Origin: Chloroflexus sp.
Lineage (GTDB): Bacteria; Chloroflexota; Chloroflexia; Chloroflexales; Chloroflexaceae
NCBI RefSeq assembly: GCF_034434295.1
Contig: NZ_DAOTZQ010000001.1
Span: 31,903 to 95,902, forward strand
Direction of reading: 5' to 3'
DNA: 64,000 nucleotides
This document shows, in pieces, positions 1-64,000 of this stretch (the first letter of the stretch is position 1; each line of letters opens with the position of its first letter). A program made the translations under genes and the position numbers. The notes beneath the pieces are model-generated. The model did not search any database, had not been told where the DNA came from, and worked only from the letters and a program-made list of their open reading frames with translations.

Positions 1-488
1 CGGAACGTTTCCCGCCGCGCTGCCTGCAACGGACTGCTCCCCGGCACAACCTCAACCACGGTCAGATTAAAGACCTTATCAGCCTCGGCGCTGCTCAAAG
101 GACGGGTATCGTGATCAATCGCAATCCGCAAATCATTACCCCAGGCACCCTCACTGCTCGCCTCCAACACCAGGTTGTCTGTGCCACTTACCGGTGCGAG
201 GCTGAACTGCGCCCGCTGCGCACCGTTGGTCAGACGCACGATGAGCGCATCGGTACCCCCATTGAGAAAAAAGTGTTGCACCGCATAGCTCATCGTACTG
301 GCTTCCCACAAACCACCAAAGAGGCGCTCATAATCACCAAAATTCTGGATCCGTACTGGATCATTCACCGGGCCGCGCCGCGCCCGCCCAACGAAGGCGG
401 TAATCGATGTCGCCACACCGGTGATAGTACGCACGCCACTCGGCACCTCTTCAATGTACACACCCGGATAAGACAGCGTAACCGGCAT
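1..488 (-). CDS. contractile tail sheath protein (phage-tail-like / eCIS type), N-terminal 162 codons only; gene continues past the left edge
   Basis: Own translation of the minus strand from ATG 488-486, preceded by AGGAG with a 7-nt spacer: MPVTLSYPGVYIEEVPSGVRTITGVATSITAFVGRARRGPVNDPVRIQNFGDYERLFGGLWEASTMSYAVQHFFLNGGTDALIV..., open to position 1. The YPGVYIEE..SG.R.I.GV.TS..AFVG N-terminus is the hallmark of tail-sheath family proteins. It is absent from the ORF track because it has no stop in the window. ORF 111..503(+) is its antisense shadow. Confidence 0.8.
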   Translation of the reverse strand, partial: MPVTLSYPGVYIEEVPSGVRTITGVATSITAFVGRARRGPVNDPVRIQNFGDYERLFGGLWEASTMSYAVQHFFLNGGTDALIVRLTNGAQRAQFSLAPVSGTDNLVLEASSEGAWGNDLRIAIDHDTRPLSSAEADKVFNLTVVEVVPGSSPLQAARRETF

Positions 489-600
489 ATAATTGCTCCT
501 TGAACAGACCGACCTCTCCACCACCCAGACTCACCAGCCCACCCCATCTCATCAGCGCAACTCCGTGGCGTGCAGCAGTACTACCGCTCCTGCCTTCGAT

Positions 601-626
601 CACACACTGCGGGCACACACTGCGGG
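601..626. repeat. perfect tandem direct repeat, 2 x 13 bp (cacacactgcggg)
   Basis: Read directly: 601-613 and 614-626 are identical. It lies 113-138 bp upstream of the sheath gene start. Confidence 0.95.
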
Positions 627-1204
627 CCAGCAGGCGTAGATTGCCCTGCGATCCGTTTCATGGCCGGCAATGTAGCCAGCGGTGCGCCATAGTCAGCCAC
701 CGCAGGAGTGCGGGATCGTGGCTTCCGCATCCACCGTACTCAATACCAGGCCCCTGCTGCACCGGTCACCCCGCCACTCACGGCATCCACCATCATCTGG
801 CCTGTCACTGAGGATTGATCCGACCTTCCTATCACGACAAGCCAGCGGTCGCAAGCGGTACCCTGATACGTGACCCATCATTCCAGATCAACAGAGGCAG
901 TGGCACGCCCAACGTGTTAGAACAAACATCTTCCTCGATTGAGACAAGACCGGGAAAAGAGAAGGAAGCGAGAGGAATGAAGGTGATTAAAGTTGAAAAG
1001 AAGTTATGATTGAAGATATATATTTCCCGGTATTCATATCGCGCTTACATTATAACCATCTTGTCAAGACCAATATTCCAAGAAATTATCAACTTTTCTT
1101 TAACTTACAAGTATTTCAATTGTATTTTTATTCACAAACCATCGAATAACCCTCTGATTTATTGAACATATCTGAAATTTGCTACTAAATCAACCCATGA
1201 AAAC

Positions 1205-2026
1205 TCATGACAATTCATCCAACGCTACCCGAATCGCATGATGGTACATCGCAGATGTCATCAAATTGTTATGATCACCACCAACAATCGGATAAAAGGC
1301 CAGCGGCGCTGTCACTTCGTGCGCCAGTCGTTCACCATCGGCGAAAGGCACCACCGAATCATTCGTGCCGTGAATAATTACCACCGGACAACGCACCTGA
1401 CCGATCCACTGGTGAGAACGCAGAGGATACTTTAGCAAAAAGGACGGTACCCACGGAAACTGCCGACGGGCAATTGCTTCAATACTGTAGAAGGGACTCT
1501 CAAGGATCAACAGCTTCGGTTGATACGTCGCTGCCAATCGCGTGGCCAGCCCGCTCCCCAGTGATCTGCCATAAAGCACAATCTGCTCTTCAGGATAGCG
1601 TTGCCGCACCCATTCATAGACAGCGGCAGCATCGGCGTGCAACTCCGCCTCACTCCCAATCGTACCGGTGCTCTGACCATACCCGCGATAATCAACCATC
1701 ACCATCTCGTAACCATACTGAACCAGCTCCGGCGCCACCTCTCCCCAGGTACGCAAACTCCCGGCATTCCCGTGAAAATAGAGGATCACCCCTCTGGCCT
1801 GAGACCGGCGAAACCACAAAGCATGGAGCTGTGCCCCCTCAACCGGAATCAAGACCTCTTCAACCGGAATACCAAACTCATAATGTGTACCGGGCGGGTC
1901 GCGATCAGGAAAAAAGATCAGACGTTCTTGAAACATATAGATCACTCCGCAAATCGTTACATACCCTGGAACGAGAATGATGATGAGACGGAGGATGGTT
2001 GGGAGCATGTTACAAATCCTTACCAT
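1205..2026 (-). CDS. alpha/beta hydrolase (serine hydrolase fold)
   Basis: ORF of 273 aa with an N-terminal TM segment, HGNAGS oxyanion-type motif, GRSLGSG nucleophile elbow (GxSxG) and distal HGTNDSVVP and GGDHN (Asp/His) motifs. The start may be the internal Met at 2008. Confidence 0.8.
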   Translation of the reverse strand: MVRICNMLPTILRLIIILVPGYVTICGVIYMFQERLIFFPDRDPPGTHYEFGIPVEEVLIPVEGAQLHALWFRRSQARGVILYFHGNAGSLRTWGEVAPELVQYGYEMVMVDYRGYGQSTGTIGSEAELHADAAAVYEWVRQRYPEEQIVLYGRSLGSGLATRLAATYQPKLLILESPFYSIEAIARRQFPWVPSFLLKYPLRSHQWIGQVRCPVVIIHGTNDSVVPFADGERLAHEVTAPLAFYPIVGGDHNNLMTSAMYHHAIRVALDELS

Positions 2027-2225
2027 CAGACAATGAAGAGTATACGCTAAACATTATATGCATGCCTGAGTAGAACTTATTTCATAAAAGCTGTTCTGTC
2101 GTGCTACCCGATCACAGCACAGGTACAGGAACGCTTGCCAATCACCAACGACAGTGTATTCTGTGCCCAGCCTGTCTGTATGGAAACGAGGAGGTCTGAC
2201 GACCATCACCAGGGCCATCACTCGT

Positions 2226-2695
2226 TGGATTGGCGCCGTACCCGCTCGTCATGCGCGTGTCGCAGTGTTTGGAGTGCGGCAGCATGGCTGCCGCAGCAGC
2301 CGTGCTCACGATCCGGCGCGTGGCGCACTATTACCCCTCCTGGTCACGGAGATACTACATGTGCTCGTGACGATCATCGAGTCGGTCAGGAATGAATGAG
2401 CTACCTGCTCGTAGACGTTTGTTTGCAATAGGTTCTCGCCTGCACACTAGCGGCCACGGCCAGCACTTGACGGGGTGGCGGCGATGACTAGACGTGGGCT
2501 GGAAGTCCACGCTACTGGAAACCCGCGCCACGGGGAGCGCTTGCAGCCCGGCCTAACGCAGCAGGGGGCCATTGATTGCATAACCACATGGTGTGCGTGA
2601 CTCACGATGCGCCATGTCCAGCACACTGTGCTATGAAGCGTCATACCGGCTGCTGGATGACATGGGGTAATGCATAGCGCACAGCACTGCGGGAG
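2226..2695 (+). repeat. copy A (long form) of a conserved structured non-coding element
   Basis: Alignable by eye to 11934-12276 (copy D), and through its core to 5622-5785 and 11355-11555. It contains the hairpin GCGGCAGC-AUG-GCUGCCGC (2276-2294), the invariant CAGCCGTGCTCACGATC, and a second hairpin at 2310-2345. Reading frames are not conserved between copies. Confidence 0.75.
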
Positions 2696-2856
2696 TGGGA
2701 ACAGAGATGAGGGCGTTCCGCACCTACCACAACCCTATCTTCCGCATACGCTTGCATGTGCTGTCCGTCCCTGAACTTCTAACAGAACAGTATTGCACAG
2801 TCCCTCCAACTCCTTCCCCCGCCAACTGTCGAAAAGGAAACTTTTCCTTATCGTAA

Positions 2857-3060
2857 TTGTGATAAAACCCACAGCTTTTTCAAAATTTGTGCAACAAATC
2901 ACAAATTATATCGCGGTAAATTAGGCGCTCCATCCAGCCAAATTTGTACTTTTTTGCCCAGGATTTCTGTGCAGTTGGCGGGCAAAATATGGTAATATAG
3001 AAATCAGAGGTTTCAACCTTCGATATAATCATCAAGGAACAGGGCTATCTGAGGTTTCAA
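2857..3060 (+). promoter_or_regulatory. candidate promoter/operator region of the AP2-domain gene
   Basis: AT-rich stretch. Inverted repeat TTGTGAT (2857-2863) / ATCACAA (2898-2904) encloses the palindrome ATTTGT-gca-ACAAAT (2885-2899). Extended -10-like TGgTAATAT at 2990-2998 and TATAAT at 3024-3029. The 10-bp direct repeat gaggtttcaa (3007-3016 and 3051-3060) flanks the TATAAT and abuts the RBS. Confidence 0.35.
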
Positions 3061-3075
3061 AAGGAGCAATCAGCA

Positions 3076-3723
3076 ATGCCTCGTCGACACGCTGTGCGAC
3101 CGGTGAATCTGCCGGCTTCTGAGCCGACAACCGCTAATGGGCATCCTCAATCACATCCTGACAATGATCCGATGTCCGTCCTGCGCTATGAGCCGCTCCC
3201 CGATCTCGATCCAGATCAGGCTCGTCAGTTGCTATCGGCGCCGACCACACCGGTTGTTGCTGACACGAAGAAGTTGCCTGCCCGTCTCCGCCCAAAGACG
3301 ACAAAGCACAAGGGGATTACACGCATTGACCACCCGGCCAAGCGCACGTTCGGCTATTTTGTGCGCGTCATCTGGAATAAGCAGCGCCGCAGTAAGTTCT
3401 TCTCCGACTCGGTGTACGGTGACAGGCTGGCCGCACTCGCCGCGGCTATCGAGTGGCGAAACGCAACCGAACGCGAGCTAGGCAAGCCGCGTACCGAGCG
3501 TCAGGTCATCGGTGTTGCCCGCACCAGCACCGGTATTGTCGGTGTACGGCGCACGATCAAAGATGGTCGCGAGGTTTACGAAGCGACCTGGCGTGACGGC
3601 AATCGTATTCGCCGCACCTCTTACTCGATTGCCAAGCACGGTGAACGCCGCGCCCTCGCCCTGGCCCGCCGCGCTCGCGAAAAGTACGAGCGGCAACGCC
3701 AGCGCACCCCGGCAGCCGATTAG
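3076..3723 (+). CDS. DNA-binding protein with two AP2-like domains and a Pro/Asp-rich N-terminus
   Basis: ATG preceded by AAGGAG. There are two repeats of the AP2 pattern: GITRIDHPAKRTFGYFVRVIWNKQRRSKFFSDSVYGDRLAALAAAIEWRNATERELG and GIVGVRRTIKDGREVYEATWRDGNRIRRTSYSIAKHGERRALALARRAREKYE. No HNH or integrase domain is attached. Confidence 0.65.
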   Translation: MPRRHAVRPVNLPASEPTTANGHPQSHPDNDPMSVLRYEPLPDLDPDQARQLLSAPTTPVVADTKKLPARLRPKTTKHKGITRIDHPAKRTFGYFVRVIWNKQRRSKFFSDSVYGDRLAALAAAIEWRNATERELGKPRTERQVIGVARTSTGIVGVRRTIKDGREVYEATWRDGNRIRRTSYSIAKHGERRALALARRAREKYERQRQRTPAAD

Positions 3724-3751
3724 GTCCCTCCAGGTCTTTGTTGATTGCTTC

Positions 3752-3790
3752 CCCCCTGCATCGTGGTATGCAGGGGGATTTGTACATGTT
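3752..3790 (+). terminator. rho-independent terminator of the AP2 gene
   Basis: 10-bp perfect stem CCCCCTGCAT (3752-3761) / ATGCAGGGGG (3768-3777) with a 6-nt loop, followed by ATTTGTACATGTT. Confidence 0.6.
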
Positions 3791-4151
3791 GCACAATGTC
3801 TGATCACAGGCTGTCTGTCACACCCACTGGCATATTGCCCGCATCCCGCCTGCGCCACCAAACCACGCTACGCCAGGGTGCGCTACTGCCAGATGTCACC
3901 GGCACCGGGTATGGTTTCCAATGCTGGCCCAACAACGTTAGACAGTACGATCCCACCCTTATCTGACCGGCCTTGTCGCTGCCATCCATCTTGCTTGGCG
4001 AACAACGCACGATCACTGCGGGCCACCAGCACCTCACGGTTTGGTTGGTCTCAGACAGCGCTGCCACATGCGTATCAAAAACACCACTCTCGCCGTTGGT
4101 TGAGTTACTGAAAGACAACCTTTTTGTTGTGTGAAAATTAGAAAAATGTCT

Positions 4152-4157
4152 TATAAT
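4152..4157 (+). promoter_or_regulatory. candidate -10 box (TATAAT) for the XRE-cupin operon
   Basis: Consensus TATAAT lies in an AT-rich stretch about 40-50 nt upstream of the start codons at 4196/4205. There is no good -35 box. Confidence 0.3.
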
Positions 4158-4195
4158 AATGAACAGATCAAGCTGCCGAGTTAGAAAGATAGCCG

Positions 4196-4840
4196 GTGCC
4201 ATCTATGGTTGATCCAGTGAGTAGTCCGCATCTCGTTGGTGAAATTGGCAATGTAGACGTTGGTACACGCATTCGGACCCTGCGTGAACAACGGCGCTTA
4301 TCAATCCGCGCTCTCGCCGAGGCGAGTGGTCTTGCCGTCAATACCCTCAGTCTGATTGAAAATGGTCGCACGTCACCGAGCGTCAGCACCTTGCAACGTC
4401 TTGCAGTGGCTCTACAGGTTCCGGTTAGTGCCTTCTTTACGCCCGATGTGCCACAGCAACGTATCGTCTTCACCCCGGCAGGTCAGGCCATCGCCAACCT
4501 CTTCCCGCACGGTGCCCTGGCCGATCTCGCCCCAGGCATGATCAACCGCACCCTCGAACCGCTGCTGGTCACGCTCGAACCCGGCACCGGTAGTGGCCCT
4601 GAAGCAATTGTCCATACCGGACAGGAATTTGTCTTTGGTTTAAATGGGCAGATTCAGTACACCGTTGCCGATCAGATATTCATCATCAATCCGGGTGATA
4701 GCCTGCTGTTCGAGGCCGCTCTCCCCCACCGCTGGCATAACCCCGGCCATACGCCAGCCCAGGTGCTGCTGGTCTTGTGTCCGCTTGAATTACCCCGGAG
4801 CGTGATTGCCCGTCATAGTCCTTTATTAGCGAAGGAGTAG
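4196..4840 (+). CDS. XRE-family transcriptional regulator with C-terminal cupin domain
   Basis: HTH_3 signature IGTRIRTLREQRRLSIRALAEASGLAVNTLSLIENGRTSPSVSTLQRLAVAL, then a cupin-like beta-barrel segment (GQEFVFGLNG...GDSLLFEAALPHRWHN). The start is either GTG 4196 or ATG 4205. Confidence 0.85.
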   Translation: MPSMVDPVSSPHLVGEIGNVDVGTRIRTLREQRRLSIRALAEASGLAVNTLSLIENGRTSPSVSTLQRLAVALQVPVSAFFTPDVPQQRIVFTPAGQAIANLFPHGALADLAPGMINRTLEPLLVTLEPGTGSGPEAIVHTGQEFVFGLNGQIQYTVADQIFIINPGDSLLFEAALPHRWHNPGHTPAQVLLVLCPLELPRSVIARHSPLLAKE

Positions 4841-4845
4841 AAACG

Positions 4846-5247
4846 ATGCCAGTCCGAACCTTACACCTGAGTGAGGATGGAGTCAGCCGTGCCGAACAAA
4901 ACATCACGTTAACCCGGATTGCGCCTGGTCAGATTACGCTCAATAATCAGCAAGTGCTGGCAATCCACGCTCTTGATCGCTGCACGCTTGCTCTCGAAGT
5001 TCTCGGCGAAACCCATTACCTTGCTTCCGCCGATTACTGGCGTGCTGCATCCGGTCACAGCCGTATCGATACTCGCCAGGCCGGTTGTCTGTTAGGTTAT
5101 CTTGATAGCCTGGCAATCGCTGCTCGTCAAGTGCTGACGGCCTTCACCGATCAAGCCAACCTCTCCCCCCAGGCCCAGGCCGCCCTGACCAACCTCCGCA
5201 CAGCGTTGACTAGTCTGGAACTGGAAGCGAAAAAGAATGGTCATTAA
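4846..5247 (+). CDS. hypothetical protein, co-transcribed with the XRE-cupin regulator
   Basis: ATG lies 5 nt after the upstream stop and is preceded by GAAGGAG. Composition is coding-like and the gene is followed by a strong terminator. I recognise no family. Confidence 0.6.
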   Translation: MPVRTLHLSEDGVSRAEQNITLTRIAPGQITLNNQQVLAIHALDRCTLALEVLGETHYLASADYWRAASGHSRIDTRQAGCLLGYLDSLAIAARQVLTAFTDQANLSPQAQAALTNLRTALTSLELEAKKNGH

Positions 5248-5336
5248 TGCAATCTAACTACGATGCGTACACCGTCACGCCGCGCTGATCACATATCGCT
5301 GACCTGCTGTACTATCATCACCTGTTTGCATAATAA

Positions 5337-5372
5337 GAAGCGGGTGGGGAACCCGCTTCTCTGTCGTCTTTT
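5337..5372 (+). terminator. rho-independent terminator
   Basis: GAAGCGGGT (5337-5345) - GGGGA - ACCCGCTTC (5351-5359), followed by TCTGTCGTCTTTT. Confidence 0.75.
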
Positions 5373-5621
5373 CAATCTTGCCGGACAAGGTAGCGTCTAC
5401 TCAATAGCACGCCCGTGCCAGTTGGGAGAGTGACCTGGGCGAATCGATTACTGGCAGTCGTCTCCTGCATTCACACCAAAAAATTATTATGTCAATTTTT
5501 ATTAAGCAAGCGCCAGCGTCCCCCTGGAAACACGAGCCGCCAGCTCGCCCGTAACATGACACAGCATGCACTACAGACCCACACTGAACCGTTCACACCC
5601 AAAGCATATCCTGCTCCCAGT

Positions 5622-5785
5622 CTGGATAGGTTGCCTTGCCCGCCCATCATACCCGTGTCGCACAGTATGGAGTACGGCAGCATGGCTGCCGCACCAGCCG
5701 TGCTCACGATCCGGGTCGTGACCTACCGTTCACCCTGCGGGTCACGGGGATGCTGTGTACGCTCGGTCAGGAATAAATTGAGATA
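5622..5785 (+). repeat. copy B (short form) of the conserved structured element
   Basis: Shares the 5' leader CTGGATaGgTTGCC..CCGC..GTGTCGCAC, hairpin 1 (5675-5691), CAGCCGTGCTCACGATCC, hairpin 2 (5708-5743) and GGTCAGGAAT with copies A and D. It lacks the long 3' extension. Confidence 0.7.
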
Positions 5786-5972
5786 ACGGCTAGCAGGTGT
5801 TTTTTAAACTAAGTTCTACACTAGTGACACCCCACCAGCAACTCGCCAGTAGTACACCCGATAGCAATTCAGTACCGGTATGATGCCCGAACGATGCGCA
5901 AGCGCAGTAGTACGACACGCTGTATCCCTACCTCGTACCACCACATCAACGCTCGCCAACGATCCAACTCCG

Positions 5973-6833
5973 CTACGGAATGAGTGGCGGCGGTAAGACA
6001 CCCTGGACTTCCAGCTCTACCTTCCAGCGTGCCAGCAGTGCCAGTAGTAGTAGCGTGACCAGGAAACCGGCAATTCCTGGTAGCAACAATTGCCCTGGAC
6101 GACGAACCCGGCCATTCAAGCCGGCGAAGGCACTCACCGGTAACCCAATCGCAAACGTCATGACCCCCGTTACCCCAACCACGCTGATTAGAACTAGCGG
6201 CCAGGCCAGCAGAGCCTGGTCGGAAGCTATCGCCAGCACGACCAGCGCCAGTGCGCCAACCACCCACCCCATATCAGCCCAACTGCCAATCGGTGCCTGT
6301 GTGGTATCGATGAGGTCGGGAGCAAGCAGTGTTTGATTCGCCACCAGCAACAAACCGACCGCCATCGCTACCCCAAACCCCAACCCGGTAATCAAACGCA
6401 GATCATTGCGCGGCGGATAGGCAGCACCCCATCCCAGTTCGGCCACAGTTGAATTCAGGCCATCGACAGCCATGATCACAATCAACCCCAGCAGTGTCAG
6501 ACTAACCGGCAGTGGCGGTAGCCGTCCGGCCCGCCAGTGCCCACGCCAGGCAATCACACCCAGGGTTACCATGAGGCCGAGATAGATCCCACTGTCACGG
6601 GCACAGAGCGGAAACTGCACACCACCCACTTGAAGGTTGTGACTCTGGGCGCAGATTCCGTGGACGGCAAAAAAGAGGCGTCGTTCCAGGTCAAGGGTTG
6701 CCGCAACCAGCGGCAACAAACCGATTGCCACTATCATCCCGACCAAAAGGCTACCGATTCGCCAGCCATTGGGTTGACGCAAACCGGTTACCAACCGTTT
6801 TCCGAGCAGAGATTGTCTATTCTCACCTCGCAT
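5973..6833 (-). CDS. DUF2085-family integral membrane protein
   Basis: Multi-TM ORF with the HGICAQSH...FPLCARDSGIYLG pattern typical of DUF2085. GAGAGG RBS lies 5 nt upstream of the ATG. Confidence 0.7.
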   Translation of the reverse strand: MRGENRQSLLGKRLVTGLRQPNGWRIGSLLVGMIVAIGLLPLVAATLDLERRLFFAVHGICAQSHNLQVGGVQFPLCARDSGIYLGLMVTLGVIAWRGHWRAGRLPPLPVSLTLLGLIVIMAVDGLNSTVAELGWGAAYPPRNDLRLITGLGFGVAMAVGLLLVANQTLLAPDLIDTTQAPIGSWADMGWVVGALALVVLAIASDQALLAWPLVLISVVGVTGVMTFAIGLPVSAFAGLNGRVRRPGQLLLPGIAGFLVTLLLLALLARWKVELEVQGVLPPPLIP

Positions 6834-7042
6834 ACAACCTCTCTTCTCGTGGTTTAGAAGCTTTTTCGTCTATTCCTGTCGCACCCGAATTGACTACTTT
6901 CCCCCACGCAGTGATCCACCTGTCTGCTGGGTGACATGCAACAGCCCTGCGCCCACTTCCACGCTACTCAACACCCGCCACGTATCGCACCCATTACTAT
7001 CCTGACCTCTGACTGTTCAGCGATCCGCGCAGTGTCTGCTCG

Positions 7043-7540
7043 TCAACGTACTGCCTGCGGGCTATCCGTCAACTGAATGATCACCGCCTGCGCCGTACCA
7101 TCATGCACCGTCAGCCGGGCAACTGACAGACCCGCACCCCGTGGCGCACCAGCCGTCCCCGGATTCAGAAACAGAACGGAATTGTGTACTTCGCACAATG
7201 GCCGATGGCTATGACCAAAAATGTAGACCTGTGGAGATCGCGCATCAGCAGTCTTCGGTAACGATTGCACAAGATGGTTCGGCTTGCCACCGATATGGGT
7301 CAGATAGATCAACACACCCTCACGCTCAATCCAGCGACTCGCTGGATACGTCCGGGCCAGTTCCGTCCCACTATCAGTATTCCCGTGAATAGCAATCACC
7401 GGCGCTACTGCCTCAAGCTGCGTCAGCACCGCTTCATTCCCAATATCGCCAGCGTGTACAATCAACTGAACCCCAGACAACACCTGCAAAGCTGATGGTG
7501 CCAGAAAACCGTGAGTATCAGAAATAACCCCTATCTCCAT
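7043..7540 (-). CDS. metallophosphoesterase, YfcE/MJ0936 family
   Basis: Motifs ISDTHG, HAGDIG, HGNTD and GHSH in canonical order; 165 aa. Confidence 0.85.
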   Translation of the reverse strand: MEIGVISDTHGFLAPSALQVLSGVQLIVHAGDIGNEAVLTQLEAVAPVIAIHGNTDSGTELARTYPASRWIEREGVLIYLTHIGGKPNHLVQSLPKTADARSPQVYIFGHSHRPLCEVHNSVLFLNPGTAGAPRGAGLSVARLTVHDGTAQAVIIQLTDSPQAVR

Positions 7541-7543
7541 TAT

Positions 7544-7969
7544 TCAACTCCCGCTCAGCTCCTTCTGCAATGCTGCGATCCCTGCCTCAATCCGTTGAAA
7601 AGCCGGCTCAGGCTCCAACACGTCGGTATCAGGTACCTGCCAGTAGGCAATTCGATCAGCCCATGCCGGAAAACGCTGCTGCATCAAAGGCCGATGTTCA
7701 GCTTCGTTCAGTGCAATCACCAGCGTTGCCTGCGTCAGATCGGCCTCGCTCAGCGTTCGTGGCAAAGGCAGTTCATCCGACGTCGTAAATCCGCACTGTT
7801 GTAGCCGCTCAAGCACCGGAGGCCAGATCGGCCCGCGATTGCGTGGCGAGAGTGCCAGGCCGCGTGACCTAGCCTGCCAGCCTTCAACCTGCATGGCATT
7901 GAAGAGCAGCTCAGCATAGCGACTACGATAGTAGTTTCCGGTGCAGACGAAGAGCACAGTCCTCTTCAC
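7544..7969 (-). CDS. low-molecular-weight protein-tyrosine phosphatase / ArsC-like phosphatase
   Basis: N-terminal P-loop VLFVCTGNYYRSRYAE (CX5R-S) and a distal Asp-containing VPDTD; 141 aa. Confidence 0.8.
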   Translation of the reverse strand: MKRTVLFVCTGNYYRSRYAELLFNAMQVEGWQARSRGLALSPRNRGPIWPPVLERLQQCGFTTSDELPLPRTLSEADLTQATLVIALNEAEHRPLMQQRFPAWADRIAYWQVPDTDVLEPEPAFQRIEAGIAALQKELSGS

Positions 7970-9066
7970 CTCGCCACCTCCAATGCATATCGCACATCGG
8001 CATGCTCACACGGTGGCCCGTCAGTTGCATACAACACACCGGCAGTCACGTCCATAATCACCGAGGCGACCGTTTCATAATACTCATCAGGTGGATCGGT
8101 AGGATCAATATGAAAACAGACCGAATAGGGGAAATGATCGTGATCACGCAAGGCCGCCTGCACCTGTGCCAGCGATTGTGGACGAGTAGCCAGCAGCGTG
8201 CGTAATCGCTCTTGCCGCCAATATGAATGAGGATAACGCTCAATCTGCCGCTCCACAATACCGAGCGCTGCCGGATCGGTAAAATGGTTGGCGTGAACCA
8301 GACAACCGTTGGTGCAGCCACTGATCGCCAGCGCCGCCGGTGCTGCTTCAATATTGACTACCCGATCAGGTACCTGTGCCAGCAGAAAATTGGCTGAACC
8401 GGCCCGTTCTTCGCTCGTGATCACCGCCTGCGCTTCGGTCAGTGTGCGTGCCTGCAATATCTCATAACAACGCACATGAAATGGTCGGCGCAGACTGGCC
8501 CAATCATCACCCGTACTACTCAAGCCATTGATTAACAGGGCCAGACCGTCAGCATTCAAGCCAATCTTCCCCCCAAAAATACCGGCCTCGGTGAAAGCCA
8601 GCGTGCGATGCCCATCTGGTGCAATCGTGCGCAGAATCGCCCCCCGCACCCCCTGAATCCAATCCCAGTTTTCGCCCACCAGCAAATGACCGTTATCTGT
8701 TTCTGACGGCAACAACGCAAAAGCGGTACAACCATCAGGCTTACCGGTACCCCGCTCATACTCGCGAAAGAACTGATAAAACAGCTCATAACGCACATTC
8801 AACGCCGCAATCGCTGCCAGATCAACGCCTGCCCCCTCGGCAATGCCGCGCATACCGGCTGCATAATCCTGATTTTGTTCAGCGATCACAGCCGCATAAC
8901 GCAGCGCCCGCTGCCAGACCTCGTCCTGTGGTATCCGCAACTCACGCTCGAATCGCGTCATATAGATGCGAAGGTTGGCAGCAATCGCCTCGCGCAACGC
9001 ACGGCCATGCTGCCAACCCTGAGCATAGGCATCACCACTCAATTCAACTAACGGCAACCCGTTCAC
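7966..9066 (-). CDS. peptidase C45 family protein (acyl-CoA:6-aminopenicillanic acid acyltransferase-like, Ntn hydrolase)
   Basis: 366 aa with an internal GCTAFAL segment (the self-processing Cys nucleophile context of C45/AAT proteins) and a GENWDW motif. It overlaps both neighbours by 4 nt. Confidence 0.7.
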   Translation of the reverse strand: MNGLPLVELSGDAYAQGWQHGRALREAIAANLRIYMTRFERELRIPQDEVWQRALRYAAVIAEQNQDYAAGMRGIAEGAGVDLAAIAALNVRYELFYQFFREYERGTGKPDGCTAFALLPSETDNGHLLVGENWDWIQGVRGAILRTIAPDGHRTLAFTEAGIFGGKIGLNADGLALLINGLSSTGDDWASLRRPFHVRCYEILQARTLTEAQAVITSEERAGSANFLLAQVPDRVVNIEAAPAALAISGCTNGCLVHANHFTDPAALGIVERQIERYPHSYWRQERLRTLLATRPQSLAQVQAALRDHDHFPYSVCFHIDPTDPPDEYYETVASVIMDVTAGVLYATDGPPCEHADVRYALEVAR

Positions 9067-10034
9067 GTCACCTCCTCATTCTGCGCACAGCGGTGGAGAA
9101 CAATCCACACCGGCCCACGCCGAAAACCTAACCGTTCATTGATATGCCACATCGCCAGATTCGTACTATCGTTATCGGTACGAATCCCACTCAACCCCTT
9201 CGCCCCGGCATACGCAATTGTACAGAGCTTCAGCGCCAGTGCAATACCCCGTCCACGATAATCACGCCGCACCGCCGTAAACCCAACCTCAACATCAGTA
9301 CTATCATCAATGGTTTCTAACGTACTGATCCCCACGATCTGCCCCTCGTGCACCGCAGCAAAGCTGCCCTCCCACAGCGCACCGTGGTCAGGCTGATAGA
9401 GCTTGATCCACTGATCGTAGGTCGGCATCGTGACCGGAAATGGCGACGGTACATCACAGGTTGTTTGTCGTTCAAATTCGTACAACTGCTGCCAGAACCC
9501 CTTATCGGCTGTTGCCAGCGCCGCAAAGCTGATCAGCTCAATCTGCTGCGCCGTCACCCGCTCAATCGAACCGCTGAAAGGTGTCGGATCAAAGGTTGCC
9601 AGATCGAGCCGGGAAACCCAAACCCGCCGACTCTCGTGGAACTGCCGCCGACCAGCAAACATCAACCCGGCCTGCCAGTCCTCACGCACCTTGAGCCAGA
9701 TATGGTGCGGTTGTAGCGGCTGCCAGGCCATCTGAAGATGCTGCCAGAGTGCCCGGCCCAAACCTCGCCCCTGAAAGGCCGGATGCACAACGATCTGCAT
9801 CTCCAGATGGGTGGGATTGGCACACCATATCGGCTGATAATATTCGGCATACCCACCGGCCCTACCATCCAGCTCGCCAATCCATCGGCAGAGTGGCAAA
9901 TTCGGATTGTGAATTTCATCACGAATACGCCATTCTATCGCCGATAGCGGTGCATCTGGAGCCAGCGCATTATAGACATTGGCCATCACGCGATAATCTG
10001 CATCCTGGTGTTGGAAAGGTCGTATATGGATCAT
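9063..10034 (-). CDS. GNAT-family N-acetyltransferase with two GNAT domains
   Basis: Two acetyl-CoA-binding motifs, VHPAFQGRGLGRALW and VRRDYRGRGIALALK; 323 aa. Confidence 0.8.
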   Translation of the reverse strand: MIHIRPFQHQDADYRVMANVYNALAPDAPLSAIEWRIRDEIHNPNLPLCRWIGELDGRAGGYAEYYQPIWCANPTHLEMQIVVHPAFQGRGLGRALWQHLQMAWQPLQPHHIWLKVREDWQAGLMFAGRRQFHESRRVWVSRLDLATFDPTPFSGSIERVTAQQIELISFAALATADKGFWQQLYEFERQTTCDVPSPFPVTMPTYDQWIKLYQPDHGALWEGSFAAVHEGQIVGISTLETIDDSTDVEVGFTAVRRDYRGRGIALALKLCTIAYAGAKGLSGIRTDNDSTNLAMWHINERLGFRRGPVWIVLHRCAQNEEVT

Positions 10035-11017
10035 ACACTATCCAGGTCCTTCACAAATTCAACCCAGGCCGGTTGTTTAACAAACCCCAGCACATCATTA
10101 ATCTGCAACATCGACCGATTGGTCGTTGCATTATAGGTACGCACTTCGCGATAGCCTGCAGCCTGCGCACGGGTCAGCGCGTGTACCTTAAGCGCCATTG
10201 CCAGACCACGCTTACGATACGCTCGTCGTGTCGCCGTCAGACCAGTCATCAACACATCCGGCTCAGCCGATTTCCAGAGTTGACTGAGCGCAGCAATCTC
10301 TTCCCCGTCCAGCGCCAGAAAATATCCTTCCGGGTAGAGCGTTGGGTCGTTGAACAGAGACTGTTCCCACGAAGCAAAATCGGGCGGCGTAAACGGTTCC
10401 GGCTGCGGCACATCTGCCCGCATCTCCATCGTGGCACGGTACAGGCGCTGGCGAGCATCCGGTAATCGTGTCAGCAATTCACGCAAATTGCAGATCGTGA
10501 AACCCTGGGCCACGACACGATCAATGGCAGCGCGAAACGGCGCCGGATCGAAGGTGTGCAGATCAAGTCGCGACTCCCAGGTCCGCATCTCTTCCCGAAA
10601 ACCACGTCGGGCAAGAAACTGCATCCCGCGTTCCTGATCCTCACGGCAATTCGCCCGCACCTGTAACGGATGATGGCGACTCTGCAAATCACCCATCAAT
10701 ACGTCGTAGCAATAACGACCAATACCCTGGCCCTGCCACGTCGGAAGAACGGCAATACTGACAAAGAACTTGCGTGGGTGATACATCCATTGTGGCTGAA
10801 AATACTCGGCGACCCCTACCACCTCCCCGTGCACCTCAGCAAACCATCGCTCCTGAATACAGTGAGCTGGTCGCCTGGCATCCCAGTGTTGAACCTGTTC
10901 AACCATTTCAAGATTATCGGGAAATACAGCATTGCCAATTGCAACCAACAGAGCATAATCTGCCGCCGACCCATCAAATGGTCGTAATCGGACATCCTGA
11001 TCAACATTGATCGCCAT
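10031..11017 (-). CDS. GNAT-family N-acetyltransferase with two GNAT domains (tandem paralogue)
   Basis: Motifs VLPTWQGQGIGRYCY and TRRAYRKRGLAMALK. I place the start at ATG 11017 (MAINVDQD...), preceded by AGGAGAGG. The ORF-track start at 11089 adds 24 unlikely residues. Confidence 0.8.
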   Translation of the reverse strand: MAINVDQDVRLRPFDGSAADYALLVAIGNAVFPDNLEMVEQVQHWDARRPAHCIQERWFAEVHGEVVGVAEYFQPQWMYHPRKFFVSIAVLPTWQGQGIGRYCYDVLMGDLQSRHHPLQVRANCREDQERGMQFLARRGFREEMRTWESRLDLHTFDPAPFRAAIDRVVAQGFTICNLRELLTRLPDARQRLYRATMEMRADVPQPEPFTPPDFASWEQSLFNDPTLYPEGYFLALDGEEIAALSQLWKSAEPDVLMTGLTATRRAYRKRGLAMALKVHALTRAQAAGYREVRTYNATTNRSMLQINDVLGFVKQPAWVEFVKDLDSV

Positions 11018-11354
11018 AACCTCTCCTTGAACGCACCGTAGCAGGATTCCAGGTGGTGAAACTGTGCTCTGTGGTAACCACCACCTCACGGGCTACCCCG
11101 GTGATAAAACGATCCCGGCCTGTATTGTACGCTGCGCACCTGCTGCTGCCATCAGTCCATCGGCTCAATATATCGCGCCATCGTGGTGCAGCGAAGGCCA
11201 GAACCTGCAATCAACGCATATATCAAATCTGGTGTTAGAGAATTCATGACGCGTACTCCGCCGATCACCACGCCACCACACCTGAGCACAGATGCGCCGA
11301 ACAGCGTTATCGCTCTGCACGCAGCAGGATCGTGTTTCAGAGCAGATACCGTTA

Positions 11355-11555
11355 CCAGACCGATTGCCCTTTCCGCGTCGTGTGGCGTGCGGTAGCCATG
11401 CTGCCGCGCCAGCCGTGCTCACGATCAGGTGCAAATCGTAGCGGTTTCCTGGCCAACCATGAAGACGGCATCCATGCCGGAACGCCTGTCTGGTTTAACC
11501 ATTCCGTGCTGATCTGCCTGCCCGCAAACGATGGCGAGAATTAGAGAGCAGGTGT
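11355..11555 (+). repeat. copy C (short, divergent) of the conserved structured element
   Basis: Hairpin GCGGUAGC-CAU-GCUGCCGC (11389-11407), CAGCCGTGCTCACGATC (11410-11426) and hairpin 2 UCAGG/CCUGG (11425-11452). The tail ..GAGAGCAGGTGT resembles the tail of copy B. Confidence 0.6.
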
Positions 11556-11610
11556 CCAGTATGGCACGCCACCTACCATCACCCTCACCCAACGATTGTA
11601 AGCGCCCCTG

Positions 11611-11802
11611 CTGCGAGCACACGCCTCCGCCTCGCTCCCCACTGGACAATTTACCGAGCCTGCCGCCAGCGGAGTATCCCTCCCCTGAACCCGCTCGCGA
11701 CAGCGGGCACCCTCTGTCACCGAGGTTCCCGCCCCCGCTGGAGGCGGGGCAGGGTGGGGGCAATACCCTGCGAGCGCACGCCTCTGTCTCACTCCCCACC
11801 GG
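11611..11802. repeat. GC-rich repeat block: two 35-nt imperfect direct repeats flanking hairpin-forming sequence
   Basis: 11611-11645 ctgcgagcacacgcctccgcctcgctccccactgg versus 11768-11802 ctgcgagcgcacgcctctgtctcactccccaccgg, 30/35 identical. Between them lie inverted repeats CCCGCT-cgcgac-AGCGGG and CCCGCC...GGCGGG. Confidence 0.8.
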
Positions 11803-11933
11803 CACCAGTCTGCGCTAGCGAGCACCATCCGGCACCGGCAGTTCTCGCCCCCAGCGGCTATGCATTACCCATACCTGGTGTCAACCACGTGCGTATCAGC
11901 GGGTATGATCGCTATGGGTGCTGTCTTGCTGGA

Positions 11934-12276
11934 TGGATTGCCGTACCCGCTCGTTATGTGCGTGTCGCACGGTGTGGAGTGCGGCAGCCATACTGCCGCT
12001 CCAGCCGTGCTCACGATCCGGCGCGTGGCATACCGTTCCCCATCCTGATCACGGGGGTGCTGAATGTGCTCGTGCCGATCATCACGTCGGTCAGGCATGC
12101 ATGCGATCCCTGCGTGTAGACGGTTATGTTGCAATAAGTTCGTGTCTGCACACCAGCGGTCATGGTCAGCACCTGCCGGCGGTGGCGATGATGCCTCCAC
12201 GCGGGCTGGAAGCCCGCGCCACGGGGAGCACTTGCAGCCCGGCCTCACGCAGCGTGACATGTGGGTAATGCGTAGC
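11934..12276 (+). repeat. copy D (long form) of the conserved structured element
   Basis: Collinear with copy A from TGGATTG.. to ..GGGTAATGCGTAGC. Hairpin 1 at 11981-11999, core at 12002-12019, hairpin 2 at 12015-12050. It differs from A by indels only. Confidence 0.75.
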
Positions 12277-12604
12277 TCGGCGGAAGCGGGTCAAGGTAGG
12301 GGCATCTCCCAGCGCACTGCACGACGCAGCACTACCGTCACCCGCTCATCACCCATCACGCGGACGAACGACACGTGCACCAGTTTGTGCACCGCAAAGA
12401 TACTACCAGTGGCTCACCAGTGGCACGTCTGACAATGCTCCAGTACGGTTCTAAAAACCTGTACGATGGACAGTCTCGGTCAAGAGTTGATACAACAAGC
12501 GCCCACACAAGCTTGCGTGAAACAACATTCACATCAACTCAAGTACAATGAGTGTGGAATCTATCGTTGGTAGCAACAGATCGCTACATACGAAGGAGAG
12601 CTGA

Positions 12605-13288
12605 ATGCCGATCCATGCCCTCATCTTCGACTTCGATGGTCTGATGGTCGATACTGAGACACCCGCCTTGCAAAGCTGGCAAGAGATCTATGCCGAATAC
12701 GGCGTTACCCTAAGCGTCCACGATTGGGCGATCACCCTCGGCGCAAATGCCGGGTTTGATGCTCATACCCATCTCGTCGCCTTACTTCAGCAACGCGATC
12801 CCCAGTTGGCCGAACAAGTTATCGCTGCACGAGATACAATCATCGCTCGCCGCCAGGCCCGTAAGGATGAACTAAGCGCCCCACAAACGCTTCTGCCCGG
12901 TGTTGCTGAGTTGCTAGCCGAAGCACACACAAAGGGCTTACCCTGTGCAGTTACCAGTAGCAGTAGCCAGCGCTGGGTTGAAGGCTGGCTTGAACGTCTC
13001 GGCACACGCCACTTCTTCGCAACAGTCGTCACGGCTGATGATGTAGCAGCAACGAAACCGGCACCCGATCTCTTCCTGGAAGCAGCCCGCCGCCTGGGTC
13101 TACCACCGGCAACCTGTCTGGTACTCGAAGACTCCCCTAACGGCATCCTGGCTGCCCGTGCAGCCGGCTGCCCGGTCGTTGCCATCCCCGGCGCGATCTC
13201 TGGGCAGGTTCCGCTACCGCCTGCTGATCTGACATTACCCAGCATGGCCCACACCACACTTGCCGACCTGCAAGCTATCTTTCGCTAG
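12605..13288 (+). CDS. HAD-superfamily hydrolase (subfamily IA, beta-phosphoglucomutase-like)
   Basis: Motif I IFDFDGLMVDTE, motif II VTSS, and distal K and EDS motifs. GAAGGAG RBS. Confidence 0.85.
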   Translation: MPIHALIFDFDGLMVDTETPALQSWQEIYAEYGVTLSVHDWAITLGANAGFDAHTHLVALLQQRDPQLAEQVIAARDTIIARRQARKDELSAPQTLLPGVAELLAEAHTKGLPCAVTSSSSQRWVEGWLERLGTRHFFATVVTADDVAATKPAPDLFLEAARRLGLPPATCLVLEDSPNGILAARAAGCPVVAIPGAISGQVPLPPADLTLPSMAHTTLADLQAIFR

Positions 13289-13455
13289 CGATGCCCGGAG
13301 CCCTTCTGCACATCCATGGCGCAATCACGCGCTATATTGGTTAGCTTTCACCGGCAAGGATTTACGTGTCGCATGGGGGCGAAAAGGTATGCCCTGGATC
13401 GCGTACCACGTAGTGGATTGTATCTTCGATAAACCCTTGCCGCTTGTGTGGTGAT

Positions 13456-13480
13456 AGGGGCGGGTTCAGAACCCGCCCCT
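13456..13480. other. perfect 11-bp inverted repeat (AGGGGCGGGTT-cag-AACCCGCCCCT)
   Basis: Read directly. There is no U-tract on either strand, so it is more likely a REP-like or protein-binding hairpin than an intrinsic terminator. Confidence 0.6.
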
Positions 13481-13771
13481 ACGTCGATGGACGTTGCCTG
13501 TTCCCGTATCAGATTGAACTCAAGTTGCCACATATGCTGTGAGCAGACCATGGAGGCTGACTTTCAGGACGAACTGCACGACGTTTCCCTCAATACCGTA
13601 TGGCGTACCGCATAACGATGTAGGGAGCAATCAGTTCCTAGAACATGCTACGTCACGTCTCACGGAAACAACCCGAGTTATCCACATCCTCTGTGCCCTC
13701 TGTGTCTCTGTGGTGACAAAGGTTGCAACTTGGGTTATCAGATTTAATACCCCCCCACATTGACAGGCACC

Positions 13772-13806
13772 AATAACAAAAGGACCGGTCATTGTCTGAC
13801 CGGCCC
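13772..13806 (-). terminator. rho-independent terminator of the act-sco-cta unit
   Basis: Minus-strand RNA GGGCCGGUCA-GACAA-UGACCGGUCC followed by UUUUGUUAUU, beginning 24 nt after the ctaF stop. Confidence 0.75.
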
Positions 13807-13829
13807 TCACCCACCACATCCGGGAAGCG

Positions 13830-14195
13830 TTACGGTAACGGCCCAGCTTGCGGTGGCCAGCCACGGGCAACGTAATCGCCCATAGTAATCACAAACAGAA
13901 TAATCAGCCAGACAAATGCACCGGCAGCGTAGACCTGAGAGATTCGGCTGCTGACCTTCACATGCATAAAGTACAGTACAATCAATACCGTCTTGGCAAT
14001 TGCAATGCTCATTGCAATTGTCACCGCCAGCCAGCCCGGAATATGGATCAGGTTCTTCTCCACCCACCAGGCAGCGACGGTCAGCACCATAAGCACCATC
14101 AGCGCTCCGAAAACCCGATAATAGGTCCCCCGCGAGATATGGGCATGCCCGGCGCCGTGGTGGTGAGCATGTTGATGTTCATGTCGCTCGGCCAT
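13830..14195 (-). CDS. ctaF: cytochrome c oxidase subunit IV (small prokaryotic subunit)
   Basis: 121 aa with a His-rich N-terminus then three hydrophobic helices, placed directly after subunit III as in caa3 operons. Confidence 0.7.
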   Translation of the reverse strand: MAERHEHQHAHHHGAGHAHISRGTYYRVFGALMVLMVLTVAAWWVEKNLIHIPGWLAVTIAMSIAIAKTVLIVLYFMHVKVSSRISQVYAAGAFVWLIILFVITMGDYVARGWPPQAGPLP

Positions 14196-14204
14196 CGCGC
14201 CCTC

Positions 14205-14981
14205 CTAAACCAGATAGAAGAGTGGGAAGAGAAATACCCAGATAATGTCAATCAGGTGCCAGTAGAGACCACCAATCTCAACCGGCGTAAAGTAGGTCGG
14301 CGAGAACCGATCCCGGAGTGCCATTGTCGTGATCGTCCCCATTACGCTCAGACCGATGAGCATGTGGATAGCATGCAGACCGGTTGCACAGAAATAGAGA
14401 AAGAAGAACAGTTGATGACCGGATTGCAACAGACCGGTGGTCGTTCCATGGCCAGTATTTGCCGCGCCATGTTCGGCAGGAAACGAGAAGCCACGTCCTG
14501 GCACCAGACATTCATGGCTCTCGCGCAAATCAGTGCCGGTAATCCAACTGATCGGGTCTTTCGCACCGGCACAGTGGGCAAACTTCTCGCTATACTCATA
14601 GCCCTTAATGACCAGGAAGGTCACTCCAAGCAGCATCGTCAAGACCAGCATGGTCAATAACCGACGCTTGTTACCCTCTTCGGCAGCATTGACTGCCAGC
14701 GCTACAGTTAACGAGCTGACCAGCAGCACAACGGTATTTACGGTGGCCAGCGGTGTATTCAGCAGCGCCGCCGACTCTTTCCAGGCTTCGGGAAAAGCCC
14801 ATCGGTAGGCAATGTAGGCCATGAAGATACCACCGAAGAGCATAATCTCGGTGACCAGGAAGGCCCACATGCCTAGTGTTGCAGCCTCTTTCTGCTGTTC
14901 CGGCGTCTCGAACTGATGTTGCAGTTCAGGGCCGTGCGTATGGGCGTGTGCCTCTTCGTGAGTGTGAGTGATCGTTGCCAA
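14205..14981 (-). CDS. ctaE: cytochrome c oxidase subunit III
   Basis: 258 aa polytopic protein with conserved segments such as GMWAFLVTEIMLFGG and GLYWHLIDIIWVFLFPLFYL. Confidence 0.9.
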   Translation of the reverse strand: MATITHTHEEAHAHTHGPELQHQFETPEQQKEAATLGMWAFLVTEIMLFGGIFMAYIAYRWAFPEAWKESAALLNTPLATVNTVVLLVSSLTVALAVNAAEEGNKRRLLTMLVLTMLLGVTFLVIKGYEYSEKFAHCAGAKDPISWITGTDLRESHECLVPGRGFSFPAEHGAANTGHGTTTGLLQSGHQLFFFLYFCATGLHAIHMLIGLSVMGTITTMALRDRFSPTYFTPVEIGGLYWHLIDIIWVFLFPLFYLV

Positions 14982-15062
14982 CGCTCTCTCCTCTACTTTT
15001 ACCTATCAACGCCACTACCGACAATCCCGTATCTGGTATTCGGGCTACCAGCACCCTCAACC

Positions 15063-16721
15063 TTATAGAGGTGAACCCGGTCGCCAGGACGCTGCATCAC
15101 GCTCGGCAGCTTCCGGCGGATACGCATACGCCTCTTCGGTCACAATCGGCGTCTTGTCAAAGTTATAGGTGGGTGGCGGCGACGATGTCTTCCATTCCAG
15201 ACCGGTCGCACCCCACGGGTTGTCACCGGCAATCTGCCCCTTCCACAGCGAGATACCAAGATAGATAAGCGGCACGATAAAGCCAATCGCCAGAATACTG
15301 GCACCAGCCGTGCTCATCACGTGCAAAATCTGGAACTCCGGCGGATAGACGTGATAGCGTCGTGGCATACCCAGGTAGCCGAGAATAAACTGGGGGAAGA
15401 AGGTCATATTAAAGCCAACGAAAATGATCATCGCCGCAATGATGCCCCAGGTTTCGTTGTACATACGACCGGTCATCTTCGGCCACCAGAAGTGAATGCC
15501 ACCCAGATAGGCCATAATCGTACCACCCACCATCACATAGTGAAAGTGAGCGACCACGAAGTAGGTATCGGTCACGTGCAGGTCAACCGCTACCACACCG
15601 AGGAAGATACCGGTCAGACCACCAATCACAAACAGACCGATAAAACCGAGCCCATACAGCATCGGCGTGCGATAGCTGATCGAACCTTTGTAGAGCGTTG
15701 TCGTCCAGTTGAAGACTTTAATCGCCGATGGGATTGCAACCAGCATAGTGATAAACGAGAAGATCAGACCCGCGTACACCGACTGGCTGCTCACGAACAT
15801 GTGGTGTCCCCAGACTAAAAAGCCCAGGATGGCGATGGCAATACTCGAAAAGGCAATGAACTCGTAGCCGAAGATGCGCTTGCGCGAGAAGGTGCTGATC
15901 AACTCGCTAATCACCCCCATTGCCGGCAAAATCATGATATAGACTGCCGGATGTGAGTAGAACCAGAAGAGGTGCTGGAAGAGGAGCGGATCACCACCTA
16001 GCGCCGGATCATAGATACCGACACGCCAAACTCGCTCGACGATCACCAGCAACAGCGCGATACCCAACACTGGTGTTGCCAGAACCTGAATGATACTGGT
16101 TGCGTAGTTCGCCCAGATGAAAAGTGGTAGCCGGAACCAGGTCAAACCAGGTGCCCGCATCTTATGGATGGTGACGATGAAATTGAGACCGGTCAGAATG
16201 GAGGAAAACCCCATAATAAACGCACCGGTAATCGTCATCGCCACGTTCGAGTTGGAATAGGTTGAGCTGAAAGGCGTGTAGAATGTCCAACCGGTGTCAA
16301 CGCCACCGAAAACGGCTGCGATCAGGGCGAAGATACCACCGATCATGTAGAGATACCAGCTCAACAGATTCAACCGTGGGAATGCCAGGTCACGGGCACC
16401 GATCATCAACGGCACCAGGAAATTACCCAGCACCGCCGGGATCGCCGGAATCAGGAAGAAGAAGACCATGATCACGCCGTGCAGCGTGAAAGCCCGGTTG
16501 TAGACATCCGACGACATCAGATCGCCCTGCGGGGTGATCAACTCAATCCGTACCACAGTAGCAGCCAGGCCACCGAGCAGGAAGAAGAAGTTAATCGACA
16601 ACAGATACAGGATTGCGATCCGCTTGTGATCAACCGTCAGTAACCATGACTTCAGCCAATCAATAAACGTTCGCGAACGATCATGGATATAGCTCGTCTG
16701 TGGAAGAGAAAGCGTACTCAT
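15063..16721 (-). CDS. ctaD: cytochrome c oxidase subunit I (heme-copper oxidase catalytic subunit)
   Basis: 552 aa with the unmistakable HCO subunit I sequence ([35 protein letters not shown]). Confidence 0.97.
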
Positions 16722-16724
16722 AGG

Positions 16725-17717
16725 CTAATTCCCCGTGTCGGCGAGTGACTTAATATACGCAATCAGTTGGTTAAGCTGATCCTCGCTGATCTGACCCTGA
16801 TACGACGGCATAACCGCAGGATAGCCGGCCACAGTCTTTGCATTCGGATTGAGGATCGACTCACGCAGATAGTTCTCATCAGCCGTGACTGTTGAACCGT
16901 CGTTCAGTTGCTCTGTTGCTCCATACAAACCCTGAAGGCTCGGTCCAACACCTCCACCGGCCATCGCGTGGCAGCCGGCACAACCCAGACTGGTGAAGAG
17001 TTGGCTACCTGCCGCAGCCATTGGATCGCCAAGATTTGCCGTTATCGTCGGCTGGCCAGTATCAATCGAACCATCAGGTAACACCACCGGCCCAGGGGTC
17101 GCCAGCCAGCGTTCGTAATCGGCTAACGGCATTGCGACAACCCGACCGATCATCAGCGAATGTTCGGTACCGCAGTACTCGGCACAGAACAGATGATACT
17201 CGCCGGGTTTGGTCGCCTCAAACCACATGATTGTGTAGCGGCCTGGCAACACATCTTGCTTCACGCGGAACGCTGGAATGTAGAAGCTGTGAATCACATC
17301 TTGCGATGTCATTATCAGCTTCACAGGCTGGCCGATCGGAACGTGCAGCTCATTATTCTCGCGCTTACCGTTGGGATGCTGTACGTGCCACATCCATTGC
17401 TTGCCGATCACATAGACATCCAGAGTGCTTGCCGGCGGCGTTCGCATCTGTACGTACAAAAACGCACCCCAGAAGAAGACCAACATGACCAGCCCCAATG
17501 GGATGATTGTCCATGTCAGCTCCAGTTTAAGGTTGGAGTCAACCGGATTACTTCGATCAACCTTCTGACTACGGTGATAACGAACGATCAGATAGAGAAT
17601 GACAAACGGTAACACCCCGGCAAAAATAAGGCTCAGGGCCACCAGAAAAAAGTAGAGCTGATCAACCTGGGTCGCAAAGGTTGATGCCTGATCGGGAAAT
17701 AATGGAAAATCGCGCAT
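16725..17717 (-). CDS. ctaC: cytochrome c oxidase subunit II with fused C-terminal cytochrome c domain (caa3 type)
   Basis: CuA motif HSFYIP...CAEYCGTEHSLM and a C-terminal CAGCH heme-c site. I prefer the start at ATG 17717 (MRDFPLFPDQ...). The ORF-track start at 17783 would overlap the sco gene. Confidence 0.93.
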   Translation of the reverse strand: MRDFPLFPDQASTFATQVDQLYFFLVALSLIFAGVLPFVILYLIVRYHRSQKVDRSNPVDSNLKLELTWTIIPLGLVMLVFFWGAFLYVQMRTPPASTLDVYVIGKQWMWHVQHPNGKRENNELHVPIGQPVKLIMTSQDVIHSFYIPAFRVKQDVLPGRYTIMWFEATKPGEYHLFCAEYCGTEHSLMIGRVVAMPLADYERWLATPGPVVLPDGSIDTGQPTITANLGDPMAAAGSQLFTSLGCAGCHAMAGGGVGPSLQGLYGATEQLNDGSTVTADENYLRESILNPNAKTVAGYPAVMPSYQGQISEDQLNQLIAYIKSLADTGN

Positions 17718-17763
17718 ACCTTCGTCCTGTCCGGGGGCATTGCCGCCCCAGTCGCAACTACCA

Positions 17764-18603
17764 CTAAGCCGGCACCGATTCACGTGGTGGCGGCAAATTA
17801 CCGCCGGGTGTTGAACGACTCAATGTCACAATCAGCGTAATAATCCCGATCACCGTCAGGACGCCGGCAATCCGAAGGATCGTCATAATTGCCGGAGTGT
17901 AACTACCGGTAACCGGATTGTACTGGTAGCACAGCAGCAAAATCTGATCAATCGCACTACCGACCTTACCAGACGATGCTTCGACAATCCCAAGTCGCAC
18001 ATCAGAGGCATTGAACTCAATCCCAAAGAAGTAACGAGCTGTTTTACCTTCTGGAGTCAGCACAACGAATCCGGCTGCGTGCGCGTATTGATCAATGGTT
18101 TCGTCATAGACATACCTGAAACCAATGGCATCAGCAACACGCCGGATCTGCTCTTCACTACCGGTGAGAAAATGCCATCCCTGTTCGGCATCGGGCCGGG
18201 CATAGCGTTGCAAAGTCAAAGTTTTCACATTGGCCGCCATCATTGGCGTCTCAAGTGGATCAATACTGATGTTGATCACCTGAAAATCACGTCCGGCGGT
18301 AAGTGTCACCTGTTGCAGTGCCGCCAGTACCCCTTCGCGCACAAATGAACAGAGCATGGGGCACTCGTAGTAACTCATCACCAGCACGACCGGCTGACCG
18401 GAGGTGAAGAACTGCTTCAGGCGAACCTGCTCCCCTTGCTCATCGATAAAGACGGCATCGAGCGGCACCTGTTCGCCCATGCGCTGCTCGAAAGCGACAT
18501 TATCAGCCGGATTTGGGCGGCCACCCTGCGCTGACACCACTGCGGGTGCCAGCAACAAGATGGCAAACCAACCAATCAGCGTGATGAACGTCCGGCACTT
18601 CAT
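17764..18603 (-). CDS. sco: SCO1/SenC-family copper chaperone (thioredoxin fold)
   Basis: Signal/anchor sequence, CPMLC (CxxxC) copper site, conserved downstream His, and a C-terminal TM segment. Confidence 0.85.
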   Translation of the reverse strand: MKCRTFITLIGWFAILLLAPAVVSAQGGRPNPADNVAFEQRMGEQVPLDAVFIDEQGEQVRLKQFFTSGQPVVLVMSYYECPMLCSFVREGVLAALQQVTLTAGRDFQVINISIDPLETPMMAANVKTLTLQRYARPDAEQGWHFLTGSEEQIRRVADAIGFRYVYDETIDQYAHAAGFVVLTPEGKTARYFFGIEFNASDVRLGIVEASSGKVGSAIDQILLLCYQYNPVTGSYTPAIMTILRIAGVLTVIGIITLIVTLSRSTPGGNLPPPRESVPA

Positions 18604-18636
18604 GACAACATCTCACGATCTAGTGGTTGACACCGG

Positions 18637-19041
18637 CTACTTGACGGCATCCAGGCCGTGTTCAAGGATTAATTCCATCGCTCGCTCGATAGGAATATGC
18701 GCACGACCGGCTCGTTCATTTACCCAGCCATAACTCTCCAGGCGCTCGGTAGCCTCGGTGATAATCCGATTACCATCAACGCGCGGATTTTGTTCGAGTT
18801 GTGGCGCTGGTGGTAACTGCATCTGCGATACCTCGCTATTCGAGAGAGTATTGCTGGCATCGGTCACCGAACCGGCAGTAATAGCCAGAACCCCCGCCAT
18901 CAGGCCAAAGGCCAGCAGCAGTACAACACCAACCATGACCACGCCCCAAACAACGAGCTGAGCGCGAGCATCACTCACTTCATGATTGAGCGCCAGACTC
19001 TCGGCGGAAGGACCTTCACTTTGGGCATGAGCGTGACTCAT
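18637..19041 (-). CDS. single-pass membrane protein, possible accessory subunit of the ACIII/oxidase module (ActG-like?)
   Basis: ATG 19041 preceded by AGGAG with a 9-nt spacer, giving 134 aa. One hydrophobic helix (LVVWGVVMVGVVLLLAFGLMAGVLAI). It sits between actA and sco. The family assignment is uncertain. Confidence 0.5.
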   Translation of the reverse strand: MSHAHAQSEGPSAESLALNHEVSDARAQLVVWGVVMVGVVLLLAFGLMAGVLAITAGSVTDASNTLSNSEVSQMQLPPAPQLEQNPRVDGNRIITEATERLESYGWVNERAGRAHIPIERAMELILEHGLDAVK

Positions 19042-19054
19042 AGGACTATCTCCT

Positions 19055-19717
19055 CTAGCGATGGCACACGAAACAGTTGGTGAGACGGCCATCGGTGGGA
19101 ATCTGATACTCGATCACCAGTTGTCGCCGTTCGGCCAGTGACAGCGCATTCACATCCCACTCCATATTGAAGACCTCTTCGCGGGGGCGAATGTAGTCTT
19201 CCGGCGCCCGGTGACACCCAAGACACCAACCCATGTAAAGTGGTTGGGCTTTAGCTGCCAACTGTTGCTGATCGATTCGTCCGTGGCACGAACTACAACC
19301 AATACCCTTGGCAACGTGTACCGAGTGGTTGAAGTAGACAAAATCGGGTAGGTCGTAGATTCGGTTCCAGACCACTGGCTTGCCAGTCTGATAACTATCG
19401 CGCACCACCTGCAGCAAGGGGCTGGTTGTCCAGACCTGCGAATGGCACGACATACAGGTTTCGGTTGCTGGGAAACCAGCCGTGGCTGCCTTTTCGACGG
19501 TTGCGTGACAATAGCGACAATCGATCTTTAGTTCGCTAACGTGGTGTTTGTGGCTGAAGGGAACCGGCTGGGCTTTGGCAACTCCTACATCAGTATACCA
19601 TGGAGAGAGGTAGAAGCCGACCATCGCCGCGATGATTCCGATCACCAACAGCACCAGGCCGAAGAGACTGGCCAAAAATATCGCATTTGCATTACGCGGA
19701 AAGATTTGAGCAGACAT
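19055..19717 (-). CDS. actA: Alternative Complex III subunit ActA, pentaheme cytochrome c
   Basis: N-terminal TM anchor and five CXXCH sites (CRYCH, CMSCH, CSSCH, CLGCH, CFVCH). Confidence 0.85.
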   Translation of the reverse strand: MSAQIFPRNANAIFLASLFGLVLLVIGIIAAMVGFYLSPWYTDVGVAKAQPVPFSHKHHVSELKIDCRYCHATVEKAATAGFPATETCMSCHSQVWTTSPLLQVVRDSYQTGKPVVWNRIYDLPDFVYFNHSVHVAKGIGCSSCHGRIDQQQLAAKAQPLYMGWCLGCHRAPEDYIRPREEVFNMEWDVNALSLAERRQLVIEYQIPTDGRLTNCFVCHR

Positions 19718-19741
19718 ACGTCACGTCTCTCGCTCTCTAGC

Positions 19742-20347
19742 CTAGCGGCCGGCTCGTACTTGCTCTAGCTCAGCCTCACTCAACAGGGCAACATCGGCAT
19801 TTTGGCTTAATTGCAGCGCACGTACATATGCTGCAATTGCCCAACGATCTTCGGGTGGAATACGTGCAGCATAGCTGTACATCCTGCCGACACCGTTGGT
19901 GATCACGTCGAAGAAATAGCCTATCTGCACAGTACGCAGTCGATCTTGATGCAGACTCGGCACTGTTATCGGCCCACGATAGGCAATCACTCCTTGACCA
20001 TCACCGACCAGACCGTGGCACGGAGCGCAGAAGGCATTGTAGCGTGATTGACCATGCGCAAGTAGGGCAGCATCTAGTTTGATCTCTGGTGGCAACTGAT
20101 CGGCCAATTGCCCTTCGATCCGTCCGGTCATCAGAGGCGACTCGGGATTATAACTATTGAGCGGTACAGTATTGGCCGGCGGCGGCTGCATCGCCCGGCC
20201 GTCAGAAAAGAAGGTGCTGACATCGTTTGGCTTGTACTTGGGTTGGTCGTACATATCAACGTGACACGCCACCAACAGAAAGCAGAGTGGCAGCCACGCC
20301 AACCGTATCAGCCGGGTCAGGATTGATTTACGAACAGAGTACACCAT
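19742..20347 (-). CDS. actE: Alternative Complex III subunit ActE, monoheme cytochrome c lipoprotein
   Basis: Lipobox-like LLVAC, a single CAPCH heme site, and about 200 aa. Confidence 0.75.
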   Translation of the reverse strand: MVYSVRKSILTRLIRLAWLPLCFLLVACHVDMYDQPKYKPNDVSTFFSDGRAMQPPPANTVPLNSYNPESPLMTGRIEGQLADQLPPEIKLDAALLAHGQSRYNAFCAPCHGLVGDGQGVIAYRGPITVPSLHQDRLRTVQIGYFFDVITNGVGRMYSYAARIPPEDRWAIAAYVRALQLSQNADVALLSEAELEQVRAGR

Positions 20348-20397
20348 ACGCCAATACTCGCTTCTAGTGCTGGCCAGATATACTGGCCAGCTTGCTG

Positions 20398-23300
20398 CTA
20401 CCCTGCATGACTCCCGCCATCGAGTGCCTCGCTGGGATTACGTACCCGTGCCAGATAGCTCGTGCGCGGCTTGAGATTCAGCTCATCGAAGACGGTATAG
20501 TTGTGTGGCTGCTGCTTGATCTGAGCCACCTGACTATTCGGATCGTTGATGTTACCGAAAACAATCGCCTGGGTTGGGCAGACCTGCTGACAGGCGGTGA
20601 CAACCTCGCCATCACGGATTGGCCGATTACCTTCGACCTTCGCCCTGATGCGTGCTGCACTGATCCGCTGCACACAGTAACTGCACTTCTCCATCACACC
20701 CCGATTACGGACTGTCACATCGGGATTGCGCATCAGCTTCAATTTTTCACTGGTCAGATCGCTGTACTGCAAGAAGTTGAACCGACGCACCTTGAAGGGG
20801 CAGTTGTTCGAGCAGTACTTCGTACCGACACAGCGGTTGTAGACCATGTTGTTGATGCCCTCAGCATCGTGCACTGTCGCTGCAACTGGACAGACTAGCT
20901 CACAGGGAGCCTGCTCACAATGCGCACAGGTCATCGGCATCAGGTAGGCTTCTGGATTGTCGAGATCTTCGCCAGCGTAGTAGCGATCAATCCTGATCCA
21001 GTGCATTTCACGACCACGCGAGACCTGATCCTTACCGACAATCGGGATGTTGTTTTCAGCCTGACAGGCAATCACACAGGCATTGCAGCCGATACACGCC
21101 GACAGGTCGATGACCATGCCCCACTGGTTACCAACGCTGTAGTCGTAGCCAGGAAGTGATCCGGGCATCAATGACTGATACTGTGGCTTCTGCTCAGGTG
21201 AACCGTACTTTTCAGTGTAGACCTCTTTGGCAATATATTTCGGGTCTTCCTTAAAGCGGGCAAATTCACCGGCACGTACCACATCACGCCCTTCCAGCGT
21301 CCAGTGATCCTGGGTGCTGACCAGCAGGTAGCGTTCATTGGTCGCTGTTGCACTCACACCGCCGATCAGCCAGGGGGTAGCACTCACGCGCAGACGATAG
21401 ACGTTAAACCCGGCACCGGCGGCTACCCGACCACCACGCTCGCGGCCATAACCAAGGGTTACTGTGATCGTGTCATCGGCATGGCCCGGCACAATCCAGA
21501 TCGGGAGGGACAGGGTACCAACCGGTGTTGTCACATCGATCATGCGACCATTTTCACTGGCCAGACGTTCCAGCGCCTGCTCACGCGCCCGCCCCGGCGC
21601 AGCCAGACTGGCCGGGTCGAAGGGTAGATTGAGCAGGCGAATTGCAGTCCGTGGACTGACAAGGGCCGCATTATCCCATGTCAGCTTCGTCATCGGACGT
21701 GGCAACTCTTGCAGCCAGCCATTGTTGGCGAAGCGACCATCCCAAATCGCCGGATCGGGACGGAATATCAACTCAAGCCCTGTTGAAGGTGCCGGTGCTT
21801 CCAGGCGCAGACCACTCACCAGCGCAACCTGCACAGGGGCGAAGCGCGAACCTTCGATCACGCCTGTGCTCAGAGCACGCTTGAAGAAATCGTCAAAAGC
21901 CGCATCTTCAAGGCCAGTCTGCTGCTGCCAGTAAGCACGCACGATGTCGTAATCGGTCACTCCAATAGTACCATTCAACACTGCCAGCAGCTCGTGTGCC
22001 GAGCGCGAACGGTACAACGGACGGATCAGTGGCTGAACGATGCTCGCTGTACCATCATAGGCACGTGCATCCGACCACGACTCGAGAGGATGGGTCAGCG
22101 GAATAAACCAGGTCGCCAGCACTGCTGTCTCATCTTCGTAGGGATTCAGTACCACGACCTGTTTAGCCTGGCGCATTGCCTCAGCAAAACCCAGGTCTGC
22201 CGGCGCGGTGAAGACGGGGTTGCTGTCAATGATCACCAGCAACTCGACGCTCCCGGTGCGCAGATCGTTAACCAGGGTTACCAGATCCTGCGGATCACTC
22301 GGCTGGGCTACCGGCTCGGTGTACTCCACCGTCGTCCCAACGGCACCGAGCTGAAGATTGATGGCGTGGGCAATCGCGTGCACAACTGGTGGCTGCGCTT
22401 CACCAACCACCACCACCGCCCGATTGCCAGCCCGGCGCAGATCGGCCACCACCGCAGCAACCCACTGCTGCTGAGCTTCGTTCAGACCGGTCGCCGGCGC
22501 AACTGCAGTTACGCCCAACTGCGTCGCGATAGCGGCTGCCAGTTGGCCAACCATACCGGCAGGTACGGCCAAGCGGTGATCGGCAATCGCACCGGTCGGT
22601 GAGAAGACCGGTTCAGCGACGTACAACCGACTCATCGTAGAGGTCTCCGCCCGCACTCGTCGCCGTTGCATCAGATCGCGAGCGTAGCGCACACGACCGG
22701 GGCCTTCGCTGACAAAATCGGCGTCCAACGCCAGCACTACATCAGCCTCGGCAAAGTTATAGCGCGGCTCATACGGCGACCCAAACGCCAACCTGGTTCC
22801 GGCATAGGTATTGCTACGTCCAACCGGATCGTACTGAATCCAGCGTGCCGCCGGGAAATTGGTCAGCAGCTCGTTGATCTGAGCACGGAGCGTCGGCGAG
22901 GTGATCGTCGGGGTCAATAGCCGCAGACCCTGTCCCTGCAACGCACGTTGCGCCTGCAAGGTCTCGGTAATCGCACCAACGAACGTCTCCCAGGGTCTGG
23001 TCAGACCACCACGATACACTGTCTCAGGCCGGTCGGGATCGTACAATGCTAGCAACTCGGCCTGCGCAAACGCATCGGTTGCACCAAGGCTGGCCGGATG
23101 CACAGGGTTGCCTTCGATTTTGGTAGGACGCCCCTCGTGGCTCTTGACCGTCACACCAAGAGCAAACCCGTCGAGCATCACAGCGGTCGCGTAGTAATTT
23201 GGAATACCGGGAATTTGATCACGCGGTGCACGGGCAAAGGGAGCAACCTGCTCTTGCGGCTGTTTGAAGGCAAAGGTACAGCCAGAGAGGCCAGCAAGCG

Positions 23301-23520
23301 CCAACGACGCCCCCATCAGCTTGAGGAATGTCCGACGAGAAACCGGATCAGCCAGTTCACTCGCTCCCTGTGGAAATTCACGAGCAACCAGCTCTCGAAA
23401 GGCTGGCGTATCGACCAGTTGATCGAGTGAACGCCAGAACTGTTTGCCACGCGCCTGCTGTAGTTGGGCGCGAACGGCCTCGATCTCGGGTTCGGCAGGG
23501 TGAAGGTTCATCTCACTCAT
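20398..23520 (-). CDS. actB: Alternative Complex III subunit ActB (molybdopterin-oxidoreductase-like B1 domain fused to 4Fe-4S B2 domain)
   Basis: 1040 aa with a twin-arginine signal SRRTFLKLMGASLALAGL. The C-terminal part has four Cys clusters (CIGCNACVIACQ, CAHCEQAPCELVCP, CVGTKYCSNNCP, CSYC...ACQQVCP). Confidence 0.92.
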   Translation of the reverse strand: MSEMNLHPAEPEIEAVRAQLQQARGKQFWRSLDQLVDTPAFRELVAREFPQGASELADPVSRRTFLKLMGASLALAGLSGCTFAFKQPQEQVAPFARAPRDQIPGIPNYYATAVMLDGFALGVTVKSHEGRPTKIEGNPVHPASLGATDAFAQAELLALYDPDRPETVYRGGLTRPWETFVGAITETLQAQRALQGQGLRLLTPTITSPTLRAQINELLTNFPAARWIQYDPVGRSNTYAGTRLAFGSPYEPRYNFAEADVVLALDADFVSEGPGRVRYARDLMQRRRVRAETSTMSRLYVAEPVFSPTGAIADHRLAVPAGMVGQLAAAIATQLGVTAVAPATGLNEAQQQWVAAVVADLRRAGNRAVVVVGEAQPPVVHAIAHAINLQLGAVGTTVEYTEPVAQPSDPQDLVTLVNDLRTGSVELLVIIDSNPVFTAPADLGFAEAMRQAKQVVVLNPYEDETAVLATWFIPLTHPLESWSDARAYDGTASIVQPLIRPLYRSRSAHELLAVLNGTIGVTDYDIVRAYWQQQTGLEDAAFDDFFKRALSTGVIEGSRFAPVQVALVSGLRLEAPAPSTGLELIFRPDPAIWDGRFANNGWLQELPRPMTKLTWDNAALVSPRTAIRLLNLPFDPASLAAPGRAREQALERLASENGRMIDVTTPVGTLSLPIWIVPGHADDTITVTLGYGRERGGRVAAGAGFNVYRLRVSATPWLIGGVSATATNERYLLVSTQDHWTLEGRDVVRAGEFARFKEDPKYIAKEVYTEKYGSPEQKPQYQSLMPGSLPGYDYSVGNQWGMVIDLSACIGCNACVIACQAENNIPIVGKDQVSRGREMHWIRIDRYYAGEDLDNPEAYLMPMTCAHCEQAPCELVCPVAATVHDAEGINNMVYNRCVGTKYCSNNCPFKVRRFNFLQYSDLTSEKLKLMRNPDVTVRNRGVMEKCSYCVQRISAARIRAKVEGNRPIRDGEVVTACQQVCPTQAIVFGNINDPNSQVAQIKQQPHNYTVFDELNLKPRTSYLARVRNPSEALDGGSHAG

Positions 23521-23599
23521 TTGCGTGGCCAGACTAGATACGTAGCGGATCCAATTCCGCCCTCAAACTTGTGAATTCAGGCACATTTAACCGATCCGA

Positions 23600-23625
23600 A
23601 TTATAACAGAAAGCTACGCTGTCAA
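23600..23625 (-). promoter_or_regulatory. candidate sigma70-type promoter for actB (TTGACA-14 nt-TATAAT on the minus strand)
   Basis: The minus strand reads TTGACAgcgtagctttctgtTATAAT. Both hexamers are consensus but the spacer is only 14 nt. It lies about 80 nt upstream of the actB ATG. Confidence 0.3.
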
Positions 23626-23835
23626 TACCGTATCTTCATACCTTCTGCATCCAGGTTTGGTATCCGCCAGGAATAGCGGAAAACTCAACACTTTTCGGTC
23701 AAGATATTCGCCAGAGGATTGACAGTAGTCGTAGCCAACGAAATGCCGGCATCGTGGCCAGCTGCGGCGCGATCTTTGTGCCTGTTAGTGCAATTATAGT
23801 AGCATACTTTGCGGAAAGTGCGCAACATGAACAAG

Positions 23836-23875
23836 CCCTGTGCAGATCATCTGTTGACACAATGACTGCACAGGG
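23836..23875 (-). terminator. candidate terminator hairpin after glcF
   Basis: 10-bp perfect stem CCCTGTGCAG / CTGCACAGGG, extendable by TCAT/ATGA. On the minus strand it is followed by CUUGUUCAUGUU. It lies 36 nt downstream of the glcF stop. Confidence 0.4.
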
Positions 23876-23911
23876 TTGTGAGAAATCTCTGATAATCACT
23901 GATAGCTGTTG

Positions 23912-25339
23912 TCAGGATGAGGCTGCAAATACTCGATACGATTCATCAAGCAATTCGATAATATAACGCACCTGGACATCTTTGCCCCGGCGGCGCAGTT
24001 CACCAGCCAGTTGGAGAGCACAGCCGGGGTTGGCGGTGGCAATAATCTCGGCACCGGTCGTGAGCGCGTTGTCGATTTTGCGTGCACCCAGGCTCATTGC
24101 CATGTCGGGCTGGGTGACATTGTAGATACCGGCACTTCCACAACACAATGACGACTCCGGCATCTCTTTCAGGGTCAAGCCAGGAATTGCCGTGAGTAAT
24201 ACCCGCGGCGGCGCACTGATTCGTTGGGCATGCACCAGATGGCACGGCTCCTGATAGGTGACGGTGATGTTGAGCCGCCCCAAGACGCTGCGATTGAAGT
24301 CGATACCGGCGAGAAATTCGTGAACATCTTTCACTTTAGCGCTGAACCGTTCGGCGCGTTCCCGCCACGCCGGATCGTCGTGCAAGAGGTGTCCATACTC
24401 TTTGAGTGTGCTACCGCAGCCGGCAGCATTGACGATAATCGCATCGACGCCCAGCCCTTCAAACGCGGCAATATTGCGCCGGGCCAGCTCACGCCCACCG
24501 TCGAGATCGCCCCCATGCGTATGTAGCGCCCCACAACACCCCTGATCTGGCGGCAGAATAACCTCACAACCGTTCTTGCGCAGTACCCGAATTGTTGCTT
24601 CGTGCACGTGGGCAAAGGCAGTGCTCATAATGCAGCCAGTAAGCAGGGCCACACTATAGCGACGTTCGCCCTCAGCGGGAAAAATCTGACCCTTCGGCAC
24701 GCTGTAATGCGCACTGATCGGGGGCAGCATTGCTTCGGTATCAGCCAGACCAAGCAGCTTGAGGAGACCACTCTTGCGGGCCAGCCACTGGATACCACTG
24801 CGCTGGTAGAGACGCATCGTGGTCGAGAAGAGGCGAAATAGCTCCATGCGCTTGAACAGTAACCCGAAGACGGCACCGCGCAAGGCACGCTGCCAGAGTG
24901 GCCGCGGCGGCAATTTCGGTTCAGGTGCACCGGGTGTGGCCGGTGGCCCGGCGTTACCGGCTCGCGCCTGCTCGATCTGTGCCCGGCTGGCCTCGAGAAT
25001 AGCGCCGTACTGCACCCCCGACGGACAAACTGCCTCGCACGCCCGGCAATTCAGACAGAGGCTCATCTGCTCTTGAAACACTTCACTGGCGAGGCTGATG
25101 CGCCCTTCATCAACGGCTTTCATCAGGTAAATACGACCGCGTGGCGAAGCCATTTCCAGCCCGGTTTCGCGGTACGTGGGACACGACGACAGACACAAAC
25201 CGCAGTGAACGCAGGTATTGATGATGTCAGAACTGGGTTTATCTTTGGCGCTAAAGCCGATGAGTGGAATTGTCGGCTGCGCCGATGATGGCGAAGATTG
25301 AGTGACAGTCACAGGTGATTCTCCTCTTGGCTTATACAC
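23912..25339 (-). CDS. glcF: glycolate oxidase iron-sulfur subunit GlcF-like ((Fe-S)-binding protein with two CCG domains)
   Basis: Ferredoxin-type motifs CVHCGLCLSSCP and CLNCRACEAVCP, plus CCG motifs (GCCGALH, LCCGSAG). Confidence 0.85.
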   Translation of the reverse strand: MYKPRGESPVTVTQSSPSSAQPTIPLIGFSAKDKPSSDIINTCVHCGLCLSSCPTYRETGLEMASPRGRIYLMKAVDEGRISLASEVFQEQMSLCLNCRACEAVCPSGVQYGAILEASRAQIEQARAGNAGPPATPGAPEPKLPPRPLWQRALRGAVFGLLFKRMELFRLFSTTMRLYQRSGIQWLARKSGLLKLLGLADTEAMLPPISAHYSVPKGQIFPAEGERRYSVALLTGCIMSTAFAHVHEATIRVLRKNGCEVILPPDQGCCGALHTHGGDLDGGRELARRNIAAFEGLGVDAIIVNAAGCGSTLKEYGHLLHDDPAWRERAERFSAKVKDVHEFLAGIDFNRSVLGRLNITVTYQEPCHLVHAQRISAPPRVLLTAIPGLTLKEMPESSLCCGSAGIYNVTQPDMAMSLGARKIDNALTTGAEIIATANPGCALQLAGELRRRGKDVQVRYIIELLDESYRVFAASS

Positions 25340-27995
25340 GGGTATCGCTAAACCAGAATGCCGCTGGATTCATGTGGTTGTGCGGATCAATCGCTACCTT
25401 GAGCGCCTGCATGCGACTGAGAGCTGCCGGTGGCTGCCCCCATACGGATGCCTGGGGAACGAACATCGGTGGCGCCGCCAGTATGCGGGTGTGTGGGAAG
25501 GCAGCGACCAGGTCGGCGTGAAAGGCAGCAATTGAGGTGAAATCGCCGGTTGTTTGGATGTAGATGATTCCGGACAACGCATGCGCCGTTATCTCAATCG
25601 CAACCTGGTGCCGGGCTGCACGCTGCGTGATAGTCTGGATCGCAGTTGCACATTGGGCCGGCCAGACACCCACTCGTAGCAAGACGCTGTTGGCTATTGG
25701 CGCATAACGGGTGACTGTCTGTTGCCAGAAAGACATCTCATCAACGTCCCGTAACACTCTCACAGACGCATCGTGCCGGTGAGCCAGCGCGGTCGCTTCG
25801 CGCATGTGACGTTCAACCGCTGCTGGATGACCTTCGGCACGCATTGCAACCACAATGGCCTGCCTATCAGCCAGATATTCAACGGCTGTCGGCAGGAGAC
25901 GACTAGCCGCCAGATGATCGATCAATGCCCAGGCTGAGATTGGCGTGGGCAGATGAGCAAGCAAGGTTGCACTCGCCGGTGGCTGTGGAAACACCTTCAG
26001 CGCTACTGCTGTAATCAGACCAAGCGTACCGGCACTACCAACGTAGAGCTTCACCAGATCGTAGCCGGTCACGTTCTTGACCACCTGTGCACCAAGACGT
26101 ACCGGTGTGCCGTCGGGTTCAATCACATCGAGGGCCAACACCCAATCACGGAACGAGCCATAGCCCAGGCGTCGTGGCCCATCAACAGCGGTAGCGACCA
26201 GACTGCCTAAACTCCGCTGGGCATCGGCCACATCGAGGGGGATCATCTGACGATGTGGCGCAAGTAAGCTCTGCAATTCGGCCAGCGTGGTACCGGCGGC
26301 AACTTTGATGGTCAGGTCGTCCGGTTCGTAGACGAGCGCACCACGCCAGTGCTGCGTCGAGACGGTCACAGCGGTGGGTGATCGTGCGGTACAACCACCG
26401 GTTGGCACAACGGGAAGACCGGCGTGATGGCAGGCCCGCAGCAATTCGGCAGCAGCATCTGGTGTTGCTGGCGCGATGCACGACCCAGGGGCAGGAGCTG
26501 ACGTCACACTCGCCGGATCGCGCTGTTGCAGCCGCATCGCCCGAGCCGCAGCCAGATCAGCCGGTGGCATATCGGATGGAAAGATTTTAGCCGGATTGAA
26601 GCAACCGGTCGGGTTAAAGACCTGATGAATCGTGGCGTGCAATTGCAATTCAGCAGGTGAAAAGAAACGGGGCAGATATTCACCCTTTTCCAGGCCAATC
26701 CCATGCTCACCGCTGACCACACCACCGTGCTCGATACTCAACTCGAGAACTCCGGCAGCAATTGCGTGTGCGCGCTGACGTTGATCAGGATCACGAGGAT
26801 CGTACAGCACCAGTGGGTGCAAATTACCATCGCCGGCGTGGAAGACGTTACATACTTCCATACCGTATTCGGCTCGTAAACGCTCAACGTGTTCCATCAT
26901 CAGCGGTAATCTGGTACGCGGTACCACGGTATCAACCAGATAATAAGCCGGTGCCAGCCGACCAATTGCCCCAGCCACCGATTTGCGCACCATCCAGACC
27001 CTGGCCTGAGTCGCCGGATCACGAGCTGGACGGATGTCGAAAGCGCCATGATGGCGACAGATGGCAATAATCTGATCCAGTTGGTCATCGAGACCGTCTT
27101 GAACGCCATCGACCTCAATAATCAGGGCTGTTGTACCGGTCGTTTCAGGTAACCCCAGAGCATACGCACTGTTCACTGCCCGAATTGCATTGTGATCCAT
27201 GACTTCGAGCGAAGTAGGCAGCGAACCAGACGCAATCACAGCGCTCACTGCCGCCGCTGCAGCAACAACCGTCGGAAAGAGGGCTAACACGACACGCACC
27301 GCTTCAGGGAGTGGCGTTAGCCGCACAATCGCCGCCGTGACAACCCCCAACGTTCCTTCACTTCCAACAATCAGACCGGTCAAGTCATACCCGACCGGAT
27401 CGATCACCCCATCACCTGTCCAGTAACGCTGACCGGTATGATCAACCACCTCAACGGCGAGCACGTGATTGCTGGTTACCCCATACTTCAGGCAATGTGG
27501 GCCGCCGGCGTTGGTTGCAATATTGCCGCCAATCGTGCTAGCACGCTGCGATGAGGGATCGGGAGCAAACTGATAGCCAAGGGGGGCAAGATAGGCATTC
27601 AAGTCGGCGTTTACCACACCGGGCTGAACAACGGCCAGCCGTGAACGAACATCAACGGTCGTGATGTCGGTCATGCGAGCGGTACTGATCAGCAGGCCAC
27701 CACAGAGAGGCACAGCTCCGCCTGCAATACCCGTACCGGCACCACGCGCTACCACGACCAACCCTTCACGAACGGCCAAACGCACCGCAGTCGCGACCTG
27801 ACCGGCATCTTTCGGTAGCACTACAAGCTGTGGCGGATGGGAGACAATCATGCTGCCGTCGGAGTCGTAGGTCAGCAATGCCTCCGGCGCAGTCACTACG
27901 GCATCAGCGCCAAGGACAGCTCGCAACTCGGCAACAAGTTTATCCGGCACGACAACCGGGGTCACGGTATACTGCTCCTTTGCCTGCATGGCCAT
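25332..27995 (-). CDS. FAD-linked oxidase, natural fusion of a GlcD-like unit (N-terminal ~470 aa) and a GlcE-like FAD-binding unit (C-terminal ~400 aa)
   Basis: 887 aa. The N-terminal half is collinear with the 492-aa GlcD next door (RGAGTGIAGGAVP, GGNIATNAGGPHCLKYG, GEHGIGLEK). After a Pro/Ala-rich linker the C-terminal half matches the 426-aa GlcE (DGPRRLGYGSFRDWVLALDV..VKNVTGYDL.KLYVGS.GTLG). Confidence 0.85.
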   Translation of the reverse strand: MAMQAKEQYTVTPVVVPDKLVAELRAVLGADAVVTAPEALLTYDSDGSMIVSHPPQLVVLPKDAGQVATAVRLAVREGLVVVARGAGTGIAGGAVPLCGGLLISTARMTDITTVDVRSRLAVVQPGVVNADLNAYLAPLGYQFAPDPSSQRASTIGGNIATNAGGPHCLKYGVTSNHVLAVEVVDHTGQRYWTGDGVIDPVGYDLTGLIVGSEGTLGVVTAAIVRLTPLPEAVRVVLALFPTVVAAAAAVSAVIASGSLPTSLEVMDHNAIRAVNSAYALGLPETTGTTALIIEVDGVQDGLDDQLDQIIAICRHHGAFDIRPARDPATQARVWMVRKSVAGAIGRLAPAYYLVDTVVPRTRLPLMMEHVERLRAEYGMEVCNVFHAGDGNLHPLVLYDPRDPDQRQRAHAIAAGVLELSIEHGGVVSGEHGIGLEKGEYLPRFFSPAELQLHATIHQVFNPTGCFNPAKIFPSDMPPADLAAARAMRLQQRDPASVTSAPAPGSCIAPATPDAAAELLRACHHAGLPVVPTGGCTARSPTAVTVSTQHWRGALVYEPDDLTIKVAAGTTLAELQSLLAPHRQMIPLDVADAQRSLGSLVATAVDGPRRLGYGSFRDWVLALDVIEPDGTPVRLGAQVVKNVTGYDLVKLYVGSAGTLGLITAVALKVFPQPPASATLLAHLPTPISAWALIDHLAASRLLPTAVEYLADRQAIVVAMRAEGHPAAVERHMREATALAHRHDASVRVLRDVDEMSFWQQTVTRYAPIANSVLLRVGVWPAQCATAIQTITQRAARHQVAIEITAHALSGIIYIQTTGDFTSIAAFHADLVAAFPHTRILAAPPMFVPQASVWGQPPAALSRMQALKVAIDPHNHMNPAAFWFSDTRV

Positions 27996-29275
27996 CAGAC
28001 CACAAAACGACCGGGATTCAGGAGATGTTCGGGATCGAATTCTTGCTTGATACGCTGCATCAGATCAAGATTCGCGAGCTGTGCGCCAAACACCGGCACC
28101 TCAACCACGAGGACTGCTGGCGCCGCCATGATCGTTGTCTGCGGGGCAGCCGGCAGGATGGCAGCATGCCACTCGCGCAACTGATCTACATCACCACGCA
28201 CTCGCAGATAGGCAACCCCATTCAAAGCCCTGATCGACCCCTGTAACGGTACATTCAGGCGTTGTGCTGCCGTGCGCACCGTACCCAGGACGGACGACAT
28301 CGTGGCGGGTAAACAGGTAATGCGGACAACCAGCTCATCTTCCGCAACCGTTGTCGTCTGCGGAATATCGTTGATCGCCGTCCAGAGACTACTATGCGCT
28401 TCATCGCGTAGCACTTCACTCCGAAGCCCAGCCTGCGTCGCGAACGAGGTTACATCGCGCAAGTGGCGTTCAACTGCGGCTGGTAAGCCCTCGCTGCGCA
28501 CGGCCAGTGCGAACGTTGCGCCGGTCAGTTCAACGCCTTCAAGGTATTCCACCGCCACCGGTGTCAGTTGACTGGCAGCAATAGCATTGACCACCTTCCA
28601 CAATGGTTCAGGGCTTGTGGCACGGCATAGCATACTGGCAGCCGCTCGCGGTTGGGGGATCAGCTTGAAGTTCGCGGAAGCGATAATTGCCAGCGTCCCA
28701 AAGCCGCCGAGGTAGAGCTTCATCATATCGAAGCCACTGACATTCTTGACCACCATCCCGCCGGCTTTCGAGATACGACCGGTCGCCTCGACAACCCGAA
28801 TCCCGATCAACAGATCGCGCACCGAGCCGTAGCCCAACCGACGCGGGCCATCCATTGCTGTAGCCAGCAACCCACCAATCGTCGCTCGTTCAGGTAGTGG
28901 TGCATCAATAGGCAACATCTGACCGTTGGCCGCCAGCGCAGTGCTGAGTGCACCCAGCGTCATCCCGGCTTCAACTGAAATAGTTAGATCGTCGGGTGTA
29001 TAGTCCAGAATACGGCTCAAACGATTGGTAAGTACAACCGCAAAAGGACGGGCAGGCGGACGGCCCCACATCTGCTGCGTACCACCACCCCACGGCACAA
29101 TCGCCACCCGCTCCGCTGCCAGGCGAGCGATTGTCTGTGCTAATTCCTCAAGCGAGCCGGGGGCAACCGTTAGTAATGGCGATTGACCGTAGATTGCGTA
29201 CCCAGTGGGATGATCAACTACGTATTGTTCACCAACCAGCGCTGTCAGATCAGCCAGCAATGATCCGTCATTCAT
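27995..29275 (-). CDS. glcE: glycolate oxidase FAD-binding subunit GlcE-like
   Basis: 426 aa with an FAD_binding_4-type sequence (MDGPRRLGYGSVRDLLIGIRVV..VKNVSGFDMMKLYLGGFGTLA). Confidence 0.8.
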   Translation of the reverse strand: MNDGSLLADLTALVGEQYVVDHPTGYAIYGQSPLLTVAPGSLEELAQTIARLAAERVAIVPWGGGTQQMWGRPPARPFAVVLTNRLSRILDYTPDDLTISVEAGMTLGALSTALAANGQMLPIDAPLPERATIGGLLATAMDGPRRLGYGSVRDLLIGIRVVEATGRISKAGGMVVKNVSGFDMMKLYLGGFGTLAIIASANFKLIPQPRAAASMLCRATSPEPLWKVVNAIAASQLTPVAVEYLEGVELTGATFALAVRSEGLPAAVERHLRDVTSFATQAGLRSEVLRDEAHSSLWTAINDIPQTTTVAEDELVVRITCLPATMSSVLGTVRTAAQRLNVPLQGSIRALNGVAYLRVRGDVDQLREWHAAILPAAPQTTIMAAPAVLVVEVPVFGAQLANLDLMQRIKQEFDPEHLLNPGRFVV

Positions 29276-29280
29276 CTGCG

Positions 29281-30729
29281 TTAACTCGACTTCAAAGCAC
29301 TCCAGGCCACACCCGAACGTCGCAACGCTGCCAGTTCACCACAACCACGGCCTTTTGGAAACACCTTGCCGGGATTAAACAAATCATGCGGGTCGAAACT
29401 CTGATGCAGGCCGGCCATCGCAGCCAGATCATCGGTCGAGAAGAGCAGCGTCATATAATCCTGCTTTTCGACCCCAATCCCATGCTCGCCACTGATTACC
29501 CCGCCAAGATCAATACTCACCTGCATCACACTGGTCGCTGCCTCCAGCGCACGCTGATTCTGTGAGCGGTCACGGCGATCAAAGAGAATAATAGGATGGA
29601 GATTGCCATCACCGGCATGAAAGACATTGGCAATCGGCAGCCGGAATTCGCGTGAAATGCGACCCACTTCGTCCATGGTTTGAGGCAGTTTCGTGCGCGG
29701 CACGACCGTATCAACCAGATAATAGGTTGGCGCGAGACGTCCCATTGCGCCAAAGGCATTCTTGCGCGCAGCCCAGACCTGGTTCTGTTCAGCTAGAGTA
29801 CGGGCCGGACGCACATCAATTGCTCCGTTGCGCCAACAAATCGCTGTAATATCGTTTAACAACTCATCAAGGCCGTCTTCGACACCATCCACCTCAATCA
29901 GCAGAGCAGCACCGGCAGCTTCGGGTAAACCCAGCCGGTACATATCATTCACTGCTTTAATCGCCAGGCGATCCATAATTTCGAGCGCTGCCGGTAGTAA
30001 ACCACTGGCAATTACCTGCGAAACGGTATTCGAGGCACCGGCAATGTCAGGGAACAGAGCGAGCACAACTCGCACCGCTTCGGGCAGGCGAGTGAGTCGC
30101 AACCATGCGGCAGTGACAAAACCGATAGTACCTTCCGAACCGGTGATTACACCGGTCAGATCGTAACCGGGGGTATGCGCACTGCCGTCCCCCGTCCAGA
30201 CAATCGAGCCATCGGGCAACACAACCTGCACAGCCAATACATGGCTGGCCGTAATCCCGTATTTCAGGCAGTGCGGCCCACCCGAATTATTGGCAATATT
30301 CCCACCAATCGTACAGGCTTTCTGAGAAGAGGGATCGGGAGCAAATTGATAGCCGAACGGCTTCAGATACTGCGACAACTCCCAGTTAATCACACCAGGC
30401 TGACAGAGCACGCGCCCATTGGCAGTATCAACCTGCAAAATCTTGTCCATGCGAGCGGTGGAGATAACGATGCCACCCTGCATTGGTGTAGCACCACCGG
30501 CCAGACCGGTACCGGCACCACGGGGCACAATCGGCATGCCAGCCCGCGCAGCCAGCCGGACAATCGCCGCCACCTGCTCGGCGCTGGTTGGCAAAGTCAC
30601 TACATGCGGCTCGTGCGTATCCATCACACAGCCATCGGCGTCGTAGGTAAGCAATGCATCAGGGTTAGCCACAACACCGCGTGGGCCGAGGATACGCTCA
30701 AGCTCTGCGATTAGTTCAGCACGGTTCAT
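29281..30729 (-). CDS. glcD: glycolate oxidase subunit GlcD-like (FAD-linked oxidase)
   Basis: FAD-binding and FAD-oxidase C-terminal motifs (PRGAGTGLAGGATP, GGNIANNSGGPHCLKYG, GEHGIGVEK). The start is placed at ATG 30729 (MNRAELIAELE...), preceded by GCAGGAG. Confidence 0.88.
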   Translation of the reverse strand: MNRAELIAELERILGPRGVVANPDALLTYDADGCVMDTHEPHVVTLPTSAEQVAAIVRLAARAGMPIVPRGAGTGLAGGATPMQGGIVISTARMDKILQVDTANGRVLCQPGVINWELSQYLKPFGYQFAPDPSSQKACTIGGNIANNSGGPHCLKYGITASHVLAVQVVLPDGSIVWTGDGSAHTPGYDLTGVITGSEGTIGFVTAAWLRLTRLPEAVRVVLALFPDIAGASNTVSQVIASGLLPAALEIMDRLAIKAVNDMYRLGLPEAAGAALLIEVDGVEDGLDELLNDITAICWRNGAIDVRPARTLAEQNQVWAARKNAFGAMGRLAPTYYLVDTVVPRTKLPQTMDEVGRISREFRLPIANVFHAGDGNLHPIILFDRRDRSQNQRALEAATSVMQVSIDLGGVISGEHGIGVEKQDYMTLLFSTDDLAAMAGLHQSFDPHDLFNPGKVFPKGRGCGELAALRRSGVAWSALKSS

Positions 30730-31166
30730 TCCGCACTCCTGCGGCCAGCCGGGCCGCACCCTGTGGGGTTGTAATAGGAAATACTTTCAAAAGTAACTGA
30801 TTATGTATGTAGTATACCATAAATGCGGTCTGACACCAGAGATCGCCAATAGGTCGTGGGAAGTCCAGCCTACCGCTTCCTTCCCAACATACCTTCAGGA
30901 CAGGCAGCATATTTTGACTAACGCAACTTCTGCTTCATCAGGAAGACCAATCGGGGGTGAGGGCATGTAGGGCATCTCTAAGACCTGTTTGCTGAGTACG
31001 CTCCCATATTCTATTTACCATTAGCAGTGGCGTGATAGTGCAAAACGTTTAGAGTATGCGCAAAGTTCTACCCATCAATCAGCCTCGGCCCAGCGGCATT
31101 GCCATCTGCACTCCGGCCTCTGGTCACGGATGAACGGATCGCTTGTTAATCACCACCTCTCATCAT

Positions 31167-31188
31167 TGGTATAATGCAGCACGTGCTG
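31167..31188 (+). promoter_or_regulatory. candidate extended -10 promoter (TGgTATAAT) followed by a 12-bp palindrome CAGCACGTGCTG
   Basis: TGgTATAAT at 31167-31175 and the perfect palindrome at 31177-31188, about 150 nt upstream of the Rsm22-like gene. Confidence 0.3.
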
Positions 31189-31327
31189 TGCAGAGCGTGC
31201 GGATGTATCATTGTCGTCCGTTTGTACCTTCGTCATTGGTTTGGAATAGAGATGAGTTCAATCCAGGCCCGGTGAAAAATATTTCGCTTCTGGATAGGGT
31301 TGGCCTGACCGATAGCACTGGAAGATT

Positions 31328-32323
31328 ATGCAACTACCGACAACTCTGCAGAACGCACTGGAGCGAATGATCGCCTCGCAACCAGCTTCGGCACTTGAGC
31401 GGGCTGCGCTACAACTATCGGCCCGCTATCGCGAGACGGGTGCCGGAGCGCCGGTCATTGCCACAACACTTGAGGCAGTAGCCTACGCGGCGTGGCGCAT
31501 GCCGGCCACCTACGCTGCCCTGCGTGCTGTTTTCCGCCGATTAGCCGAAGTGCAGCCCGATTTTACGCCCAGACGGATGCTTGACATTGGTGCTGGCAGC
31601 GGTGCTGCGATCTGGGCCGCGACCGAACAATGGCCTTCCCTGCAACAGGTGGTAGCAATCGAACGGCAACCGGCGATGGCGCGGATTGGTAAACAACTCA
31701 CAGCCAATGCCGACCTCCCCACTATCGTGTGGCAACAGCAGGATGTGCTGAGCATGGATCACCTGGCCGAAAGTGATCTGGTAGTTACCGGATATGTCTA
31801 CGGCGAAATCGAACCAACAGCCCGTACCCTTGTGCTGAGCCGACTGTGGAAGGCTGCTGGTGGCGCATTGGTATTGGTTGAACCGGGAACACCGACCGGC
31901 CACACAACCATCTTGCACGCACGTAGCGAGCTGCTCAAACGGAATGCTCATCTGCTGGCGCCATGTCCGCACACCGCATCCTGTCCATTGGCTGAGGGAC
32001 AGGATTGGTGCCATTTCGCACAACGCATTGCCCGACCGGCGTTTCTTCGTCGGTTAAAAGCCGCCGAAGCACCGTTTGAAGATGAGAAATTTGCGTACCT
32101 GATCGCATCGCGCCATGAGGGCAAGCCAATTGACGGGCGAATCGTCCGCCATCCGATCATTCACAGTGGGCGGAAAGAACTCCAGGTGTGTACAGAGCGG
32201 GGACTGCAAGTGATGACCATCACCCGCAGTCAAAAAACACTCTGGCGCCAGGCCCGTGACAGTGGTTGGGGCGATCCCTGGACAGACAATCCCACCACGG
32301 GTGGAAGCGATCACGAAGACTGA
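31328..32323 (+). CDS. Rsm22-family SAM-dependent methyltransferase
   Basis: SAM motif MLDIGAGSGAAIWA and the C-terminal Cys cluster CPHTASCPL...WCHF characteristic of Rsm22/COG5459 proteins. Confidence 0.75.
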   Translation: MQLPTTLQNALERMIASQPASALERAALQLSARYRETGAGAPVIATTLEAVAYAAWRMPATYAALRAVFRRLAEVQPDFTPRRMLDIGAGSGAAIWAATEQWPSLQQVVAIERQPAMARIGKQLTANADLPTIVWQQQDVLSMDHLAESDLVVTGYVYGEIEPTARTLVLSRLWKAAGGALVLVEPGTPTGHTTILHARSELLKRNAHLLAPCPHTASCPLAEGQDWCHFAQRIARPAFLRRLKAAEAPFEDEKFAYLIASRHEGKPIDGRIVRHPIIHSGRKELQVCTERGLQVMTITRSQKTLWRQARDSGWGDPWTDNPTTGGSDHED

Positions 32324-32325
32324 GG

Positions 32326-32334
32326 TGATATAAT
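32326..32334 (+). promoter_or_regulatory. candidate extended -10 promoter (TGaTATAAT) for the histidine kinase gene
   Basis: TGaTATAAT lies immediately after the upstream stop codon, 54 nt before ATG 32388, which has an AAGGA RBS. Confidence 0.3.
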
Positions 32335-32387
32335 AGTAGACACCCGGTGCGATCTGTCGCCTCGGTTACATATTTAAGGATACCGTT

Positions 32388-35300
32388 ATGGCTGACGCTC
32401 GCACCCACCTCATTCTCTTCGCAGTTGACGATCTGCGTGAGCCGATTACCCAAACCCTCGCCCCCTTCCCCTCTATCAGTTACTTGTTCGCGACAACACT
32501 GCCGGAGTTGCTTGATATAATCAACCAACATCACGCCGCCATAGTTCTGTGTCGCGCAGAAGATTACGTCAATATTCCAGTTGGCCTCGCACTCATCATC
32601 CTCTGCGCAGATGAGGATGTGCCACTCGCGCATTTTGACAATCAACCGGCCATTGTAGACGTGCTATTTGAAAATCGTCTTCAGCGCCTGCCATTCATCG
32701 TCCAACGAGAGATACGGCAACAACAAGCCATTGACCGGGAAACCCGCCGGCTGCGGATGATTGTTGAGCACGCGCCACACGGTGTGATTGAAGTGGAAAC
32801 GAGCAACCGGCTTATTCGCTGGACGAATCCAGCCATGAGTCAGCTCTTCGGGTATTCGGCGGCAGAAATGCGCTCGCTACGCCTTGAAGAGATACACCCG
32901 GAAGAAGAACGGGCAACTGCTGTTGAGACATTTCACCGGATGGTCGCAGGTGATGAGTCTCCCATGCTGAACGTGATCTGTCAACGACGCGACGGTTCCA
33001 CCTTTTACTGCAACATTGCCCCAGGAGGTGTATATGGCAATGGTCAGCGACTGATCTTTATCTTTTTTACCGATGTTACCGACGAATACCAGAGTCTGCA
33101 AACGCTACGGGTAAACGCCTATCGGCTGGAACTGGCTTTACGTGCTGCCAATCAGGGACTATACGATATCGATGTGCGCAGCGGGTTAACCGTTGTCAGC
33201 GACGAATATGCCACGATGTTGGGGTACGATCCAGCCACATTCACCGAAACAAACCAGCATTGGCGCGAACGGCTACACCCCGCCGACGCGGCGATGGTGT
33301 ACCAGACGTATCTCGACTATCTTGCCGGACGAATCCCTGAATATCGGGTGGAATTTCGCTCGCGGATGCAACAGGGTGGTTGGAAATGGATTCTCTCGGT
33401 TGGCGCTATTGTCGAGCGTGATGCTCAGGGTCAGCCATTACGTATGCTCGGTACACACACCGACATCAGTGCATTGAAGCGTCTGGAATTTCAGGAACGT
33501 TTGCGGGTTCAGCTCTTCACCAGCCTGCTAGGAGGTGAAAGTTTGGAGAACCTTATGGACATTCTGCTAAAGGCTTTTGAGGTGGAGCAGCCCGACACGC
33601 GCTGTGCCCTCGCCCTCTTCGATACGACGAGTCGCCGACAAACGCATGTCATCGCCTCAAACCTGCCATCAGGGTTGAACGAGCTGCTTGAAGAGGAGTT
33701 ACGACAACCATCACAATCGCGCTGGCAACCTCTTCTCGCCAGACAACAGCTCTGGATACCGGATTTACGACTCGATCCGCAGTGGACAGCGTATGCTGCC
33801 TCTGCTCAACGCCACGGTTTCACAACCCTCTGGGCAGAACCGATTTCCGGGGCAGGTGGAACAATCATCGGTGCATTTACCGTCTGGTCGGCACGCAACA
33901 CACTGCCACAGCGCGAAGATCAAATGCTTCTCCAATTTGTCGGGCATCTGGCCGGGCCGGTGATCGAGCAGCACATGATCGCCGAACGCCTTCGGCTCAG
34001 TGAAGAACGCTACACACTGGCCGAACGGGCCGTACAGGATGGGGTATGGGATTGGGATATTATTAACGGCGTTACCTACCTTTCGCCGCAGTGGAAAGCG
34101 CTCTTCGGCTTCGGTGAAGATGAATTACCGAATGCGATTACGACCTTTTTCGAGCGCATTCATCCCGATGACTGGCCAGAGGTAACCAAAGCCCTCGACC
34201 GTCACTTTGCCGGATACGAACCATTCCACATGGAATTTCGCATGCGTTACCGTGATGGCAAATATCGCTGGGTGCTGGCACGCGGTGAAGCATTGCGCGA
34301 CAATGAGGGAACTGTCACCCGCATGGTTGGTGCATTGAGTGATGTTACCGAACGCAGACAGCTTGATGAACGAATCCGTGAGACCCAGAAACTGGAAGCT
34401 CTCGGCCTGCTGACCGGTGGTCTGGCCCACGATTTTAATAATCTGCTCGGTATTATCATCGGTAATCTTGATCTGTCGCTGAGCGACTGGCAAGGGGATG
34501 AAGCAACCCGCCAGGCCATTGGCTCTGCGCTGCAAGCAGCACTTCGTGGTGCCGAATTAACCAAAAGCCTGCTGGCAGTTGCCCGTCGCCAGCCGCTGGC
34601 CCCGACCAGTATTGATGTATTGCAGGTTATCCGCGAGTTTTTGCCGTTGATTCAAGTTACAGTTGGATCGGCGATTAAGGTTCAGTTGATCGAGCAAGCC
34701 ACCAGCCCGGCTCGTGCCGACCGGGCCGGCTTTGAAGCCGCAATCCTTAACCTCGTCATCAATAGCCGCGATGCCATGCCGCAAGGTGGCTCACTGACTA
34801 TCAAAATCAGAGAGCAGCATGTGACGCCAGAAGATACCATGTTGCTGGCGATCCTGACGCCTGGCTGCTACGTCTCTATCGATGTCACCGATACCGGAAC
34901 GGGTATGACCCCGGAAATTGCCGAACGGGCATTTGAACCGTTCTTTACGACCAAAGAGCGCGGACGCGGCACCGGGCTTGGCCTGGCAATGGTCTACGGC
35001 TTCGCCCGTCAATCAGGGGGGACGGCGCAAATTTATTCGACATCTGGACTGGGTACCACAATCCGGTTATACCTGCCGTGTGCCCGAGGGGTCGTGCCGG
35101 AAGTTGCGTCGCCCGTGCCACTCGCAGCACGGCGTGAGGCGCGGATCCTGGTGGTTGACGACGACGCCGATCTGCTTCAGATCACCGCAACTACGCTCCA
35201 CAATCTGGGCTACACTGTCTTCACAGCTATCTCCGGCAAAGCTGCGCTAACGATTCTGCGAGAGGAAACGATTGATTTGCTCTTGACCGACGTGGTTATG

Positions 35301-35483
35301 CCTGAAATGGATGGTCGTATGCTGGCCGCAGCAGCCCAACAGATCAGCCCACCCCTTAAAGTACTGTACATGAGCGGTTTTGCAGCATTGCAAGGCACCG
35401 ACATGAGCAATCTGGCGGTTATTGAGAAACCGTTTCGCGCCAGCACCCTCGAAGTTGCCGTGCAACAGGCGCTAAACGCATAG
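32388..35483 (+). CDS. hybrid sensor histidine kinase (pseudo-receiver, PAS x3, GAF, HisKA, HATPase_c, C-terminal receiver)
   Basis: 1031 aa with an H-box [13 protein letters not shown] boxes ([24 protein letters not shown]), and a receiver [11 protein letters not shown]...[14 protein letters not shown]...K. Confidence 0.92.
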
Positions 35484-36707
35484 CTCTTGATGGACTGCCG
35501 CCTCTAACACGGCCAGCACCTCGGACGCCAATCGGCGACGATCAAAGCGCTGTTCGGCCAGCAGGCGGGCATTCCGCCCGGCCTGTCGGGTATATTCTGG
35601 ATGGTCACACATGTACACTATCTGCGCCGCCAGGTCAGTGGGATCGCCGGCGCGTGCGTAGCGACCACATTGATGTTCAGTGACGAGCTGTTGCAGCCAC
35701 CCCGGTGTGTTGACAATGACCGGTTTCCCTGCCGCCAGTGAGTCGAATAGCTTGTTAGGCGAACAGGTTGCCAGTACCGGAATAGCTTTGAAGATAGTCA
35801 GACAGACATCAGCCGCCGCTACCAGATCAGCAACCTCATCCTTGGGGAGTGGATCGAGGAAGCGCACATTACATAAACTGTAATGATCACTTCGTTCCTC
35901 CAACCACGGGCGCTGGCGCCCCTGCCCGGCCAGCACAATCAAAATGTCGTCCCGCTTCTGATGTTGCAACACCCGTGCCGCATCTATCACCTGACTCAAG
36001 TCGTTAGCTTCACCCATCGTACCGAAGTAGAGCGCCAGGAACGACGGATTTCCAAGCTGCTGCCGCCAGTGTCGGCCATCACGCTGAGGATGAAAGAGAT
36101 CAAGATCAGCTGCATTCGGAATAACACTAATCTTTTCCGGGATCACCCCGGCATCGATCACCCCTTGCCGCATGCCAGGCGAGAGGGCAATGATATGTTG
36201 TGACCGCCGATAAATGGCTCGTTCGAGCCAGCGTGCAGCCAGAATGAGGAGAGGATGCCGCAGTACACCCATTTGGATTGGTGCCTCTGGCCATAGATCG
36301 CGTACTTCAAAGACCAGTGGCACGCGATGCCAGCGACTGGCCAGCATACCGGGAATTCCAATCGTCAGGGGAGTGCTGGTAGCAAACACCACATCGGGAC
36401 GTTCCACCCGCACCACTGCAATCAGGCTGGCCAGAGCAAAGAGTAGAAAAGCGATAATGCGTTGGCCGTAGCTGATCGCCGTGCCCCGGCTATAGTCGGC
36501 ATAGCCGGCCCGTAGCTCAATCACGTTGATCCCATCAACTACGCGCCGCCGCCACAACCCGCCAGACCATTGCTCCTGGCGGTTGGCAGCAGTAACCATG
36601 GTCACCCGATGGCCCTGCTGAATGAAGAAGCGCGCAAACTCATACGAACGTGTACCGCCTACCCCGGTGCGGGTTGTGAAGTATTGATGGAGATAGAGGA
36701 TGTGCAT
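35472..36707 (-). CDS. glycosyltransferase family 4 (GT-B, WbuB-like)
   Basis: Begins MHILYLHQYFTTRTGVGGTRSYEFA. ATG 36707 lies 4 nt after the upstream stop. The ORF-track start at 36857 overlaps the upstream gene by 146 nt and is rejected. Confidence 0.85.
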   Translation of the reverse strand: MHILYLHQYFTTRTGVGGTRSYEFARFFIQQGHRVTMVTAANRQEQWSGGLWRRRVVDGINVIELRAGYADYSRGTAISYGQRIIAFLLFALASLIAVVRVERPDVVFATSTPLTIGIPGMLASRWHRVPLVFEVRDLWPEAPIQMGVLRHPLLILAARWLERAIYRRSQHIIALSPGMRQGVIDAGVIPEKISVIPNAADLDLFHPQRDGRHWRQQLGNPSFLALYFGTMGEANDLSQVIDAARVLQHQKRDDILIVLAGQGRQRPWLEERSDHYSLCNVRFLDPLPKDEVADLVAAADVCLTIFKAIPVLATCSPNKLFDSLAAGKPVIVNTPGWLQQLVTEHQCGRYARAGDPTDLAAQIVYMCDHPEYTRQAGRNARLLAEQRFDRRRLASEVLAVLEAAVHQELCV

Positions 36708-36711
36708 CGCC

Positions 36712-38100
36712 CTACACCTCGATCTCGCGCACGACGTGCCGCAATTTACCGGCACGGGTGCGCGGCAGGCGGTCAACCAGTTCCCAGTCAATCTGCATCG
36801 TTGGCCCCAAATAGCGACGCGCTGTTTCGATAACAGCTTCCATCGAAGCCGGAACAAAATCAGATGCCGGTACCACGCGAATCACGATGCGATCATGAGC
36901 TACCTGAGCAATCTGGCTCTCTTTGATGCCCACCCCTGGTTTGGTCACATGGCTCAGTCGTCCAATCCAACGCCCATCAGGCGTCTTGATCCGGTCATCA
37001 ATCCGCCCTTCAATCGCCAGCCACGAGGGACTATGCCGGCCACAGGGACAATCATCGGCAGCGAGGGTCGCCAGATCGCCAGTTTGATAGCGAATAAACG
37101 GCGTACCAGAACTGGCAAATGAGGTGACAACAATCTGCCCGGTTTCACCAGGAGCAACCGGGTATCCCTGCTCATCAACTACCTCGGCGATAGCCGCTCG
37201 ACTCAAGACGTGATAACGGTGGTGCTCGCATTGCCACGCAATCTGTCCAACCTCACCGGTACCGTAGGTCTGAACGACCGGACAGCCAAACGCCTGCTCG
37301 ACGACGGCTTGCTGTTCGAGCGAGATACCTTCGCTATCGGTGATAATTGCTCGTAATGCCGGTGGCCGATCACCACTTTCTAGAATGTACGTTGCCAGCA
37401 GATGCCACGACGTTGGATAGCCGGTGCCATACACAACTGCATGGTCACGCAGCGCTTGCAGATAGTGCGGATAATATGCTGGAGCGAGATGGTAGGCCGA
37501 GCATTGTAATTGACGGTAGAGATCAATCCAGACCCAAAATGGTGGTTTTGTCCGGGTGTACGGGGTCACGTAAGCACCAGAGAAACGGGCACGTGATTGC
37601 CTAAAGTGACACCCTAGCGCTGCCAGCATCGCATCAGCCGGAGCCTGGTGATTCCGCGTTGCTTCGCGGTCAAGGTAGAAGGTCAGTGGTGTTCCGGTGG
37701 AACCACTGGTTTTACGTGGCCAAAGAGTACGGCGATTGAGATCGGGGGCTACCAGGGCGAGAGGATTGCGCCGAACCTGCTCCTTGTTGAGCATTGCTAA
37801 ACTGCTCAGATCAGCAAGACTGGTCAATGGGCGATCCGGCAAAATATCACGGTAGAATGGCACGCGCTGGCGAACCTCTGCCAGCAAGTGATTTAGGCGA
37901 TGAAGTTGCCATTCCTCCTGCTCAGAGCGGGAGCGAAAATACCAGGCCGGATTATGTTCGGCAACCAGATGCCGGTAATCACCGTGACGGCGAAACCATT
38001 CGCGACGAACGGCTTCCGCATTCACCAGAATCCGTTGCAACCAGCGGGGTGAATGATCGTAGAGTTGTTGCTGAGAGGGAAGTAGCATCAATCGCATCAC
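36712..38100 (-). CDS. CapK / coenzyme F390 synthetase-like adenylate-forming enzyme (phenylacetate-CoA ligase family)
   Basis: 462 aa with the AMP-binding P-loop TSGSTGTPL and a YGTGE-type motif, set in a capsule-cluster context. Confidence 0.75.
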   Translation of the reverse strand: MMRLMLLPSQQQLYDHSPRWLQRILVNAEAVRREWFRRHGDYRHLVAEHNPAWYFRSRSEQEEWQLHRLNHLLAEVRQRVPFYRDILPDRPLTSLADLSSLAMLNKEQVRRNPLALVAPDLNRRTLWPRKTSGSTGTPLTFYLDREATRNHQAPADAMLAALGCHFRQSRARFSGAYVTPYTRTKPPFWVWIDLYRQLQCSAYHLAPAYYPHYLQALRDHAVVYGTGYPTSWHLLATYILESGDRPPALRAIITDSEGISLEQQAVVEQAFGCPVVQTYGTGEVGQIAWQCEHHRYHVLSRAAIAEVVDEQGYPVAPGETGQIVVTSFASSGTPFIRYQTGDLATLAADDCPCGRHSPSWLAIEGRIDDRIKTPDGRWIGRLSHVTKPGVGIKESQIAQVAHDRIVIRVVPASDFVPASMEAVIETARRYLGPTMQIDWELVDRLPRTRAGKLRHVVREIEV

Positions 38101-38963
38101 AGCACCTCGAAACCAACCGTCTGCACCCCCATTGCGGCCAATCGCTCAACCAATGTCGGGTCACGAAAGACTTCAAATTCGCGCAGGCGAGATTCGGTTA
38201 GACCACCGAAGAGTCCGGGAATAACCCGCGTTGCCGGATGGATAACCAGTTCGGCGGGGAGACGACGCGGCCAGGGGATGCGCGCTACGATCTGATCGAT
38301 GGCAGCCTTACCCGGTCCAAAGCCTGGCGTACTCACCACCCCGGCCGGCATCCGTAAACCTCGCTTTTCCGCCGCAGCGGCCCAACGCGCAATGACTTGC
38401 CCCTTTAACCAGTAGATTGGATGGGTAAGATAGTACCGCAACGTCGAACTATAACGAGGCGCTGTAATCCGTCGGTGTGAACGCATAGCTGGAATACCGA
38501 GTTGATGGGCCAGATCAACCACCAGTGGGAAGAGGCGAGGCAACACATGCACATTCTGGTGAGTATTCCAAAATGCGGGCTGTCCGGTCAGTTCTACAAA
38601 TCGGGTGTACTGAGCTTGCAATTCAATGACAACCTGAGTTGGTGATATGCGGCGCGACAACCAACGTCGCCGAAACTCTGCTGCCGGCCAGAATTGCCCA
38701 TTGGGGGCTACCAGATCAGGCACTTCAGACAACGGTGCTACCGGCGTACCTGCTGTCAATGTCCAGTGGATTCCAATCGAAGCAGAGGAAAAATTCTTCG
38801 CCAGGCGATCAGCATCGGTATATGCCGGCATATTGGTCATAACACAAGTCGCTCGTAATGCTCCGGCAGCAAGGCATTCTTCAATAGCTCGATTCACTTC
38901 AGGACACATGCCATAATCATCGGCAGTGATGATCAACTGATGGGGATTGCGATAGTTGCTCAT
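38097..38963 (-). CDS. ChbG/YdjC-family carbohydrate deacetylase
   Basis: N-terminal LIITADDYGMCPEVNRAIEE and a downstream His motif; 288 aa. Confidence 0.8.
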   Translation of the reverse strand: MSNYRNPHQLIITADDYGMCPEVNRAIEECLAAGALRATCVMTNMPAYTDADRLAKNFSSASIGIHWTLTAGTPVAPLSEVPDLVAPNGQFWPAAEFRRRWLSRRISPTQVVIELQAQYTRFVELTGQPAFWNTHQNVHVLPRLFPLVVDLAHQLGIPAMRSHRRITAPRYSSTLRYYLTHPIYWLKGQVIARWAAAAEKRGLRMPAGVVSTPGFGPGKAAIDQIVARIPWPRRLPAELVIHPATRVIPGLFGGLTESRLREFEVFRDPTLVERLAAMGVQTVGFEVL

Positions 38964-40111
38964 AATAGCTCTGCGTATAATGCCAGCAAATATTGTGCTT
39001 CACGTTGCCAGTTATATTCATTAATTACCCGTCGCCGACCCTCAGCCCCCATGGTCTGCCGTAATACCGGGTCATCGAGTAAGCGCAGGATAGCGCTAGC
39101 GTAGGCTTCGCTATCGTCGGGTGGAACCATTATTGCACAACGACCATCACCAACGAAAGGACGACTCGGTGGCAGATCGCTGAGAACCACCGGCATACCG
39201 AGGGCCATGAACTCAAACAGTTTGGTCGGAATATTGTGTTGGAACTTCGGCAGATCGGGAAGCGGAATAAAACCGATCCGGGCCTGTCGCACGCGGGGTG
39301 CCACCTGATCGTGTGGCACAGGATCGGGATCGATCACGAAATCGTCTTGCAGACCACGGCGGGCTAACTCTTCCCGCGCCCACCCGATCTCCGGGCACCG
39401 CCCGAAAAAGAGCCAGCGCACACAACGACCTCGCCGCCGTAATGCTTCGGCGACTGCGAACGTCACTTCGAGATGGTAGCGCGGGATTGTCCCGTGGTAC
39501 ACCAGATCGAACGGTGCATCTTCAGACGGGGGTGGCTGTTGGAGGAAGAGATCGAGCTGGGGAAAATTATGCACTGTGACTACCCGCCTGGCCCGAAATT
39601 GCCGCAGGTAGAGATCGGCCACACCGCGATCAGCCGTAATAATCGCATCGAAGGCCCGTGCAGCCAGGCGCTCAAGCGTGGCTATGCCAAGTTCTAATCC
39701 CTTGCGCAGCAGAGGATTGACATGATGCTTCTGGCGGATATACGCCGTGTTATTTTCGTGGCAATCGAACACCACACGTGCGCCAGTTGTGACTTTTAAC
39801 CACAGCCCAAGCGGGATCAATTCGGGATCGTGCAGATGATAGAGATCGGCCCTAAGCTGTCGCGCCAGGGCAGCCGCTCGCTGCATGCGTTGCCAGCGAC
39901 GTTTCAATGCCAGCTCTAACCGTTGTTCGGCAGGTACACCGACACTGCGCAGGTGAACCGCCTGGCGCTCCAGTTCAGTTACCGGCAACGGTACCAGGAG
40001 ATGAGTCTCGTAACCGGCTGACGCCAGGCTTGCACATTCACGATAGAAGATGCGTTGATCGAACGGTGGATGTACAGTCGAGATATGCACAACCCGATGG
40101 CGAGCGATCAA
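38960..40111 (-). CDS. glycosyltransferase family 4
   Basis: GT-B sequence (RVVHISTVHPPFDQRIFYRE...). I prefer TTG 40111, which overlaps the upstream TGA as TTGA. The ORF-track ATG 40186 would overlap the upstream gene by 79 nt. Confidence 0.75.
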   Translation of the reverse strand: MIARHRVVHISTVHPPFDQRIFYRECASLASAGYETHLLVPLPVTELERQAVHLRSVGVPAEQRLELALKRRWQRMQRAAALARQLRADLYHLHDPELIPLGLWLKVTTGARVVFDCHENNTAYIRQKHHVNPLLRKGLELGIATLERLAARAFDAIITADRGVADLYLRQFRARRVVTVHNFPQLDLFLQQPPPSEDAPFDLVYHGTIPRYHLEVTFAVAEALRRRGRCVRWLFFGRCPEIGWAREELARRGLQDDFVIDPDPVPHDQVAPRVRQARIGFIPLPDLPKFQHNIPTKLFEFMALGMPVVLSDLPPSRPFVGDGRCAIMVPPDDSEAYASAILRLLDDPVLRQTMGAEGRRRVINEYNWQREAQYLLALYAELL

Positions 40112-40920
40112 AGACCGCTCAACCGGGCGCGCCACCGTTCGGGCAGCAGCGGTATCATCGGGTAGATAAGAGTGCGGTTGAGCCATCGCATCCCCCCAAA
40201 GATAGTCTCATATAGACGCAATTCCCACGGCGCGTAGACCGTTTGCAATGCTCGCTGCCGTTCGGCATAGAAAAGTGCTGAACGTTGACTACTAACCCCA
40301 CCACCGTCGAAGATTGCAACCTCTTTCGTGACGTGTTGATAACGCACACGCCGCCGCAGGATCATGTCGAGCAGATAGGCGTAATCGGCCAGAATCCGGT
40401 AATCAGTGGCAAAGGGTTGGGCAAGATAGATTTCACGACGGACAAACCAAACCTGCTGACAGATCATTTTGCGGTACAGCCAGAAGCGATTAAGCCGATC
40501 AGGGTACGTAATCAACCGACCGGCACCGGCACGCCCGGTTCCCAGATGCGGATGCTGGACAAATGAGCGTACATCACCGTAGAGAAAATCGGGTTCGCTA
40601 CTGCGAGTGATCTCCTCTGCCACTGTCGAGAGGACATCTGGCCCGGCAAACCTGTCACCGGCGTTAAGAAAACAAATATACCTTCCCTGCGCCTGGGTAA
40701 TCCCCTGATTCATTGCATCGTAGATGCCAGTATCAGGAGAGACGATCACCCGTACACCGAGAGACTGGAGGTGCTCAGCCGTACCATCGGTTGAACAACC
40801 ATCTTTCACCAGGTATTCAACGTCCGCAAAATCTTGTGCCAACACGCTACGTGCCGTCTGCTCGGCATCTACTACACAATTTAAGGTAATCGTAATAATG
40901 CTGAACAGGGGTTGCTTCAC
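40108..40920 (-). CDS. glycosyltransferase family 2
   Basis: FSIITITLNCVVDAEQTARSVLAQDFADVEYLVKDGCSTDGT. I prefer GTG 40920, which overlaps the upstream TGA as GTGA. The ORF-track start at 41088 overlaps the upstream gene by 172 nt. Confidence 0.8.
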   Translation of the reverse strand: MKQPLFSIITITLNCVVDAEQTARSVLAQDFADVEYLVKDGCSTDGTAEHLQSLGVRVIVSPDTGIYDAMNQGITQAQGRYICFLNAGDRFAGPDVLSTVAEEITRSSEPDFLYGDVRSFVQHPHLGTGRAGAGRLITYPDRLNRFWLYRKMICQQVWFVRREIYLAQPFATDYRILADYAYLLDMILRRRVRYQHVTKEVAIFDGGGVSSQRSALFYAERQRALQTVYAPWELRLYETIFGGMRWLNRTLIYPMIPLLPERWRARLSGL

Positions 40921-42107
40921 ATTGCGTCTCCTGAACCAATTGAACGCTGATAGCGTGCCCATTGCGCTCGATAGCGCCGACGATGTTCTGGAATAAATTT
41001 GGCTTGCAACGCCGGCGGTAATCGTTTCACTAACGCTGGCGGAGTCTGTTCCCGTACCAGTTGAATCAGACGGGATCGTGGTCGCCACCAGATCAAATAT
41101 GCCAGATAATCTCGCCAGGCCCGTAACCGTTCCTGTCGCCGGGCTGCCTGCACCATCTGCACATAGCGCGGATCGGCGAGCAGACGCTCAATATCGTCGG
41201 TACGCCGTTGTTCAACGACTACCCTCCCGGCTGCTATATCGGCCCGCAACGCTTCGATAGGCTGTGGATGGCGGCCATCAAAACGACACAACCAGTTGCG
41301 AGTACCGTACTGATCCATAATCCGCAGGCCGTTTGTCAGATTTACTTCGCTAAGCAGATCGAGATTCTTCTGCAAACGACCACGCTCGCGTTCCCACGGT
41401 TGATTCTGGTAATACGCCCCTTTACGGGTATACTGGTGCGGAAACACCATGTAGTAGTGATACATCCACACCCCAAACGCATCAGCATGTGCAATCCGAC
41501 GCCGGGTCACATTCCGCCCGCGTTCATCCACAATCGTCGGCGGACGATGGCTGTCGTAGCGGTACCCCGGCCGCCAGCGGAAGACTCGCCGATAACGGCC
41601 CCACGGCTCGCCCTGGTATTGTCGATGCCAGAAAAAACCACCATCGGTCAGGTAATCAAAGCCACCCCAGAAATGATAGGCCCGAAAACAGAGACAACTG
41701 GTTTCGGGATGCTGGTGGAGATACGCTGCTACCCGGGCAATATCGGCGGGATGGTAAAACTCATCAACATCAATCTGCCACAACCAATCACCGGTTGCCC
41801 GTTCAGCATACGCCCGACTCTGTTCGTCCTTCTCGCCCGGCCAGAAGCCGTTAGGATGCCCACACATCTCGGCAGTGACGATGATCAATTTGTCGTCGGG
41901 GTCTTCTTCCGCTTTGAAGCGGTACAATGTCTGTAACGTACCGTCAAGTGAATGACCATCAGGGGTGGCCGAGTGGGCTGCCTGCGGACTGGCCCCTTCT
42001 GCCACAATGATCTGATGCGCATAGGGGTAAATGGCACGCAAATTGTAGCGTAGAAATGGCTCACCATTGAGCACAATCATGCCGAACGTGATCCGCGGGT
42101 AATTCAT
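40917..42107 (-). CDS. hypothetical glycan-cluster protein, glycosyltransferase-like N-terminus
   Basis: ATG 42107 overlaps the upstream stop as ATGA. It begins MNYPRITFGMIVLNGEPFLRYNLRAIYPYAHQIIVAEGA and has DVDEF (DxD-like). The family is not firmly recognised. Confidence 0.55.
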   Translation of the reverse strand: MNYPRITFGMIVLNGEPFLRYNLRAIYPYAHQIIVAEGASPQAAHSATPDGHSLDGTLQTLYRFKAEEDPDDKLIIVTAEMCGHPNGFWPGEKDEQSRAYAERATGDWLWQIDVDEFYHPADIARVAAYLHQHPETSCLCFRAYHFWGGFDYLTDGGFFWHRQYQGEPWGRYRRVFRWRPGYRYDSHRPPTIVDERGRNVTRRRIAHADAFGVWMYHYYMVFPHQYTRKGAYYQNQPWERERGRLQKNLDLLSEVNLTNGLRIMDQYGTRNWLCRFDGRHPQPIEALRADIAAGRVVVEQRRTDDIERLLADPRYVQMVQAARRQERLRAWRDYLAYLIWWRPRSRLIQLVREQTPPALVKRLPPALQAKFIPEHRRRYRAQWARYQRSIGSGDAM

Positions 42108-43459
42108 TGCTGTACCCCTGCTGTAACTGCGCACTGACGTACTCGCAATAGTGCCGGCAATGGTTGATGGGCAGGAGCCGTCGCTACACCGATACTGAGT
42201 GCCCACACTGCCCACAGCGGCCAGTGCAGATGAGCGGTTGACATTGTATTTCCCGATGCCTGGCCGTGTACCACCGCGAAGAGAAACAAACTGAAGAAGA
42301 CAACCCGCCAAATGGATCGATCATCGTTGGGAGTCTGCGCCCAAACCGCCGGCAACCGACGCAATGCCCAAACGAGATAGCCAATCAGGAATGCCATCCC
42401 AACCAGCCCCTGATCGGCCAGAGTACCAATAAAGATATTGTGTGACCAGAGTTTCTGTTCAAACCCCCACCCCCACACCGGTGAAGCGAGAAAATAGTTC
42501 CAGCCAATTAACCACAAACCCCCGCGATCCTCAAAGATGTTAAACGACTCTTCCAGACCACTCTCACCTTCACGCACTACCAGATGGGGAGCGACCTGGT
42601 ACAGAAGAACGACAATCACCACAATTGCAGCTATCGCTAGCGGTACTCGCCAGGACTTCTTGCCAGAACGCGACAATGCCCAGGCGAAGATCAAACTGGC
42701 GGCTAATCCTGCGCCGCTGAGTGATTGCCGGACACCGGTAAGGAACACCCCGTAACCACAAAAGAGCGCGAGGGCAAGTACGGCTATCATCGACCATAAA
42801 TGACGAGCCTGGAGGAAAAGACCAAGTCCAAGCAGAAACGCAATACTTAAGTGGTGGGAGAAGAAGTTGTATTCACGAATACCAAGGTTCCGATACGGCA
42901 ACGATGAAAGACCAGGATCACTTAATAGATAACTGAGCGGAACATCGATGAAGCGCAGCGCTACATATAACCCATAGGCGCTGGTCAACAGGTAGGCGAG
43001 TGCAAACCGTCTGGCTGCACCAGAGTCACGGATCACCATCAAGGCAACAAGCGACCCAGTGATGATGAAGAGTAACAGCGGGTGCGAAATTGACATCTTA
43101 TTCGGCAAATCGAACTGGAAGAGCACACAAAGCGCCCAGCCCCACCACAATCCCATCCACGGAATGATCCACGAATCGGTAGTTGGTATCAGTTGACGGG
43201 TGGTTACATCGAGTCGCTGTGGCAGTAACGACCACGGTCGCACGACGTGGAGATACCGGATGAGGGCCAGTACAATCGTCATCAGCAACGGCCAGGTCGC
43301 CGCACTCGGCCCCACGAAGACCGTGCGGGTCCAGAGTGATACCGACAAATACATCGCCAGCGGAATCTCTGGTCGCCCGCGCCAGACCGCGTAAAGACAC
43401 ACCAATCCGAGCAATACCAGTTCTATCGGGTTGAGCGTGATTGAGCCGGTAACAACCAT
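42104..43459 (-). CDS. O-antigen ligase / polymerase family membrane protein (Wzy_C domain type)
   Basis: 451 aa with about 10-12 TM helices and a loop region with conserved R/H residues typical of the O-antigen ligase family. Confidence 0.7.
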   Translation of the reverse strand: MVVTGSITLNPIELVLLGLVCLYAVWRGRPEIPLAMYLSVSLWTRTVFVGPSAATWPLLMTIVLALIRYLHVVRPWSLLPQRLDVTTRQLIPTTDSWIIPWMGLWWGWALCVLFQFDLPNKMSISHPLLLFIITGSLVALMVIRDSGAARRFALAYLLTSAYGLYVALRFIDVPLSYLLSDPGLSSLPYRNLGIREYNFFSHHLSIAFLLGLGLFLQARHLWSMIAVLALALFCGYGVFLTGVRQSLSGAGLAASLIFAWALSRSGKKSWRVPLAIAAIVVIVVLLYQVAPHLVVREGESGLEESFNIFEDRGGLWLIGWNYFLASPVWGWGFEQKLWSHNIFIGTLADQGLVGMAFLIGYLVWALRRLPAVWAQTPNDDRSIWRVVFFSLFLFAVVHGQASGNTMSTAHLHWPLWAVWALSIGVATAPAHQPLPALLRVRQCAVTAGVQQ

Positions 43460-43471
43460 CGTATCGCCTTA

Positions 43472-45407
<1,936 letters not shown>

Positions 45408-46448
45408 TTACTGGACGATGAACTGAGCGTTGCGGTACTGGCTATCGAGTGCGTCTTTGATCACACCGTTCGTCAAAACACTGGCCACCTCGCGAATACC
45501 CTGTTCGACGCTAATCCGCGGTCGGAAACCAAGGCGTTCCCGGATTTTGGCAAACGAAACGCGAATATCGCGCATATCGCCACCGAAGGTCAGGTCTTTG
45601 TACTCGACCACAGTCCCCTCGACATGTCGTTGCACCAGGGCCACAATTTCATCCTTGGTGTAATTCCCCTCATCGCTCCCCACATTAAAAATCTCGCGAT
45701 TGACGACCGTTGCCGGGGCTTCCAGACCCAGCAAGATCGCATCACACACATCACGCACGTGCACGAACGAACGTGCATAACCGCGCTGATAGATGATCAG
45801 CTTGCGGCGCGTGATCGCTTCGAGGACGAACTGGTTAATGATGAGATCAAAACGTGTGCGGGGCGACACCCCAAACAGCGTGGCGAAACGGAAGAGAATC
45901 GGCATGGTCGCTGCCCCAGCCGTGTTTTCGCGCAGAAACTGCTCGGCCGCAATCTTCGTCTCAGCGTAGAGTGATTGCGGGTTCAGCGGCGACTCTTCAG
46001 TGACCGGCTTGCCATCGGGTGAGAGGCCGTAATTGCTGTAGGTGGAAGCAAAGACGAAACGTGCAACCCGTCCGGCATCGGCAGCAGCAAAGACCCGTTT
46101 GGTTCCTTCAAAGTTATACCGCCAGGCGACCTGCGGCCCTACCATCTGGCAGGCCGGAAAACCGACAATGGCCGCCAGATGAATTACTGCATCGAACGGT
46201 ACTGGCGGTAAATCACCGACGGCAATGCCATCGCTGGTGGCACGCAGTGTTGCTGGATCACAAATATCGCCTTTAGCAAAGCGGAAGCGCGGATGGTACC
46301 AGTAGCCTAACAGAGACGCACCACCAAAGATAAGGTCGTCTACCACTGTTACCGACCAACCCTGATTCAAGAGTACGCCGGTTAGTAAAGAACCAATATA
46401 CCCTGCGCCACCGGTAATCAAGGCATGAGGCATCTTCGCACTCGTCAT
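45408..46448 (-). CDS. NAD-dependent epimerase/dehydratase (extended SDR)
   Basis: ALITGGAGYIGS and YAETK (YxxxK). It is not a canonical Gmd sequence. Confidence 0.8.
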   Translation of the reverse strand: MTSAKMPHALITGGAGYIGSLLTGVLLNQGWSVTVVDDLIFGGASLLGYWYHPRFRFAKGDICDPATLRATSDGIAVGDLPPVPFDAVIHLAAIVGFPACQMVGPQVAWRYNFEGTKRVFAAADAGRVARFVFASTYSNYGLSPDGKPVTEESPLNPQSLYAETKIAAEQFLRENTAGAATMPILFRFATLFGVSPRTRFDLIINQFVLEAITRRKLIIYQRGYARSFVHVRDVCDAILLGLEAPATVVNREIFNVGSDEGNYTKDEIVALVQRHVEGTVVEYKDLTFGGDMRDIRVSFAKIRERLGFRPRISVEQGIREVASVLTNGVIKDALDSQYRNAQFIVQ

Positions 46449-46469
46449 TTGCTTCCTCCTCCAGGATGG

Positions 46470-47990
46470 TTACTGAACGGCCGAAAAGACGACCTGCGCA
46501 TTCATATTCCAGCGCAACCGCTGATCCCAGTTGTCGGGAATAATGCGCACGGTATACGTCGTACCGATGCCAGTCTCCTGACCAATCGGTTCGATGTAGC
46601 TGACTCTCCCGCTCAGACGCAGATCAGGGAGAGCGATAAAGCTGATTGTGACGGGATCGTTTTCCTGGATCAGACTAACGTGAATTTCACTCAGGTTAGG
46701 AACCACAATTTGCCACTGATCCAGCGTTGCCAGGGTGATAACCCGCTGATTAGCTTCAACCGTCTGGCCGGGTTGCACCGTTACTGCGACTACCGTCGCA
46801 TCAATCGGCGCTCGAATCTGGTACCGTTCGCGGTTCAATTCAGCCCGCCGCATCTCAATTTCAGTGCGCTCGATCCGTGCCTGCGCAATCGCGATCTGGG
46901 CGCTGGTTGGTTCAGCTATCAGACGGGCGTAATCAGCTTCGGCCTTGCGCAGTTCTGCTTCGTAGACGGCAACTTCATTGGGATGATTGATGGTCAGTTG
47001 CGCCAATCGTGCCTCGGCCTGCAAAATTCGCTTCTCGGCAGCCGCAATCTGATCAGGTGTAGCCGGGCGTGACGCATCAGCCAGTAAAGCCTCGGCCTGT
47101 TCTACCTCTGCCCGATAGACCGCAATCTCGCTAAACTCGTTCTGACGCACCGTCTCTAAAGCCACCCGCGCTTCTTGCAGACGACGCTCGGCATTTTCGA
47201 CAGCTCGCAACAGCCGAGTTTCATTATCGATTTGCGCCTGGGTCAATTCACCGCCATTCGCCACAATCTGCTGATTGGTCCACGCCGTGCGCGAATAGTC
47301 ATCCTGCGCATTGCGCAACTCGTTCGCCAATCGTTCAATCTGCGACTCGAGCTGGGTCTTTTCACCGGCCAGCGTATTAATGCGGGTTTGTAAGCGAGCT
47401 TTGGCTTCGGCTACTGCCGCTTCCAGACGGGCACGATTCTCTGGCGTAATGCCCTTCTGCAAGCGATCGAGTACTGCTCGCGCCTCGCGTAATTCAGCCT
47501 GCACAGCGGCAATATCGCTTTGAGTGACGTTTGTCCGACTACCAGCCAGCCGGGCACGCGCCCGTTCAATCTCGGCTTCAGCCTGGGCAATTTGCTCGGG
47601 AGTAGCTCCACTGCGCAACTGCTCATAATTCGCCTGTGCCTCTGCCAGTGCTACCCGCGCTTCAGCCAGTGTCAGATCGAGCGCCCGAATATCAAGACTT
47701 GCCATGACATCGCCAGCCCGCACCCGATCCCCGGGTTTAACCAACACCTCGACAACTGATCCGCCATTGACAAAACTAAGATCGAGCACGGTCATTGGCT
47801 GAACACGCCCGTTAGCGATCAATGTACCATTGACAATGGTTGGGGCAGCAGTTGCAGCAGGCACTGGCGATGATTCAGTTACCTGCGGCGTCGCCACAGC
47901 CACCGCTTCGGTATCAGGCATCGTCTGCTGAGTACATGCACTTAGCAGGAATGCCAGCATGGTGATCAACATCAACCAGAAACGTCGCAT
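46470..47990 (-). CDS. HlyD-family membrane-fusion-like lipoprotein with very long coiled coil
   Basis: Lipobox LLSAC, a biotinyl/lipoyl-like hairpin (VKPGDRVRAGDVMASLD) and repeated (A/P)T(P/S).QIA.A.A.I.RA..RL heptad-rich segments. Confidence 0.75.
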   Translation of the reverse strand: MRRFWLMLITMLAFLLSACTQQTMPDTEAVAVATPQVTESSPVPAATAAPTIVNGTLIANGRVQPMTVLDLSFVNGGSVVEVLVKPGDRVRAGDVMASLDIRALDLTLAEARVALAEAQANYEQLRSGATPEQIAQAEAEIERARARLAGSRTNVTQSDIAAVQAELREARAVLDRLQKGITPENRARLEAAVAEAKARLQTRINTLAGEKTQLESQIERLANELRNAQDDYSRTAWTNQQIVANGGELTQAQIDNETRLLRAVENAERRLQEARVALETVRQNEFSEIAVYRAEVEQAEALLADASRPATPDQIAAAEKRILQAEARLAQLTINHPNEVAVYEAELRKAEADYARLIAEPTSAQIAIAQARIERTEIEMRRAELNRERYQIRAPIDATVVAVTVQPGQTVEANQRVITLATLDQWQIVVPNLSEIHVSLIQENDPVTISFIALPDLRLSGRVSYIEPIGQETGIGTTYTVRIIPDNWDQRLRWNMNAQVVFSAVQ

Positions 47991-47993
47991 AGG

Positions 47994-49403
47994 TCAATCT
48001 CCTGCATCGCCAACGGTCTCACTGCGGCTAGCCACCACCATCGCAGGCGTCGATTCGGTGCGACGTGCAACTGGAAGAGCGAATCGGCTGCGGCGTTTAC
48101 GAAGGCCATTCAACACGATCCCCAGACAGGCGATACCGGTCTGTTGCAGCAGCTCCAGCATTTGCCGCAGATCACCCTCAGTCGTTTGGCCGGATCGCAC
48201 GACGGCCAGTGTCGTATCCACTGCACGTAATAACAGGGTAGTATCGGCAAAGGTTAAGAGCGGGGCAGTATCGATGATGATGACCTCAGCACACTGACGC
48301 AGTCCGCCCAGTACCTTCTCCAGAGGCACCCCACCCAGCAACTGAGCCGGCAATCCCAACACATTACCCGCTGTCAATACGTAGAGATTTGCCTGTGCGG
48401 TAACCCGGAGAAATGGCTCAATAGCCTGCGCAGTACTGCTGAGCAGATTCGAGAGACCACCCTGATTTGGCAGGTCAAACAAGGTGTGCTGAATTGGATT
48501 GCGCAGATTCGCATCAACCAGGATCACGCGCCGTCCGGTTTGCGCCAGCGCTACCGCCAGGTTAGCCGCTGTCAGGCTTCGCCCTTCACCGGCTACTGCA
48601 CTGATAACTGCAATCACTTGCGGACGAACGTCGGCTGCCAGCGCATCAAGATGCAATCGAAACATGCGATATGCTTCGGCATCGAGCGATGCCGGTTCCC
48701 TGAGCGTCACCAATTGGGCTGCCGGCGTTGATCCTTTGAGCCTGCCAATGGTAGCCAGTGGCCGCCCACCACCACGCCGACCTAAATCGCCCTCATTGCT
48801 GATCCGGGTATTGAAATAATCGTAGAGAAAACCAATGACAAGTGCAATCAACACAGCAATAAAGGCGCTGAGGATGATGTTGCGGGTATAATCCGGGCTG
48901 ACCGGATTGCGTTTTGCATACGCCGGATCGACGACGATCAGGGTCGATGCCTGCGCGTAGGGATTATCGAGCAGATCACGCTCCAGAGCCTGGAACGAGG
49001 CAACAATCGCATCGGCCAGTTCAACAGCACGTTGCCGATTGGTATCACGCACCGAGAGGAGAAATAGCTCTGTCTTCCCAACTTCAGTTGTGCTGGTACG
49101 TGCCGCCAGTTGCGCAGGCGTCACTCCTTCAACCATTCCAGCCGCACGCTCCAGCACTGGCCGTACCAGCAGTAATTCACGGACTGTCAGTGCATACCGT
49201 TCACGTGCCCGGAGATCTTCCAGGGTTGGTGAAGGACGGGCAAAGATGCCCTGATCCTGGTTCACCATGAGCATTGTTGAAGCTTCGTAAAGGCGGGGCT
49301 GGGTCTGGGAATAGGCATAGCCTATACCGCTACCAGCAAGCGCAAACAGGATAATCAACCATGCCCAGCGCCAGATAAAGAGCAGGTAGTTTTTGAGTTC
49401 CAA
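47994..49403 (-). CDS. Wzz-type chain-length determinant fused to a BY-kinase-like P-loop domain with a non-canonical Walker A
   Basis: Two TM segments flank a periplasmic-type domain. The C-terminal domain has GEGRS (48576-48590) instead of GxGKS/T, Walker A' VILVDANLRNP and Walker B VIIIDTAP. I prefer TTG 49403 (LELKNYLLFIW...), preceded by GGAGGGG. The ORF-track ATG is 49526. Confidence 0.75.
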   Translation of the reverse strand: MELKNYLLFIWRWAWLIILFALAGSGIGYAYSQTQPRLYEASTMLMVNQDQGIFARPSPTLEDLRARERYALTVRELLLVRPVLERAAGMVEGVTPAQLAARTSTTEVGKTELFLLSVRDTNRQRAVELADAIVASFQALERDLLDNPYAQASTLIVVDPAYAKRNPVSPDYTRNIILSAFIAVLIALVIGFLYDYFNTRISNEGDLGRRGGGRPLATIGRLKGSTPAAQLVTLREPASLDAEAYRMFRLHLDALAADVRPQVIAVISAVAGEGRSLTAANLAVALAQTGRRVILVDANLRNPIQHTLFDLPNQGGLSNLLSSTAQAIEPFLRVTAQANLYVLTAGNVLGLPAQLLGGVPLEKVLGGLRQCAEVIIIDTAPLLTFADTTLLLRAVDTTLAVVRSGQTTEGDLRQMLELLQQTGIACLGIVLNGLRKRRSRFALPVARRTESTPAMVVASRSETVGDAGD

Positions 49404-49422
49404 GTGCCCCTCCACACGGTGC

Positions 49423-49594
49423 GTGCAAGAGACCTCTTGCACGTGCCAGATACAACGAAATCCCTCACGATCATCTGGTCTGTGGCGTGGAGCAATGTGT
49501 AACCGGGGAAACAGACCGTTTGACAATCATTATACAGAAGCCCTACCACATCGCACTGTAGTTGTAGCCGGAAAACGTGACAGTGAGATGTCAC
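49423..49594 (-). promoter_or_regulatory. structured intergenic spacer inside the glycan cluster (weak terminator-like hairpin, TATAAT, 5'-UTR hairpin)
   Basis: Minus strand reads GUGACA-ucucac-UGUCAC + GUUUUCC (49577-49594), TATAAT (49529-49534), and an 8-bp hairpin GTGCAAGA-gacc-TCTTGCAC (49423-49442) just upstream of the GGAGGGG RBS. Confidence 0.3.
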
Positions 49595-49621
49595 CTATAG
49601 AAGATCGTTATAACAAAACGT

Positions 49622-50926
49622 TCATCGTTGCAGGTGTACCGCAGGATCGGTGTGAGCTGGTATTGTAATTTGGTGATAGAGTTCAAGATAGCGCTGCGCC
49701 TGCAATTCCTGGCGGTATTCGGCCAGGGCAATCGCCCGACCCTGTCGACTCATCATCTGGCGCTCATCGGTGTTATCCAACAGGCGCTGCATTGCTGCTC
49801 GTAACGCTACCACATCACCAACCGGTGCCAGCCAGCCGGTTTGCCCGGGACGCACAAGCTCGCCGATGCCACCGGTATCAAAACCAACCACCGGCGTACC
49901 ACACGCCAACGCTTCTAACACTGTACTCGGCATATTGTCTTGCAACGAAGGAATGACAAAAAGATCAGCCGCACTATATACCAGGGCCAGTCTGGTATCT
50001 TCATCAATCACACCCAACGGCCGATGCGCTATTGGTGCAGCTATCGGCGGCGGATTACGCCCAATCGAAACCAACAGCAGATCTGGCTCATCACTCATTC
50101 CGGCCAGGGCCGCAGTTAGCTCGGCAAAGCCTTTGCGTCGGTTTGCCACCGAAACTGCTACAAAGAGGACGATCTTCGCTTGTTGAGGCAAACCCAGGGA
50201 TGCCCGGGCATACGCTTGATCGAAGGGGGCAAAAACGGTTGTGTCGAGACCATTGGGAATGATATGCACCGGTAAGTGACCAAATAGTGAACTACGCTGT
50301 ACTTCAGCCGCCATCCAGCGGTTGAGAGCGACGATATGCAGACGTCCAGGCGGCACGGCGGCTAACGCGGTGCGCTTGCGCCGCCAGATTTGATGCGAGA
50401 GATCATGGTCGTTGTGCGATCCGAGTTGTGGACAGGCACCACAGGCCGCCGTATAGCGCTCACACCCCTCGTTATAATGACATCCACCGGTGAACGGCTG
50501 CTGATCAGATAGTCGCCATACCACCGGCACCCGCCGGGGCACGGTGCGAAAGAAGCTGGTATAGTCAACCAAACCGGCTACCCAATGCAAATTGATGACG
50601 TCACACGGCGGCAGCGCCTGCACCAGCTCCGCCCCGTAGCGACTGCGATCATCACTGAATGGTTCCAGACCAGACGGTCGGGTCTGGAGGTATGGCTTCA
50701 TCGCCTGCCGGATGCGCCAGCCCCGCCAGCGCCGTTGCCAGCGACGGATAACACTCACGGCAGCAGGTAAAGTCTGTACGGTCGGATCATCACTACGTCG
50801 GTTTGCCACCAGCATCTGTGACCGACAGCCCGCTGCAAGTAAGGCCCGATGAAGACGATAGGCTGCTCTGGCCGCACCGCCACTTATATCGTTGGTGCTG
50901 AGATGAACCACGTCCATATCCGTCAC
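49622..50926 (-). CDS. glycosyltransferase family 4
   Basis: 434 aa GT-B sequence (VVHLSTNDISGGAARAAYRLH..., C-terminal E..LEALACGTPVVG). ATGA overlap with the upstream gene. Confidence 0.85.
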   Translation of the reverse strand: MTDMDVVHLSTNDISGGAARAAYRLHRALLAAGCRSQMLVANRRSDDPTVQTLPAAVSVIRRWQRRWRGWRIRQAMKPYLQTRPSGLEPFSDDRSRYGAELVQALPPCDVINLHWVAGLVDYTSFFRTVPRRVPVVWRLSDQQPFTGGCHYNEGCERYTAACGACPQLGSHNDHDLSHQIWRRKRTALAAVPPGRLHIVALNRWMAAEVQRSSLFGHLPVHIIPNGLDTTVFAPFDQAYARASLGLPQQAKIVLFVAVSVANRRKGFAELTAALAGMSDEPDLLLVSIGRNPPPIAAPIAHRPLGVIDEDTRLALVYSAADLFVIPSLQDNMPSTVLEALACGTPVVGFDTGGIGELVRPGQTGWLAPVGDVVALRAAMQRLLDNTDERQMMSRQGRAIALAEYRQELQAQRYLELYHQITIPAHTDPAVHLQR

Positions 50927-51903
50927 CGTGCCGGTAAACGTCGGCGAGCCAGCGTCCCCACTGCCGGTAATGAGTAGAGCATTTCAGGCAGTGCTCGCCG
51001 GTAGTATGCCGGGATAAACGGTAGAGCAAAACCAGCTTTCAGCCAGTCAATGTATCGTTCCCGCCCACGGTAAATCTGTCGCCAACGTCCGTAGTACGTT
51101 GTCCAGATCACGCGCGTAATGGCATCACGACAGACAGCCCATTCGTGCGGATGTTGGCGGGCGTATGCACGCAACACCGGATGCTGATGCAGAAACATTA
51201 GAAACTGCCGTGATGCCCGTGCCAGGCTGGATACACTCACCGATTTGCCAAAACTGGTGTCGTAGATGCGATGGCGAAACACCGCTTCATCGCAGTAGAC
51301 AATGCTGCGATCAATGCTGAGGACAACGAGGAGAGCGTTATCTACCCCATTACCACCATCGAAATCGGGGTATCCCCCAACTACCCGCAGATCGGCGGTA
51401 CGCGCCAGATTGGTGGTAAAGCAGACAAATTTGTGTTGGTTATTACCCCAGCGCCGGATCCAATCAGGGCCACGCATCACCCGCGGCGGCAACGGTCGGT
51501 CGGCAGTCGAAGCCACGACCCGGTTCTGTTCATCGAGTACTTCAACCCGTGAAATGGCAGCGGCTGCCCCGGCCTGCGACTCCAGGGCTGCCACCATCGC
51601 TGTTAGATAACCCGGGGCCAGTTCATCATCATCACTCAGCAGGACAAAATAATCACCGCTGGCGGCGGCCAGCAACTGATTGAAGTGCGGCACAATCGGC
51701 ACCGACGTCGGGTTCTGACGAAACACAAAGGGGCGCGGATAATGCTCACGCACCAGATTCAGCACGGCATCACCATTACAGCCATTATCGGAAACAATCA
51801 ACTCGATAGCCGGATAGTCCTGATCGGCTACTGATCGGATGGCCTGGGCGACGTAGGTTAGTCGCTTGTAAACCGGGATTGCCACCGTTACCGTCGCTAC
51901 CAT
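50923..51903 (-). CDS. glycosyltransferase family 2
   Basis: VTVAIPVYKRLTYVAQAIRSVADQDYPAIELIVSDNGCNGD and SDDDEL (DxD). Confidence 0.85.
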   Translation of the reverse strand: MVATVTVAIPVYKRLTYVAQAIRSVADQDYPAIELIVSDNGCNGDAVLNLVREHYPRPFVFRQNPTSVPIVPHFNQLLAAASGDYFVLLSDDDELAPGYLTAMVAALESQAGAAAAISRVEVLDEQNRVVASTADRPLPPRVMRGPDWIRRWGNNQHKFVCFTTNLARTADLRVVGGYPDFDGGNGVDNALLVVLSIDRSIVYCDEAVFRHRIYDTSFGKSVSVSSLARASRQFLMFLHQHPVLRAYARQHPHEWAVCRDAITRVIWTTYYGRWRQIYRGRERYIDWLKAGFALPFIPAYYRRALPEMLYSLPAVGTLARRRLPAR

Positions 51904-51906
51904 TGT

Positions 51907-52596
51907 TCACCTCGCACGTTCCACATCCTGCTCAGTTCGCTCGCGCACAATACGCGCCGGAATACCAGCGGCAATTACCCCTGCCGGCAGACTGCGGGTT
52001 ACGACACTCCCGGCCCCCACCACCGTTCCACTACCAATTGTGACCCCCGACAGCACCACAACCCCGTAACCCAACCAGACATCATCTTCCAGCACGATAG
52101 GCCCCTTGCTGGTAAGAGGCTGGCTCCCTATCGGCTGACCGGGAGCTGTACCGTGGTCGTAGGGGTAGAATGCACATTGCGGTGCAATCTGACAACCTCG
52201 CCCGATGACAATCTGTTCAACATACGCCGATAGTTGACAGCGGGGCTGTATACCGGTTCGTTCGCCAATACGCAAGCTACCACCACGACCACATTCGATG
52301 ATCGTATCGCGGTGGAGTTCTACGTAATCATCCAGATCAATCTGGTCGCCATCCTGACGCTGATAGATCACAACGCCATCACCAACGAAGACATGCCGTC
52401 CTCGGCGGATACGACGACCACTCAGTTGAGCCGATGGCGCAATGTAGCCCTGTGGATAGCGATGAGCGAGCGCAACCCGTGCTTTGTAAGGAGCGTGCGG
52501 CCACGCTGCCAGCCACGTCGCCACTTTCCCCCAGCGCCCAGGGCCAGCCTGTCGCATCCACCAGTCAGTCCAGAGCCGTATCAGTCGTTGTCGCAT
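51907..52596 (-). CDS. hexapeptide-repeat (LbH) acyl/acetyltransferase
   Basis: C-terminal hexapeptide repeats (VWLGYGVVVLSGVTIGSGTVVGAGSVV). The start is placed at ATG 52596 (MRQRLIRLW...), preceded by GGGAGAAG. The ORF-track start at 52827 overlaps the sulfotransferase gene by 190 nt. Confidence 0.8.
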   Translation of the reverse strand: MRQRLIRLWTDWWMRQAGPGRWGKVATWLAAWPHAPYKARVALAHRYPQGYIAPSAQLSGRRIRRGRHVFVGDGVVIYQRQDGDQIDLDDYVELHRDTIIECGRGGSLRIGERTGIQPRCQLSAYVEQIVIGRGCQIAPQCAFYPYDHGTAPGQPIGSQPLTSKGPIVLEDDVWLGYGVVVLSGVTIGSGTVVGAGSVVTRSLPAGVIAAGIPARIVRERTEQDVERAR

Positions 52597-52610
52597 AACG
52601 ACTTCTCCCG

Positions 52611-52650
52611 TGATATTCAGGCCGCTCGATTGATATTCAGGCCGCTCGAT
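52611..52650. repeat. perfect 20-bp tandem duplication (tgatattcaggccgctcgat x2)
   Basis: Read directly: 52611-52630 equals 52631-52650. The second copy contains the sulfotransferase stop codon (52637-52639). Confidence 0.95.
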
Positions 52651-53419
52651 CACCATAACCGGCAGCCAGCATACCCGCACGATGGCATTGCCAGAACAGA
52701 TCTTCATCGGCGGGTGAGAATAGATTGCGCCAGTCACCAGATCCACCTTTGCGCACAAAGAATGGCGTTGCAGCGCCATTGGCAGCCTGTTCCTTTGCGC
52801 GCATGCGCTCGAACGACGAGGCGGCAACCGCTGCCGCGATCTGGTCGTCAGTGGCCTGAATCTGGCAGAAATCGAGGATACGGCGCACCTGTGCGGGCGT
52901 ATCAGCGTAGAGATCTTCGTACTTCACCACCAGCAACTCGGCGTCGCTGTTCAGCCACCCCAACACGTGATCCGACCAGCGTCCCCAGTAGATGTCACCC
53001 ACAATGATCTCGCGCAAACTTACCGGCTTATCCGACCGCCGGTTGCGCCAGTGATAGTACGATGTCATCGCATCACGACCATCGCGCACGATGTAGATGG
53101 CCCGCCGAAACACCGGTCGGTAGTGCAGATGGGTCTTCACAAACCGCGGGCGCATCTGGTTAAAGGGGGTTGTTGGATCGGCCATGTAGACCAGATCGCC
53201 TTTGATATGGCTGTCTGGAACGTAGCGACCAAAGCCCTGGAGTCCTAATTCCTGGCCGGCCAGTAGGTTGGCCAGCAAAAACCGCACCCAGGTATTCCCC
53301 GACTTGGGGAACGAGGCCAGATAGTAAAAATCGGGTTGCGGTTTAAAACCTAAATCGGCATGTGGGCCTTTCAACCATCGCCGTAGTGTGCGTCGGGCTT
53401 GTACGAAGACATCTCTCAT
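52637..53419 (-). CDS. PAPS-dependent sulfotransferase
   Basis: 5'-PSB loop SFPKSGNTWVRFLLANLL and 3'-PB-type IYIVRDGRDAMTSYYHW; 260 aa. Confidence 0.85.
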   Translation of the reverse strand: MRDVFVQARRTLRRWLKGPHADLGFKPQPDFYYLASFPKSGNTWVRFLLANLLAGQELGLQGFGRYVPDSHIKGDLVYMADPTTPFNQMRPRFVKTHLHYRPVFRRAIYIVRDGRDAMTSYYHWRNRRSDKPVSLREIIVGDIYWGRWSDHVLGWLNSDAELLVVKYEDLYADTPAQVRRILDFCQIQATDDQIAAAVAASSFERMRAKEQAANGAATPFFVRKGGSGDWRNLFSPADEDLFWQCHRAGMLAAGYGDRAA

Positions 53420-55180
<1,761 letters not shown>

Positions 55181-55189
55181 TCACAATTA

Positions 55190-55921
55190 TTACAATGCCG
55201 GACGAAACCAGGGCACCCGCACTGGTGTTCCGGCACGGATCAACTCGGGCACTGTGACAAAGCGATAGGTACGTTGCAATTCGGGTAAGGCCATAGCCAG
55301 TGCCGACACCAGACTGGTACGGTCGGCAGCCTGGGGATCACGTGGATTCGCCAATCGGTCATGAAGTAAGACAATACTCCCAGGTCGCACCTGCTCTACC
55401 AACCGTGCAGCCAGTTGCGCGGCCGGTTGCGCAAGCCAGTCTTCAATATGAAATGTCCAGCCCACAACTTCACACCCGAACAGGAAGGCATCGAAGCGTG
55501 AACCGTAAGATTGCCCGCCATAGGGTGGGCGAAATAAACGTACCCGGTACGGTGCGAGTACCTGCTGCGTCCGCCACAATTCACGCCAGCGTTGCCAGCG
55601 CCGGGTTTGCGGCATACGAATATGACTGAAGGTGTGGTTCCCAATCGCGTGACCGGTGGCTACCATTCGTGCCACCAGATCACGCTGATCGACAGCGTGT
55701 TGGCCTAACAGAAAAAAGGTTGCCCGAAGCTTATACTGTTCACACAGATTGAGAATCTGCGGCGTAAAGACAGGATGTGGCCCATCATCGAAGGTTAACG
55801 CGACCAGCGGTTCAGTCGTCTCTACCCGCACCAGCGTCCCGAAGAGACGCCGACCGATTGGGGCGAACCAGCGCCGGAGCTGCCGGCCAGACCCGTATGT
55901 GACAAAAGATCGAGGACTCAC
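55190..55921 (-). CDS. polysaccharide deacetylase (NodB homology domain, CE4)
   Basis: LTFDDGPHP motif 1, HAIGNHTFSH motif 2, and RPPYG motif 3. Confidence 0.88.
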   Translation of the reverse strand: MSPRSFVTYGSGRQLRRWFAPIGRRLFGTLVRVETTEPLVALTFDDGPHPVFTPQILNLCEQYKLRATFFLLGQHAVDQRDLVARMVATGHAIGNHTFSHIRMPQTRRWQRWRELWRTQQVLAPYRVRLFRPPYGGQSYGSRFDAFLFGCEVVGWTFHIEDWLAQPAAQLAARLVEQVRPGSIVLLHDRLANPRDPQAADRTSLVSALAMALPELQRTYRFVTVPELIRAGTPVRVPWFRPAL

Positions 55922-55969
55922 AGCAGCCTTTCACGCACTGACTAGTGAACAGCGAAACGATTCTCACAC

Positions 55970-56887
55970 CTAAATCGCCAGCGGCGGGCAGCGGTATTGC
56001 AGACTGCCCTGTAACAAACCGATCAACCAGGCATTCATGCGCAACCATTCGGCGAAATGTTCACGTTGTCGAATCCGAACAACCCGCCCTACCTGACGCA
56101 ACCAGCGCCGCGCATACGAGAGCCAGGGTGAAAGTGATCGGCGTGGTGTGTCCGCCAGATGACTGTAGCGACGGGCCAGGGCTACATTGGCAATTGCCCG
56201 TTCCCTGGTCTGACGCAGCATACCGGTCAGCGTATCGCGATAACGCACGTAGACGAGGGCATCCGGCACAAACGTCAGTGGCACCTGGCATTGCAATTGC
56301 ACCCGAAAACAGTAGTCGGTGTCCATCAGACGCGACAGGGTCTCATCAAAACCACCGATCTGATCGTGTAGGGTGCGTTCGATTGCCAGTCCCGAACCAC
56401 CGGCGTGGGGCAGATATGGTGGATAGCTCACCCGCTGCAAGCCATCGGCCTGTGGGTTGCGCCGTGTTCGGCTCAGCCACGATTGATGATTCAGACGTTC
56501 GATATCAAATCGAGAAGCAACAAAGGGAAAGGTATCAAGTGCCCGGCCAATTGCTGCTACCCAGTCCGGTGCCACCACATCATCTGCATCGACGAAAGCC
56601 AGTGCCGTGCCACGTGCATGGCGTGCGCCCTCATTGCGGGCAAACGCTCCGCCACGCCGGGCACCAGCATCGATAATACGCAGATTCGGTATACGTACCA
56701 GAAAATCCGCCGCTACTCGTCGTGATTCGTCGCGTGAACCGTTATCAGCGACGATCACTTCCCAGGGTCGATCCCATCGCTGGCTTGCGAGCGCCGCCAA
56801 TTGTTCACCCAGTGTTGTTGCCGCGTTGTAGCACGGAATGATGATACTGAGACGCACTTCACGCTGCACGGTCTCCCTCCTCGTCAC
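55970..56887 (-). CDS. glycosyltransferase family 2
   Basis: LSIIIPCYNAATTLGEQLAALASQRWDRPWEVIVADNGSRDES and DADD. Confidence 0.85.
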   Translation of the reverse strand: MTRRETVQREVRLSIIIPCYNAATTLGEQLAALASQRWDRPWEVIVADNGSRDESRRVAADFLVRIPNLRIIDAGARRGGAFARNEGARHARGTALAFVDADDVVAPDWVAAIGRALDTFPFVASRFDIERLNHQSWLSRTRRNPQADGLQRVSYPPYLPHAGGSGLAIERTLHDQIGGFDETLSRLMDTDYCFRVQLQCQVPLTFVPDALVYVRYRDTLTGMLRQTRERAIANVALARRYSHLADTPRRSLSPWLSYARRWLRQVGRVVRIRQREHFAEWLRMNAWLIGLLQGSLQYRCPPLAI

Positions 56888-56959
56888 TCCCCATCGTTCC
56901 GTACTACCGTTATGCCAACACCGGGTGAATCAATGATGATTGGCATACCGATGTTCAGG

Positions 56960-58282
56960 CTACAATACTGTAATCTTTGCCCGTAAATCACCCTGAATAT
57001 TTCGGGTTGCGTTGCGTGTATCCACGATTGCCGGAGCCAGCGTCACGATCCGGTCGTAGTCAAACGCCCGATGATTGGTGATAATGACCGCGCAATCGCA
57101 CTGACGGAGCAACTCGTCAGTTAATGGCACTGTTTGCATACACCGACCATCGTGCAGCTCAAATTTGGTAATATGCGGATCGCAGGGAATCACTGTTGCG
57201 CCGTCGGCAGTCAGCAGATCGTAGACCTTAAATGCCGGTGATTCGCGATAATCATCGACATCCGGTTTGTAGGCAATCCCAAGCAGCAGAATAGTACTCC
57301 CGTTCAGCGGCTTACGGGCACGATTAAGCGCCCGTACAACCAGATCATGAACATGCCGTGGCATTTGACTGTTGATTTCACCGGCCAGCTCAATAAACCG
57401 GGTCGTCAGATCATACGCCCGCGCCTTCCACGTCAGGTAGAACGGATCGATGGGAATACAGTGACCACCCAACCCAGGCCCAGGGGTAAACTTCATAAAG
57501 CCGTAGGGCTTGGTCGCAGCGGCATCGATCACTTCCCAGACATCAATGCTCATTCGGTCGCAGAGCAACGCCAGTTCGTTGACCAACGCAATATTGACGG
57601 CGCGAAAGATATTCTCAAACAACTTCGTTAGCTCGGCAACATCTGGTGAGCTAACCGGCACCACCCGACTGGTGATATAGCCGTAGAAGGCACCGGCCAG
57701 TTCAGTGCAGTGTGGTGTCACTCCACCCACCACCTTCGGCGTATTCTCAACACTGTAGCCCTTGCTACTCGTCTGACCAGGATCGATGCGTTCGGGTGAG
57801 AACGCCAGAAAAATCTGTTCACCAACCTTCAAGCCTGAACGCTCGATCCGGGGCATAATCAGCTCGCGGGTGGTACCAGGGTAAGTAGTACTCTCCAGGA
57901 TCACCAGTTGACCGGACCGAATGCTGGCAGCGACATCTTCACTCGCCGCCTCGACATAGCGCATATCCGGCTCGCGCGTTGCGTTGAGCGGGGTAGGAAC
58001 GCAGATGACCAAAATATCACATTCGGCCATCCGATGGACATCGGTTGTCGCCTCAATCCGGCCCGCTTCGCGAAGCGTCGCTAACGCATCACTGGATACG
58101 TCGCCAATGTAGCTCTCGCCGCGATTGACCTGCGCAACACGCATTGGACTGACATCAAAACCAAGCACAGAAAACCCAACCCGCCCGGCACGCTCGGCGA
58201 GCGGCAAGCCGACATACCCTAATCCAATGACACCGACTTTCGCAGTGCGGCCGTGGATGCGATTCATCAATTCGTGGAACAT
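56960..58282 (-). CDS. nucleotide-sugar 6-dehydrogenase (UDP-glucose/GDP-mannose dehydrogenase family, UDP-N-acetylhexosamine dehydrogenase-like)
   Basis: N-terminal VGVIGLGYVGLPLA Rossmann motif, catalytic-region GLGGHCIPIDP, and 440 aa. Confidence 0.88.
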   Translation of the reverse strand: MFHELMNRIHGRTAKVGVIGLGYVGLPLAERAGRVGFSVLGFDVSPMRVAQVNRGESYIGDVSSDALATLREAGRIEATTDVHRMAECDILVICVPTPLNATREPDMRYVEAASEDVAASIRSGQLVILESTTYPGTTRELIMPRIERSGLKVGEQIFLAFSPERIDPGQTSSKGYSVENTPKVVGGVTPHCTELAGAFYGYITSRVVPVSSPDVAELTKLFENIFRAVNIALVNELALLCDRMSIDVWEVIDAAATKPYGFMKFTPGPGLGGHCIPIDPFYLTWKARAYDLTTRFIELAGEINSQMPRHVHDLVVRALNRARKPLNGSTILLLGIAYKPDVDDYRESPAFKVYDLLTADGATVIPCDPHITKFELHDGRCMQTVPLTDELLRQCDCAVIITNHRAFDYDRIVTLAPAIVDTRNATRNIQGDLRAKITVL

Positions 58283-58327
58283 GATGGTACAGACTCCGTG
58301 TTATCTGTTGAGAAGCTCAATCTGACA

Positions 58328-59842
58328 TTATACGTGAGACGATAAGACACTGGTATACGAGCGTGGCTTCCTGGTCAACCAGAAAACAATCAGCCCACTC
58401 ACAACAATAGTAAGCATGCTACTCAACAACATCCACCCACTCAACGGCTGGGCGATGACCAGCCAGGGCGCACTGCTGATGAGCAGTGGCCCTACTATCG
58501 CGACGGTGATCGGTGGCCAGCGCCTACCGCGCCAGGGCAAGCCCGCCAGTGCCAGCGGCAGACAGATCGCTCCGGCCAGCGCAATCGTCCAGCCCCCAAT
58601 CTGATGCGTTTGAACCGGGAGCCAGCGATTGATCAGCGCCTCGCCCGGGCCAAAGGCGTACCATTGCGGGTGCGCCTGACCATCAACAAAGAGACGGGCA
58701 ACGGCACCGTCATAACTCAGCACCAATAGCCGGGGTTGCCCGTCAGGGAAGACATGACTAAAGCGTAACGGTGGCCGGTCATCGGCTACGCGGGTCAGGG
58801 GCAACCGCATCCGTACCAGCAGATCAGTACCTGCCTGAATCAAACTGATGTTGTGTCCATCAATGCCACGGCCAAAATTGACGATCAGGCCCTCTGTGGT
58901 GCGATCTGGTTCGCGGGCAGCCACCTGAGCGACCAGTGTAAATGCCCGTGTCCGGGCAATCTCTGCTGCCACACCACGCAATGGCTCACTGCTCATCAGC
59001 CAGCGCTGATAGCCCACACCTACCCCGGATTCGGTGAGGGTGGGCCGACCCTGAGCCACCAGCGGGCGCACAAATGGCCCATTCCCAGCCGGCGGCAACC
59101 CACTGAAATCGTAGGCGAACAACGGTTGCCTGGCAATTGCGTTGCCCGGTGTCCGTACTGCTCGTGCATCATCTACGGTAAAGGCCCGATTGTAGAGCGC
59201 GGTAAAACCCACATAACCCGGCCAAAAGCGCCGCCCATCATTGGCAGCGCCGATCTGAAGCGTGTAACGATCCGACCACGTCGTTGGCAGTGTCGCCCGT
59301 TGCCAGCGCGTGACCATCCACGTGCTGCCGGCCAACCAGATCACTAATCCAACAAACACGACCCACGCTGGCGTCATCCGCACACCCTGATCCATCCAGA
59401 AACCGAGTCGCTCGACTCGGGGGAGCATTGGCTGCGCCAGCCACCACGCTCCCAAAACAGCACCCAAAGTGTTCGCAACCACATCCAGCAGCGCGGCGGT
59501 GCGACCGGGAATTATCAGTTGGGCAACCTCGACTCCAAGCGCGACAGATGCGCTCAGCACGATGACACCAGTGCGCTGCCCCGGTAGAGGCACGCCACAA
59601 CCGGCCAGCAACCAGTGCAACGCAATGCCTAAAGGAATAAACAGAACAATATTTTGCGCCATATCAAACGCATGGCTCAGACCAGTCACCAGCACAAAGA
59701 TGGGATTAGCCGGCCATGGTCTGGTGAAAGCAAAGGGATATAAGGTCAACATCCCGACAAGCAGGATGGTTGGCAAGAACAACGCGACCCCATAGCGACG
59801 CAAAGCATAGCGGCGACCCATAGATTCAGGCTGACGGCTCAT
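58328..59842 (-). CDS. VanZ-like polytopic membrane protein fused to a LamG/concanavalin-like domain and C-terminal TM segments
   Basis: N-terminal four-TM VanZ-type region, a central beta-rich region of about 200 aa (..FTLVAQVAAREPDRTTEGLIVNFGRGIDGHNISLIQAGTDLLVRMR...LLVLSYDGAVARLFVDGQ), then further TM helices. The start is ATG 59842 or 59821; the ORF-track start at 59932 overlaps wzt. Confidence 0.55.
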   Translation of the reverse strand: MSRQPESMGRRYALRRYGVALFLPTILLVGMLTLYPFAFTRPWPANPIFVLVTGLSHAFDMAQNIVLFIPLGIALHWLLAGCGVPLPGQRTGVIVLSASVALGVEVAQLIIPGRTAALLDVVANTLGAVLGAWWLAQPMLPRVERLGFWMDQGVRMTPAWVVFVGLVIWLAGSTWMVTRWQRATLPTTWSDRYTLQIGAANDGRRFWPGYVGFTALYNRAFTVDDARAVRTPGNAIARQPLFAYDFSGLPPAGNGPFVRPLVAQGRPTLTESGVGVGYQRWLMSSEPLRGVAAEIARTRAFTLVAQVAAREPDRTTEGLIVNFGRGIDGHNISLIQAGTDLLVRMRLPLTRVADDRPPLRFSHVFPDGQPRLLVLSYDGAVARLFVDGQAHPQWYAFGPGEALINRWLPVQTHQIGGWTIALAGAICLPLALAGLPWRGRRWPPITVAIVGPLLISSAPWLVIAQPLSGWMLLSSMLTIVVSGLIVFWLTRKPRSYTSVLSSHV

Positions 59843-61094
59843 AGATCGTCGTCCACGGTAAGAGTGGTCGCACCACACCGGAAAGATTGCCAGTCCAATC
59901 GCCGCGTGCTGAGTCACCTTCCAGACTATCAATCACCTGAAAGGCGACCGCATCTCGTTCGGCGAATTGACCAATCGGCGGATCGAGGGTGGTCAGCGCT
60001 GCTTCGACGTACAGTGACCCCTCAGCCAGAAAATTACCGGGAATGGTCACCCTGGAGACATAGCGACCCGGTGGTCGTGGACGCTGCCGCCATTCAGGAT
60101 CAAGATCGAGGGTGGTAAACACGGCGATATTATCTTCGTTGTAGAGGCGAAAGTGCGGCATCAATACATAACCGCCGGTCGTGACTACAAACTCCATCTC
60201 AAGCGTTACCGGTGTCCGAATATCAATGGTGTCCGCGACATCACCATCAACATCGCGGACACGCACTGCCCGCAGGTGAGCAATCTCTTTGCCCGGCGCA
60301 CTTGCCCGATCTGACCAGACCCGTTCCGCAATTGAATGTGTGCCCTTCCCCAAATAGACACCAACCACTTGCTGTGCCGGCCCATCAGCTACCACCTGTC
60401 CATGATTGAGTAGAATGGCCCGCTGACACATGCGCAGGATGGATTGCATGCTGTGCGAGACAAACAAGACGGTTCGGCCCTGCTGGCCCACATCCTGCAT
60501 CTTGTTGAGACACTTTTTCTGAAAGCGCGCATCGCCAACGGCCAATACCTCATCGACAATCAGAATTTCTGGCTCAAGATGCGCGGCAACGGCGAAGGCC
60601 AGTCGCACATACATGCCCGATGAATAAAACTTCACCGGCGTATCGATAAACTTCTCTACCTCGGCAAACTGGACAATTGCGTCAAAATTGCGATCAATTT
60701 CGCGTTTGCGCATGCCCAGAATGGCACCGTTGAGGTAAATATTCTCGCGCCCGGTCAATTCTGGATGAAAACCGGTGCCAACTTCCAGCAAAGAAGCCAC
60801 CCGACCGTACAACTCGGCTCTGCCTCGGGTTGGTTCGGTAATGCGCGAGAGCACTTTCAGCAGAGTGCTCTTCCCGGCACCATTACGCCCGATGATCCCA
60901 ACCACTTCCCCTTGCTGAACATCAAACGAAACGCCATTGAGTGCCCACAGCTCAGTCGTCGTCGCTTTCTGCGTGCGACCACGCAGGCGCTCGGCAATGG
61001 CATCGCGTAGCGTGACATATCCCATATCACGCTGCCTGATCGCACCAATTCGATACTGTTTCGCTAAATCACGGGCCCGAATTGCGTAGTGCAT
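59826..61094 (-). CDS. wzt: polysaccharide ABC exporter ATP-binding protein with C-terminal carbohydrate-binding-type domain
   Basis: Walker A GRNGAGKST, signature SSGMYVRLAF, Walker B ILIVDE, plus a C-terminal extension of about 170 aa, as in Wzt/TagH. Confidence 0.9.
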   Translation of the reverse strand: MHYAIRARDLAKQYRIGAIRQRDMGYVTLRDAIAERLRGRTQKATTTELWALNGVSFDVQQGEVVGIIGRNGAGKSTLLKVLSRITEPTRGRAELYGRVASLLEVGTGFHPELTGRENIYLNGAILGMRKREIDRNFDAIVQFAEVEKFIDTPVKFYSSGMYVRLAFAVAAHLEPEILIVDEVLAVGDARFQKKCLNKMQDVGQQGRTVLFVSHSMQSILRMCQRAILLNHGQVVADGPAQQVVGVYLGKGTHSIAERVWSDRASAPGKEIAHLRAVRVRDVDGDVADTIDIRTPVTLEMEFVVTTGGYVLMPHFRLYNEDNIAVFTTLDLDPEWRQRPRPPGRYVSRVTIPGNFLAEGSLYVEAALTTLDPPIGQFAERDAVAFQVIDSLEGDSARGDWTGNLSGVVRPLLPWTTIYEPSA

Positions 61095-61097
61095 AGG

Positions 61098-62012
61098 CTA
61101 GATAATATCGGCAAACTTACGTTCCACCGCCTGAAAGTAGAACAAACCGGAACTGAAAATCGTTACTGCCATCATGACCGAGATCAACATCAAGAGACTG
61201 GGAGGTTGCGTGCCCAGCAATGCCCAGCGAAAACCTTCGACAACGCTTACCATCGGGTTGAGAGCGTAGAGAAACTGCCAGTATCCTTCCACCAGATTAC
61301 TCGGATACACAACCGGCGTGGCAAACAACCAGAGCTGAATGAGAAACGGGGTAGCGTGCCGTACATCACGGTAGCGGGCGTTAATCGCCGAGAGCCAGAA
61401 CCCTACGCCCATGGCGGTAAACATCGCCAGTAACAGAAAGAGCGGCAAGAGGAAAATCGCCGGGGTTAGCGGCCACCGGTACCACACCATCAATGCCAGT
61501 AGGATGAGAAAGGACAAACCAAAATCAACCACGCCGGCCAGCACACTGGCGGTAGGAATTGCTAATCGGGGAAAGTAGACTTTGCGCACGATGCTGGCAC
61601 TGCCTACCAGACTATTGGCTGCCTGCCCAACTGTGTTGGCAAAGAACTGCCACGGCAAGAGGCCGGCCAGATTGAAGAGAGGGTAAGGAATACCATTCGT
61701 ATTAACACCGGCCAGCCGTCCAAAGATGATCGTGAAGACGACAAGCTGTAGCGTTGGTTGGATGATAGCCCAACTGGCACCCAGCAGTGTCTGCTTGTAA
61801 CGCACTTTAACATCACGCCAGACCAGAAAAAAGAGCAGTTCGCGGTAAGCCCAAAGGTCGCGCCAGTTGATGTGCCACCATCCCTTGCGCGGCTCGATGA
61901 TCGTTGGTGCCTGCACATCGTCTGCTGAGGAATGTGCTGTAGAGGGGTTGACTGCCGACGTGCTAGAGGGTTCAAGAATTGCCATAGCGCTCACATCATC
62001 CGTAACATACAT
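61098..62012 (-). CDS. wzm: ABC-2 type polysaccharide exporter permease
   Basis: 304 aa. After an N-terminal tail comes the typical ELLFFLVWRDVKVRYKQTLLG.SWAI.QP motif and six TM helices. Confidence 0.9.
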   Translation of the reverse strand: MYVTDDVSAMAILEPSSTSAVNPSTAHSSADDVQAPTIIEPRKGWWHINWRDLWAYRELLFFLVWRDVKVRYKQTLLGASWAIIQPTLQLVVFTIIFGRLAGVNTNGIPYPLFNLAGLLPWQFFANTVGQAANSLVGSASIVRKVYFPRLAIPTASVLAGVVDFGLSFLILLALMVWYRWPLTPAIFLLPLFLLLAMFTAMGVGFWLSAINARYRDVRHATPFLIQLWLFATPVVYPSNLVEGYWQFLYALNPMVSVVEGFRWALLGTQPPSLLMLISVMMAVTIFSSGLFYFQAVERKFADII

Positions 62013-62043
62013 CTGCGCAATGCCAGAGCAGTAGCGAAGAGGT

Positions 62044-62052
62044 ATTGTAGCA
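62044..62052 (-). promoter_or_regulatory. candidate extended -10 promoter (TGcTACAAT on the minus strand) for the wzm-led operon
   Basis: The minus strand reads TGCTACAAT about 32 nt upstream of the wzm ATG. The -35 is weak and the RBS is poor. Confidence 0.25.
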
Positions 62053-62253
62053 GCGCATTCTTCGTTTACATTGGTTAGAACTTCCCCCTATCTAGCATAG
62101 TCGGTTTACGGCCATCTTGCAATTACAAATTCTTCAATCAGACGCATCCCATCGAGCTTCTTCCATTCGCCAGATAAGGCTACAAATTCTGGTATCATGC
62201 CTGTAGTACCTGAGAAAGTTTCGTTGTTAACAAAAAGAAAGGCAGGTCGAACG

Positions 62254-64000
62254 ATGGCCTATGCAGCCCTGATCGGTGCTGAAGTCAAGCGCCGGGAAGA
62301 CCCGCGTCTCGTGCAGGGGCAGGGCACATATGTGAGCGATTTGCGCTTGCCGGGAATGCTTTATGTGGCAATTGCCCGTAGTCCGTACGCTCATGCCCGC
62401 ATTCTAAGTATCGATAAAGCATCGGCACTGGCGCAGCCCGATGTTGTTGCTGTTTACACCGGTACCGATCTCCTCGATCTCTGTCAGCCACTGCCGTTAG
62501 CCAGTTCTGGCGAAGGTGGCAGTAGCCCCCAGCGCTATACCGGTCGCATTCGCTACGTGCTGGCCGTTGAACGAGTTCGTCACGTTGGCGAGGCAGTTGC
62601 TGCCGTGATTGCCCGTACCCCAGAAGCAGCACTCGATGCAGCATTGGCCCTGGCGATTGAATGGGAACCTCTCCCGCCAGTGGTTGATCCGCTGGTCGCC
62701 ATCGACCCGGCAGCGCCGGTAATCTTTGAAGACCTCCCGGATAACATCGACCACCGCCGACGCCGCCAGAAGGGTGATGTCGAAGCTGCATTCGCGTCTG
62801 CCCATCGGGTTGTGCACCAACGGATGGTCAATCAGCGTTTGCTCGGTTTTCCAATGGAAGGCCGTGCTGTTGTGGCTGCCCCCGATCCGACGAACGACGG
62901 CGTAACCCTCTGGACGAGTACGCAGACCCCACATCAGGTACGCGGCGATGTCGCCAGGGTTATCGGGCTTGATGAGAATCGGGTGCGCGTCATCGCCCCC
63001 GATGTCGGTGGTGGCTTTGGGGTCAAGATCGGCATCTATCCCGAAGAGGCATTACTGGCCGCGTTAGCTCGCCAGCTTCGCGCTCCCCTACGCTGGGTTG
63101 AACATCGGCTTGAACACGTACAGGCCACTACCCACGGTCGTGGTCAGGTGTGTGACATTGAAGCTGCCGTCACGGCAGAGGGTGAGATCACCGCATTGCG
63201 GATGCGCATCGTCGCCGATCTCGGTGCCTACCCGCTTGCCCCCGGATTGCCCGACCTGACCACCGCAATGGCTATCGGGGTCTACAAGATTCCCGCCGTT
63301 GATCTGGAAGCGGTATGCGTGTATACCAACACCACACCGGTGGCTGCCTACCGCGGTGCAGGCCGCCCAGAAGCCGCCTACTACATCGAGCGTCTGATGG
63401 ATCTGGTCGCCGCCGAGCTGAATCTGGACCCGGCAGAGGTGCGTCGGCGCAATTTTATCCCCCCGGACGCATTTCCGTACAAAACCCCGACCGGTCTGAC
63501 CTACGATAGCGGTGAGTATGAGCGGGCGCTGACTAAAGCGCTCAGCCTGGCCAATTACGAGCAATTACGCGCCGAGCAGGCCGCCCGCCGGGCTGCCGGT
63601 GATCGGATGTTGCTCGGTATCGGAATCGCCTGTTATGTCGAAATGTGTGGCTTCGGCCCTTATGAGAGTGCCCAAATCAAGGTAGAGCCGGGTGGTACCG
63701 TTACCGTTACCACCGGTATTTCACCGCACGGTCAGGGAACGGCCACGACCTTCGCCCAGATTGTCGCCGATCAGATTGGTGCCGACTTCAACCGCATCGT
63801 TGTCAAACACAGCGACACTGCACTGACACCAATGGGTATCGGCACGATGGGATCACGCTCGCTCGCCGTGGGTGGTGCTGCGCTGGTACGTGCTGCCACC
63901 AAAGTGCGCGAGAAGGCTCGCCAGATTGCGGCTGCAATGCTCGAAGCGAATGTGGCCGACATCGAGTTCCACGAAGGCCGGTATGTCGTCCGGGGTGTCC
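62254..64000 (+). CDS. xanthine dehydrogenase-family molybdopterin-binding large subunit, form-II CoxL-like (partial; continues past the right edge)
   Basis: Own translation from ATG 62254: MAYAALIGAEVKRREDPRLVQGQGTYVSDLRLPGMLYVAIARSPYAHARILSID... It is open to 64000. It contains PDVGGGFGVK and the active-site loop AYRGAGR (63346-63366). It is absent from the ORF track because it has no stop. Confidence 0.9.
   Translation, partial: MAYAALIGAEVKRREDPRLVQGQGTYVSDLRLPGMLYVAIARSPYAHARILSIDKASALAQPDVVAVYTGTDLLDLCQPLPLASSGEGGSSPQRYTGRIRYVLAVERVRHVGEAVAAVIARTPEAALDAALALAIEWEPLPPVVDPLVAIDPAAPVIFEDLPDNIDHRRRRQKGDVEAAFASAHRVVHQRMVNQRLLGFPMEGRAVVAAPDPTNDGVTLWTSTQTPHQVRGDVARVIGLDENRVRVIAPDVGGGFGVKIGIYPEEALLAALARQLRAPLRWVEHRLEHVQATTHGRGQVCDIEAAVTAEGEITALRMRIVADLGAYPLAPGLPDLTTAMAIGVYKIPAVDLEAVCVYTNTTPVAAYRGAGRPEAAYYIERLMDLVAAELNLDPAEVRRRNFIPPDAFPYKTPTGLTYDSGEYERALTKALSLANYEQLRAEQAARRAAGDRMLLGIGIACYVEMCGFGPYESAQIKVEPGGTVTVTTGISPHGQGTATTFAQIVADQIGADFNRIVVKHSDTALTPMGIGTMGSRSLAVGGAALVRAATKVREKARQIAAAMLEANVADIEFHEGRYVVRGV

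Follow-up and report, generated by a model that had tools for sequence, protein, structure and literature searches.

The window, by which we mean the whole 64,000-nt stretch of Chloroflexus sp. DNA analysed here, contains four related repeats (A, B, C and D) lying among genes for an alpha/beta hydrolase, an AP2-domain protein, an HTH-cupin regulator, a DUF2085 protein, GNATs and a HAD hydrolase. The initial annotation had described these as four same-strand repeats, and this was borne out by an exact 17-mer, CAGCCGTGCTCACGATC, located on the + strand at 2297, 5695, 11410 and 12002 (4 in the window compared with 0.22 expected by chance from shuffles, allowing ≤ 3 mismatches). Alignments identified a 68-nt block common to A, B, C and D, with A and D remaining collinear much further. 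Hairpin 1 lies where it had been placed initially, and alignment showed both the 16-nt deletion in D and the ~95-nt extra module of A (2564-2658) to be real, the latter being a subfamily module present also in loci L017 and L001. The proposed absence of a mobility gene holds for the window, where no transposase was found among the neighbouring genes, but not for the lineage, which has an IS5-family partner element.

The boundaries of the repeats were revised by aligning copies with long flanks, and the family was found to extend well past the coordinates given earlier. The left end of A is at 2073, directly after a TA (2071-2072), and not at 2226, and its right end is at 2677; the right end of B is at 5816 and not 5785, and the left end of D at 11858 and not 11934. 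Weak TIRs had also been suggested, of which the right one, GGGTAATGC, was correct while the left one, GTACCCGC, is internal sequence; the elements in fact terminate in GAACTTATTTCATAAAA for the S-type and in CTATGCATTACCCA for the L-type. The features of the four copies, in the terms of the MITE reading developed below, are as follows.

2071-2089, + strand: A, TA target dinucleotide (2071-2072) and S-type left TIR GAACTTATTTCATAAAA (2073-2089), from the TIR family and the junction with the orthologous contig L074
2073-2435, + strand: A, S1-type MITE of 363 bp, from the TIR pair and an nhmmer score of 210 bits
2214-2436, + strand: A, ~225-nt body common to all subtypes
2276-2313, + strand: A, core, comprising hairpin 1 GCGGCAGC-ATG-GCTGCCGC (2276-2294) and then the 17-mer CAGCCGTGCTCACGATC (2297-2313)
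2302-2313, 2361-2375 and 2597-2609: A, GTGCTC(..)ACGATC repeats in direct orientation
2419-2435, + strand: A, degenerate S-type right TIR TTGTTTGCAATAGGTTC
2436-2677, + strand: A, right arm of L-type, joined to the S-type body and containing the ~95-nt module (2564-2658)
2663-2677, + strand: A, L-type right TIR TGGGGTAATGCATAG
~5602-5816, + strand: B, 5′-truncated S-type copy without left TIR, body at 5619-5817
5800-5818, + strand: B, right TIR TTTTTTAAACTAAGTTC (5800-5816), then TA (5817-5818)
11329-11545, + strand: C, old degenerate copy without TIRs, core well preserved only at ~11375-11432
11858-12275, + strand: D, complete L-type element of 418 bp
11858-11871 and 12262-12275, + strand: D, left TIR CTATGCATTACCCA and right TIR TGGGTAATGCGTAG

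To determine the distribution of the repeat we scanned the pattern GCCGCNNCAGCCGTGCTCACGA against one genome per species. A single MAG, Chloroflexus sp. H69_720, contained 57 exact-core matches, with at least 35 more copies beyond these, while 13 further matches fell in unrelated GC-rich genomes in unrelated sequence context and look like chance. In the window and 54 loci, an nhmmer search with a profile of the body identified 96 distinct copies, 35 of which lack the exact pattern. Mean pairwise identity of the body is 76 %, nearest neighbours sharing 74-97 %. Many of the H69_720 copies lie within ~60 nt of a contig end, as expected of a repeat that breaks assemblies. Coding DNA of the window is ~91 % identical to H69_720, and the window therefore derives from a sister species of that organism. 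A literature search for Chloroflexus MITEs returned nothing, the two terms being met together only in work on Porphyromonas gingivalis repeats.

Two sets of ends are found on these copies. The S-type TIR, GAAC[T/C]TATTTCA[T/A]AAAA, is 17 bp long, is present at both ends, occurs at ~50 places with unique flanks and is almost always adjoined by TA. Complete S-type elements are 274-275 bp (S2) or 343-363 bp (S1) in length. In two nested S-type insertions (L005 and L047) the interrupted copy regains the consensus length only when one TA is removed, which argues for a TA duplication; as TA flanks the TIR in any case, support for this duplication is indirect, coming from the two nested cases and the known habit of the IS family. 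L-type copies, with ends CTATGCATTACCCA ... TGGGTAATGCATAG and a length of 414-568 bp, are bordered by longer repeats. Exact direct repeats lie directly outside the ends in L027 (10 bp) and L057 (11 bp), L012 has an exact 10-bp direct repeat with a 6-nt offset on one side, and the 10-bp direct repeat of L040 matches at 9/10 positions; that of D is imperfect (CCCAGCGG / CTCGGCGG). L-type copies are often found within GC-rich hairpin repeats of the form CCCGCCCC..GGGGCGGG, and they seem to insert into such hairpins with the duplication derived from the loop.

S- and L-type copies share the same ~225-nt body, with the hairpin and 17-mer in its middle, and L-type copies contain a degenerate S-type right TIR internally; the family is therefore a mosaic. 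The family shows the properties of a MITE, namely a size below 1 kb (274-570 bp), no coding-type variation, TIRs, target duplications and many dispersed copies. We also observed that the C-D spacer (11546-11857) consists of other short GC-rich hairpin repeats, such as GGTTCCCGCCCCCGCTGGAGGCGGGGCAGGG at 11724-11754, which recur beside L-type ends in the MAG (L040, L039, L031, L027 and L017). A second small element of ~160 bp has the same L-type TIR (CTATGCATTACCCA[T/C]AAC) around an unrelated interior (..TCGGATACTGCATAGCCCGCG..) and was located at L060 798-957, L074 ~10780, L067 4722, L046 5834 and L052 264; it is a second MITE family, which probably uses the same L-type transposase. On the - strand of L018 (3300-4300) there are two partial L-type units in tandem, each comprising the left arm and body up to ..CCTGGTCAC and followed by TTATGCATCATCCACTA, as if the unit had been duplicated in tandem or one internal site had received nested insertions repeatedly.

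Comparison with an orthologous locus supported the ends assigned above. L074 is an orthologous contig from a relative, with ~87-96 % identity to the window. To the left of A both read ..CCTGAGTA and homology stops exactly there, at TA|GAAC, after which the window goes on with GAACTTATTTC and L074 with unrelated DNA; to the right of B homology restarts at 5819, directly past GTTC-TA. A clean empty site was not recovered, as at the sites of both A and B L074 carries other repeat DNA. C is orthologous to copies in H69_720 (L048) and L074, and the right part of D together with its flank is orthologous in L074, hence these copies are old. L076, from a relative with ~80 % identity, is fully syntenic, and all three gaps are free of copies there.

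Two further arrangements were considered at these sites and rejected. The left TIR of A (2073) and the right TIR of B (5816) are correctly oriented with TA outside both, as in a MITE-bounded composite transposon, and enclose three genes (3076-5247) for the AP2-domain protein, the HTH-cupin regulator and an unknown protein. Both L074 and the ~80 % relative L076, which lack these copies, carry the three genes in synteny; the genes are thus ancestral, and the arrangement is not a recent composite transposon. A stretch immediately to the left of A (2058-2069) that resembles a degenerate L-type left TIR has the same bases in the L074 flank and is ancestral flank sequence.

In this lineage the gaps between genes are crowded with repeats. 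Short units rich in GC (CCCCTGGGAGCG..CCGGCGCGCC-like) occur in tandem at 5470-5560 of the window and at L074 7430-7650, with more units in L074, and the gap of L076 orthologous to site A (9600-9760) holds a different repeat of CCACAGAGGGCACAGAGAGC type, found also in L052. Beyond the left edge of the window, in window orientation, L074 12555-15275 encodes past the hydrolase gene a phage tail sheath, a T4 gp19-like tube and baseplate proteins, and is a contractile tail-like cluster.

A candidate partner for the S-type copies was found at the edge of L013, where an element start, TAGAACCTATCTCAAAAATG.., precedes ..DLTDDQWAVIEPLI, the sequence with which transposases of the IS5 family usually begin. 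Scanning metagenomes with 24 nt of this ORF retrieved complete IS copies at L069 4363-5214 (852 bp) and L070 826-1677. The TIRs of the IS, GAACCTATTTCAAAAA / TTTTGAAATAAGTTC, match the S-type TIR, and TA is present on both flanks in L069 and L070. The IS has two ORFs overlapping in different frames. ORFA matches DUF4096 (Pfam, 1.3e-27) and NCBIfam transpos_IS5_3 (114.9 bits, cutoff 110), while ORFB matches DDE_Tnp_1 (1.6e-14); its alignment to transpos_IS5_3 covers the second half of that model and, with 106.4 bits, falls slightly short of the cutoff of 110. Both IS ends are present in H69_720, at L013 8-103 and, at a contig start, at L012 1-74; the latter had been considered as a new MITE variant on account of its odd element end and was rejected as such, being the right end of the IS. 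Within the 64-kb window no autonomous IS was found.

The size, TIR length, 2-bp duplication and split ORFs of the partner fit an IS of the IS5 family, IS427-group type. IS427-group elements are 832-865 bp in length with 13-21-bp IRs and two frameshifted ORFs expressed by programmed frameshifting (PMC3281130), and mostly generate a 2-bp direct repeat, or 4 bp in ISPha1 (PMC3281130 Table 2). With its 852 bp, ~17-bp TIRs starting GA and TA flanks the partner resembles IS1248, ISPaes1 and ISPpa6 of that group (PMC3281130); unlike these examples it was found only in metagenome contigs and as the two end fragments in the MAG. The interior of the MITE is unrelated to the IS, the link between them consisting of the 16-17 bp TIR, ~26 nt at one of the ends and the presence of both in a single genome. 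As its interior has no similarity to the IS, the repeat is a type II MITE. For the L-type copies, no long element with CTATGCATTACCCA ends was present in the loci searched; a solo L-type TIR at L013 359 adjoins a 992-aa protein without obvious transposase features. In L069 the complete IS directly adjoins part of the left end of an S-type MITE (TAGTGCTTATTTCATAAAGCTGTAC, on the reverse strand at 5217-5250), so that IS and MITE co-occur in that metagenomic organism too.

The repeats had initially been presented as structured non-coding elements with compensatory stem changes. Across the window no Rfam match was obtained at gathering thresholds, and at E ≤ 10 the region containing all four copies (1900-12700) gave only chance-level matches, with none to Chloroflexi-1, HEARO, omega-RNA or group II introns. 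When the structure first drawn was applied to 36 full-length bodies 83 % of cells were paired, and its 2 double-change pairs compare with 2.2 in shuffles, so that the compensatory changes reported for it do not stand out. Hairpin 1 is 97 % paired with zero double changes and, being essentially invariant, is uninformative on covariation either way. The small hairpins of A (CUCG..CGAG) and D (CGUG..CACG), previously equated, occupy different registers and hence do not represent covariation. RNAalifold returned -15.9 kcal/mol for the 36 full-length bodies with a covariation term of -0.78. A hand-built alternative, in which helix 2 is bulged and a further hairpin lies upstream, contains 5 double-change pairs compared with 2.5 in shuffles, a value reached in 19/500 of them; this excess is marginal and within the range of unconstrained related sequences. 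In an all-pairs screen, real pairing rules had no advantage over fake ones. Mean fold z-scores of -0.9 (+ strand) and -1.2 (- strand) give no strand preference. No terminator-like site is present inside any copy, and the sole promoter-like match inside a copy (2135-2162, in the S1-specific left arm of A, 9/12) is within shuffle expectation. Taken with the drift of copy C described below, these results do not support the structured-RNA reading.

The core is nevertheless the slowest-evolving part of the element. Its columns are ~80-99 % conserved even in the 35 copies without the exact pattern, compared with 40-60 % in neighbouring segments, and the S1, S2 and L chassis all retain it. In the more distant lineage represented by L073 the hairpin is retained and the 17-mer has five changes. 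In the H69_720 ortholog of C, hairpin and 17-mer together carry 4 changes, much as the flanks do, which points to a constraint acting on propagating source copies and not on each inserted copy. The loop of hairpin 1 (window positions 2284-2286, 5683-5685, 11397-11399 and 11989-11991) reads CAT in 51 copies, ATG in 11, CAC in 1 and GTG in 2, with CAT and ATG both found in S-like and L-like subfamilies. As these states are reverse complements of each other, the loop has been inverted repeatedly. Recurrent inversion of this kind is the behaviour of a DNA quasi-palindrome subject to template switching, a process that can keep the arms complementary without selection on an RNA. In most copies the GTGCTC(..)ACGATC motif of the 17-mer is repeated in direct orientation ~55 nt further downstream, and the 95-nt module of A holds a third instance; the repeated motif could be a protein-binding site.

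It is very probable, in our assessment, that the four repeats belong to a gene-less mosaic MITE family with ~100 copies in a related Chloroflexus genome, the S-type ends of which are shared with an IS5-family IS. Of the two alternatives raised initially, a non-autonomous mobile element agrees with the TIRs, target duplications, nesting, copy number and IS partner, while a small-RNA family is not supported. S-type copies would most likely be mobilised in trans by the DDE transposase of the 852-bp IS427-type IS, and L-type copies were presumably moved by a second transposase. Under the MITE reading the core would not be an RNA used by the host, and we infer that its conservation would arise either because continued propagation is limited to source copies whose core is intact or because self-correction of the quasi-palindrome maintains the hairpin.

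That same conservation is what favours taking hairpin 1, the 17-mer and the downstream helix for a functional small RNA or cis-acting RNA module merely spread by transposon ends, since the core is the best conserved segment, persists on all three chassis and keeps its hairpin in L073; the hand-built structure with its marginal excess of double changes (5 vs 2.5; 19/500 shuffles) leans the same way. However, there is no match in Rfam, covariation does not rise above shuffles, fold z-scores are only -0.9/-1.2, terminator-like sites are lacking within the copies, and the promoter-like match is at shuffle level. Copies also lie in divergent, convergent and nested contexts, and the core of C, with its 4 changes in the H69_720 ortholog, decays in place like its flanks, leaving us to regard such a module as quite improbable. 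A broader proposal is that the ~60-nt core, comprising the 8-bp hairpin, the flip-flop loop, the 17-mer and the second GTGCTC..ACGATC, is selected functional cargo carried on at least two unrelated transposon chassis, where it could be a putative protein-binding site or small RNA. We consider this unlikely, while giving it some weight; if true, the MITE would be the means by which a conserved regulatory element is distributed in Chloroflexus. Host-maintained palindromic units similar to REP/BIME, or sites for a host DNA-binding protein, without transposon derivation, would be consistent with the perfect 8-bp GC-rich hairpin stem, with GTGCTC(..)ACGATC occurring two or three times in direct orientation per element, and with a mosaic architecture reminiscent of BIMEs. 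The clear TIRs with unique flanks, the target duplications and nested insertions, the matching autonomous IS and the lack of copies at orthologous sites in L076 all speak against it and make it very unlikely.

The possibility that the element encodes a small protein arises from ORFs that cover the core in A (at 2135-2395), in C (at 11332-11544) and in D (at 11918-12268). These had been described as lying in different frames; they in fact share a frame relative to the core, and are 70-116 aa long, and the open stretch in that frame has a median of ~60 aa over 36 copies. However, three other frames are similarly open (medians of 40, 55 and 61 aa), several open frames being expected in GC-rich DNA. 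Codon periodicity is absent from the variation (p = 0.46), no start codon is conserved, flipping of the loop converts Met to Trp, and B has an early stop in this frame. We treat the ORFs as accidental open frames in GC-rich DNA and see next to no chance of a coding role. The subterminal-looking hairpin and the common strand of all four window copies could recall derivatives of IS200/IS605-type elements (PATEs, omega-RNA/HEARO ends) or fragments of group II introns. Such an origin is hardly credible, given that the copies have TIRs and target duplications, which IS200/IS605 lacks, that no TnpA or TnpB is encoded among the neighbours, that no Rfam match appears even at E ≤ 10, and that four copies on one strand have a chance of 1/8.

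The MITE family described here is previously undescribed and of a familiar kind, an ordinary element and not a new structured RNA. The type II MITEs BrickBuilt, MITE293 and MITE700 of Porphyromonas gingivalis and the ATR element of Neisseria share only their TIRs with IS5-family elements, the ATR having the ISNme1 TIR GAGACCTTTGCAAAA (PMC4596501). The Chloroflexus MITE is likewise small, non-coding and multi-copy with many partial or nested copies, and its TIRs match a resident IS5-family IS while its interior is unrelated to it; the TIR pattern itself is similar to that of the BrickBuilt/ATR group (GA.ACCT.T..CAAAA). It differs from this group in belonging to the phylum Chloroflexota, in its ~100 copies compared with 10-20, in its GC-rich rather than AT-rich body, in the occurrence of that body also between other ends, unrelated to the first and giving a ~10-bp duplication, and in its conserved central hairpin with a flipping loop.

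A second parallel is provided by the Correia/NEMIS elements of Neisseria, which are high-copy MITEs with TA duplication, internal indel variants and nested or mosaic copies, features that recur in the Chloroflexus family. Correia elements are 100-160 bp in length and have documented promoter, IHF-binding and RNase III functions; no partner IS is known for them. The Chloroflexi-1 motif, HEARO, omega RNA and group II introns are comparable as repeated non-coding elements of Chloroflexus or of mobile DNA, but the family described here gives no Rfam match.

A candidate new structured RNA is thereby removed and replaced by a MITE annotation with precise ends and a likely IS5/IS427-type partner. The repeats break MAG assemblies and make intergenic regions hypervariable in this lineage, so that knowing them aids assembly, annotation and strain comparison in hot-spring Chloroflexus. 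With one body on two sets of ends that have different duplications, and with recurrent inversion of its loop, the family offers a small model of end swapping in MITEs and of hairpin evolution.
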